Shown here: piece after piece, positions 1 through 64,000 of the stretch
Position numbering within the stretch: the first letter of the stretch is position 1
How the letters are laid out: each line of letters begins with the position of its first letter
Source of the DNA: Chara braunii
Lineage: Eukaryota > Plantae > Charophyceae
Direction of reading: 5' to 3'
Length of the DNA stretch: 64,000 bases
NCBI GenBank assembly: GCA_003427395.1
Contig: BFEA01000006.1
Span: 6,138,580-6,202,579, forward strand
Made by a program: the position numbers and the translations under genes
Notes under the pieces: model-generated
What the model saw: only the letters and a program-made list of their open reading frames with translations
Databases searched by the model: none
Told to the model about the DNA's origin: nothing

Positions 1-584
1 CCATACGATCATAGGTAATGCCAGAAATAGATTTATCCTACCTAAAATAAGGATGTGCGGCTCTAAAGCCTCATGATTCAGTGCCTATGTGGCTGGTAAG
101 GGTAGCTGGGTCAAGTGCGCGATGTGGTATGAGAAGGAAGGGGCAGTCCAACGGCCAGGCGTGACCGTCACTGGTTAGGGATACCAATTTGTATGCTGGG
201 AGAGCAGCGGGGCAAAAACTCGTCTTAGAGAAGAGCAACTCCTTCTACAGACGTAGAAGGAGCTAGCCCAATATGATATGATGTCGGAGTTTCACCCTGG
301 AGACTGAGGGATTGAGTTCGAAGCGCCCTACTATAGGTTAGTTCTTTTTTAACAGAAGCATATGGGAGTGGTTAATCTTAACTGCGCGATTGTTGAAATC
401 TCACAACTAAGATCAGCCACGCGAATTCAAAGTGGCCCCCGTGCAAGGATGACACACATGAATCGAGAAATGGTCCGAACTTTTTATGGGACCTGTATTT
501 CAACAGTTCGTCGGTGCGCCACGAGGGCGCATGAAACTGAAACGTTGTCAACTGCATTGGTTCTGCAGAGGGGCCTTTCTCGGC

Positions 585-850
585 CGCGTCATGCAGGATT
601 TTGCAGGATTTCGTCGCAGAGCATTGCCGCTCTGGTCGAGTGCGCCAACCATACCTCTCGCAAACCCCTACAACATGATAGAGTCACACGAGGTACAACT
701 TACCTCCACCCGTGAGAGTTGTAACCATCCCTTTGGTGGACGTATCCCCGCCGAGCTATCGAACCACATGCGGAGGCTTTCCGTATGCAATCACAAAGGT
801 AGCCCGACCGAGGGCGTTTCTCGTTCACTATAGCATAGGGGGTGTGCGAG
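585..850 (+). repeat. Structured dispersed repeat, copy 1 (diverged paralogue of 6270-6527)
   Basis: Shares blocks with 6270-6527 (GAGGTACAACTTACCTC, CGTATCCC.GC.GAG.TATCG, CCACATGCG.AGGCTTT, AGGTAG..CGACCGAGGG..TTTCTCG); several hairpins. Confidence 0.75.
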
Positions 851-1654
851 GTTAACGCCTGAATCAGAACCGTGCACAAATCGTCGCCCGAGGCGCTGAT
901 CTCTCAAACGCGACCCTACGTCGATCGACTAGGACGGTTAAATCTAACCACATGATACATCTCACGACTAGGATTTATACTAAGTCGGATATGAACTCAA
1001 GATAAACCGCGACAAAATTTTAACTAACTATTTAGATTTGTACAAATTTCGGCAACGCTTCCCGTAGAGAAAATACCTTTGCAAAATTTATAAAAAGTTA
1101 AATACAAATCACAAAGTAACTCTGACTTCACAAAGCTAAGTTTTGTATAACTCCTTGCTGTAGTAAAAATTTGGGCAGTATCTTCTTCAAAGAAGTAAAT
1201 TACCTAAATTTATACTAAGTCATATATAAACTCAGAAAAAAATCGAACTTTGTAAAAAACAAATGTGACTAACTCCTTGGATTTGCAGAAATTTTGGGCA
1301 GCATTTTTTTTAGCGAAAATATCTCTTCAAGATTTATACAAAGCCAATCATAAGAAATAAACTTATCTCATAAGGTGCTAAAATTTAATCTGAGTATGAA
1401 AAATAAACTTAGTTAAGAAAATGCAGAAATTGTGCTAACTCCTATAATTCCTGCACATGGCGAGCATCTAAAGCAACTACCTATCAAAGTTAAGGCTCAG
1501 AATAAATAGAGATATGTCTCAACCACATGCAAGTCCATACCACAATGACTAGATACTCTCACAAAAACCTCAAAAACCCTAAGTTATTTTCACCTAAGTA
1601 GTTCATCGTCTTTCAGTTAGATAAACCCCAATACCCTAGCTTGGTCTAAGAAAA

Positions 1655-2001
1655 GTTAAGCCAAACCGAAGCCATATCGCTTAACCTTTTGCCTTTGTAT
1701 ACACAAAATAAAGGGCAAAACTATTTTTCTCTTCATTAGGCAGTTAACTAGACCAAATCGAAGTCACATTGTCTAGTCTTGCTAAATGTTAAGTATCCAA
1801 GTTATAACAACCCTCTGAACCTCTTAATCTTTATAAGACTGAGGCTGAGCCAAACCGATGCCACATTGTTGAGTCCTCCTTTAGGTTACATTCTTTATAT
1901 TAACAATTAAATATTATCTTCATATTTTGTGATAAGTTATAATCAGACCAAACCGAAGCCGGATTGTCTGACTAACTTGTTTAATAAATAAATCATAAAT
2001 G

Positions 2002-2052
<51 letters not shown>

Positions 2053-2505
2053 CATATTCTTAGGTTTCTCGTTTCGTGCGCGAAGTCAGACTAAACTTAT
2101 CCGAGGACACATTGCTTAGTTTTCAGTTCAAACCTTGCGTCGAAAAAAACAAGTAGTTGGATCTGACCGAAGTCACATTACCCAACTCTTAAACCCTTTC
2201 AACAAACAAATCACCACAAGAACAACAACCAAACATGACAGAAGCCACATTGTCGAGTTGGAGTAAATAACATAACAACATAACATAGTTAGCTAAGTCA
2301 AACTAAATCCAGATTGCCTAGCTGCATAAATGACAATTTACAGGGGTACGATAATCAAACTTGACCGAAGTCACATGGTCTGTCGTCAAGAAGATACGAC
2401 AATACAACAACCAAGCCTGACCGAAGTCGTATTGTTTGAATGTAAAAAAAATAAACCATCAATATTACAACAACTACACCTGAACGAAGACACATTGCCT
2501 AGTTG
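1655..2505. repeat. Array of 11 stem-loops with a conserved 17-nt loop and variable stems/spacers
   Basis: Loop consensus C(A/T)(A/G)ACCGAAG(C/T)CACATT at 1662, 1754, 1851, 1949, 2097, 2163, 2235, 2299, 2361, 2417, 2480, each flanked by a different complementary stem. Confidence 0.85.
2005..2050. repeat. (TA)n microsatellite
   Basis: Direct reading. Confidence 0.98.
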
Positions 2506-2789
2506 CAGATGAAACATAAATAAAGAAATAAGACCTAATTAACGCAAGTAGAACCACCTTTCTCCCACCTTCCCCCAATTCATACCTCTTTGGTTTAAGT
2601 TTCAAGCAACAATGCAAAGTAAGATTCATACAGACCTTATTTTCATCTTATCTGACTAAAATTCAAAATGAAACAGTAAAACATAAGGTTGCATGCGTAT
2701 ATTTCAATCAGACTAGAGAGATGTACTCATAGAGGATTTGTGGGGTTACAAAAGGCAGAAAGACGTTTTACCTGACTCTTCCCTGCCTC

Positions 2790-4400
2790 AAGTACTCCTC
2801 CCGAGTTCTGACAAAGTTCCCCCAATCGGTGGGTGGACCTCCCACAAGGTTTTGCTGCGGTTTTGTGGTTTGTGATCCCACCTTCCACCTTCCTCTCCAA
2901 ACCTCAGACTAGACTTAGAGTAAGAATAGGGAAAAGGAGAAAGGTTAAACCCTTGAGATCCAAGAGAGGGACAACTCAACTCACGCGAGAGGACCCCTTC
3001 AATGCCCGAGGACCCCGCAATTGCAGCCAAAACGCAGTGACCACAATCCAAACTGTGGTCTAGGTGAAGTAAGGGCGACCCTTAGAAGACTTGGAAGTTA
3101 AAAGACCGCAATGGCTCTACCAAACTCGTATCAACTGCCGTCCAACTCGCAGCACGCCGATTGCCCTGACGAATCTGCAACTATGAAGCTTGAATAAAAC
3201 ACCTTCTCTGCCCCTCTGCGCTCGATTCTAAGAACAGGTGGAATGCAATCAATACGCCTCAATACTACGCCGCGACAAAGCTTATCCAATGTACAACAAC
3301 GTATAGCATCCGTGAACGACAAATATGGTCACCACTTCTATCCACTAGGCGAGCGGCCGACAACTCTCGTGAATAATAGATGCGCAAGCGCCAAGGGACC
3401 TAGCGATGAAGATGCATGTGGATTGCTTTGATAATGACGAAAGTCGGGATAGCAAAATCACATAAGCACTTTGACAACTAAGCCACTAACATAGTTGAGT
3501 AGCTACAGTTCAAACTGAAGACGATTGACAGACAACAGGTTGGTTGTTGTGCACACCGAACATTAGATTATAAGGATTCGCAGCCCAACAAAATTTTGTT
3601 TCAATAACTCAAAAATTAAACCTCAACTGGTCCGTCAACTCGGCACTGGCTTGAGTAGCCGACCCTGACATCACTGGTCTCGTTTGCTTTGTCGAGCTAA
3701 CTGGATGAAGCACCTCATCAACTACGACCGACCATGCCTTAACAGTCCATCATGATCGCCCCACCTTCTCTGCGAACACTTTTCTTCATAAGACATAACT
3801 ATTTTACTGTGGTCGCCGCTCATTTAGAACTCACATATGAAATTCAGCAGTTCATGTGTGCATCAGTTGAGCGGTCTGCCGATGTGCAATATGAAACGGA
3901 CCCTCCCACAAGAACACGGTGTAGGACCTCACCCTGTTAGACTTTCGAGCCTGAGTTCACCCATCTATGGTCCCAGCTGGCTCAACTTCGCCCACACTCA
4001 TGATCAGGGCGTGGAGGCATTCGTCACAAGGTCATCCTCACTTAGTGCTTTGATATGGATGGGGATAGACCATCGAGTGAGAGAGCTTTGACATTAGGGA
4101 TGTAGCTAAATTTTCTCACCAGGGGACAATTTTGTGAATCATTCGCAAGTGTCATTTTCTCGACACTTTGTCGTTTTCTCATGCAATTGTTCCTTCCAAT
4201 ACACAGGTAGTTAAGAGGCCCTTTGAAAACTCGTTCTTCTATTATGCGCAGGCCAACCGTCATTCTTGGGCCACACATTCATTCATTATAGCAACGGTCA
4301 TAGGGCTTCATTGAGGTAGGAGACGCCCCTCTTCCCTCTTAGCCGGTCTACGCATTAGCTCTCGTAGTCTCCCATATCATGCATCATGTTTGTTGCTTCC
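2790..4400 (-). mobile_element. Highly decayed Ty3/Gypsy pol (integrase-region) remnant, boundaries approximate
   Basis: Minus strand 3667-3641 translates QGRLLKPVP, like the Gypsy integrase GLLQPLP motif; surrounding frames are broken. Confidence 0.35.
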
Positions 4401-5107
4401 TTAAACGTTGCTTAGTTTTTTCGGGGTTCCCACTCGTCGACTCATAGGACTTGGCGGTCGTCTCGACCGTCTGACACTTTGGCACACTTCAACTATACAC
4501 GCCATCCTTTTTCCTTTTTTTCAGTACTCGAGGCTACATGCACAAAAGGTCTCATTCATAGGCAAAGGTTACGTTCACAACCGCTTAGCTTTTATCCCTC
4601 TTTCCTTTTTGCCGCCCGACATATCCGGGTTAAGTCAAACTCAAGAGATCTTAAAGTCGCTCACATGCACACTCAAGACAAGACACAAGCAAATACAGTC
4701 CCCATTTGGGATCAACACATAATCCCTCCTCCATTACTAATTCTCTTTATCCTTGCGTTCTCTTCCTGTCATTTTCTTTCTTTGTTCATGCCACTCTCTT
4801 TTCTTAGTCAAACTGTCGGGTTTCGGGTTGAGTCACCTAACCTCTCTTTTACTTTAACAATTCTCTCCAGCCCCTCTTGGACTTGTCAACCTTCAAACTC
4901 CTCAAACACTTTTCTTTCTTTTCTTCTTGGTGTCAAACGAGACCGACAACCCTCCCTTTGCCCTCTTCTTCCACCAAGTGAGATCAAGGTTCTTTCACCG
5001 TCTGTACCCTTGCAATGCAACAAGTGAGTGAAGGAAGGGTTAGTTGCCTGCCAAGAGGAAAGGGGAGAGAGGGTAAGGGTTGACCTTGAGCCTTGGAAGA
5101 GGAGGAT

Positions 5108-5290
<183 letters not shown>

Positions 5291-5379
5291 CCCCGTAAGC
5301 CTAACCCAACCTACCCTTTACTTGTCCTACCGTCATACCTATGAGTCCTTTAACGATTTGTTGCCTTATATGCCTTGGA

Positions 5380-6187
5380 CCATGGTATTGGGTGGATGGA
5401 GGAGGTGTAGGTGGAAGAAGGTGAGAAGGTGTTTGGCTATGGTGAATGGGTGAAGGAGGTGAAGGTGAAAGAAGATGTGAAGGTACTTGGCTGTGGCGGA
5501 AGGGTGAAGGAAGTGGAGGTGGATGAAGGTGTGAAGATACTTAACTATGGTGGGTGGGTGAAGGAGGTGGAGGTGGAAGCAGGTGTGAAGGTACTTGACT
5601 ATGGTGGGTGGGTGAAGGAGGTGGAGGTGAAAGAAGGTGTGAAGGTACTTGGCTATGGCGGATAGGTGAAGGAGGTAGAGGTGAAAGAAGGTGTGAAAGT
5701 ACTTGGCTATGGCGGATGGGTGAAGGAGGTGGAGGTGGAAGAAGGTGTGAAGGTACTTCGCCATGGTGGATGGGTGAAGGAGGTGGAGGTGATAGTAGGT
5801 GTGAAGTTACTTGGCTATGGTGGATGAGTGAAGGAAGTGGAGGTGAAAGAAGGTGTGAAGGTACTTGGCTATGGTGGATGGGTGAAGGAGGTGGAGGTGG
5901 AATAGGATGTGAAGGTACTTGGCGATGGTGGATGAGTGAAGGAGGTGGAGGTGTGAAGGTCATTAACTATGGTGGATGAGTGAAGGAGGTGGAGGTGGAA
6001 GAAGGTGTGAAGGTACTTGGCTATGGTGGATGAGTGAAGGAGGTGGAGGTGGAAGAAGGTGTGCAGGTACTTGGTTGTGGCGGATGAGTGAAGGAGGTGG
6101 AGGTGAAAAGTACGAAGGTACTTGAATATGGTGGATGGGTGAAGGAGGTGGGGGTGAAAGAAAGTATGAAGGTACTTGAATATGGTG
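5380..6187. repeat. 54-bp minisatellite, about 15 copies
   Basis: Unit GGTGGATGGGTGAAGGAGGTGGAGGTGGAAGAAGGTGTGAAGGTACTTGGCTAT; gives 18-aa periodic ORFs in several frames. Confidence 0.95.
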
Positions 6188-6269
6188 GTTCCTAAGCTTC
6201 CGGTCTTCATGTGCTCATGTTGTCGCGCGCGGCGGTTCCTCGCCCTGATGGGGAACGCTGAACCTCACG

Positions 6270-6527
6270 GTCGTGTCACGCAGGATGTTTTGTTTGAAAA
6301 GAATCAGTCACCACTCCGACCGTGCGCGCGTGCTATACCTCTCACGACGCCCTGCGATGTCGCGAGGTACAACTTACCTCTACCCAAGGTGCTGTCACCA
6401 CCCTTAGGTAGGCGTATCCCTGCTGAGTTATCGGCCCACATGCGAAGGCTTTTACATGCCTTTGTAGAGGTAGGTCGACCGAGGGGGTTTTCTCGATCGT
6501 TGTAGCATAACACGGGGTACGCGCGGA
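6270..6527 (+). repeat. Structured dispersed repeat, copy 2 (paralogue of 585-850)
   Basis: Shared blocks with copy 1; stems retained with different sequence. Confidence 0.75.
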
Positions 6528-7740
6528 AAGATGCCTATAACTGACCCGTTAGATATCCTGGTCGAACTTTTAGAAGACCTTTTATTTCCGCTTCTCCTTC
6601 CAAAACATATTATTCTTCTAATCACTGCAATTAAAGTACTTATCAAACAATTTCACTACCAAGGACACTTTATTTTACTTAACATATGACGGAACATCAG
6701 ATAGTATAAAAGTTATATAAGACTGATAATGAATATGAAGGTATTACCGTTGAGAACCCTTCCCACTTTCACAAGTGCAATGTGTCCAAGACTCTTCAAC
6801 AGATCAGGTCCAATTCAATCAAAACTCATGAACCAAACAGCAAAATAATGAAAAGATAATTCACATGTCATGTACTAACGACGTCAACCATCAATCCACA
6901 CCTCAGACATTGTCCCTCACTGCCTAAGCCATGTATGACAGCGCTATCTTTCCTGAGACCTAAGCCCTGCCCCCTCACATTTCTTCAAAGGACCCTTGAG
7001 AGTGACTAGGATCATTTAGGCAATGACCACAGGTGACAGTTTTACTGACGACAGGGTTTGACTTAGACGTGGGTATCAAGTCAAGGGGGAAAAGTTGAAT
7101 CAGCAACGACCGACCTGTTATCGAGTGATAACAGAAAATTGAGTCCTTTACGTAGGACTTCTCCTTCAATTGCAGTAGACCAAAACATAGACCTGCACAC
7201 GCACAGGTCAACAAGGATTTAACACCCCCACTCATTTTCTCACATATTGATATCTAAGGGTCAACCCCTTAGATCTGGTCTGTGAGTTTTTGGATCAACA
7301 TCCCAAAGTCTAATCCCTTAGTTTCTATCTACTCTAAGTCGTCCGTCACCTCTCCTCCTTTTGTTCAAGGAGTCTCTTGCCTATGTCCTAAGTTGTCTAG
7401 GGAAACTCTTATTTCCCTTACTTTCAATCCTTGCATTTTCTCTCATAAGGATAAGCACACCTTTTCTGGTGTTTTCGAGATAGTCTGGTCGAGATCAACT
7501 CATGCCAGTGGCGGTTTCTCCAATGAACTGAGGCTACACGGGGTGTCTTCTTTCGCTAATTCTTTTTACCCGCAGTATTCGCCTTCTTCTCTACTTCTTT
7601 TTAGAACATTCGGAGTCACTCCCGCTGAAGCACTCCCTTTCCCCTTCTTCTCTTCGTTCCACGAGAGTACTGAACCACTCTTCAAAGTCCATGCAGTCCT
7701 CAGGCAATCAAGCAATTCAAACAATCTTGTGCAATCGTCC

Positions 7741-8790
7741 GGATAACTCACAGAGGAGTATCTCTTTATTAGTTAAAACAGTTAGTTGAGAGGTTCTTGT
7801 GGAAGCATCTCAACACTCCTTCCAATGTCCACGAACATTCCAGATTCAGGTAGCAATACGAAATGCAAGTTAGTAATAGGTGATCTTCACGGAAGCCTCT
7901 TATTACTCCTTGATCAAAACCCAGCCTATCCTCAAAAAGTGTAATAGAGTAACCCTACGGGAGTCACTCTACTACTTTCTCCGATTCAGACGAGCCAGGA
8001 TTAAGTTAGTAACCTCATACAAACACCAGGTCCTCCCTTTGCTGGAGTATCTTATTGAACCTGTTAAGATAGAGTCAAGCAAGCAATAGGATGATCCCAC
8101 GGGAGCCTCCCATATCCTGCTTCAATGTTAAATAAATAGATAGTTAGTACTTATTTATATCATTCATCAGTCATACCCAAACAAAAAGTAAGGTTACTCA
8201 CCCGGGAATATCCCTCTACTGTTCAAACACAATCACCTCATTTCCTTCCCCCCGTTAGTTGATCCCCAGATCAAACAAGTATTAGGATAACCCTCCCGGG
8301 AGTTATTCTACTACCAGTTCGATGCGTAGGAGATCAGTCAAACAACTCTTGGTTGAGTCGTCCTGACCGTTCATCTACCTTGACTATGCGTCGTAAATGA
8401 GCAATAGGTATGCCGATTCCTACGGGAAGTCGGACAGACCGTCCCAGACTTGGGAGTTCGTGTACTCACACGGTGAATACTTTTTCAAATCTGGTCAGAT
8501 CATCGATAGGAGAGCCCCATGGGAGCCTCCTACTACCTTCGCTTTTATCAGTCATTGAAGATATGTACCCCACGGGAGTACCGGATTATCTCTTAGATCT
8601 AGCCTGCAAGTCAACAGAGAAGACGCACGACACATTTCTGTTACCAACGCCGAAATCAAACAGACATTTCATCAAATTGTCACTTTAGTCAGATGAATGA
8701 CAGGGTAACTTTGCACGGCGAGTACCCCGTCATCCATCTTAGTTAGCTCATGCAAGCAGTGTGACGACCCCCTGGGAGCCTCCATCACAT
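7741..8790. repeat. Array of ~12 stem-loops with conserved CCC(A/T)CGGGA-type loop
   Basis: e.g. TAGGATAAC-cctcccggga-GTTATTCTA (8283), CCGATT-cctacggga-AGTCGG (8413), GTAC-cccacggga-GTAC (8565), AGAGT-aaccctacgggagtc-ACTCT (7947). Confidence 0.7.
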
Positions 8791-11074
8791 GACTTTGTCT
8801 CTCAAACCCAAACAAACTAGGTTCCTTTTCGGTTCTCCTAGGTTCTTTCCTTTCATCCGGCAGAATTCTTACTTCAATCGTATACCCTTTTTCATTTCGA
8901 TACACTTTAGTCATGAAGAAAGTACAAACAGTATCTCACACACCCATACATGCAATCCAGTAGAAGGTTGTAGCTTGTATGGGTATACGGGAATGGAATA
9001 AAGATGCGTACCTTATGGTTCCCTGCCTCCAGAGTTCCTTTTGAACTTCGACAGAGCTCCCACAATCGCCCTGTTGTACTTGCCTGTTTAGTTATCCTTC
9101 TTCACAGAGTAGATTTTCAATGCAGAGAGATCATACCACTTCAAATAGTTGTGGAAACATAGGGAAATGAGGGGGTTAGAACACGGAAGAATGGGGAAGG
9201 ATGGAGGAGGTAGGCACTATCACACGGTGACAATGTCTCTCTCCTCTCCAGTGCCCCATACTTTTCATATTCTGATCCACTCCATTACCTTCAATAACAT
9301 TATGATAACAATGATAATGATTGTAATAATATTTTCCTGGACATATATGAGAAAAAAAAAAAGGAAATGAGGGGATTAGATCAAAGAGAGAACAAAGAAG
9401 GATGGAGATAGGCATTGTCACATGGTGACGATGTTTCTCTCTGGTACCTCATGCTTTCCCTCTACATCTGATCCGCCTCCTTACCCATGATGCTGACCAA
9501 TGAATGAAAGTAAATAACAATGACAACAACCATAAATTCGCATTTCAATAAATAATTTATCTTTTCACAAATTAAACGAAAAAGAAAACGTATGAGCCAC
9601 AAAGACCAGTCCATTCGCCCTCTTCGTCACCTTCCTTTCCCTTCTTCTTCTTTCTTCTCTGGCATACATGCACCCCTTTACTTTCGCCACACAGCCCTGG
9701 TCGCAGCAACCCACTCACTCTCCCGCATATGTGTCTCAAGGACCATGTGTGTGATTGATGCCCTGCCTGCCTACAAGACTGTGCAAGCGCATGCGTGTTA
9801 CACTGCATGCCTAACCATAGCCTGTTAACGTCTCGTTGTTTGGCTGTGACGTACGCCACTTAGTGCCCTTGCGTGGAGGTGGTGGGAACGTTGCATCCTA
9901 AGTGACCTGCGGCCCTTACTTATAATGTTGGCCTCACACCATGTCTATCCAGGACGCAACCATCCTTGTTTTCGAGCTCAGCTGCCTGCTGCAGTTGCTT
10001 TTTCAGGAAGCGCCCAGGATGAAGCTCAAGCTGAACTTGCAGCAACTGTCTGAGACCTACATCGGAAAATCCAAAGGTAGGGCCCTTCACGAATATTCAG
10101 GCCTGCCTTCACTTAGGGCGGATACGAGGCTAGTTGGGGCCACAAACTGCCGAATCAAAAAACAACATTAACAACGACAACAATAATAATAATAGTGATA
10201 ATAATAATAATAATGCGAGGAATATGATACACCGCAAATCATCTTGGTAATTCACGTAGATGACTAAGTGGTCATGTATGAGCATAGAGCACGAATGCAC
10301 TAAGAATTTACCCAACTAGAGCAATAAAAGAGTAATGAGTCATCATACAAACCCATTAGGCCATACCATTGTAGTATCAAAGTCGCCCTCTCTATCCGAC
10401 GTCCAACGCCTGTCCTACTCTAGTCGACTATCCTACCCATACCTGCGTTCATGCAACAGGCTCACTTTGACCCTCAAACACCAATGTTCACGATGTCAAC
10501 CTCCATAGCCGCCTCCCCTTTCGTGCCTCGTCTCCCCTCTCTTCCTTCCTTCTCACACTTTGTGTGTAAATGTCTCTCCTTCTCTGCGTCACAACGTGTT
10601 CTCTGTGTGTGAGTCTCACTGTTGTTTGTGTGAGCTACACCACTTGTGTATGTAACTGTTTTTGGGCCATTGCGCTGACCCGTGCTTCGGTTTTGCCTTC
10701 CCGTTTTTTTATGCGCACACCCACGACTAGGTGGCGAGGTGTACCCATGTCGAGTCAACAATACTCAGTCCCAATCTTACTCAATCCCGTTAGCAATTAT
10801 CGTGAACGACTGCGTGCGCCCAGGCTTGATGGAAAAGAAGGAAATCAGCAGTGGTCAAGAATATAGTCAAGAGGCAGCGGCCGACCATTCATTTTTTCTA
10901 CGCAAGCCATGTGGAAGTGTTGCATGAACGACTTTGTGCGAGGTGGTCCGCAGATGTGCCCGACTTCAAAGTGGGTTGAAGGAGACAGTTTAGTCACAGC
11001 GGCCATAGCCGTCATAGTTGTAGACGAGTATGGTGTGTACGTGAAGTAAGAAAGAGAGCAAGTTAGACAGGAAA

Positions 11075-11094
11075 TAATAATCATAATAATAATG

Positions 11095-11148
<54 letters not shown>

Positions 11149-11193
11149 GTATTAATAATAATAAAATAGTAATAATAATAATAATGATAATAA

Positions 11194-11250
<57 letters not shown>
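11075..11250. repeat. (AAT)n microsatellite (others near 10170-10213, 12337-12407, 13155-13213, 15198-15273)
   Basis: Direct reading. Confidence 0.97.
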
Positions 11251-11254
<4 letters not shown>

Positions 11255-12351
11255 CAATACTCCCAGCCTGAAATGGATTCCACCTCTCGCAGTAGTCGAT
11301 GTAGATCCCAGGGCTCGATCCGTAGTCACCACCTTTCTTGTGTACAGTATCTGTGTAGATCCTGAGAGTCGTACCCGCGGTTTGTGTATTTGTAACAATT
11401 GATAAGTTGTCATATGTTCGTAGGTAATAGGGGTTCAGTCAGTAACCTGTCGTCTGTAGATCTTAGCAGATCCTGGGAGTCGTAGCTGTAAGTCCTCTGA
11501 AGGGTCCAGGTTGCAGCTACTACAGCCCTGAAGTGTCAAGGTCACTGCTGCTACAGTCCTACGAGTCGAGGTCATTAGCTGTTACAGTGTCGAAGGGCCG
11601 AGCCCACAGATTTCTGGAAGGTCTGGAAGTGGCCCTTCAAATGCAGCTCTCAGCAGACCAGAGGCAAGTGAGCAAGTGGTGCAGTCCACCCTTGCTGAGT
11701 CAGCAGCATTCAGTCCCCGTCTCACTTTAGTCCAATCTGCAAGCATCACGTCAGACTGTGTGTACCGCGGGCTGATGGAAAGAGGCAGATCAACAAGATA
11801 CAAAAGTATAAATCAAGAGGCAGTGCCCAACCATTTTATTCCCGCGAAAACTATGCGGAAACGCTGCCTGAGCGACTGCGTCTGTCTCTTCTTGCATGTG
11901 TTTGCCCATTTGTTCGTGTCTGCTATGTCTGTACCAGACCCTGTTCTGTCAATGTATATTCCGTTTTACTGTATGTTTGTCTGTGTCCATGTGTCTGTGT
12001 GTTTGCTTGTCTATCAGCCTGTAATGATCTGTTTGTCTGTTTATGTTTTTTGTCTGTCTGTTTGGCTGTCTGTATGACCATCTGCTTTTTATCTGTTATT
12101 GTCCGTATTCGTCTGTCTGTCTTCTTTCTCTCTTTCTTGTTTTCCTTCTTCTTCTTCGTCCTCTATCTCTTCCCCCTCCCCTTCTTCTCTTTCTCCTCCC
12201 CCTCTCGCTTCCTTATTTTCCTTCTTTTTCCTTCCTCCCAACACCCGGTAAGGTATCGCTATTCATAGCCAATCTGGTCGTAATTGAGATACAGTGGGGC
12301 AGACGCATTTGCAGAAAAGACAAATGACAACAGATGATAATAATAATAGTA

Positions 12352-12407
<56 letters not shown>

Positions 12408-13154
12408 CAGGGTTACCGGCGTTCGGGACGGGCCGAACGCCCGAACCCGAACGCCCGAACGTACGGGACCCCTTCGAGAGGCGTTCGGCCGTTCGGGCCG
12501 AACGCGGACCAAAAAAAAAAAAAAAAAAAACGTTTTCAAAAAATTTCGAAAACCAACTATGTTATGGAGAAACATAAACTAAACAACATTTGCCTGGGCA
12601 CTACATCCAGATTCTTTACCAAATTTGAATTAAAAATCCGATACAGAAAATAAACACTATGATAAAAATAAGAAAAAATAGATAGAGAATTAAAATGAGT
12701 GAGTGTGCCAGCACCTTTTCGACACCGCCATCTTTGACGATTTTTAATTATTTTTTGGCATTGAAAAATACCCTGAAAATTTACAGATATGTAGATTGCA
12801 TAATCAATAACTCATTAAAAAATTTTCAAAAATAAATAAAATTGTTTTAGGCCCCGAAATAAAGTGAAAACAAAAAGTCAAAAGTGAAAAAAAGCAAAAT
12901 AGTGAGTGGGCGAGCACATTTTGACACCCCCATCTTTTACAATTTTTAATGTTTTTTTGGCTTAGCGGAATGGCTTCAAAATTTATAGGCGTGTAGGTTA
13001 CATCATAGAGAACTCACAAAAACAAATTCAGAAAAAAAACTTATTTTTACGCCACGAAATAGTTTTTGGCAGGGGCCGAACTTGGAGGTGTTCGGCCCCC
13101 GAATGCGACCCCAAACGCCCGAACGTTCGGGGGCCAGCCCGTCAGGTAACCCTG
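12408..13154. mobile_element. hAT-like MITE (747 bp) inserted in an (AAT)n tract
   Basis: TIRs CAGGGTTACC...GGTAACCCTG; ATAATAAT on both sides (compatible with an 8-bp TSD, but within a microsatellite); subterminal CCGAAC/GTTCGG repeats; internal direct repeat ~12695-12820 and ~12898-13020. Confidence 0.85.
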
Positions 13155-13165
13155 ATAATAATAAC

Positions 13166-13203
<38 letters not shown>

Positions 13204-13329
13204 TAACACAATAACACGACGACGAATGTATACAAGCTAGCTTTCTGGTCCGACGTGGTCATGTCGGGGCGGGTCATATTTCTGGGGTGATGGTGCCTCC
13301 CTTCCCCCTACCTGTTTCTTCACATAAGC

Positions 13330-13710
13330 AATAGCGAATTCTAGAGAACCAAGCAGCATCATACATATTATGAAATCAGACAGTCGTAACCCTAAATTAA
13401 AAGCAGGATTGCGTCACGATTTCCACCAAATAAGAGCACAGCAAAAACTCACAAGTGACAACGTGCGAGTAGTCCCATCACCATCGACAACGAACCAAAT
13501 GTTGATATCCTATCTGGCGCTCGACACCCAGACTACAGATGGCAGATCATATCTATTCTACTATCTACGATGACGTCAACAGTTCCTGAAATACTAGCAG
13601 ACCTCAGACAATGTCGTCGCCTCAAGCACCAGGTATGTCCCTCGCATCACTCACAACCTCGTTCCCCAACACACAAATACCACATGCACCCAAGACCATC
13701 GCGCACCCAT
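13330..13710. repeat. Diverged ~380-bp direct repeat, copy 1
   Basis: Colinear with 14314-14697 (AATAGCGAATT, ATAAGAGCAC, ATCCTATCTGGCGCTCG, CTCAAGCACCAGGTA, TGCACCCAAGACCA). Confidence 0.8.
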
Positions 13711-14313
13711 CCACCCTACTTTCTTTCTCTCTCCATATGTCTATCTTTCTGATTGTCTATCTCCTTCTGCCTGTGCTTGTTTGTCTGACTGTATGTCTAT
13801 TGTATCCATGCCTGTTTTGTTTACTGCCTATCTGATTTTGTTTGTTTTGTTTGCGTCTGTATGTCTGCTTGTTTGTTTCGTCTGTATCGGTCTGTCTGAC
13901 CATATGTGTCTATTTGATTGGATAATCGTGCCCGCTTGATCGACGGACTGCGCATATTTGATCATTCGCTTGTCTGCGCCTGTCTACCTGCTTGTCAATC
14001 AGACTACTGGTTCCTCCGTCGTCCGTGCGTGCTGTTTTTGCCTATGTTCGTTTGTTGTTCGACTGCCCGTTTGTACGTATTTTCGTCTTGTTTAATTGAA
14101 TGTTCTTGTTTTGATTGTGTCAGGCTGTTTGTCTGTTCGTGTCGGACGATTTCTGTTTGTCCATCCGTTTGTGTCCACCTCTCTCCCCCCTGTGAACACA
14201 ACACATTGGTCGATGTGCGCCATGTTGAGATCACAACATGGGGAGCCCGGTAGTCGTGACAGTAATAATATTAGTAACAATATTAACATGGAATAATTGC
14301 AAGAAAGATGAAC

Positions 14314-14697
14314 AATAGCGAATTTCAGAAATCAAACAGCATCACCCATATGAGACCACATTGTTGTATCCTCGTATCAAAAGCCGAATTTCATCACGAG
14401 TTTTACCATATAAGAGCACGACATCGTTCATCAGTGACTGTCTGCGAACTTTCCCTTCATCATCAACAATGAACCAATCTTGACATCCTATCTGGCGCTC
14501 GGCGCCCAGACTACGAATGACAGATCCTATCCATCCTATCTATAAACGCAGTTGGTGACGTCAGCAATTCCCCTAAGTACGGGCGGATCTCGACCAATGC
14601 CGATCGTCTCAAGCACCAGGTAAGCCTCTCGTACTTCTCACCAACCTTGATCCCTCATACAGATGCCACGTGCACCCAAGACCACCACACGCCCCAG
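14314..14697. repeat. Diverged ~380-bp direct repeat, copy 2
   Basis: Colinear with 13330-13710. Confidence 0.8.
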
Positions 14698-15228
14698 TAA
14701 ATTTAATTTTGCATTGATAATAATAATAAGAGCAAACAATGACAATAATAATTATAATAACGATAATAATAATAATATATAATAATGACAATATTCAGAT
14801 CGCATAATTACTTCGAAAACCAGATCGTATCTCAGTGTCCAGAAAGCAGTGTTGCACCCTTATGACATTACTGGAGAAACATAACACTGAAAGCCAATGT
14901 TAATGGGATCTAACTCTTGTCTCCACCTACATATGTATCCTGGCCCTTCTTCCTACTTGGTCTTCAGCGCCCTGACTACGATCACTCAACTCCTACCAGC
15001 CTACGAATCAACAATGCAACTATTGACTTCAGTGGCCCAACCGAAGTTCTTGACAATGTCGATCCATGCGGGCCAACGCCAATGTCAGGTGTGTGTCCTC
15101 ACATCATCATCTCCATTCATACCACAACGCCCTCATTTCCTCCGTTCTCTACCTTAGTCGTAATCAGGCATTCCCCTGACTAACCTAAAACACGGTAGTA
15201 ATAATAGTAATAATAATAATAATAACAA

Positions 15229-15273
<45 letters not shown>

Positions 15274-17737
15274 TTATAGGCTATCTTTCTTGTTCGATAA
15301 GGTCGTGTCGTGGGGGTGTGTTGTAATCGGGGTCAGTGGTCGTTGCTCCTCACGCCAAGCAGATTGTTGTTTCACCCACTCTCTCTTACACACACACACA
15401 CACACAAACACACGCTCACTAATAACAATCCCTCGGGCAAGCGGGGCGAAAGCTCGATAATGACCAAGTGCGAGTGGCAGTGTACACTCCCACGTTATAA
15501 TGGGAGGTTTATTCGATTTGGTTCTCCCTTTAGATGGGAGTATCACGAGATTAACTGCGATACACTCCCTCAATCGCACATACATACACATACACTAATC
15601 ACATACGCACACGTGCACACACACACACGTGCCCGCATAAACTAGCGGTAGATTCATGAGAACATACCTCATCCTATCGATGGTAGGTAACGTGAGGTTC
15701 ACTGCGCGATTCACTCGCACACACACACACGCATACATACACATTCCTTCAGACACATCCATTAAGGCGATCCCACTAGCGAACCAGGGTGGAGGCATGC
15801 CAACGGGTTAGCGCATGTGGCGATGTTTATTTCCACGTTGTAGTAGAAGATTCATTCGATTTCGCTCCTTCATACCGATGGAAGTAACGCAGGGCTTGCC
15901 GCGTGTTTTGTTTACACCCATCCTCACACACACACTGACATTCACATACATGCATACCCCGTGATAAAGTATAGTTCCTCGATGTAGGGCTAGATTCATT
16001 AGATTTTATTTTAACCCTTGACCGAGGTAGTATGTAGTATACAGTTAGTCATGGGTTTGGGGACTTGCCAGTTGCCTCTCTATAGCTCCTTCGTCGTCGT
16101 CGTAGCCGTTTGTAGTTGCTCGATGTCGTCGTTGGACCGCCCCTGTACTCCAAACTCAAGGTCCAAATCTCCTCGTGCGGGGCATGGCCATCATCAATCA
16201 GGAGGTACGTCTTCCTTTCTCCTTCCTCTCCTCCTCCCTCTTCTTCCCCTCCTTCTTTCTCCTCTCCCTCCTTCTCCTTTTCTCGCAAGCCGCACTTAAC
16301 CTACGCTATCCTCTCGTCTGCTGCCCTCGTTTGCACGTCTTGTGCGTCTGGCCGCGCCTTCCTTCTCTTTTCTTCTGCGCATCAACTCCGCCTGCTAACG
16401 CGTGTTTTTCTCTTCCCTCGTGCTACTTATCGCTCTCTCTACTCCCCTCCCTACTATGGAGTACGTCACGCCTCTCAACCACTGCACACTGCCCTGCCCG
16501 CGGCAAGACTTGGTTGGGTTGTGATCGCGGCGGGCGCTTACTGTTGGCCACTCTCGAATGAATCCGCCCCAATACTGGGGGAAGATCCATTAAGGTACTA
16601 CTTGTGGCAAGTAAATTGCAAAAACAAAGAGATAAATAATAATAATAATAATAATAGACAAAAACAAAAATGAAAAATAAAACACGGAGGTTAACCGTCA
16701 CAACCTGCCAAGTGTCGGTGTACTATATTCTAACCTACTAACTGTAACTCACCCCTAATATGGAGGTCGCGGGTTCGAGCCCAAGCTCACGAAGCCCAGG
16801 CGAAAAATAGGGGAACTCCTTTGTCAAAAAGGAGCTAGCTCAGGGGTCAGGTGGATTCGTTCCCTGTACCCCGTGCTTGACAATCTCACACCTAAACCTA
16901 TTGAGCTAGCTCCCACTTTGAGTAGGAGGGGAGCAACTCAGTAGTATCGAAACTCGATCCGACCAGTGGCCTGAGCCCATCTTTCAATTTTTGTGGGTGT
17001 GTATGCTTGTCGGTCTGTGTGCCTGTCTGAGTGCTTGTCGGCTTGATTGCAAGTGTGTCCCGTAAGGTCACAGTGTGACCGTGATACTGAAAGTTGTAGT
17101 GGGAAGAATATTCATGTAGCGAGTAGGTCGGTACCTCACCATTTAGAGGTAGACGCGCCGGTTACTCGAGGTCGAGCAGAAGAAGACAAAAATTGGCATT
17201 TTTAGAGGCTCAATACCAGTAGTCGCCACTTGGTGCATAGACAATACATATCCATAGGTTGTCCCGGCCTCAATGGTCGAGGAATTTGCTTTACGACACC
17301 ATGCCGAAAATTCTTATTCTTCACTCCTGACCACCCTTGGTATGGTACCCGACGTAGGTACTGTGTCGAATGCAGATTCATGAGCAAATACCCTTGTAAG
17401 GGTGTTTGCTCCGACAACGTTGTCTCAACGTCCGAATCATCAGAAAAACTTAGACTTGCGAAATCCAGACTTGCAACAGACTGACCTTGCAAAACTCGGA
17501 CTTGCAAGAAAAACTCAAACTACGAAAAACTCAGATTTACGTTTGGCGGCCCAAATGATTCAGATGGCCATGTAACTCCACAAACCCTTTGTCTATACCC
17601 TACTGATAACCCTCCTAAAGTTTGGCCAGATTCTATCTATGTTTGCCCATACTTACTTTTTTTCGGGCATCGCCCAAGGCTCTAAGCGAACAGTTCGGGG
17701 AAATCAATTTTTCGTTTTTGTGGGAAAATTGACTCAG

Positions 17738-17863
17738 ATGGTCTGGCGGTTTTGCAAACTATGTTGCAAAATGGTCTGGCGGTTTTGCAAACTATGTTGC
17801 AAAATGGTCTGGCGGTTTTGCAAACTATGTTGCAAGATGGTCCGGCGGTTTTGCAAACTATGT
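17738..17863. repeat. 33-bp tandem repeat, ~3.8 copies
   Basis: Unit ATGGTCTGGCGGTTTTGCAAACTATGTTGCAAA. Confidence 0.95.
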
Positions 17864-18364
17864 ATATATGCCTAGGATATGGGGCCTGTTCAGTCTCACC
17901 CCCAATATCCTCTATTTGGCGGAGGTGGTTCTTTGCAGCCGGGGCTGCAAAGGCCCGTCGTCTATTTCAGTTCGGTCTTCCCCTCGGGACTCGGAAAACG
18001 GTTTCTCAGCAGCAGCAACAGTAAACGGCTTGGCCAGGCATCAGCAACAACAACACCTGTCTTATTATCAATAGGAGCAGCAACAACTATATTTTCCTAT
18101 CTACTTCCCCTCCTCCCCGCATTCAAGTAGAGCACGGGGGGAGTGACGTGGTGTTCAAATAAAGCATGGCAGGGGGGAGGGTTAAAACGTCATTCAAATA
18201 GAACATATGAGGGTGGCCACCACAGATACACAACATTTTCATCTTGTACATACAACGATGTCATTAGAATGAGCAAAGGTTGAAGTTTGTTGTCTATTCC
18301 CAAAAGAAAAGACAGACGCATCATTGAGGGAAAGTGAGCGAAACTCACTTTCAAGCTTGAACAC

Positions 18365-20476
18365 TCAAAATAAAAAGTGACGTTTCACAAAGTCAAACAC
18401 CTTCTCTCGTTTTCTTTTTGTACATTTTTTGAAGCTTTCTCCTCTCTCGTAGGTACACGTCTTAGGTTCTTCTTTAGGTTTTACGAGCTTTTTTTCAACC
18501 TTTTCTTTTCCCTTGTCCTTCCTCATATTCGGACGGGGCTTGTCTAACCTTTCTCCTCGCTTCTTAAACACCTTTAAACGCTCGCCAAACACCAACTCTT
18601 TCCATCTAGCCCCATCTAGCTCCTCAAGCAAGTAAGCCCCTCCTTTCAGTCTTTTGACCACGCGGTAAGGTCCCATCATCCTATTTGCCAGTTTTTTTTA
18701 CCATGTTCTCTCTAGAGCGGAATCGTAAAGTAAAACTAAACTTTCGGTGGGTATACCTTCTTGCCTAACTCGGAGGTTTTTATCTCACCTCTCCATGTCT
18801 TTTTCCCTTTGAACTTGCAGTCTATCTACAACGTCCATGGTACTATCCTCGAGCGTCTCAGTTGTCTGCCTAACTTGATGCCCAGTAATTGTTCCCTAGT
18901 CGATACCGCTTCTCAATCAGCCTTCGTGCACGAGTCCATATGGAACTTTATGGGCAAAGGGCAGTGTCTTTCGAAACATAGGGTGTAGGGCGGGTAACCA
19001 GTGGTAGTTCGGACAGTAACGTTATCCACCCAGACTGCGAATCTTTAGATACTTCGGTCACTTCTTCTTTTTCCTCACACACCATTTCGCGAGCACGTTC
19101 ACTAAGGATTGATGTCCCCTTTCAACATGAGCATTGATCTGAGGGTGGTATGCCGTAGACAACGACACCCGGATCCTTGCCCTCTGGAGCAAGGTTTGGA
19201 CTTCCTTAGCCGTAAACTCTGATCCTTTATCCATTACAATCTTCCCGACACATCCGTATCGGGTGATATACTCTGTCAGAAACTCACTGACCACCTTTTC
19301 CGTCTTCTGGCGTAGCGTCCATGCTTCCACGAACCCAGTCAGGTCATTCTTGATATCCATGATGTAATTCATTCCTCCCTCTCCCTTAGGCATCTTAACC
19401 AGGTCCATATGAACCTTCTGCCCTACCGGAGTCGGATAAAAAGGAAACAACGACTCCTTGTATTTTAGTACCACTCTCTTTTGGTACTCCACGCATGTTT
19501 GGCGGTAGCGCTTTACATCTCTATATAGGTCGTCCCACTATTAGATATTCCTAACCTTCTCAAAAGTCTCTTTCACTCATTTATGGTCTCCAACGATTCC
19601 ATAGTGGAGCTCAACAATTATTTCTTTTTGCGGTCCCCCTCGTCGCACACTACCCTCATTGCCATATCGTTCTTAGGTGGCCTGTTGAAAAGGTGATATG
19701 CCTTAAAGCAGTACTGTTGAGCCTCCTTTCTGGGTTTATCATCAACCTTTGTTTCCCCTAGGAGATATAACCCTATTTGGTGGTACTTACCGGTATAATG
19801 GCTCTCCAGAAACAGAATGGCGTCATTAGTGATAGGCTTCATTCTCACTGAGCCTATTTCCATTCGCAGGAACTCGTCGACCCCTCCTGGCGACCCCAAG
19901 CACCCTTCCTCTAACGTAATTCGTGACAACCCATCTGGTACCGCATTCTTGGCCCCAACTTGAAATATGCCCTCAACTACGTAGTCAGACATCCTTATGT
20001 GCATAAGTCAACTGGTTATCGTAAGATCCATCAAGGATAAGTCATTTTGTAATATGGCGACCACCACTATAGGATCGACTCGCAAGACAAATTTTCGCCC
20101 ATAGATATAGTGTTTGAAGACGTTAAGGCAATGTAACACCCCCATGACCTATTTCTTAAATTGAGAATAGTTCCTCTCGATGGTGTTCAACGTTTTACTC
20201 TCGAATCTGAGAGGCCTCTCCTTACCGCTAAAATCCTTATGAGTCAAGACCCCTCCTCCAGATGTCGGTCCCACGTCAGTACAAACCACGAATGGTTTGT
20301 TCCCCTCATATTCAAAGTAAGGGACTCTAAGGACCTGCTCCCTTCCTTAAACTCATCTTTCAGAATTTTTACCGTGTCTACTTGATTGCTCGTCCACTTC
20401 CACTCTACTCCTTTACGCAATAATTTTCTTAAGGGTTATGTTTCTGCCGCGTATCCTTTTATAAAGTTCTTCCAGC
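18365..20476 (-). mobile_element. 5'-truncated Ty3/Gypsy pol fragment (RT thumb, RNase H, integrase), same lineage as the large element at 46011-64000
   Basis: FESKTLNTIERNYSQFKK (RNase H); HMDLVKMP...DKGSEF...TAYHPQ.N..VER (integrase core); GPYRV motif; multiple stops. Confidence 0.9.
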
Positions 20477-20532
20477 TTTGAGGGGTCCGGCCGCCTGCTG
20501 TTCTTATCGGAAATGTAACCTAATATTTTGAT

Positions 20533-20961
20533 AATCCCGATCTTGTTTACTCCCGGATCGCTCCGATCCACACTCAGTGCCTAGGCCAAACAGGGGTTCA
20601 GATGGGGCAAGTCTCACAGAAACTTCGACTTCGGCCCATGAAATTTTGCTCTGGTCTCGATATCGTTACGCCTCTCGTGAAGCCAAAGTCCAAATTCAGT
20701 CCAGACATCAGTCGCCCCTCGCATAGAAGGTGGTTCTGATTCCAATCAGAACAATCAGAACCACCTTCTATGCGAGGGGCGACTGATGTGTGGACTGAAT
20801 TTGGATTACGGTTTCGCAAAAGGCGTAACTATACCAAGATGAGAGCAAAATTTAATGGGCCCAAGTCAAAGTTTTTGTGAGACTTGCCCCGTTTGAGCCC
20901 CTGTTTGACCTAGGCACTGAACGTGGATCGGAGCGGTCCAGGAGTAAACTAGATCGGGATT
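20533..20961. repeat. 429-bp imperfect inverted repeat (fold-back)
   Basis: AATCCCGATCT...AGATCGGGATT at the ends; near-perfect inner arms around GGTTCTGATTCCAATCAGAAC. Confidence 0.92.
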
Positions 20962-21104
20962 TTTCTTCTGCCACAGTTGGACCGGAACTTAAGGCTGAGC
21001 GTGCAAGGGCCAGAAGGACCCTCCTCCAACATTATCAGACAAAGATTGGTTGGACTCAGATTGGATTGTCGCGCGGAAGGGCAGGACGGGGAACGGACTG
21101 GAAT

Positions 21105-21314
21105 TTAATAAGCTAATCCCATACTACGAGTTGTTTCAGATTCAAGATATACTCTAAGTAAAAAGTCTGTTGGACACGCAAATTCACATCGTTTACAACC
21201 AGCACAATCTTCGGTTTTAAGAGTTGAAGCAATTTGTTTGGCTTTGCATCCATGCCAACGAATCATTTCTAAAACATTTATAGGACAATCTCTGACACAT
21301 TGTGTACAACTGAT
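21105..21314 (-). pseudogene. psaC: Nuclear plastid DNA insert: 5'-truncated, decayed photosystem I iron-sulfur subunit VII
   Basis: [24 protein letters not shown]...[33 protein letters not shown] matches PsaC; N-terminal MSHSVKIYDT absent; several non-conservative changes. Confidence 0.93.
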
Positions 21315-21769
21315 TAATTTACAAAAAATAAATAAATTCAAAAAAGGAAAAATAAAAAAATATACAACTTGGAAATTATATTATTTACTATTCTCGAAAT
21401 GTAAATCGAGATTTTTGAAAAAACATTCATTAAATCCATATTGTAGAGATGCTTTCCATTTTATTTTAAAACGACAAATCACAAATTCATTTTAACTTGA
21501 AGGGGGCCGAATAGTCAAGGTAGACCTGGAGCTCTGGCCCTAATGGGCTCGTGACGCCACTTTGATATGGAGAGTTTTTGCACAGTGTCATGGGAGAGGC
21601 CGGTCAAGTATCGACACCACCCCATTGGTCGTGGGATCCGTCGGAGATTGCTAGTCAGAAGTATAAGAACTCGGACGATTTTTTCAGATTCTGACATTTA
21701 CCCTATTTTAGAGGTTGGCAATAGCAAGGCATGTCTTATTCTTCTAGACTAAATAAAACACTCACTTTA

Positions 21770-24330
21770 TTTCTTCGAGCAGTTTGACTTTGGTTTTCTT
21801 GTCGTTGTAAGTCCGCTTGTATGACTAATTTCACTTATGGTGTTAACAAAGTTGAACTTTTGCAGATTACAGGAGCCGCGGACAACCCTCTCGTGGGTGA
21901 CAGACACGGAGCAGATTGCAGGGTTGGCCCGGCGTGCCGGCAGTAGCCATTTACCGGTCGAGACCTGGTAGTGAAGGGTTGTCATCTAGTTGTCATCTGA
22001 CTTTAAAGTGGAAATGTTTAATTGAGCCGCGGACCAATTGGAAGGGAGATAGGTATATATGTTAGCTATGTTGAAGCGGGAAGTTGTTACTATCTAGAGT
22101 GTTTATGGTCCAAATGATGTATCAGAGTGACAAACTTTCTTAAATTTCATTCTACTTCATGTCCAAGTGGGGATTCCGATGATCATTGCCGGAAATTTCA
22201 ACGTTGTTCCAGAGCGGCATTTGCACTGTTGATGTATCCCCTCTCCCTGCCCTATGTATGTAGAATGAATGAGCTAATAATATCTAATTTATGCCAATCA
22301 CTTAACCTTGTTGACTCATATAAAGATTTTTTTTTACTTCTAAAACATATACATGCTTTTGAAAATGTTAATCTATACAAATAATCAAATTCGAAATTGA
22401 TCTCATATTAATATCTGAAAATATACAAGGAGCACTTCAGTTAGCTGAAATATTCCCCTAAAGACCATGCAATGTGTGTGATAGTATTTTCGTTTCGCAA
22501 GAAACCTGACTAAGGAAAAAAATTATACAACTTATCGTCTCAAATTAGATAGTTTCAGACAATATGTCCAAGATGTATGAGATTTCTAGAAGGATCAGAT
22601 GCCTCTCATCAAGGATGATATCAGATGGTTCAACAATGGCCTAGTTTTCTTGAGTTACAAATGCAATGAATATCATATATTATTGGCAGCTTAAAGGCAT
22701 TTCCAAGAAACTTAACTACAAAATATGATTCAATAACTAGAACAATAAGAGACGTGTTCAAATGATTATGAAGTTTTAGAGTTTCATGCCAAAGAAATTT
22801 TGGAGTTCGATAATCTGTTTATAAACCAAATGAAATATAGATGGTAAGGGAGATGAATTAGAGAGAAGTTTAAAAGACATCATCTGAAAGGGACAATGGA
22901 TGCTCGTATTTCTGCAATGGTTAAAACAAGGTCTGAAAGAACATTTATTGAAGCTCTGGTATACTCTATCAACAAGGATGAGTCATGGGTTACCTCCATT
23001 GCCGCCTGTACTAAGATTACGAGGGGCTTCTTCAAAAACTTTTCATATCATACAATGGGGGCATTCCACGAACTCAATGTAACAATGAACTTGATGAATT
23101 TCTTATTCCTCTATCTAAATCACTTTCTCAAAATCTAACAAAGATGTTGGGAAAACTCTTAATTAAGAAAGAGATTTGAAAAAAAAATGATGTTAATGGA
23201 GGAAAAAAAACATATGGAATGAATGGGCTACTTAAATAATTATGAGAACCCTTATGAGATTTAATTTATCAAGATCTCATAGATTTATACCATGTGGTGT
23301 GGATCTCTGGTGAGATGAGATAATTTGTGGTGCAAGAGGTTTTAACTTTGCTTTACAAGAAAAGCGATAAAACAAATATTAGATGTTATCACCCTATGGC
23401 ATTGCTTACAGTAGTTTATAAATTGGTGCTCAAAGCTTTAGTGAATCATCTTAATAAAGTCATTGTTGATATAATTAACTCGGCGTAGACTAGTTTTCTC
23501 ACAAGTAAAAATACTCAGGACAATATCTTACTAGTCAATGACCTAATTAAACTGACTAAGTCCAAACATAATGAAACATTTATTTTCATAGATTTTGAAA
23601 AGACTTATGGCCATGTGGATTGATTATTTCTTTATAAATATCTTAAAAAGCTTAATTTTGGTTCGGATAAAAATACTTCATAAAAATGTCACGATCAAAG
23701 TAATGATCAATGACAATGTAACACTCTCCGTCTCTCTATATAGATCGATTAGGTAAGGGAATCCAATTCCGGCCTTACACAATAGAAGTCCTAACTGCCA
23801 ATTTACGTCATCACAAGGACATAAAAAAAAATCCAAGGTATGTCAATTCATGAGGATGCAATTCTGATTTGCTCTTTTTTGGTAGATGGTCTATCTTTAA
23901 TAGTTAAGTCATCTCATGACAATTTAGCTGCAATCAAAAGGATAATTGATATTTTTTGACGACTTTCTTATATGAAAGTTAACTGTCAAGCGAAACATTA
24001 GGGTGGTGGATTCATCATCGAGGCAAAAAACCCCATGGAATTTCTCTCTTAGCGGAATGCAAACCAGAAACTGACAATGACTATATTGTTTAACAAGTTC
24101 AATATAAATTAAATTCATACAAGGATTAACATACTCTTCCTTAATAGGACGTACTCAGGTGATTAATAATGTTTTCCTTACATCCATCAGGTACAAATTT
24201 ACTATATGGGTTTTAGATGAAACAACCCTCACCGCCCCTCAAGATATTCGAACAGCAGTTAAGTGTTTTTTTTTTTTAGAGATAATCATGAGGCATTTGG
24301 TCTTATTTTTGCGGCTCACATAGACTGCAT
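21770..24330 (+). mobile_element. Old, decayed L1-type LINE ORF2 (AP endonuclease + RT), boundaries approximate
   Basis: Motif remnants RLQE (~21863), VYGP (~22101), GNFNVV (~22191), LLYKKSDK (~23348), DFEKTYGHVD (~23591). Confidence 0.75.
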
Positions 24331-27184
24331 CTGTAATGATATTTGAGGCATTGATGCGCTTAATCCTCACTGTGGACAACCTCTATCATTTTATTACTAT
24401 TCACGAAGGCGGGATTCTCCTCTTTGTTGTTGCCCCATCTCCTTTTTTTCATTTCCATGGAGAAACCATGTGTCCTTCAATTATGATTTTTAAAATTTTT
24501 ATTTTTACTTCATTTTGGGGTCAGAGCATAGCGCCTGAGGCATTGTTTCAGAGTGCCTAGCAACCAAGCCTGATGCACATGTGCCGAGATAACCAAAATT
24601 TGCTTTCCTATGCTACTATTGAGATTTCGATTTCTGTTTGATATTTTCCAGCATATGTTCCTTACGCTTCCTTGCTAACTCCTTCAATCATTTTGACCAC
24701 CCTGTTGGTCTGACACAGACTTTTCCGACAGATCCTGCATCCCAAGAACGTGACCCGTACCACCACATTCCAGATGGAGTTCCAGAGGAACAAACTTTGA
24801 GGAGCGAAACAAATTACTTACTATAAATAATAGCTTGTTAAAAATACCAGACCAATCAAAACCCGGCGGAAACCCCTACTCTAGGATCAATTTCAGACTA
24901 TCAGAGTTATGAATGTACAACCACACCTCTTCTTTCAACTCAAGGTATTTCAACTTCAAATTAGTGATTAGCCATTCAACAAGTTTGAGCAGTTCTGCTC
25001 GTAATTACAGTAATAGATCAAAACCACCCCCACTCACCATTACCGCTATCAGCTACCGGGGCTTACTCCACTTCCATTGGCTCAAAGGCTTCCTTAAACT
25101 GCTAGTACCTTTCCCAGTTATCGGCCGCAGGCCCTGCGCACCGAGTTTTGGCGGCGCATCTGGCTGCTGCTAGAGGCCGAGTGCGGCCTCCGTGTTAACC
25201 GCCACGATTCGACAAAATGCCTGGGAAAAGTACGGGTGGTTTAAACATGTCAACCTTCATTAGATCAACCTCTTTAGTAGGTTCATTTTCCTTGGCAGCC
25301 CGTTTTATCTCCAATTCCTTTTCCTTAATTTCTATATAACTTGTTGTTGATTCCTTGGTTTTGGGGATGGCGGTGGGTGAGAATTTTGGGTCACACCCCT
25401 CTTTCTTACTTCTCTACATTCAGAAGATGAAGACTGACCGCTTCTTGGGCGATAGAAATGCAGGACGGGAGCAATAGACTTTGCACTTGCCACCACCCCC
25501 GACATCTCACCTCCTTTGCCACTCTAAATGGTCCGAGGTGCTTGTTGCAAACTGTTATGCACATCTTGATCCGTCTTACCGTACAGTGGAGCCGAAGTTG
25601 TCCCTTCATTTCCAGCCGCAACATCACACTCAGACACCCCACCAGTCCCAGCTGGTTTGACTCCATTTCGTGATTGAGGTTTCTGGTTCTTTTGAGATTA
25701 ATGGGACTGATGGGGTTGTCCTCCCCTCCCTGCCGGCCCTGAAAGGGGGTGGTGAACCTGATGCTGCTGGTTCTGCTAAGTCTATTGGGGAGGAAGCCAG
25801 TTCGTCGGCGATCGAGGAGGGTTACGTTGATCATCTCTACCCTCCCAGAACCATCCAATGGTTTGCCACACTCCGTTGATGTCGTTGGTGCACCCCTAAC
25901 CCTCAAGCCTTCCCATAATCAAGTTACTATGGTGTCTCCTACAACACGTATTGCACTAACTAAACTTGTAATTACACTAGCTCCCCCAAAACTCATATAT
26001 CCCCTGGTACAATAGGAAGCCAACTATACGATCCAGCCATACCAACATTTTTTTTTCCAGTAAAAATCAGTGATGGTTTGAGCTAGCAGAAGGCTAAAGA
26101 GATCAACAAAGCTACTTTATAAAGCTATCCTATGAGCTAAAAAACACATGTACAAAGCCTGTGTAAAAAAAAAATGCAACAAGTCAATATATGTCAATAC
26201 AAGTCTAAGCACTCTCTTATTTTTATCTTATAAAATAAATGACCAAAATATGAGAGAGTAACGAAGTACCTCTCCACCGAGAGAGGTAGTCTCCCTTCGG
26301 CGAAGAGAGTTAGAAAGCTATGCTTGCAGAGGTCCCCTGTATACCCTTAGGACTAGCTGTAGGTAGGTAATGAGAGAAATATATGTCCATGACATGGCAG
26401 AACGCCGATTAAAAATATTTGAGGTAAGAGAAAATTGTATGGTTGTTGTCCAATGAGGAGAAGGCAACTTTTATTACATAAAAAAAAGGTATCAATCAAA
26501 TTTTCAAATTTTGAACAAGGTGTAGCAACAGGTCTCATCTGTAAAACTACATACCATTTCTACATACCATCCTAAGTCGATCAGTCTGAATCACCACCTT
26601 GTGTTTGTTGTCCGAAGGGTCTGTATGAGATATCATCTGCGGTCAAGTTCCACTAGCATCGTGTAATTGTAGTTACCTACAACGGTGGGACGAGATTGAA
26701 TGGAAGGAAAGTTATGTGTGACACGAGTTTAGGCGGGGAAGTTTATCCCTTTTAATGTGCCCATTAGATTTTGACTGATCCAACGTGCTTTCTGTTACTT
26801 TGACTCTCACCTTTTGCTCAGAGAATGGAGGTCGTAGTTCTTACTTAATCTGTTTTGTGAATGAAGAAGCACTGCCATTATTGTATTATCGTTATTGTAG
26901 GACTCAAACTCAAGTCTGTTGACACAAATTTGCTAGTAGATCTCATGATGAGGATAGAGGAGCTCTGACGTCTGACGCTCCAATATAAAACGGGCTTTGA
27001 CAGAGGTAGGTCAAGGAGAGAATAATATTAAAGAAAAAAACAGGATAATTTATCTTGTAGCTACGAACATGTTCATTATCAGGGTACATAACTACACGCT
27101 CCGAGAATGACAGGAAGGATATTGCGTTTGCATTATCAATGCAGCTTGTTTTTGTTGATGATATCATCTGTTTAGTTTTGACAC

Positions 27185-30100
27185 TTTTTTTTTTTTTTTT
27201 TAAGTTGCCTTCTCTTCATCGGGGGATAGCCATGTAGTTTTCTTTCACCTCACGTATTTTTAACTGATTTTTTTATTTTTATTTTTATTTCTTTAAGCGG
27301 GCCCAGTGCCCAAGGCTGATATTACCAATAAGAAGATTAAGGTCACGGTCCTTACAGTCTACCTGGAGAAACCGAACCGAACAAGCTGAGAATCAGGCTA
27401 TGCCTCTTCAGTCCTTCCTGGACCACCAGATCAAAGTAATATAAAAAGCTACCTTGCCCTTTAAAAATCAATTGAAAATCATTCCCCCTCTCTACCAAAC
27501 CACTGCAAATCCACCACAGCTAGTTGTGAAGGAGAGAAAAAATTTGCAAAACAATTTGGAGATTTAAAGGAAGACCCTAACTGCAGCGCGACTAGTTCAA
27601 AACGCAAAGATGGAAGTCACTCTTGAGAGATTCTTCTATCCATTCTCCTCCTCGCCACTCCACCTTACCCAGACTTTTCCCTTTAGTTCCCCCCAGCCAG
27701 GTCAAGTCAAAGTTTTGGATTGTTTCTTTAATATCATTCCGTTTACGTAATTTGACAAGTTTAGTCTTAGTTTTTTTTCATCGTGCTCTAATCTCAGTTT
27801 GAATTAAAGGAAGACCCTAACTGCAACGCGACTAGTTCAAAACGCAAAGATGAAAGCCTCTCTTGAGAGATTTTTTTATCCATTCTCCTCCTGGCCAGTC
27901 CACCTTACCCAGACTTTTCCCTTTATTTCCCCCCAGCCAGGTCAAGTCAAAGTTTTGGATTGTTTCTTTAACATCATTTCATTTACGTAATTTGACAAGT
28001 TTAGTCTTAGTTTTTTTTCATCGTGCTCTAATCTCAGTTTGAATAAATTGTACAATTATCTCAAAGATTTCCCTACCTTCCAAGGCAATGTTATCTCTTA
28101 CCAAAACACAACGTTTGTACCAAAGAACCTATAACACTGTTTTTCTTCCTATAGTAAACAAATTGCACTTAAAATCGAAAAGCTGGAAGTTAATAGGTTT
28201 TCAATGTCCTAACAAGATAGCACGTCAATCCCACAGTCAATCTATCCCGGTCAAGCTCCTCCAAATATTATCCCACCTTCTTCATAATAGACCTGCACCC
28301 GAGCACTGCATAAAAATATGTTCAACAGTTTCACAAATTTTCCTATTAGGGAAGTTTGTATAACAAGATTTGCACCATGAGAAAGCTAAACCTTTTTGTT
28401 CTAGATTTGAATGATCAATGAGTCAGTCATTTGTAGGTAAACACTGATGAATAATTTGTCGTTGAAGAGAGGCGAATTTGGTTAGTTTTTGTTTTAAGTT
28501 GTTAAAAAAATTAATAATCTTGAAAGTATTACCATCAATATTCAAATGTCTAGACCGTCGTTCCTGTACAATTGGAGCTACATCCACCCTTGGTCTGAGA
28601 AGACGATATGTTGCCTTGACCGTGATGGATTGTAGAGTTCTTACTTTTCCTTTCTTACTAGTATTCCAGATCCACTCATTTGAGTTCAGAGGTAGATTTC
28701 GAATAAGAGAGTAAGGATGGTACACTCTCCATCTCTTCGTTGATGAGAAATAAACCACTCGAATCATGTAAAAGTCTAGGAAAGATAAAACTTAACCTGA
28801 TCATTGTGGGATGGGTGTAAGAAAAATTATTTTGTCATCTTAAAAATACTCACTATAGCCCCTTCTGGATGAATGTGAGCAATTTAACCCACTTCCCATT
28901 GTTCTGAACCAGTTTCCACTAGCCAATCTCCCTCTTTTAACGAGATACCTTTCCTTAGTGTTCTAACTCAAACTAAAGGGATATAAAAAATGATCTGCTC
29001 TAAATTCTCAGCAAGTTGGTGGGCATATTTGAATTTACCTTTTAATTGCTCCTTTGTTAACTAATTTCTGTTTTTCGTGTCTCACTTATCTTTGATCCTT
29101 AACACTCCCTTTTTAACCCACAAGAATCATTGAGGGTCGAAAGTTTTAAATATGATCCTATTCCAATCAGTTATCTATCTATTGTCAAAGAGAGGTTGTC
29201 TTGGAACCTCCTCATATCAGGAAGGAAATTGTTTATTAGGTAAAGGTAAATTTCATCATGTTTTCAATAACGATATCCGTAAGTTATCTATAAGTAATTT
29301 TTCTTTAGCTGCTCCCCTCAAACCCTCTTCTTTTGATTGTGTCTTTGCCCTTGGAATGCTCCAATATAAATATTCAATCCATGTGAGAGGGTGGATATCC
29401 ATCGTAGTTCATGGTGTTAATCTATGAATTAGCTCTAACGCCATCGGTTGCCAGGGTTTATCATTGGAAAAAATCAGTTTCTTTAACCATTGGGGTGCTA
29501 GCGATTGGCATTGCAGAGATGAATCAAGAAGTCATAACCCTCCTTTGAGTTTGGGTTGGATAAGGGAAAGTCATGCTACTTTAGGGATGACATTTTCTCA
29601 CTCATGGTTTCCTCTCCATAAAAATGTCGCCACCTGTTTTTTTAGTCTCTTTGTGCTTAACCTAGTGATTGCCCATAAGACTGATTTGTACTATATGGAT
29701 GCTAAAACAATATTGCTAATAATTAATGTTCTTCAAAACAAAGAAGTTTGTTGATTTTTCCATTGATTCATTTCGTCAATCGTTAGACGAGAAATTCAAT
29801 CATCATTCGTAATCATTTTTCCTAGTGTCGTTAGAGAGACCCCTAATAATCTTACGGGACCTGCTAATGAAAGTCATTTTGCTTTCGGGTATTCTGGGAA
29901 ACGTACTCCGTTTGAATGGATTCACTATCCCTGTGTCTTATTTCCCTAATTGATCTTCGTATCCGAAACAACTGAGAAACGATCCATTATTACCTTAATA
30001 GAAGCAAGTGGGATTGCGTCATCAGGAATCTCTAATATCTGAAGCTTTTTAATATTTTAATTGACCCTAAGATTTGCTCATAAGGCTTTCATGATTATTA

Positions 30101-32499
30101 CAAACAAAAAGGTGCTAACGGGTCTTTTTGTCTTACTGATTGTTGAAGATGAAGAGATGGTGAGAGAAGATCGTTTACCTGAATCCTTGTAGAGGCGTTT
30201 GTATGTAAAATCCTTATCCATTTTCACGAGTTCGGTCCAAAATTCATTTTATAGAGACAAACATCCACAAATTTTCAGTCAACATGATCATAGGATTTCT
30301 CAAAGTCTATAAACACTATTCTAGCGTTTTATTTAGACTAGCGAGAGAGTTTCACAATTTCATTGATTAGGAGAATGTCTTCCCTTTATAAACCCAGTCT
30401 GTGAGGGGTGTATAATGTCTTTCATTACAGGAATAAAACGATTAGCTAAGACCTTGGATAACATTTTGTATATCACTGTTAGAAGAGTTATCAGCCTATA
30501 ATTCATAATATTTGTTTTATCCCCTTTCTTATGTAGAAGTGTGAGGATACCTTCTCCCACTAATTCACCCATTATACCTGATTGTTGGACTGATTCCACA
30601 TATCCCATTATGTTCGAAGAGAAGGTCGACCACATGGTTTTTCATAATTCCTTAGGGAGACCATTTATCCCAAGGATTTTGACTTCATCCATCTGTATCG
30701 GAGTTGTCCCAATTTTCTCCTTTGTTAATGAATGCTCCAGATGTTCTCGTTGCTCATCTGTGAGGGTTTGAGACAGAGGATCAAAAAAATGTTTGATAGC
30801 TTGTTCATCTCTTTATGGATGTGTAGGGTCCTTAGAAGAAGTAAAAAATATTTTGTAAAAGTCATAAACTATTTTTAGATTTTCTGCTGAAGAATAAAAT
30901 AGTGAAGGGTCTTTAGGTATTGATGGATCCATCAAGGCGTCTATACATATACATCTAGACGTGCTAATGCAAAGAAGGATACATCAATTTGTCCCTCTGT
31001 CAAAAACTTAGAAAGTTTACTTCTAATTATATACCCTTGTCAACGATGTGGAGCAAAGGTCAAAAGTTGGTTTCTAAGGGTCTGTATATCCATCGGTTGA
31101 GACTTTTCATCAATATTTTCTTGGGATTCGTAATTAGGGATTTGTTCTTGAATGTACATTTTTTGTCGGTGTTTATTTTTAACCTGAAGTTAAGAATATT
31201 CGTTGCATTTTGTTGCTAGAAATGTTAGACCATTATTAAACCATACTATGAACGAACTTTCTTCGGTTTTATTTGAGTGTCAGTATTTCCCTACTTCCTC
31301 TATGTACGGCCTAAATTTCATATATGTTAGAAATAATGTGTTAAGTTTATAATTTTTTTTTCCCTTATCAGTTTTTTTTTTTTAAACTTCAAGAGCACTG
31401 CACACATCTTTGTGATCCACCCCTGACCACGGACTCTGTGGAAAAATCGTTGCCCAGACTAATGCATGATCCTGATTTTCTGACATCAAAATTAAAGTTT
31501 TTCGGGATCTGGATTGTTGTGGGGTGCCATTATTCCTTATACAAGTAAAAAGTTTTTCTTATGGGAAGATACAACGATATGTGTCAAAAAGACCTTCTTT
31601 CTCACAAAGAGTATGAATGATGTTCTCATCCTCTTCTATGTAAGACGGGCAAGGAGAAGGAATCTTCCACCGATCTAACCATCTGTCCAGAGCTGCATTG
31701 AAGTCTCCAGCCATAATTATAGGAATTTCACTCGGAATTTGGGTTCTAATCATTTGAAAAAAAATCCCCCCTCTTGAATTTCATTAGGATCGTAGATGTT
31801 AATTACACATATGATTTCCTGCTCTAACTTAACCAGCGCAGATACCCATTTTCCCTGCTCTTTATCCACCACCCAATGTACTACCTCAATCCTAGATTCA
31901 AGGGGGACTCATATGGCTACGCCTCCTGAACCACTTCTAAGTGCTAGAGAGTATATTTTTTGAAAGGGCCATACAATGTTATGAGTACGTGTATGGGTTG
32001 GGGAAGAGGTAAGATGGGTTTCCTGGATACAAATTAGGTTTGGCCATGAACGACCACCGACCCCTTTCAATTATTCCGTTACAGTTTTCCTTTTTTCGGA
32101 ATCCGCGGTAGCTAGACTATTTACATTAAGTGATCTGAGGTGTAGGTCTACTATACTAGTCGCACGATTCCATGAAGGATTTTTTTCATAAAATGCGTGT
32201 AGTGCTTTCATTACAACAAACCAGCTTTTCTTTTTCTTCTTCTCAGTCACCTAAAGTCGGACCCAATTACCATTGTCTAGGTTAGGATTCAGTTGGAGGA
32301 TGCCGCTACACAGAATGAAGCACAAAAATGTCATCACATCTTACACAGACCAAACTATTTTGACCTTGATCTTGAGATTTTGTAATTCTAGCAAGGTTGT
32401 ATGGGAATACCACTTGGGACTTGCTTCATTGTACTCCTTAAAACGAATTGCGTTTCCATGACCAGTGTTAAGGAGCAACTTACTTTTTTTGTCGACAGC
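27185..32499 (-). mobile_element. Decayed L1/Tx1-type LINE (ORF2 with APE, RT and C-terminal region), poly(A) tail at 27185-27201
   Basis: SLNVNSL (~32130), IIMAGDFNA (31559-31753 ORF), LLHKKGDKTNIMNYRLITLL...QTGFIKGR (30360-30635 ORF); poly-T on + strand; flanking ATCATCTGTTTAGTTTTG(A/G)CAC at 27163-27184 and 32500-32521. Confidence 0.88.
27564..28043. repeat. 240-bp tandem duplication inside the LINE 3' region
   Basis: TTAAAGGAAGACCCTAACTGCA...CTCAGTTTGAA repeated at 27564 and 27804. Confidence 0.93.
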
Positions 32500-32936
32500 A
32501 TCATCTGTTTAGTTTTGGCACATGTATTTTCTTTCTGACGCGGTTTCATATAAGCCTTCAGATGTATAGCCGTCTACGGCTTCTGTGCATCACACACTCG
32601 TTTCCCTATAACTTACGCTCGGCACCGGGTTCCTACCTACAACTACCCCATGCTAGTGGGACTTGACCCCAGGTCATGCCACCTATGTTTTCTTGAACCA
32701 TCGGATTCCAGCCCGCGGTCCGTTTTTGCAGCTCTTGTTGAATGATGTATAGCCTCGGGCACTTGGGCCGATTCGTACCCTTTTTTTTTTGCGGGTCTGA
32801 GGGCCTCGCCACACCACTGTCGAACGAAAAACGAACGAATGCATCTACCCGCAGAGAAGGGCAAAATGCATACATTACTATGAATAGCAATGGATGCATC
32901 TTAATATGAATGTCTTAGGGGTTGATCCCACCCCTA

Positions 32937-35149
32937 CACTACAACCCAATTACAGTGTAGTTTTGAGATCCCACCACTTTCCGACGTTGTCGAGGATGCC
33001 AAAATATTTTGTTCAATTTTGTTTGCTCGTGTCGTGGCCGCACATTCGCAAAAGGGTGCAAACGTAGTTAGTACAATTCTCGTGTAGACTGTGAGGGCTT
33101 CACAACCTCGAAAAAGAGGGAGCAATTTTTTTTATTTAGTTTTTTCGCGTGTCCGTTTATAGCATTATGAATGTCCGAGGTGGTTACAACACTGGCTGAA
33201 AGTGCGGATTGTGGTATGCGGTTGCGGGTTCAAAACTTCGTAGCCTTGCGCATGGACACCGGCAGGGCGTTAGAATGACGCACAACTGGATACACACCCC
33301 CTTGGGATGACGCTGGTAAGTTATTACAGACACTACCTGCGCACCACCCAAGGGGTAGTCCATGGTTGTTGTATGTGGGGACTGGGTGATGGTGGGTATC
33401 TTGATGTCCTTGGTCTACGGGGTTGCTAGGTGGCTTGCAAAGTCCGGTTTACTCAAGCCCAACAGAGCACAGCTACAAACTATTTCATCGTGTAGGTCAA
33501 TAGGTTAGGTCACTTGCACAATTCACATAAGGTCATGTGTTCGATACCAAACTGTAACTTAGGGCTGGTCATCCTCTTAGTACGTCGTCAAAGGATTGAG
33601 AGTTGAGGCTGGCATAGCAGCTCCTTAGTACGATATGTCGGGAGTGTCAGCAGGGTAGGAATGGGCTCCAGGGACATATGAGGGAACGAAGGATTGTCTG
33701 CTCTCAGATTACCATACAACACAGGAATAATAGATTATCCAGGGTCAATACATACAGTTCATGATTCACGATTGAGGGTGGGCTATCCTTCTAGTACGTA
33801 CCTTAGAGTTGAGGCTGGCATAGCAGTCCTTAGTACGAATGTTGGGGTGTCGGGAGATATTGCACCTTACCGCGGGGCCGGAACGGGCTCCAGGGATATA
33901 TGAGGGAAAGGAGGATCCCAACATAAGGATAAGAAACTCAGTTCATAACTCATGACCTAGGGTTGGCTATCCTCCTAGTACGTAGCCTAGGGTTGAGGCT
34001 GGCATAGCAGTTAGTACGGAATGTCAGGGGTGTCATGGCCGGAATGGGCTCCAGGGACATACGAGGGAACGGAGGATACCCAACTCAATATCATCACCAC
34101 ACAACTAAGTTAGATGGGGGTCACTTTGCACCCTCATGAAGACCTGTGGTAAGATGTTCATACCTAGCTCCCGAAGTCCCCATGCAATCAGGTTTGCACG
34201 GCGTCTGCTTTAACCGGGGCTGAGCAGGGAGTAGGCGTCTCTGCTTAGCCCCGGTACCTGCAACCGCTGTCTTGTCAGGTTACCCCGCCAAGATGGCGAT
34301 GAGTGATGGTCCTAGGTGGTTAACGCTAGGGTAGGACAGGGGGGGTGGGGGTGCGCCAGGGCAAAAAGATGAGAGGAAGGGTGGGTGGGGTCTTCAGAGA
34401 GGTTCATCTGGATAAACGAGTGGCCCAGTTCTGTGGGTGACTGCCATCCGTCTAGTCTCCCACCTCTACAACAACCTGGGCTTTTCAAAAAAAAAAAAAA
34501 AAGGAATGTCTGAGGACCATAGTGTTGTGTGACATGTCGGTTGACGGAATCCGTGAAAACGTCCGCCCTCTATAACAGCCCGTAAAGAACTGATGCGGGT
34601 CCAGGAAGACCACCAAAGAAGTCGGCCTTGTTTTCACGTCTACATTCATAGTCTAATGATGGGATCAGCCCCTTAGTATGGTTTGGATCCCACAATCCTC
34701 AGTAGGGGTACTTTCGTGAAAAAAAAAAATTCCACATGTTTCCGTGGTGAGCGGACAGGGAAAATAATTCGACTGTTTCTTCTTTGGGCCTCCTTCGTGG
34801 CAGCACGGGAGAGAGTTGTGGCTGGTTTCGTGAACGAATTTCCAAAAGTTCCTGACCCCTACCCCCTCCCCTGAAAGTAGGTGGCTCTGCAAAATTGGGT
34901 TTTCCCTTTTTTTCTGTTGTCGTTTCGTGGCCGTTGGCCGTTGGATGTCCGTAGATGAAGTTGGGACGGAGTGCATGTGGGCAAAATTTGTGGAGAAGTG
35001 CCTTCCCCGTCGGGCCTATGGGATCCAAATTCGTTCTTACGAACCGGTTGGCGCGGACACGACTTTCAGGGTACTTTTTCGACTTTTTCTTAAAAACGCA
35101 TTGTGGGATCCAAGCCTATGAATGTTGTTTTTTTCTTCCGACGGTAGTG
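32937..35149. mobile_element. Possible non-autonomous CACTA (En/Spm) element
   Basis: CACTAC...GTAGTG termini with CTA on both sides (3-bp TSD); inverted GATCCCAC subterminal motifs; but only 6 bp of TIR match and one GATCCCAC lies outside the left end. Confidence 0.5.
33560..34080 (+). repeat. Three diverged ~190-bp tandem units
   Basis: GGCTATCC..TAGTACGT...GTTGAGGCTGGCATAGCAG..TTAGTACG...GGAATGGGCTCCAGGGACATATGAGGGAA at ~33563, ~33782, ~33965. Confidence 0.88.
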
Positions 35150-35174
35150 CTAGGTTGGAACATGAATTGGATCC

Positions 35175-35902
35175 AGTGACCTAACTCAGTTGGTAAGGCT
35201 CGCAAGTGGCATTCAGGAGGTCGTGGGTTCAATCCCCACTCTCCTCATGTACCTTCCAGGGCATGGTTGGCGCCCGCCACCTAGAGATAGACCACTGGAT
35301 CCCCCGATCGGCATTCGTAGGGGAGGGGACGTGAGGGGAGGCACGGGGAGGCATAGGGATTCGTTCTGATGGCATGGTCCCTGATGCTACCGGCTGTCCC
35401 CTAGCCGGTATAGCCCACCTGCAGCTTGGGAGCAGCCCCCGCATGTTCTCTTGTGAACATGGTTCTGGCTGCTACGGAGTTCCCCATATGCCTACAAGTA
35501 GTAGTAGGTGTATAGTATGAGGTGAGTGGCCTAACTCAGTTGGTAAGGCATGCAAGTGGCATTCAGGAGGTCGTGGGCTCAATCCCCATTCGCCTCATGT
35601 ACCTTCCTGGCCATGCTTGGCGCCTGCCATCTAGAGATAGACCACTAGATCCTATTGGCATGGTTCCTGATGGCATTGAGCAGAGTCTGCTGATGTTCGT
35701 AGGGGAGGGGACATGAGGGGAGGCACAGGGATTGGTCCTGTTGGCATGGTTTCTAATGCTACTGGTTGTCCCCTAGCCGGTATCGCCCACCTGCAGGTAG
35801 GGAGCAGCCCCCGCATTATCTCTCGTGAACACGGTTCTGGCTGCTACGGGGTTCCCCGTATGCCTACAATTAGGAGTAGTGGTAGGTAGGTAGTGTGAGG
35901 TG
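35175..35902 (+). mobile_element. Two tandem tRNA-derived (SINE-like) monomers, 350 and 378 bp
   Basis: A-box TAACTCAGTTGG, T-arm GTGGG-TTCAATC-CCCAC, acceptor-like GAGGTGA/TCGCCTC at 35519-35597, TGGCAT in the anticodon position (Ala-GGC-like); structured GC-rich body. Confidence 0.82.
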
Positions 35903-36240
35903 AAATTGAGAGAAGGAAAAACACGACCTGAGCTCGTTTGGGAGCGGCGGCGGCGGCCGAAGCGGCGCTAGTACTGGTGCGCTACGCACTTGGTCCTAGA
36001 GTCGCTCACCTTTCGGCGGGCCTGGTCGGCGGAGACGGTTCCGGCATGGAACACTCAACGCGGGTGGGCACTCAACGCTTTCGTGTTGACGAAAGTCGGT
36101 GGCGGCAGCCATTGTAGATGTTGTCATCGGCTAGAATTGTGCTTTGACGATCCTTCCTTCTGTTTGTTCGTTTTGTTCGTTTGTGTTGGGTTTACATGTT
36201 AATTGTCACTGTTTACTCCTGACTATGAGTTGGAGGGTGA

Positions 36241-38380
36241 TTGCTAGCTCTTGGAATTGCCTGGAAGAATGGAGGCGGTGCATACCCCTCTGGGGATCAA
36301 GACATGGGGATTCAGAATGATAGAACTCAGGTCCCTAATGATAATTATCTAGAAGATGAGTGGGTGAAGGAAATGGTGAGGGCGTGTTATGAAGATGGTA
36401 TCCTTCCAACGAATATCGATGGAGGCACCATGAAGGTGAATGGTAGAGAAGTCGCCTTTGTGCTGAACAGATCGATCGATGAGCTAAAGGTGAAGTGGCT
36501 AAAATCCAGGACAGTCACGGTGATATTTCGAGACGGAGCAAGATTCCTTCCGCGAAGGGTGAAAGAAAACGTCATTCATGCCTATGAAGATGGTTGGATA
36601 AGGGACGACGCCTTTGGAGCCGACTTCAAGCGTGGCAGGATTAAGGTAGAGTCTCCGAATGTTGCCTCGTACATCCCTAGGGCACAAGAAGTCACCGACT
36701 GGATGCTGGCAAAGAAGACAAACTTCATCGATTTGGTGGGTACTACCTACCGAACTGACTTCAAACCGTGGATGACCAGGGCGGAAGTAAGAGATTGGAG
36801 GAAGACAATCGATGAGTCGTGGCGGTTGGGGTTCCTCTGGATGAGATGGTCTTCTTGCGGAATCACGTAGGAAGGGCGATTGGAAGAATAGTAAAAACTC
36901 ACCTCCCAGAAGCTGACGAGACCGACCCCAAGCTGGTTAATCTTCGTTTTGACATCGATCCAAGCCGGAAGGAGCACATGAAGGATAAGATCTGGGTAAA
37001 AACCTGCCAAAGAGATCTGATGGAGGTGAAGATGGCAAGTGCGGACAGCGAATGGTGTAAAAGGTGTCGCACTTTCTTCCACACGGAAGCGACATGTAGA
37101 CGCCCTAGAAGAAGAGCTCATGGCGAGCCGTCTCGTAGCAACCCACAAGCCTCTACCACATCAGATGTTGGAGCCCCTCGTTCAACATACCAAGGTAATC
37201 TTCATGCACCTGGGGTGGCTACACATCAGGCTTCGGGAGTAGGAGCTGGCAGTACTGTTGTACCAAGTGTACCTGCCGGAGCTTCAATACGGTCGAATCC
37301 AACATTCTCTCCCTTTCCAGGAGTTCCAATTGGAGGGGTGGGTTTTCAACAGCCTCCTCCCACGAATCCTGCGACCAATTTTGCCTGGGCGTCCCTCCTA
37401 CAAGGCCTTCCTCAGTACCCACTTCTTCATCAACAACATGGTGTTCCCGATCCGGACCAATTTCTGAATGCGAGCTCGTCCTTTGTGAACTTGCACGCAT
37501 TCTCTCCTTGGATCTTTGGGCAGAGAGGACCCTCTCAAGCCCCGAATTCTGGCATGGGAACCCTGGTCAACAACAACAAGGGACTGCTCTAATTGGAGGA
37601 TCAACCTCATTAGGTGGAAGTCGAGCTCGGGACGAATCCCCTGGAAAATCACGAAGGCTGAGCGAGAGCAATGGAGTTTATATTCAGATCGACCAACCAT
37701 GAGCGGAGGCTTCAGACAACTTTGTTGGTTCGATCCGCTCTGGGTCCCGCACTCCATCGAGAGCCGCAGGTAAGCGTAAATCTTCTTGTGTCCGCATGGA
37801 AGCCCTTTCTAAGGGTCAAAACTGCGTAGAAGCGAGATTGCTACCGATTATTTGCTCTGCGGTTAGGGATTCATTATGGGTGATTGCTTGGATCGGTGCT
37901 GATGGTAACCCCCTGTTGCTCCATGTGGCTTGCACGGAATCCCCGATGCCGTGTGCTACTGAGACCCTCGCTCAAAGTCTATTTCAAAACAAGTTTGCCT
38001 TTCGAATTATTTATGAAATCACTATGCCTCGATTTGTTGTCAATCTTGCCGGTAGTCGTGTCAAGTTCTTTGCGCCGCTCTTCGATGCCCGGTTCTTACC
38101 AGGACAACTGGATACTCTCGAGAGAGAGGGTCTTCGCTTGATTTCTTTGTCGTGGTTCCTTGAAGCAAGGAAGCCCGACCTTCGTCGTATTAAGGTTGCT
38201 ACTAATACGTCGGTTGAGTTTCTCTATGAGCTGAATGCCAAACTTGGCAAGGACAAAAAGCTTGACTCTCTTTTCTTGAAGCAAGCTCTGCTCGAACCTT
38301 GGTCACAGTCTGTTCCTGTTGTGTTATGTCCTGCCCAGATCCAATCGACTGGTGCCTTGCCCATGAATGGGCAGGCTTAA
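36241..38380 (+). pseudogene. LINE ORF1 (frameshifted pieces 36241-36870, 36819-37592, 37796-38380)
   Basis: CKRCRTFFHTEATC zinc knuckle; AVGVPLDEM..L...GRI motif; position immediately before ORF2. Confidence 0.78.
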
Positions 38381-40557
38381 AATTGTCACATGGAATATCC
38401 GGGGATTAGGGGATTCGAATGGTAGAAACAAACGAGGCCGCCTTAAAAGTTGGGTCCACGATAAAAAGGTCGACATAGTATGTCTACAAGAGACAAAGCT
38501 ATCCGAATCGAAAGTGATGGAGTTGGGTGCGTGGTGGGATGGTCTGCAAATTTGGTCACCAGCCCGTGGATCGAAGGGCGAAGTCTCTATCTTGGTTCAC
38601 CGTAACTTAGACTCAGAAATTGTGGATTTCAGTGCGGATTTGTGGGGTCGTTGGTGTTGGATTAAACTTTGGATGGGAAAACAGGAGTAGGTGATTGCAT
38701 CAATTTATGCTCCTACTAACAACAAAGAACGTGAATCATTTTTCTATTACCTTCCCTTGTTCATTCCTGACTGTGATAATTTAATTATTTCGGGAGATTG
38801 GAACACTTCTTTGGATAAGAATGATGAAACCAAGGGTAGTAGGGATGTCATAATATTAACTGACATGATATCTGACTTAGATTTATTGAAACCCTACAAT
38901 TTTTTACACCCTGGTAATCCGGGATACACCCGGGCTTCACATATCCGAGAGGGTAAATGAACTGTCAATAGAAGGCTTGACTTCTTTTTACTATCTGCCA
39001 GTGTTTGGAATGCTACAAGCGATATTTTGGAACAGGATAACACATTGTCAAACCATGAGTCTGTTATGGCTTACTTCAATGCAGCTAAGCCTGAAAGAGG
39101 CCCAGGAAGGACCCATGGGTCAGGGATTGGATGCATAGATTTTGGGAGGACTGGAAAAGGATCCAGGATACCTTTGCCTCAACTGCTGATTGGTGGGATG
39201 ATGGCTCCAGAATTTTCTCCAAACACCTGAGCATTTTCTCCCGCATCCTTGCGGCTGGGAAAAACCAACGAGAAGCTTCTCCAATCAAGAAGGTGGAGTA
39301 CGCTGAAAATTGGATGAACTTACACCCCATCTCTAACCTAGTGTGGAGCCGTATTAGGGAGAAACACATGGCAGAGTGAAATGCTTTTCAACAAGAACAA
39401 TCAGATATTTGGGCGGAGCGGCTTAAAATCAAAGGGATTGCAGTCTATGATCGCATGAACAGAGATTCTTTCCATAAGCTCGCACCAAAACGAATGACTC
39501 AGTCGATGAGTGTGTTGTCAGACCCCTTTGATCAGGCGCTTCCTGTCGCCTAGGATCAGTCTCAACTTTGTCTCTATGCTGCAATGTACTATCAAGATAT
39601 ACTAACAACTAGGCGCCTAAATGAGGATATTACTGAGGACCTTTCAGAGGGCTCAAACCACTGGTCTGCGTACACAACCTGACTCTCCACGCAGGGTAAG
39701 TTGGATATGAACCGCCCGATTACCGAGGAGGAAGCTTGGGAGGCGTTGCAATCCATGTCACATGGCAAAGCCCCGGGAGATGATGGTCTCCCGGTGGAAC
39801 TTTATCTGATTATTTGGGGGGACATTAAGAGGGAATTGGTTGCTATTTATAACCAAGTTTTGGAAGGAAAGAATATTTCGAAGGGTATGCGGAACGGGGT
39901 CATCTCCTTACTGTATAAAAAAGGGGATCGCTCGGAGTTTCGTAACTGGCGTCCGATCTCAGTGCTGAATGTGTCGTACAAATTGTTGGCAAAAGTCCTC
40001 ACTCGTCGATTAGGTCGATATCTGCCTTCATTGATTGAAAAAGATCAAGCGGCCTTTGTCCAAGGTCGCTCCATCTTTGACAATATAGCCACGACAGTGG
40101 AAGCCCTTGAGGTAGTGGAAAACACTAAAGCAAACACCTCGATTCTGATGCTTGACCTAAAGAAAGCTTATGATCGAGTCAATTGGACTTACGTACTTAC
40201 TACATTGCGACACGTGGGTTTCGACGAAAACTTGTGTAACTGGGTGGTAGCCCTGTACTCCCTTTCTACTGCCGCAGTTATGGTCAACGGCAACCTGTCA
40301 GAAACTTTCTCCCTGACAAGATCTTTACGCCAGGGTTGCCCCCTGGCCCCCCTCTTATTTATCTTGCAAATGGAGAATTTGTTATGCAACATAAGAACAC
40401 ATCCCCAGATCATGGGTATTAAGACTGGCTCCAGCCAATGCAAAGTCAAAGCATTAGCCGATGACTTGCTGACTATCTCAGAGAACTCAGTTAATTCAAT
40501 ATCAGCACTGGAATCCTGTCTTAATGAATATTCTGAGTTATCTGAAGCTTCGGTTAA

Positions 40558-40708
40558 ACCACCAGTACTTGGCCTAGCTATCGGCAGCAGAAAACAATAG
40601 AGTAGAAACGTTTCTAGTTGGATGAATTTGGGCGCTCCTGTAGTGGCTCGTACGTTTCCTAAAATTGCGTAGCGTTAACGCTACGCGACTTTAGGAAGTA
40701 CTGGTGGT
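40558..40708. mobile_element. 151-bp MITE with TTAA target-site duplication
   Basis: TTAA-ACCACCAGTACTT...AAGTACTGGTGGT-TTAA; excision restores the RT reading EASVNWSKS. Confidence 0.93.
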
Positions 40709-41659
40709 TTAACTGGTCTAAATCTGTGTTCTTCCTCCCTGCCCCTCTCTCACCAGTGGCAAATTGGGGAATGAAAAGAATAGTCGTCGGTAGCTCCGAA
40801 CGCTTTTTAGGTGTTCAGGTAGCCCTACTATCCTGTACAGTGGACTAAGAAGGAATACTTCTCCAGCACACACTGCAGAGAGTTTCTACCTGGGGAAAAG
40901 CCCCACATCTTTCTCTTTATGGCCGCATTATGGTGGTCAATGGGGCTCTTTTTTCCCTCCTCTGGTTCGTTGCTGTAATCCACCCTCTGGGGAGAAACTT
41001 ATGTGCCTCAATTCGAAGACGGGCTTCCAGGTTTATTTGGAAGCCCTTTGCCAACGACATTGATAGTTTCATGTCGAAAGTTGCTTGGGAACTCCTATGC
41101 TTTCCAAAGGAAGAAGGGGGGATGGGTTTAATTGACCCGCAACGTAAGAGCATAGCAATGTTAGTACGCTGGATCATTAGGGCTGTAAGCTCAGAGGAAG
41201 AGACACACTGGATTTCCTTGGCGGAAACCATCTTGGGCCTGGAATGGAACCTCTCCAGACCATCAGATACTTGGACGTGCCTCCTGCTACCCTCCTTTCT
41301 GAACAGAAACATTAAATCGGAATTCTGGAAAGCCATAATTTTGGCCTGGAAAAAGCTGCTACCTAACTCCTGGCTTCAGCCAACTACCAAGTCAGAGGTT
41401 CTCCTGCAACCACTGTTTGAGAACCCTCATATTCGGCATACAGACGGTAGGTGGTTTGCTGCTGATCACTCTCGGCAAAGCTTCGGAAGGAGATGGATAG
41501 AGAGGGGGATTTTGAGAATTGCATACCTGTGGAATGAGTGGGAAAATCAATGGCTGTCCCCAGCAGCACTGAGGGAATCTCTCGGCTCAGTGTGGTATGT
41601 TGAGGAAAGAATGTGCGGACTCATTGAGGCTATCCCAGCTTAGTGGAAGTTCATCTTAA

Positions 41660-41811
41660 ACCACCAGTACTTCCTACAGTCGCGTAGCGTTAACGCTACG
41701 CAATTTTAGGAAACGTACGGGCCACTACAGGAGCGCCCAAATTCATCCAACTAGAAACGTTTCTACTCTATTTATTTTCCGCGGCCGATAGCTGGGCCAA
41801 GTACTGGTGGG
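41660..41811. mobile_element. Second copy (152 bp, opposite orientation) of the TTAA MITE
   Basis: Reverse complement of 40558-40708; TTAA at 41656-41659 and 41812-41815; excision restores frame FILSPEGIDPPGTWY. Confidence 0.93.
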
Positions 41812-42973
41812 TTAAGTCCGGAGGGGATAGACCCCCCAGGCACCTGGTACGTTAGTCGCCCAATTGAGTCCTCCCCAACCCTCTGGAAACTTTTGAATAT
41901 TGACACCTCTGGCAAACGAACTTTCCAGTGTTGGAAGGGTAGTAGTCCTGAAAAGCCCGTTATCCCTCTGCAACAGGTAGGTCCCTCTCACCCACCCTTA
42001 ACAGCCGAACTAGCCCAAGCCCGTGTTTGGGAAGTGTGTGATGATGATGGGAAGTGGACCTGCAGAGTTTTTGCAGGGGGAACAGCGATCTCAGATCTTA
42101 AATTAGATCCAAAAATGTGGGGCTGGAGAGGGGAAGGTTTCGATGGTGATGACCGGGCCCTGGTATTCTACTCTGTTGAACAAGGTTACCTGGCCCAGAA
42201 GCCTCCTCGTACGCCTGCGTCAGTTGCAGTTGCTAGATGGAGACAGGTTTTGAATTGTGACCCAGAACAGATTGAGAGGAAATTAACTCGTTGCTGGGGT
42301 CAACTGAAGATTGCTCCTTTTCCTAGATTGGCGGTGAATCTTTGGCTTTTGTCCCTACTTGCTACCCCTTCGGCGGTGAACCTGTTTCAAAGAGGAATGA
42401 AGGTGGAATTGACTTGCAAACGCTGCAGTTGGGCATATGAGTCCACCACTCATCTGTGGTATGACTGCCCAGCATCTAAGAGAATTTGGGACTGGTGGCA
42501 GTCCTTTTGGGACGGTACCGTGGGTGGCAACCTGTTATGGGACCGCGAAAGGGTTCTCCTCGGTGGAATTCCTGATCACATGGATCTCAAAAAGGGCTGG
42601 GGCTATATAGCCCAAGCAGCCAGAGCGGCAGGGTGCTGCGTCATTTGGAAAGAAAGAAACCTGCGGATATTCGAGGACCGAGAAATGACAAACAAGGAAA
42701 TCAGAGTTTTATTCAGAATCTTCTCTGAGAAGAATCATTCAAGCCGATTGGAGAAGGAAGAACCAAGGATCTTGGTTCGGGGAAACTTGGGGCACAGGCG
42801 GGAAATTGGCGAAGCTTGAAGAAGGGAAATTGGTGTAGAAGTAGGATAGTCTTGAGTAGGAACCTGGTACTCTGTTCTCTTGATCCGCAGGAGGATGGCA
42901 GTCGGGCATACCAGTGGAGGGAGTACGTGACAATGTCGTGGTCCATTTTATGGACCATCCCGTCGTGTTAGAC

Positions 42974-43009
<36 letters not shown>

Positions 43010-43180
43010 AGAGCGGGCTTCAGGACAGCGGCGGCCTCGATTTGGTCACCTCTGTTCCTAGATTTTCCAGTGCTCTCTTGTGTTTGTTGAACGAGCTCGA
43101 GGCTCATAAGCGAAACTGGCTGATGCTGCCAGGATAACTCCGGCCTCGTTTTGACCTGATAATAAAGTAAGGATTTTGAG

Positions 43181-43215
<35 letters not shown>

Positions 43216-43805
43216 GGGAGGGGAATTGAGAGAAGAAAAAAAAAAATTGAGAGAAGAAAAAAAAAAAAACATGGATTGGGGCAAGCGACGGGGCCGGGAC
43301 GGGGCGGGACGAGGGCGGGACGGGAAGGCCCGCCTATGGGGTTGCTTGCATACTTCTTGTTGTTGTTGCGTGGCTGTGACACTGCGGTTTTGAACGAATT
43401 TTCGTAGATTGACATCAACGGACAGAAATCCACGCAACGTGGTTTGAAAGGTTGTTGCGGGGATTTGAGTTGATGTCAAATCGAGCGCACATAAATGACA
43501 TGACAATTCGGGTGCTGTTTGACGACGACAGCAGCACTTTCCCTCTCACACGGGTCAGCGGAGGGGGGCACAGCCATCAGCATTGGCAGGGCGGAAGGCA
43601 AGGAACTTGCGCGGGCGGGGAGAGGGGGGGTGGGCGTGGGAGGACATAGTCATCAGAATCGCGTCTCGAAGGAGTAGAGCGATCATCAATTCACAGGGGC
43701 CAGCAAGGAGCAGGACGGGCCGGACACACAAAAACTGGGCGCTGCAGATGTGGAGGGGCTGACTTGACAAGACGCATACTCTTCTTCTCGAGAATACCAG
43801 AGACC

Positions 43806-43822
43806 ATGTCACCTTGTCCTCG
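43806..43822 (+). CDS. PMK: Phosphomevalonate kinase, probable coding exon 1 (MSPCPR)
   Basis: ACCATG start, ATGTCACCTTGTCCTCG|GTATAT donor in phase 2, matching the phase-2 acceptor at 45684 to give MSPCPRVIASAPGK. Confidence 0.65.
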
Positions 43823-43832
43823 GTATATATGT

Positions 43833-43840
43833 TCTCTCTC

Positions 43841-43910
<70 letters not shown>
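43833..43910. repeat. (CT)n microsatellite at the start of intron 1
   Basis: Direct reading. Confidence 0.97.
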
Positions 43911-43914
<4 letters not shown>

Positions 43915-44402
43915 TAACTATATGAGGGAGGCATGGTTGTGACAGATACTTTCATCGTCTTTCGCTGACTCATCCGCAGGTTGAATCCTTTTTTTAAAAT
44001 TTTAATGAGAATCTTCTGGGTCTGTCTGTGTGGGTGTATTGTGTTCGCGACGCTCTTATCGAAGAAAGAATGATTAACCAATGAGTACTCGTCTGTATTG
44101 TTTGTTTTGTATCTTTTTTTTTTTTTTTTGTGTGTGTGTGTTTGCGCGCGCGCGCGCTCGTGTGTGAGAGACACAAGCAGTAAATGTGTCGGAATCCCAC
44201 GTAGAGCATGACCTCATCACGTCGCTTAAATGACAGACAGACGGCATACATCTTTATGCAATGAACCCGTAGTCTCTGCGTTTGCCCATTGCCCATGAAG
44301 GATAAACAATAATAATATCCCTAATATGATCACCAGGAGATGAACTATTGGATATGGACACCGAAGGTATATACATATTGATTTCTGTTTTTATATATGT
44401 AT

Positions 44403-44884
44403 GGGTTCAGCCTCCTGATGAGTCGGTAGGTGAAACTCCGACGAAACAGTTTGTCACAGCCCCTCGGTTGTTGTCCTCTTCTCCCTCTCTGCCTACGGTT
44501 TACCGGGCAGCTCTGTTTGACTAGATATCGTCACAAGCAGAACTGCCCGGTAAACCGTAGGCAGAGAGAGAGAAGAGGACAACAAACGAGGGGCTGTGAC
44601 AAACTGTTTCGTCGGAGTTTCACCGACTCATCAGGAGGCTGAACCCTCAACAGTCTGCAGAATCCCCTCACTGATTACACTGTAAATGATAATCTACCTT
44701 AACCAAAATCAAAGTAGACTATCACTCATCCACACCAGATGGAAAACTCTACAGACTGTCCGTTCACACCCCATCACAAGCCAGGAAAACATCCACGAAA
44801 CAAAGAAAGGTCTGTCACAGCCAAATATATATTGTCCTCGTCTCCCTCTCTGCCTATGGTTTACCGGGCAGCTCTGTTTGACGA
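44403..44884. mobile_element. Hammerhead-containing fold-back retroelement remnant (Penelope-like/retrozyme-like)
   Basis: Inverted pair 44403-44521 and 44528-44646, third partial copy 44813-44884; TA-rich flanks; no ORF. Confidence 0.72.
44600..44657 (-). ncRNA. Type III hammerhead ribozyme
   Basis: CAGACUG-UU^-GAGG guucag CCUC-CUGAUGA-GUCGG ugaaacu CCGAC-GAAA-CAGUUUG: all core nucleotides and stems I, II, III present; GUU cleavage triplet. Confidence 0.9.
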
Positions 44885-45242
44885 TATATATATATACATA
44901 TATATTTCTTGTGTCTTCGACAACTGTGGATTGCGTGTGGATCTCCATGTAGGAGGAGGCTGTGCTCAGCTTTTTTTTTTTTTTTTTTTCCCTCGAGGAT
45001 ACTACTTGTCTCACTCACCCTTCTTTTTGTTGTTCTTGAATTTTGTCATGTATTGCCTTTGGCAAGGCTGTTGCGCCACCCCCGCCGGTTTCGCCCAAGA
45101 CGAAGATCATTATCTGGTCCCAATTCTGTGTCTTGTGAGCGGAGTCTTTCTTGGCGGAAAAAAATTGAGTCTTCCTTCGCCACCCATCAGAAGGTTGGCT
45201 CTTTTGTTTTAAGCCTGGCTCAAATAATCGTCGATCTCTAGT

Positions 45243-45273
<31 letters not shown>

Positions 45274-45684
45274 AAGAAGAAGAACAAGGGGAAAAAAAAA
45301 AGGTTGGGTCAAGGAGTTCAACGCGAAGAAAAAGGAAAAGGAGTGTTTGACGCTTTTCGTCTTCCTTTTTTCTTACCCTGTTCTTTTGGGGAGTTGTAGG
45401 CCTAGCTCCGCTACTCGCGAGATGCACAAAAATACAGAAATCATGGCGGTGTATCTTTCCATGTTCAAGCGGAAGATTCATTCTCGTGTTTGCGCATGTC
45501 GAGACTAGTGGAGCGAGGACCTGTTTCTCTGGTGGGCAACGAAGAATCCATGTCAACTGGCAGCTCACTCCTTGCAGGTACAACAACTGATGCGTTTTTG
45601 TTTCTTGTTATGGGTTTTTATTTTCACTTTTTCATTTCTGAATTTTGTTTTGTTATATGTTTGATTTTGGCCATCTGGTTGTAG

Positions 45685-45835
45685 GGTGATTGCCTCTGCT
45701 CCTGGCAAAGTGCTGGTTACAGGTGCTTACTTGATTTTGGAGAGGCCCAATGCAGGCCTGGTGCTGTCCACGTCGGCACGGTTCTTTGCCGTCTCGGAAT
45801 TTCTGAATGATGCTGCATATCAGCAGATTGGGGAG
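45685..45835 (+). CDS. PMK: Phosphomevalonate kinase exon 2 (GHMP kinase N-terminus); the rest of the gene is not seen in this window
   Basis: VIASAPGKVLVTGAYLILERPNAGLVLSTSARF matches the plant PMK N-terminus; TGTAG acceptor and GAG|GTGAGG donor. Confidence 0.92.
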
Positions 45836-46010
45836 GTGAGGGTCAGGTGCACATGCCCTCCTATCCTTGTATGTGCTAGGTGGTGTTGGCTGCCTTTGAT
45901 TCTTCTTTTTCGACTTGAGAAAGTAAAAAAATCCCTGCAGGCTGCAGGTATGAATGAATGAATGAATGAATGAATGAATGAATGGATCAATCAATCAATG
46001 AATCAACCCA

Positions 46011-49000
46011 TGGCTTTAGTCGATGGTGACTCGTTGCTACCATTATAGTTTCCAACCAGTGGTTGAACCCTTCTGTTCAATGACGAATCAATTTCTCGAA
46101 GGCCGTCTCAATTTCTCGAAGGCCGTCTCGATAGCTCTCTGTTGGTCCTCACAGTTGAAGACTGACTTCTAGGGANNNNNNNNNNNNNNNNNNNNNNNNN
46201 NNNNNNNNNNNNNNNNNNNNNNNNNNNNNNNNNNNNNNNNNNNNNNNNNNNNNNNNNNNNNNNNNNNNNNNNNNNNNNNNNNNNNNNNNNNNNNNNNNNN
46301 NNNNNNNNNNNNNNNNNNNNNNNNNNNNNNNNNNNNNNNNNNNNNNNNNNNNNNNNNNNNNNNNNNNNNNNNNNNNNNNNNNNNNNNNNNNNNNNNNNNN
46401 NNNNNNNNNNNNNNNNNNNNNNNNNNNNNNNNNNNNNNNNNNNNNNNNNNNNNNNNNNNNNNNNNNNNNNNNNNNNNNNNNNNNNNNNNNNNNNNNNNNN
46501 NNNNNNNNNNNNNNNNNNNNNNNNNNNNNNNNNNNNNNNNNNNNNNNNNNNNNNNNNNNNNNNNNNNNNNNNNNNNNNNNNNNNNNNNNNNNNNNNNNNN
46601 NNNNNNNNNNNNNNNNNNNNNNNNNNNNNNNNNNNNNNNNNNNNNNNNNNNNNNNNNNNNNNNNNNNNNNNNNNNNNNNNNNNNNNNNNNNNNNNNNNNN
46701 NNNNNNNNNNNNNNNTGTGCCTTAAACGAGGTTATCAGGACTCCCAGAAGGCTAGCACCAGTACAACGCACTTTCCCCCTTACATTGATGTCAGGTTCAC
46801 CCGTTCGCTTTCGTCTTACTACCGTAGAAAAGTGACTGGCTTTGTAACATGGGCTGAACAGAGTATAGGTCTTACCTGGCGAAACACTGGCTCTTCCCAC
46901 TTATTATCACTAGCTGTTCATACCGTGCCAGTTCACAGCGGTGGGACAGAGACCAAACAGACTAATATTCTTGACGTCAACTATGGAGTCGAGGGAAATG
47001 CTTCATCTCCCTCCTGCTCTTACGTATATTATTACTATCAAGCCATCACATAGCACCAGGCACGTTTTCCAGCCCGCTCGTTCACACACAAAAGAAAAAA
47101 GAAAAAAAAAAGAAAAAAATCGGGAAAACATTTTGACAATAGCATTATGCTCATCGCTCTCCGGCCGTGCGGACTACTCGCGCGAAGTCTCTCGCGTCAG
47201 CCCGTCCAGGTAACTGGTGGCGACAACAACAACCCGCTTACACAGCTAGCGCCTTGCCACTCTGATTCCGCTCGATCTGCAAATAGCGAGCAAACATATC
47301 CCCTTTCTCATCTCACCCATTCGAAGAAGGCAACATTGAAAGGTCACGGGACCAGAAAAGCGCGAGCGAACTCAGACCTCTCCTCGGGTGAAAAGAGGGA
47401 CGATCGTCCAACATACAGTAAAGAGGGGGGAGCGCCGATCCCTCAAATTGTTTCACGACTTCCGTCTTTTCCCTTTTCGCTTGGCTGCCAAGGCAGGTGT
47501 AGTTTGGCAGTATCTCGCGAGCACCCCTACCTCAAGCCCGTGCTCTCTCTGCACGCATTGCGTCGCTCAACCTCTCCGTACTGTCAAGTTGCGTTGTCCC
47601 TCTCGACAACAGCGCGTACACTACATTACTTTCCCCGCACGCCGTGATCACTGGTGGGACACGACTATCATAAACTTGCAGAGGATGATGACGTCAACGA
47701 GTCACGGGGCACCCCACGTCTGGTTTTTTCTCTCTTTTTCTGCCCACCTGAGCCGTGACACACACTCGTCGTCTCGCTGGCTGCCCACGTGTAACCGCTT
47801 TGACCTTCTCTTCGCGGCTCGCTTGCATGTGTTGACCTCTGGCTCCCCTCTCTATCTCTCCCACTTGTTATGATCACTCACACACCCTTCCTTTTCCTCC
47901 CGCCTTTCTTGTCCCACGTCCTCTGGGACTCCGCTGCCGCGAGCAAGCCTCGGGCTCGCCTTCCACAGGTTGTGCCAGAGGGTGGTTCTTGCGAACCTGG
48001 TCCGGCCTGTTCCAGGACTGAAGGTCAGTCTCCCGGTCTCCAGCCTCACTCATCTCACTCTCGCCGCCTAAGTCCCTGTCAAGGTGGGCTTGTTCTCGGT
48101 CCACCGTGTCTACTGAGGTCTCAGTCTCATGATACGCGACCGTTACCTGCATCCTCGCCGTCACCCCGTCCCTCCTGCAGCGTCGCTCGGCCCGATCCTT
48201 GGCTTCCGTAATAGCGTCTTGCAGCTTCGCGGTAGTTCTCATCTCTTCCTCCTTAACCCCCTCCACATTAATCTTTAGTCTCAGTTCGTCTCCCCCATCA
48301 TAACTGAGCATCACCGTAATCCAGGGCCCTTCCCTAGACATGGGTTTCCAGCGCGTTTGGAGGTACCAGTAGCCTGGTCTATAGCCGTGCAGTGCCATAG
48401 CCAGACTTTTCTCAGCACACCTTGCACCAGCCCAGTTTACCGCCCCAGAGTAGTCAGGGCCAAACCGCTCAGCGTGCAAGCAGACGCACACTAGCAATCT
48501 CCCGTTCGCTCGCTAAGGCTGCCTAGCCTCCCACCAGCAATAAGCTAATACTCATCATAGCGAGGTCGCTCAGGCCTAGCTTGCTAACGCCAGCCCCTTT
48601 TCCCTCTTATAAGATTTACGTTTACCGTGATCCTCGCGCTCTAGACGAGGGGTCAAATTGAATAAAGTCAATTACTAAGATAAAAGAAAATACTTTATTA
48701 AGAGGAAAGAGTTAAACCCAACAGACAACAGGGAAAATTAAAAGGAGTACGCCAACGGTCGTAGGGCCAGCCTCTTGCTCAAAAGGACCGCTGTGCTTAG
48801 CACGATGGTCCTATAACGGAACCCCGACCGACGCTCCGCTCCCTTAAAAACGAACCACCGGCCTGTCTCTTTCGGGTACCCGTGTCTGTTGGCAAGGAGG
48901 GGGTTCATGACCTCCTATAGGGGGTGATGGGCTTCCTACCGATGCGGTCGTGGGTCGCCCCTCTTTTGGGGCCTCACCGTGCGGGGCTCAACCATACAGC

Positions 49001-49261
49001 TCATTCACAGACGATATACGTGGGGTCAGCCAACTTAGGCCGCGGACCACTGAGCTCAGAATTGGAACCGTTGGCCTTTCCCGCGAAATGACAGGCCAAC
49101 AAGGGAAAATTGAAATAGGAAAATTAGCAACGGTAGTAATAATGATAATAACAATAATGAACAAAAAAAAGAAAGAAGGGAAACACATCGCCGCCGTGGC
49201 CAGGGGTCACTAGATCGTTCCAGACTAAAGCAAGAGTCTGGATCGGTGCGCGGACCTGACA
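46011..49261 (-). repeat. 3' LTR, ~3.25 kb including the gap
   Basis: Minus strand starts TGTCAGG at 49261 directly after the purine tract and ends AAAGCCA at 46011. Confidence 0.75.
46176..46715. other. Assembly gap (540 N)
   Basis: Run of N. Confidence 1.
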
Positions 49262-49282
49262 CTCAACCCCCTTTTCCTCCTT
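49262..49282 (-). promoter_or_regulatory. Polypurine tract
   Basis: AAGGAGGAAAAGGGGGTTGAG immediately before the TG LTR start. Confidence 0.75.
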
Positions 49283-49978
49283 TCTTTTTTTTTTTCCTTT
49301 TTTTTTTCCTTTTCTGTTTGAATGCAACAACGAGCTTACGTACCTAACCCATAACCTGGTTAGAGGGCATTCGGCGCGCAGTAGAAAAGACTGCGCCGGT
49401 CCCTCTACCTTTGCGTCCCTGGGCGAACCCGGTGGCTACCACGGCCACAGGCCGGTAGTGCTCTGCTGTACAGCAGGGCGCCGAACCTGCGTGGACCAAA
49501 GGAAAGTCCAATGGCGCACCCTTTTATTAGGACAGACGCCAACCGGACTGGTCCTTATCGAAGTTCAACTTAGGTGCCAGGCCTGTAAAGGTTCGGAACA
49601 CGCCTGAAAAGCAGCGAAGGTCGGGACAGGGAAGTGGTACTGGGTAGGAATCTGGCACACAGGAGGGTCGGGACACCGCGCCCTCCGACATGATATCAAA
49701 CCCCCACCTAGCGTCCCCGCTGGGTCAAAATGTGCCGGTTGAAGAGTATAGAACAACGCACAACTTAGGGTTCTCATTCATTTTCAGTACATCACAGCGA
49801 TTCATCGTAGTGCTCTTGCGCCGATCATCGGGCTTTTCTCGTCATAGTGCTTTTTTTTCCTTTTCTCCTTCCTTTCGTCAAACACTTAGCTTAACCGTGA
49901 GACCTGCGCCTCACAGATTTTTGCTGTACACCTTTTCTCTTTCCGTTTTCTTCTTCAAGTGGCACTCAGCCTCACACC

Positions 49979-50449
49979 ATGCCTGAGGCACGTAGGGGAC
50001 AGGGAAGAGGAAGAGGAGGGAGAGGGGGCAAGGCTCGGGAGGAATCGTCGGTCCGTGCTCGGCGTGACTATAGCTCTGAGGAGGAGGAAGAAGAGGTACG
50101 GGGTTATGGAGCGCACTCAAGGTCTTATCCGCGCCACGCGCTCTGTGCATGGTACGAAAGGACTCCATCCCCGGAAAAGATGGAGTACTTCCGAAAAAAA
50201 ATTGAAGCGCGCTATGGCGCGGCTAACACTTCCTCACCTCCTTACACTCCTAGAGCCCCTATCACTCCCACGGCAAGGAAAGCCCTAGTGCCAATTCCAC
50301 TATCCTCTATCCCTTGCACAGTTTTTTCGCCCTCTCACTCCAGTAACTGCATCCTTTTCAGCATCTTCTTTCTCCTCTCTCTGCTTCAGATCGAGCTCAT
50401 GACAATTTTCTATATCCTGTATAGGCGTGATTTTTTCTCAGCTTTCTGA
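49979..50449 (+). CDS. Antisense ORF of unknown function within the Gypsy 3' region (possibly longer and decayed)
   Basis: CACCATG start; RG-rich then acidic N-terminus; frame continues past TGA stops. Confidence 0.45.
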   Translation: MPEARRGQGRGRGGRGGKAREESSVRARRDYSSEEEEEEVRGYGAHSRSYPRHALCAWYERTPSPEKMEYFRKKIEARYGAANTSSPPYTPRAPITPTARKALVPIPLSSIPCTVFSPSHSSNCILFSIFFLLSLLQIELMTIFYILYRRDFFSAF

Positions 50450-51118
50450 ATCTGTTTCTCTTGGAAGTTTTCGGCTCACGCATCACTCATAGCGTCCCTG
50501 GCTTGAGAGTTTGAACACCTTGAGGCCGAGGATACAGGTTCCTCGTGAACCAGGCCGCTTGTCGGCCACCAAATAAATTTAAGAAGGATTATGTTTCCAC
50601 CTTCAATCTGAATTTTATGACAGAGAAAGGTTACCTTAACCTTCACCTTGGCTGTAAAATCGAAAACATTGTCGGTCTGATACCAATACTTGTGGTAGTC
50701 GTTCAGTCTGCCATGCTGGGAGTAGGGCATACCAAACCCTTTTTCTGTTTTCTGGCCTGAGTGAGATACCTTCTCAGTTTCTCAAGTGACTCAGGGGATA
50801 CCAAACCCTGTCTTTTTTCTCTGGTCTGAGAGAAGCATCTCCTCATCTTCTCAGACAGGGAAGAGGGATACCGAACCCTTTTTCCTTTTCTCTGGTCTGA
50901 AAACTTTAGGTAAGTCGTTGTATACTTGCAAAACAGCGAATTCCACAGACAACGGACTATGCCCCAGCAAGCCGACTACCGGACAATTAACAGTCAGGCG
51001 ACAAGTAAACAGGGAAAAAAAAAAACAGAATAAAATAATAAAATAATAAATACAGCAAACGATTCTTCACACCCAAGAGTTATTGATTGCCTTGATTTTG
51101 GACCACCACTGGCCAGGA

Positions 51119-51927
51119 ATGACAGACGTCCCGTCAGTTTGACATACCTCATTCGGCCCGCCTCAGGTCAGGACGAGTTAGACCATTTGTCTTGACAACC
51201 CCTTTGACCTGCATCCAAGTCAAGACCAGCCTACCCACTACTCGGGTATGGTAGCCCTTCGGCACTCTTGCTAGGACACTCAGACTATAGCGGCTCTGGT
51301 CACCCTATGACAGTAGACGTCCCGTCAGTCAAACTGCCCCGAACCCGGATTCGACCACTGAGGTCGGGGACCGGCTCACCCACCAGTTTTTGGCCAAGGG
51401 CGCTGGCTGCCCCGCCCAGATTTTTGAACGTAGGACCCGGTCTAACTACGATTCAAGGCTCTGGCGAACCTTACTGGATTGCATCCTCTGACTGCGGTAG
51501 GGTTCCAGCTGACCCCTTTCGACCTCACAGGCCAGACCCCCGGAGTCTTAGCCGCAGTCGACTCCGGAATTCGACATTCGCGTTGGGGACCTGCTGACCC
51601 CACCAGATTGCAACCTACTGCGGTAAGGCTCTGGCTGACCCAGACAATCAACGCATCTTTAGGCTAAAGAAGAAGATCCCAACCACAAACAATCAGGCAA
51701 ACATACTATAACCTACAAGCAGACTGCCAATGCCCCATAACAGGACAAACATTTCTCAAGAGACGTCCCTTCAGTCTCAAGAGGTACTGAACAGCAACAT
51801 GATAACCAACACCAAGCCCCTGCAGGAGGCCTCCCTTCAGTCTCAAGAAGCATGCTTAGTGTTGGCCCCAGAGAGGTCCCTTCCCTCAGCTGGGAATTTC
51901 TTTTCCAAGAGACGTCCCGTCAGTCCC
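51119..51927. repeat. Five stem-loops with conserved 9-nt loop GTCCC(G/T)TCA
   Basis: CAGAC/GTTTG (51123), AGTAGAC/GTCAAACT (51312), GAGAC/GTCTC (51760), GAGGC/GTCTC (51826), GAGAC/GTCCC (51909). Confidence 0.7.
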
Positions 51928-52482
51928 AAGGAAGTACTGAAATGCTGATCTCAGAGAAGTCCATTCCCTCATCTGAGTGAAGACAGGCAACTTAGTCTAG
52001 AAACACGAAGTCCCTTTACTGAAAACTCTCAGTCAGGTAAAGCTGAACTTCTTTATGCCTATCCTCATCTGAATTCCTTGGATGGACAATTTAGTTGGAG
52101 ACACGAAGTCCTTCTGCCGACAACTCTTAATTAGACAGAAGCGAACTCCCTTATGCCCATCATGCTTCTCTCCTTATCATAAGAATAATACTGATTACAT
52201 TTTCTAATGTGCCACAACCATGAGTTCCTCAGATCTTTGACACTGTGTCAATACTCACGAGAACTGTATCTCACAGTCATTTTTCCCACTCTCAGGGACT
52301 TGACACTCATGGTTCGACTGTAGTACTGCATTAAAAATATAATCTCATTAACTTTGTTGTTTGCTGAAACATGAAATTAAGTGACATGCTGAAAATTGAA
52401 ATGCTGAATTGACTATGCAAAAAAAAAACGATCAGAATCTGCTGAACTTTCAGTCTTGCTGTGTCATTGTCTTACTGTACTT

Positions 52483-55400
52483 TTATCTTAGATCTCTGGG
52501 ACTGCTCTCTAACTTGAATGGTTGACTTTTCTTTCCTCTCTTTGAGGTCACTGTAGGGATCAGATTTGAGTCTTTGAAGATAAACTTACGAAGTATCGAC
52601 CCTGACACCATATCATGAACCCTGGATTCATTCATCATTGAATACTCATAAACTTTGCCTTCTGCTTCCCCTGTGATTCTGTAAGGACCAAGCCACTCCA
52701 ATCGCTTAGTCCACTGAGTCTCAAGAGAACTATCGAACAGAAGGACAACATCACAAACTTTCAATTTATCCTTTCTTATATATCTTTTCTTGTTCCATCT
52801 CTCTTGATCTGATAATCTGCTGGATGTCATTCTCTCTGCAGCATCCATCACTGCCTGGTCAACCTCCGATATTTGCCTCATTTAGATCTGAAGGAGTTCC
52901 GAAATCGAATAGTCTCTGTCTTTTTCTTGAGTTGACCACGTTTTGACTATGTTCTCAATGGGCAGTGTAGCATATCGGTCATACCACAGAGTAAACGGAG
53001 CATAGTCATTAGTCCTCTTAACTGTTATGTTGTCAGCATAGACAACAACTCTTGATACTTTTGGCCAGTTACTGAGATTTCCTTCACACCACTTGGCAAA
53101 TGAGTCTTCCAAAGTTCTGTGACTTCTTTCAATAGGTGCATTCGCTTTAGGATGGTAAGTAGTCACATACCGAATTCTGACACCCAATCTGAGAGTGGTT
53201 CTTCTTACAATCTTATTTCTGAACTCTGATCCCCTGTCTGAAACAAACTCTCTGATGAAAGGATACATGAGATAGACTTCTTCTATCCAGTCAGCCACTT
53301 ACTAAGCGGTCTTCCTTTTCAGAGTTTTTGCTTCAATATATATAGAGAAATTATCTCTCATGTTCAGTATATATCTAATTCCGCCCTTGCCTAATGGCAT
53401 GGTGGTGAGATCTAAATGAACTCTGCTGTCCGACTCCATCAAAATTGTAGGAAATAAAGGTTCAATCATTTTTGTAGTAGACCTCTTCTGACATGATACA
53501 CATGATTTACAAAATCTGAAAATCATGTCTCTCATGCCAAGCAAGAAGTAGAGTTTAACAGTCGTAGAGTAGGTTGCCTCAGCAGCCCTGTGGCCACCTG
53601 CAACCCCCTCGTGTAGAACAACAATTATCTCTAACTGTCTCTCTTTACCACAGACCACTCTAAGTGGAGGTAGTCCTCCCTTACCATCCACAAAGAGATG
53701 TCCTCTTTTTAATCTGAATTTCCTCTTTGATTTTTTACAATAATACTCCTTTAGCTGTTCTTTTTCCATCTTCTTACCAATCTCTTGATAACTTTCATCA
53801 TATTCTTCAGAAATGAAAAATATCCCTTCCTCCTTCTTTTCACCTTCTTCTTCTTCCTTTAAACCAAAGTTTTCCCCCATTTCATGAGCAGCCACTGCTG
53901 TTGCGTTAACTTTAGCATACCAATCATTTGGCCCATCCTCTTCTTCTTTCCCAAGAATTGCCTCATAAACATAGGCATTAGGGATCTCTCCCAAACTCTC
54001 TCTCTCTTCAGGGCACAAACTCCGCTTACAGGAGCATGGTGCTTCATAATCCGCATCATCCTTTTCATTTAGAAAATTATCAACATGGGCAGATTCTTCA
54101 ATCGTTCTGTTTACATCTTCTTCTTCTTCTTTTCTCCACTCAATCCGGCTGAGGTCATCTGCCCTGTTTTTCTCAGTAGGAATCTTTTCCAACTTAAAAT
54201 CAAAAGTCCGGATGAAGGCAATCCACCTGCTGACTGTTGGATCTACTTGTTGGTGCTTCTTAATGACACTAATCACAGCAGATGCGTCAGTTCTCAAGAT
54301 GAATCTTCTCCCTAGCACATAGTGCCTGAAGCACCTGAGGCTATGGATGATTGCCAGATGCTCGTTTTTGAATTGGGTATAACCTTTTTCTGTAGAGTTA
54401 AGAGTCGTGCTCTCAAATCTCAGAGGACTCTCTTTCCCATTTTCATCTTTTTGAATGAGGACACCACCCAGAGGAACTGGTCCTCCATCAGCCTTAATGA
54501 TGAAAAACCTTCCTTCCTCATCATCATAAAAAGACACTCCCAGCAATACACCCCCATCTTTTAGTTTCTCCTGTAGAGTTTCTGCAGCGGTTTGTCTTTT
54601 ATCATTCCATGTTAAATTAACCCCTTGCCTTACCATCTCTCTCAGAGGCTTCGCAAGGGTAGCAAAATGAGGAGTAAAAATCCTCGAGAATCCACAGACG
54701 CCCAAGAAACTTCTGACATTTGTCACTCTCTTGAGTGGCAGAAGCCAATTCAGGATTTTGTCTATCTTCTTGGGGACAGGACTCCTACCTTTGGAGAAAC
54801 ATCTGAAACCCAAGATGATTATTTCTGGCTGGAAGATAAGGGACTTTGGTCCACTGGCAGTCAGGTTATAGTTTTGAAGTCTCTCTATGACCATTTTTAC
54901 TCCTTCAGCGTGTTCCCAGATAAATTTTCTGACTCCACATGCGACCAAAGTCTCGTCCCTTACCAGGGGTTCTTTCACAGGATTGTCATCAATATAGGGA
55001 CTGGTTATTTCAAGAGAGATATCCTGCATGACTTGGATCATATCCCTTTGAACCACTGCCACGCCATTAGTCCAACCCCGAGGTACCATGCACATCTGAA
55101 TGAGCCTTCTTGGCGTGTGCATGACAGTCATCGGTTGACTAGTGGGATCAATGGGAAACTGATCATAGCCAGAACATAAATCAACTAAAGAATAAATGTA
55201 TCGACAATCAAAAGATCCAAAGAGGAGATTAGCATTAGGAAGACTACCTGCATCACGTACCGTCACAGAGTTGAGTTTCTGAAAATTTTATATCCATCTC
55301 AATCCACCCCTCGGTTTCCAAAAACAAAACCACCCTTGGTTTCCAGAAACAAAACCAGTGGTTAGCATACGGTCCATCAGCAGGTTTAATAACATTAGAT

Positions 55401-57417
55401 ACAATCTTCTTATCAAGATATTTTACAACCTCTGCTTCTTCTTTCAGATCCCGTCCAAATCTTAACCATCTTGATCATATCCACGTCCAGCCGCCCTCTC
55501 TCTTCATCATTAAAGGAGAATGCACCAGAGAAGTACTGACAGATTTTGAAGACATATTCTTTCTCTTTAGGCAGGATAAACTGATCCGAGTCTATCTTCA
55601 TTGTGTCGAATCTCTCTTTGGTGAACCTACTCTCCAATTTTGCAGATTCCTTTAATGCTTTGATAATTTTCCTCTCCTTTTTCAATGTTTCATCATAATC
55701 CTTTTCTATTAGGACTGCCACCGTTTTTTTTTTCACCCCTTGGGGCTTGTATTTTCTTTTTGACATAGTGACTATTTTCCTAAAAAATGATAAATCGATG
55801 CAAATTTTAATTTCATCTTTCCTCCCTTCGCAGTCTCTACAACTTTCTTAAACGCTTCAATTTGTCCATCTTCATCCTTGAGATTACCAAGGGTCTTTAT
55901 CATTTTTGAAACTCGATTAATATTCACTGAAATTTCTTCTGTAGCTTCTTGCTTGCCTTCTTCTCTTAGTCTCCTAATCCTTTCTATAGACTCTTCTTTT
56001 CTGATTGAATTAACTGATAAACAATGCTTGAAATCATTTTTAGTGCAGATTATAAATGTCTGATCCTGAGAAGTCTCTGGATCTTGTAAGCCGATCCAGG
56101 ATGACCCTTCATGACTGAAAAATTGGACTGCCTCCATTCTATGCAAGAACGGAGTGTCCAAGATACAATCATGGTCCAGTTCTGGCACTGCAAAACCTAG
56201 TAATTCCACTACCATTGTCCCAACTCTGATTGGCAGATTGTCAATAAATCCTGCCACAAAAAGTTCCTTGCAATATTACTCAGTACATTTTGTGCAGGCC
56301 TATCAATAGATAAGTCACATGCCTCCACTGTTCTTCGAGAAAACAGTATCATCTCTGCCCCAGAGTCCATCAAGGCTCGGATTTTCACTTGATTAATATA
56401 AATGGTCAGGTGCCCACATCTCATGGTTGCGAATCTTATCTTGCAACCTGACAGTGACTTGTTCACCTGACTGGGAAAAACTGATCCCAAGTAATTAACT
56501 TTTAATTTCTTCTTCTCAATCAACTTCTTCAGTTCTTCTCTCAGTTTGGGTGCTAGAGTCATTGCTTCCTTGAAGGACAAAATCACTTCTGTCTCTTCCA
56601 GCATTTTAGTAATTACGTTAGAAATTACTGTCCAATCTTTCAAATCACTCTTGAGAATAAATTTTATGTTTCTTCCTTGTTCATTCTTTCTATGGGGAAG
56701 TTATGTTCTGGGTCATCAAGAATATTAATTAGGGATTCCTCAACCTTCCTTCTTTTCTTTTCCTCTATCATCTGAGGCGTCAAGCGTGCTTGAAGGTTTC
56801 TCACTTCACCAAGCACGACACTGGGTTCCATGACGAGTTTTTGAGGTAGGTCTCCATCAAATGACATCATGTTGACCAGAAAGCGAACCATTTCATTAGA
56901 AGGAGATTCTAATAATTCAGAAGGGTTATGAGAAGTAGAATTCTCTATCAATGGAGGCTTACTTGTAGAAGCCTCGTCAGACATATCCTCTGTCAATGTT
57001 AAGGATTCCAAAGACAACTCAGTCGTGCTATAAGGGTCACTTGTTTCCTGTACTAGTTCATTAGGCAACTCTTCAATGAAAAAATGAACTTTCACATTAG
57101 CCTTTCTCTTATTTTTCGCCTTCATCTTTTCATCATGTTTAAGAGCAAGAAGTCTCATACCTCCTGGATGTCTGGGGTCCAACTTGTTCTATGAACTATC
57201 ACAGACATGACCCATTGCATCCTTTTTTGCCCCTCCACTCCTTACATCCTCATCAATAGGCCTGCAATAGGTAGTAGTGTGACCCCCTTCACCACAATAA
57301 TAGCAAACAAAACTCTTCTTAGGACAGTCATCGTACTTCCGTCTTTCTCTGTTTCCTCTGTCACTATTCTTTCTATTTTTTCTGAATATAGAAGAATTTC
57401 CTTTCTTACCATAGCCT

Positions 57418-57448
<31 letters not shown>

Positions 57449-58238
57449 CTTCACTTTCAACTTGCTTCTTTTTTTTGCCATCCATGTCATGGTTTGCGGG
57501 CATTGCAGGTATATATTTAGCTATCACTCTTTGAATAATATTTTCAGCACTCAGATTATTCCCTATTTCATACCATTCATAGTCTCCCAGTCTTTGACCA
57601 ATGTACTGATCCAGTGACCATTTCTTATGAAAAACTGTAGGTAGAGTTCTAACAATTGCAACCATTTCATCCCATCTGAGAGGATAGTGTTGAGCTTGAT
57701 TGAGAATTGTCTGTCTTTCAATGTAAGTAAAATTTGTCGAAAATATATGGCATCTCTAAGCTTTGTCCAAATATGGAATTCTTCTTGCTGTTCGGATGAA
57801 GGTCTGAAGAACAACATTGAAAGTGTCATACTTAGCTCTTCTGATGTTGAGTAAATCCTTGGTTGTAGTTGGAACTGAGTCTTTCTCAAATTCCTTTTTC
57901 ATTCTCTCTTTAACCTCTTCCCATGTAGTGACACATGCCATCAATTCATGAACTGCCAATCTTGAGTCAGTGTGACAGTAAGATAGAAGGTGCTTAAGTC
58001 GTTGTTTATCTGTCCAATCATAACTGAGCCCAAATAATTCATACTCGTCCAGGAAATCTTTTACTTGGGGTCCTCTGAAGCATAAAATTCTCTCATCTGG
58101 CCTCTTTGCTCTTGCGATATCTGATCCTCCTTTAATTGTATCGACCCTCGCGACCAGTTCCCGTATAACCCCAATCAAGGCATTCTCATTGATCCCTGCA
58201 GATGAGCTAGGTTTCGAACGACCAACCATCTTGACCAT
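52483..58238 (-). pseudogene. gag-pol polyprotein, broken by stops and frameshifts
   Basis: gag with CYYCGEGGHTTTYC, protease ALMDSGAE, RT YIDD, RNase H, integrase HHCC and DRGSEF, GPYRI. Confidence 0.95.
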
Positions 58239-58297
58239 AAATTTTTCTTAACGCTTTTCTTTTATTTTCTTACCACCATTAGCCTCCTCTCTTCACT

Positions 58298-61200
58298 TCA
58301 ATCTCTCACTCTTTTCGCTAGGGATACAGGTTCATTTCTCTTTTCCCTTGTTTGCTCCACCCCTTGAGAATTTTGTACATAGAGAGTATAAACAATAATA
58401 AATTGGGTAGTGATCAAAGGCAAAACAATCCTTTTCAGCCTTGCAATGTAATCTTCAATCAATTCTCTTTCATCATCCCTACCCAGTCTTCTATTATACC
58501 CTTTTACAGTACCCCGAATCATAAAATATCGATTCAAGTCTATATTCTCATAATCAAATTGCATTGCTTACAACCCATTGCTGATTCTTCTGGCGAGAGA
58601 GACTCGTTCCCTGGAAGTGTGGTATGATATTCTCTCAACAATTCTCACTTTCACCACCTTTAACAAATAGCTTATCTCAGTCTGATCAGTGACAATTCTC
58701 TGGGCAAAATCTCTCATTCGATCAAAGAAAGGTTGTAAGAACTCAAACTCATCCAGGGTAGAAAGATTCCTGTCAGAGATCCGAAGAGTTTCATCTATCT
58801 TGATTATTTTTCCTTCTAATACAACCCAAAATGTTAACTGTTCAACCAAGCTGAACATTTTTAACCATCATAGGAAACATCTGAAAGATAGATCTCAGGT
58901 TGGACATAATCAGGGATTTCGAACCTATGCTCAAAGGTACTCAGAAGCAGGGATTTTATCATCACCGTAAAATCTTTCTCCCTTGCTCTACCAATCTCAG
59001 CAATAGCCTCCAACAGAGGCATCCAATCTCTTTTGTCTTCAAATCCCTCTACAATTGAGAACTCAGGGAGCCTTTCAAATTCCCTTACTCCCGCTCACCA
59101 CGTTACTTTCCTTCTTAGCTTCTCTAGCCATTCTTTTGTCCGCTCAGGACTGACATAAACCCCTTTTAAATATTCCAAGTAGCCAACTTCCTCCTCTAGA
59201 CAGGTAGAGGAATAAACCCTCACATCCAAATTGTCAGAGTTCAGGAATTTAACTACAAGGATATGAAATATTGTATGTCCTCTTCCACAAGTCTCATGCC
59301 TCAGGATTACAAAGGGATTATCATGCCCTGCCACCTCATAAAGTTTGCTCCTCATAGTAGTTATCTTGAGTACTGAGAGTATTCTTATTGGGATCTCTTC
59401 ACTCTCCATGCAAAATTTATCATTGCAAACCAATTATCTCTCGATGGATTGATATCAGGTAAGGGAGGAGCTGAAAATCCCTCAAAGACAGTAAATCGAG
59501 TAGATCCAGTGAATCATCTGTTCTCTCTCTTGAGTCTCTCTTTCTCTCTCAATACAACCTCTTCAGCAAATCCCCAGCATCTACCATACACTGCATCAAC
59601 ACTTCTTTCTTTTGGGACATAAATCCTCACATCATACACGTCCAGGTCTATGAAGTGAAATGTCAGTACATAAAACCGTTCCTGCTCCCATCCGCTCTCG
59701 ACCATCTCATATCTGACAGCCTCATAAGGAAACACCTCTTTCTTACCCAGCGTATTCAAGGATTTTAGAAGACACTCAACCCTCTCTTGACTTGGTCCCG
59801 AACTTCTGCCAAATTCCGACCTTCTCTGTCTGATTTCCTCTGCTGAAATCCCTTTAGTTCTCATGTTCACCAATCCTTTTCTCCCACGTCAGTTCCATGA
59901 TGATTATTGGCAACCAGTCAGTCCCATCACAATAGTTGTTAGGTATAGGAGGGATCGGAACAGTCTCATACGTTACTGGCATTACACCCAATTTCACTCT
60001 TTTTTTTTGCTTGATTAGGTCCGCTTCTCATCATAGAGAGATTGGATCGCAATTTCCCATAGCCAGTTTAAGGTTTCACCTTCGTCGCAGTCTTCCTTAT
60101 TGACATAAGGACGGATATCATAAATATCTCCATCCAAGAAGCGAGTCAACACTACGCTGATGGCCGAATTGCCAAAACGGTAGACCCAACAATGCTCATA
60201 CTGATAAAGGAATATTCCTTTGATTGTTACTTTCGAGAGTTCTCTCAATGCATCAGAAGTTAGCATTCTTGATGAAGTCTCTGAGCTTTTGATTCTTTCT
60301 TTCCCTTCTCATTGTTTCAAGAACATCATAGGTTCATAAGGCATACCTGAGATCAAGCCTGATTCTCTCCAATAACAATATCAATCTCCTTGTCCGGTCC
60401 AGTGCGGTACCTCACACAGGGAAGACAGAACCCAGTTAGCAATTGGGTTTTTCAAAAGAATAATGACTCAAGAAAGTTTGCGAAATTGATTTGAATTTTT
60501 CTAAAATTGTCAATAGTTCTCAAGGCCTAATCAAAGCTTAAAGTTGCTTGTTGACCCAGGCTCGTTCCGGACATGAAAATTTTTCATGTCCACGGGAACG
60601 GCGCCATTTTTGTCGCACTTTTTCCAGTCGGGCCACTCCAGGCGACCGGAATGTCAATAGGCTGTCACACAGGATTTCGTTGTTGATTGCAATAAATAAA
60701 ATAAATTAAATAATGCAAATCCCTTTCTGTTGTGTGCGTCCGGTTTCGAGCGAGACCCTTCAATTTCGGTATTTGTCGGTCCCCGGTCTTAGGAATCTTT
60801 TATTTTGATTCGGAACAGCAGAGAATCATGCAAATAGTAATCATAAAATTGTGGAGCGCTATGCATGCATCAATTATGTCAATCTGACTTTGAGAACTGT
60901 GACAGAATCATCCACAAGAGCAATCATCAGACAAAAACAATGCAAGAAGCAAGGCCGACTAACTCGAGTAATGACAAAGTCAAATGAATGAGGGAAGAAT
61001 GAGAACTCATAAATGGTCCCAGAGAGTACACATGTTAAGAGCATGACCAACACCAATCAAGAGTCCTCACTCGTCCCTCTGAACCTTACACTTAATCTCT
61101 CATTTTGTTGTCCGTCGTTTGGGCTTCTTGCCATGCCTCTGTACTCTCTGAGGTTGTGGTTTCTAAATGTAAAGCGACCTGAACCCTGCTAGTTCCAAAA

Positions 61201-61753
61201 ACTTTCATCCATGTCCCATGATACGGAAGCCAACCATGACACATAACTCCTCCCACAACGTAGGAAGATATGGCTGAGAAAAGATCCCCCTTCTGAGATG
61301 TGGGAACTCGGAGGGCTCAGTCACTGCCTCGTATTCGATCGCTGCAGGCGATATGTGTCTCTTTGCCAAGTCCACAAGGTCTCCCCAGTAAGAGCCGTCA
61401 GTAAGATGGTAGGGGACCGGAGGCCTGGGGTAGTCTGTAAAGAGCTTAGGGCAAAAGCTGTAGACCAACTTTGAGCCCCCTTGGAGTCTCTCAGCTTTCC
61501 ATTGTACGAACTTAGTTGTTGCCACCCAAACTGCGTCAAAGTGCGGATGTGTCTCATTTCCTTTCTTCAGATATACCCGCAGGTCCTTGATTGCTCCTCC
61601 TGCAAATTCTGTGAGAGCGACGAAGATTGACAGGTCTTCGCGTGTGAAACTGTCAATCTTGGCATAATTGTATGGAAAACTCTCCTTTGAAGCTACTCGA
61701 TTGAGACTGTCAAGGATAGGTTGTTCGACTGAGAAGGGATTGATCTCTTTCAT
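58298..61753 (-). pseudogene. Extra ORF region upstream of gag with four copies of an unknown domain
   Basis: ORFs 61205-61753, 60015-60266, 59514-59873, 59095-59433 align on F(P/L)Y...V.L..F.....D(L/I/V)R.Y. Confidence 0.7.
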
Positions 61754-61879
61754 ATGTTCAGGTAAATAGTTACTCCCCGATAGGGGGAAAAGAGACTGTG
61801 CTTGATTGACAGGCGTCCGCTGCTAGAATGCCTTTTGAATGTTGTGCTGAATGCTGTTCTGAATGCAGTTATGAAGATT

Positions 61880-62035
61880 GCCTGAAAGTTGTCTGAATGT
61901 TATTTAAAAACTGCCTGAAAAGTTGTCTGAATGTTATCTGAAAATCGCCTGAAAAGTTGTCTGAATGTTATCTGAAAATCGCATGAAAAGTTGTTTGAAT
62001 GTTATCTGAAAATCGCCTGAAAAGTTGTCTGAATG
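61880..62035. repeat. 33-34-bp tandem repeat, ~4.5 copies, in the Gypsy 5' region
   Basis: Unit GCCTGAAAAGTTGTCTGAATGTTATCTGAAAATC. Confidence 0.93.
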
Positions 62036-63855
62036 TGCGCTGGTACATTGAGTCACAGAGTCGTGGAATCACATATGATACTGCTGCAAAAGAAGGCTGC
62101 AATCTGTTATTGTTCAATTACCAGTAGGTTTTCCGGTGGTGGTTTGAGCACTACTGGCTCACACGAGCTTGGCTCTGGCCTGTTCAACTGTCTCAAAAAT
62201 CGAGCCGGTACTGTGCATTCTGTCGTCATGTCCGTAAAAATAGATTACATACTCGATGTACTTTCTCTCTCCCGCGGTTCTGACTGCAAATTCCTTCTGT
62301 ATTAGTTTGTATGTCTCCATATCTTTGCATGCATCTTCCTTCCATCCCTCTCTCTTATCCCTGTTTAGTTTGCTTTTCACTACTAGTACCTCGCTGTCTC
62401 TCATGGTTCCCAATTTGGGTTGGTTAGAGTGCCTTGCTTGCTCTTTCAGTCAAAAGGTTGACATCGGGCTCACCATTAGAGGTTCAGTCTACAACGATAC
62501 CATTAACATCAGTCTGCAGTGACCGACTCCCTGTTTCTGCTTTTGTATCGAAAAATGCTCCGTTCGTCTGACGGGTCGTGGCCCGAAACAGAACTGACTC
62601 AGGGAGAAGCAGTTTCCTTAGGGTCTAGTAAAACTTTTGCCCTTGACTGTTTGGCTTGCCCTGACGGGTAGAGTTGATGAATGGGAGTTGAACTCACGCC
62701 TCTGAGTGACTGAACCCAATGGATGACCATTCACCACCAAGGCCTGTCATGTTTCTTTTCTACGGAAAGTTGGTGTATTAACTGTAGGGCTTACCGGCCC
62801 CAACAATATGATGATTGAATCTGAGTGGAGCTGCCCTCACGATTCTCTTCAGTTGTCTGACTTGCAACTGGTCTTTGGATTAGCCAATCAGTGCAGAGGA
62901 ATGAATATGCCCTGCTTTTGATACTTCTTAATTGGGTTGTTTCTAGATTTGTCCCTAGCCGCAACGCGTCTCTACCTGGTCTCCCGCCCACCGAGCGTAC
63001 TTCCCATGGGTAATGACTCGTGGCGAGTCACTGCTCAGGCTGAGTGGCCGTAAAAAGAGATCCACGCTCAGCGCGAGAGTTCAGAGCATGAACAACGCGA
63101 CCATGATTTGCTTTTCAAGCGCATAGGCCGTATCTGAGTATACTGAACTAGCCTTGGTTGTTAACTGTTATACATCAAACCAATTCCCATAGTACAGGGA
63201 GCTTGTATGTACCCAGCCTAACGAAACACAATGAGGTCTTAGAGCAGCATTCAGTCCACGAGAGTCACTAAAATCGATTGCAGAAGTCTCTTAGCGACGG
63301 ATCTGTAATCAGGGTATCCAGGTCTGATAAACGGCTTTTCTGATAAAACTTTGGAGGACCCTTTCCAATACCAATTTCTCGACAAGTTACTCATCCTTAG
63401 CTTTTCCCCAGTACGACCGAAGTCCCCCCCCTTACGTACTATGCCCAAAGCATTCTCAGTCCTCTTGCTTATGGTCGTTATATGCACTAACCACTTATGA
63501 GAGCAATGCTCATGGACAACACACAAAACATATATCTGAGTAGTTGATGATTAATCACCGTCGAGCAGATATTTAGCCAACATGTAAGCGATACCCTCTA
63601 GGATTGAACGCTTTCGCCTCATCAATTGTTTGCTGAAGAGAACAGATTAATCCCAACTTTGTCAAATTCCCATGGCTGCCTTACCTGCTTCCCTTATCCC
63701 CCCATCGGTGATCAAATCCGCCCAGCCAATTTGAATTCTAGGACCAGGCGATTTTGGCTCTGACAAACAGGAGCACTGGGTAGGACATTGTCAATAAAAT
63801 GAGAACAAGAGAAAACGAAAACAAGGTAAAGCCAATTTTTTAACCGAGCGGCCCG

Positions 63856-64000
63856 TGGCTTTAGTCGATGGTGACTGGTTGCTACCATTATAGTTTCCAA
63901 CCAGTGGTTGAGTCCTTCTGTTCAATGACGAATCAATTTCTCGAAGGCCGTCTCGATAGCTCTCTGTTGGTCCTCACAGTTGAAGACTGACTTCTAGGGA
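63856..64000 (-). repeat. 3' end of the 5' LTR (partial)
   Basis: Matches 46011-46175 except 3 substitutions and a 20-bp duplication in the left copy. Confidence 0.92.

Follow-up and report, generated by a model that had tools for sequence, protein, structure and literature searches.

A stack of inverted copies of a short hammerhead-bearing element, a putative retroelement, near the PMK gene of Chara braunii

The Locus and Its Neighbourhood

The window, the whole 64-kb stretch of Chara braunii DNA that was analysed, carries near a PMK gene a short non-coding element that, judging from the alignments, is present there in four clustered copies (Table 1). Three of them, copies A, B and C, form a stack within TA-rich DNA, with A and B arranged tail to tail and B and C head to head; copy D lies 420 bp upstream of the stack. 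No coding capacity was found in the element when its open reading frames were read.

The presence of the PMK gene and its plus-strand orientation are confirmed by the open reading frame from 45686, which matches the profile TIGR01219 Pmev_kin_ERG8 over profile positions 2–53 with an E-value of 6.1e-14; this result concerns exon 2, with the conserved N-terminus, alone. Only a few residues can separate the start codon from this exon. When the putative first coding exon (ATG GCG GT, then a gtatct donor) is joined from 45443..45450 to 45685, across an acceptor ending at 45684, the sequence reads as an N-terminus ending in the ASAPGKV motif. The likeliest start codon of PMK is at 45443, and on this reading of the splice sites the first intron would be 45451–45684. 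The start codon would then be about 560–1040 bp downstream of the stack, which would fall within the promoter, the 5' UTR or an intron of the 5' UTR. The original prediction had placed the hammerhead in PMK intron 1, which is not supported, as the likeliest start codon, at 45443, is downstream of the stack. It had further been proposed that the antisense orientation of the cleavable copy relative to PMK is what makes the insertion tolerable. The plus strand of the locus does lack a cleavable hammerhead; a single locus, with a prior of 50% for either orientation, cannot show selection, and the proposal is not supported. No role of the locus for the neighbouring PMK gene has been demonstrated. 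A comparison of the PMK exon with PDB entries returned only chance antibody matches, which were discarded.

The 5' flank of PMK is unusually rich in simple repeats, which include a homopolymer-dense run at 42970–43270 (T and G tracts of about 38 and 36, respectively, as well as runs of A), a (CT)n microsatellite at 43822–43909 and (GT)n/(GC)n at 44131–44156. The homopolymer-dense run lies between the last open reading frame of a LINE and the PMK upstream region. A 540-N assembly gap occupies 46176–46715 inside the PMK gene region, just past the first coding exons. The LINE itself, at 39701–42819, is broken up into several open reading frames that encode RVT_1 (E 1.6e-32) and, at the C-terminus, a zf-RVT domain, and the ten best relatives of its reverse transcriptase are all Chara braunii proteins with 49–61% identity. 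Elsewhere in the window, a long inverted repeat at 20540–20960 (arms about 200 nt, centre near 20750) has a foldback or MITE-like appearance; it gives a generic miRNA-precursor score of 77.5 bits against a gathering score of 144 and is unrelated to the hammerhead family. A U6 snRNA-like match at 432–484 (29.7 bits, gathering 44) could be a fragment or a pseudogene.

Table 1. Positions of the element copies, their parts and flanks, and the PMK exons in the window.
Feature	Position	Strand	Basis
Copy D: decayed, ribozyme-dead	43911..43989	minus	blastn 73% over 56 nt, E 0.008; alignments
Probable target-site duplication, left copy	44368..44386	.	17/19 identical to 44891–44909
T/TA-rich filler from the left duplication copy to the 5' end of copy A	44387..44402	.	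sequence reading
Copy A: headless, keeps the full 3' domain	44403..44521	plus	alignment to B
TA-like, nearly palindromic 8-nt spacer TAGATATC separating A and B at their 3' ends	44522..44529	.	sequence reading; inverted repeat with 14-nt gap
Copy B: 171 nt, apparently full-length; 44-nt leader, hammerhead and 3' domain with conserved hairpin	44530..44700	minus	alignments
Conserved 3' hairpin CUGCC..CGG UUUA CCG..GGCAG	44543..44564	minus	best-kept segment of A, B and C
Type III hammerhead of copy B, self-cleavage predicted	44601..44656	minus	Rfam RF00008; fold; structure common to L002
10-nt junction at which B and C face each other with their 5' ends	44701..44710	.	alignment; sequence reading
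Copy C: 172 nt, 5' end as in B, hammerhead core destroyed (no CUGAUGA), 3' block well kept	44711..44882	plus	alignment
(TA)n-like tail 3' of copy C	44883..44890	.	sequence reading
Probable target-site duplication, right copy	44891..44909	.	17/19 identical to 44368–44386
Putative first PMK coding exon	45443..45450	plus	inferred from sequence
PMK exon, conserved N-terminus	45685..45835 (3' end approximate)	plus	TIGR01219 Pmev_kin_ERG8

The Hammerhead Ribozyme of Copy B

A complete hammerhead had been predicted on the minus strand at 44657–44600. This was borne out by the Rfam model Hammerhead_3 (RF00008), which aligned over its whole length (model positions 1–54) with the minus strand at 44656–44601. 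The score was 45.8 bits, with E-values of 9.8e-10 in a local search and 7.8e-7 for the window in full (64 kb). Rfam has curated a gathering score of 48.5 for this model, and copy B lies 2.7 bits below it, so that a gathering-level Rfam scan of the 64-kb window lists nothing; such a scan returned zero matches. The catalytic core is complete, with CUGAUGA, GAAA, the A15.1-U16.1 pair and U17 all present. In a test of the core by position (C3 U4 G5 A6 N7 G8 A9, G12 A13 A14, A15.1-U16.1, H17), every position was found. A search of the sequence with a variable-gap pattern of the core matched only copies A and B.

The RNA of the motif can be written as AGACUGUU^GAGG-loop-CCUC-CUGAUGA-helix II-GAAAC-AGUUU. 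Helix I has 4 bp and the loop GUUCAG, helix II has 5 bp and the loop UGAAACU, and helix III has 7 bp. Both the Rfam alignment and the minimum-free-energy fold show loops capping helices I and II, whereas helix III is open, and the fold of the isolated motif is a three-way junction with an energy of -22.7 kcal/mol and a z-score of -2.25. The hammerhead of copy B is, on these grounds, a real type III motif, for which self-cleavage is predicted. The cut is expected between 44649 and 44648 of the minus strand, GUU^G, after the U at 44649. A GUU triplet is cleavable, and weaker than GUC.

Loop 1 (GUUCAG, minus strand, 44636–44641) and loop 2 (UGAAACU, 44611–44617) can form three Watson-Crick pairs, GUU with AAC, and the AAC of loop 2 is kept in copy A and in the related sequence L002 described below. 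This pairing may represent a loop-loop tertiary contact in the hammerhead.

The Copies and Their Boundaries

Copy A starts at 44403 with GGGTTCAG, which is 2 nt past the predicted cut. Complementarity is 100% to 44622–44646 and 95% over the 94 nt that follow. Neither the cleavage site nor the 5' strand of helix III is present in copy A, and its loop 2 has a 4-nt insertion. Its hammerhead scores only 27.9 bits with Hammerhead_3 because flanking sequence takes the place of the 5' strand of helix III. The start of the plus-strand copy and its missing parts are thus as had been predicted. A leader remnant was sought in the upstream flank of copy A and none of significance was found (894 of 2000 shuffles score as well). 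The chance that a random 5' truncation would end within 2 nt of the cut is 0.029, about 3%.

The anatomy of B and C was obtained by aligning the minus strand at 44528–44725 with the plus strand at 44695–44892. The two copies start with nearly identical nucleotides (AAGGTAGAT in B, AAAGTAGAC in C). At their 3' ends A, B and C all stop at ..GAC, which is followed by TA repeats, and the spacer between A and B is interpreted as what is left of a (TA)n tail. This alignment changes two earlier claims about the right half of the stack. What had been taken as a third partial copy at 44813–44884 is merely the well-kept 3' part of copy C, which is roughly full-length (44711–44882). The supposed central unit with terminal inverted repeats also disappears, as its 'unique' centre at 44647–44810 consists of parts of the head-to-head copies B and C, of about 171 nt each.

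The stack is flanked by a 19-nt direct repeat with 17 identical positions, a value equalled in none of 1000 shuffles and in none of 145 AT-rich control windows. It is a probable target-site duplication.

In copy D, the homology to B starts at A/G 2–3 nt past the cut position, with a run of A before it. On its 3' side lies TA-rich sequence, followed by the (CT)n microsatellite at 43822–43909. A leader-like 11-mer was found upstream of copy D (13 of 2000 shuffles score as well), and given this 11-mer the boundary of copy D is ambiguous and an internally deleted full-length copy is possible.

Divergence of the Copies and the Conserved 3' Hairpin

The identity between A and B is about 92–93% throughout (92.6% from the cut to the 3' block). 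In contrast, B and C are 61% identical in the 5' part and 89% identical in the 3' block, the last ~51 nt (Fisher p 1.8e-4); over these last ~51 nt A and C are 96% identical. Neutral decay of one duplicated palindrome would be less uneven, so copy C most likely derives from a different source RNA, the ribozyme of which was already dead. That B and C share a 5' end despite the 61% identity of their 5' parts likewise speaks for two source RNAs, each with a defined 5' end, and against a single palindrome that was duplicated.

The best-kept segment of the three copies is a 3' hairpin, with counterparts at 44489–44510 in copy A and 44850–44871 in copy C. All 22 nucleotides are the same in A and B and 21 of the 22 in C, where the sole change turns a C-G pair into U.G and keeps the structure. 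The hairpin is a candidate recognition site for the reverse transcriptase, and we infer that this enzyme requires the 3' hairpin and the tail. Since copy C is ribozyme-dead and yet has retained the hairpin, the ribozyme seems dispensable for copying.

Folding in Context

The minimum-free-energy structure of unit B by itself (171 nt) contains the hammerhead, with helix III lengthened by a GAGGGG/CCCCUC clamp. As the isolated unit keeps the hammerhead fold with helix III clamped, it appears to be built to act as a monomer. The fold predicted for a minus-strand transcript of the whole locus is different: it consists of two long hairpins, with -316 kcal/mol and a z-score of -24.6, in which the leader of B pairs with the leader of C, and the core and tail of B pair with A. 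A and B together form a near-perfect hairpin of 113 nt, and copy C retains an 11/12 complement of the 5' strand of helix III of B. In this model the ribozyme at the locus would be trapped unless transcription begins within B. The read-through fold swallows the ribozyme, and 'intact' therefore does not mean active in this context.

Several miRNA-precursor models matched at 44440–44612, all far below their gathering scores. These are the generic scores of a long perfect hairpin and were rejected as genes.

A Related Hammerhead in a Metagenome Contig

Metagenome contigs were scanned with 24 nt of the copy B ribozyme. The scan matched BFBZ01011546.1 (L002), a contig of 1534 nt, which has a perfect terminal redundancy of 86 nt and so represents a circular or tandem unit of 1448 nt. 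A type III hammerhead lies at 559–614 of L002 (37.1 bits with Hammerhead_3). It is identical to copy B in helix I, in loop 1 and over ~13 nt upstream of these; the cleavage triplet is GUA and the first pair of helix II is G-U. In the consensus fold, helix III differs from that of B by one compensatory change, C-G to U-A, and by a change from G-U to G-C. These changes give modest independent support for a structure under selection. The flanks of the L002 hammerhead are unrelated to the 171-nt unit. The contig is pyrimidine-rich and has (CA)n tracts, both short, at two places. Possible identities are a circle of the retrozyme kind and a tandem, non-autonomous element derived from a Penelope-like element (PLE).

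Another match of the 24-mer among the metagenome contigs, L001, is GC-rich and bacterial-looking, lacks the GAAAC half and was set aside as a chance match. A scan of viral contigs gave no match. Further copies were also sought by a protein word search with a spurious 46-aa open reading frame across copy B, and none were found.

Comparison with Known Hammerhead Elements

The closest known systems are found in the same organism. Chara braunii has two PLE subclades, Chlamys-2_cBra and PLE-X, with canonical hammerheads (PMC8557442). Insertions of PLEs show 5' truncation, an inverted 5'-truncated copy that abuts the 5' end, and microsatellite targets (PMC8557442). These Chara PLEs and non-autonomous derivatives of PLEs (e.g., MRC1 of Chlamydomonas) resemble the copies described here in the hammerhead near the 3' end and the frequent 5' truncation. 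They are also alike in the inverted copy abutting the 5' end, the microsatellite-like insertion and target duplications that are long or hard to define (PMC8557442). An architecture of this type was found at the locus, where B and C lie head to head across a 10-nt junction, A is truncated at the cut, and flanks and tails are TA-rich. The suggestion of a PLE-like inverted insertion, made in the original prediction, was thereby upheld: the locus agrees with published PLE insertions in its head-to-head pair, its TA-rich target and its long target duplication (PMC8557442). The difference is that here the unit is ~171 nt long and has no reverse transcriptase or GIY-YIG open reading frame, either in the element or nearby. 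A Penelope-like open reading frame was sought in the 64-kb window and none was found, the large open reading frames being LINE and Gypsy only. The published target sites are (CA)n and (C)n for Chlamys and (TA)n for the Naiads of animals (PMC8557442). The target here is TA-rich, unlike that of Chlamys, and the likeness to these elements concerns the architecture of the insertion.

Published hammerheads of PLEs are of type I, not type III; they are minimal in animals and canonical in Selaginella (PMC4209133, PMC7761336). For animal hammerhead elements, which are non-autonomous, a PLE-derived origin has been proposed (bioRxiv 10.64898/2026.07.22.740005). The type I hammerheads of metazoan PLEs and the animal non-LTR retrozymes share with the present element that they are short, non-coding and thought to depend on PLE machinery, and opposite-strand pairs of their motifs, 100–700 bp apart, have been reported (PMC4209133, PMC7229834, bioRxiv 10.64898/2026.07.22.740005). 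They differ in the ribozyme, as the type I motif often has a vestigial helix III, with which it works only as a dimer, whereas the type III motif here has a stable 7-bp helix III and folds as a monomer. The animal non-LTR retrozymes are also arranged as head-to-tail tandem repeats of 150–400 bp from which circles can be excised, whereas the copies here are inverted and dispersed.

The LTR retrozymes of plants (Cervera et al. 2016, PMC4918200) are alike in their type III hammerhead, in being non-coding retroelements and in belonging to the green lineage. However, they have an LTR pair, a primer-binding site, a polypurine tract, a 4-bp duplication and a length of 600–1000 nt, as compared with 171 nt and a 19-nt flanking repeat here; they are inserted by a Gypsy integrase (PMC4918200), whereas the insertion at this locus looks target-primed. 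No tRNA-Met primer-binding site was found in 44300–45000 (0 matches with up to 3 mismatches in a 12-mer), nor does the locus have a direct LTR pair in which each member carries a cleavable type III hammerhead, as A lacks the site and C lacks the core. With a PLE-like insertion and neither LTR pair nor primer-binding site, the locus behaves like a non-autonomous element, or the tail, of a PLE.

The HDV-like ribozymes of LINEs (R2, RTE, L1Tc; PMC7761336) offer a further parallel, in that a self-cleaving RNA sets the 5' end of the template that is copied. In these elements the 3' product retains the ribozyme, and what is copied from it can still be cleaved. The copy here, by contrast, is ribozyme-dead on arrival, because a type III hammerhead loses the 5' strand of helix III when it is cut.

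Proposed Mechanism

The best explanation, which we regard as somewhat better than an even bet, is that the locus is a stack of ~171-nt non-coding Chara braunii retroelement copies with palindromic (TA)n tails. The anatomy can be read off the alignments, and the steps given here are the working it suggests. The element was probably copied in by Penelope-like machinery.

A unit would consist of the 44-nt leader, the type III hammerhead, the 3' domain with the conserved hairpin and a (TA)n tail. The element RNA would be transcribed, and a fraction of it would cleave itself at GUU^G. A reverse transcriptase supplied in trans, most likely from a PLE, would recognise the 3' hairpin and the tail, and reverse transcription would be primed from a nick in TA-rich DNA. 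From uncleaved RNA a full unit would result, such as B or C. Cleaved RNA would instead yield a headless, ribozyme-dead copy that starts at the cut, such as A and perhaps D: the 3' cleavage product would keep the hairpin and the tail, and its reverse transcription would give copy A with the 19-nt duplication. As (TA)n is self-complementary, a new RNA can prime from either strand. A later insertion into the tail of A in the opposite orientation would produce the tail-to-tail pair A/B. Twin priming, in which both nicked strands and two RNAs are used, would produce the head-to-head pair B/C with its tails pointing outward, copy C being made from a separate, ribozyme-dead source RNA that had kept the 3' hairpin. 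This model reproduces both the A/B and the B/C junction, and it accounts for two copies, B and C, that share a 5' end and differ in sequence.

The original prediction held that the plus-strand copy is the reverse transcript of a self-cleaved RNA. The start of A so close to the cut speaks for it, as does the start of D at the same place, ambiguous though it is; the number of cases does not, as A is the one clean case. The clean cut-linked 5' end is known from copy A alone, and self-cleavage is a prediction from the motif. The weak points of the mechanism as a whole include the score 2.7 bits under gathering, the weaker GUU triplet and the helix I of only 4 bp, and further the type I class of the published PLE hammerheads, the (CA)n and (C)n targets of Chlamys and the lack of a Penelope-like open reading frame in the window.

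Alternative Explanations

The most serious competitor, which we consider possible and well short of probable, keeps the same insertion mechanism and regards the copies as heavily 5'-truncated 3' ends of an autonomous hammerhead-bearing Chara PLE of the Chlamys-2_cBra or PLE-X type. Chlamys-2_cBra has a 'canonical 3'-HHR', 5' truncation is very frequent in such elements, and inverted 5'-truncated copies are found at the 5' end (PMC8557442). However, B and C come from different sources and share the nucleotide at which they begin, and a defined 171-nt unit fits this better than the random truncation of a 5-kb element.

It is improbable that the unit is a SINE-like element mobilised by a LINE, its RNA being trimmed by a hammerhead that is a passenger. 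LINEs classically leave target duplications such as the 19-nt one seen here, along with 5' truncations and twin-priming inversions, and a LINE that encodes RVT_1 and zf-RVT is found at a distance of 1.5 kb. However, no similarity was found between the tail of the element and the 3' region of this neighbouring LINE, the tail is (TA)n rather than poly(A), and hammerheads and head-to-head insertions are published hallmarks of PLEs. Pol III promoter boxes were also looked for by eye; the resemblance to A and B boxes was unconvincing and was dropped.

A foldback or inverted duplication made at the DNA level, with its edge at the cut by chance and possibly kept as a hairpin or a source of small RNA upstream of PMK, is quite improbable. 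It would account for the near-perfect A/B hairpin and for the stability of the whole-locus fold, and the miRNA-precursor matches would suit it as well, though they are generic and sub-threshold. It does not sit well with an edge no more than 2 nt from the cut (p about 0.03) and a copy D that starts at the same place, nor with a TA tail at the end of every arm and arms that differ in pattern and age.

Very improbable is a plant-type retrozyme or viroid-like circular RNA locus, in which the RNA between two ribozymes is excised and circularised: type III hammerheads are typical of plant retrozymes (PMC7761336) and a related one is carried by the terminally redundant 1448-nt unit of L002, but the locus has one cleavable ribozyme only on its strand, copies that are inverted rather than tandem, and no direct LTRs with hammerheads, tRNA-Met primer-binding site or 4-bp duplication.

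Implications

The mechanism favoured here, copying by Penelope-like machinery, leads to a broader proposal that we put forward tentatively and judge to be rather less likely than its negation. Chara would have a lineage of ~170-nt type III hammerhead retroelements that are copied by this machinery into (TA)n, where self-cleavage gives rise to headless copies and the self-complementary tail to inverted stacks. The novelty may lie in a type III, monomer-competent ribozyme on a PLE-like element or tail, which could be the truncated tail of published Chara elements. The locus adds a clean case of a start at the cut (copy A), a copy that is full-length and ribozyme-dead and yet keeps the hairpin (C), and a mechanical account of inverted stacks. 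The 5' ends of genomic copies would give a simple and direct read-out of cutting by the ribozyme.

Type III hammerheads have so far been tied, in flowering plants, to LTR retrozymes and to viroid-like RNAs. If the proposal is true, L002 could be a circular or tandem relative of the lineage, and the lineage would connect the type I hammerheads that PLEs and animal retrozymes carry with those of type III in land-plant retrozymes and in viroid-like RNAs. A type III hammerhead on an element that inserts like a PLE in a streptophyte alga would bear on the origin of the ribozymes of plant retrozymes and viroids.
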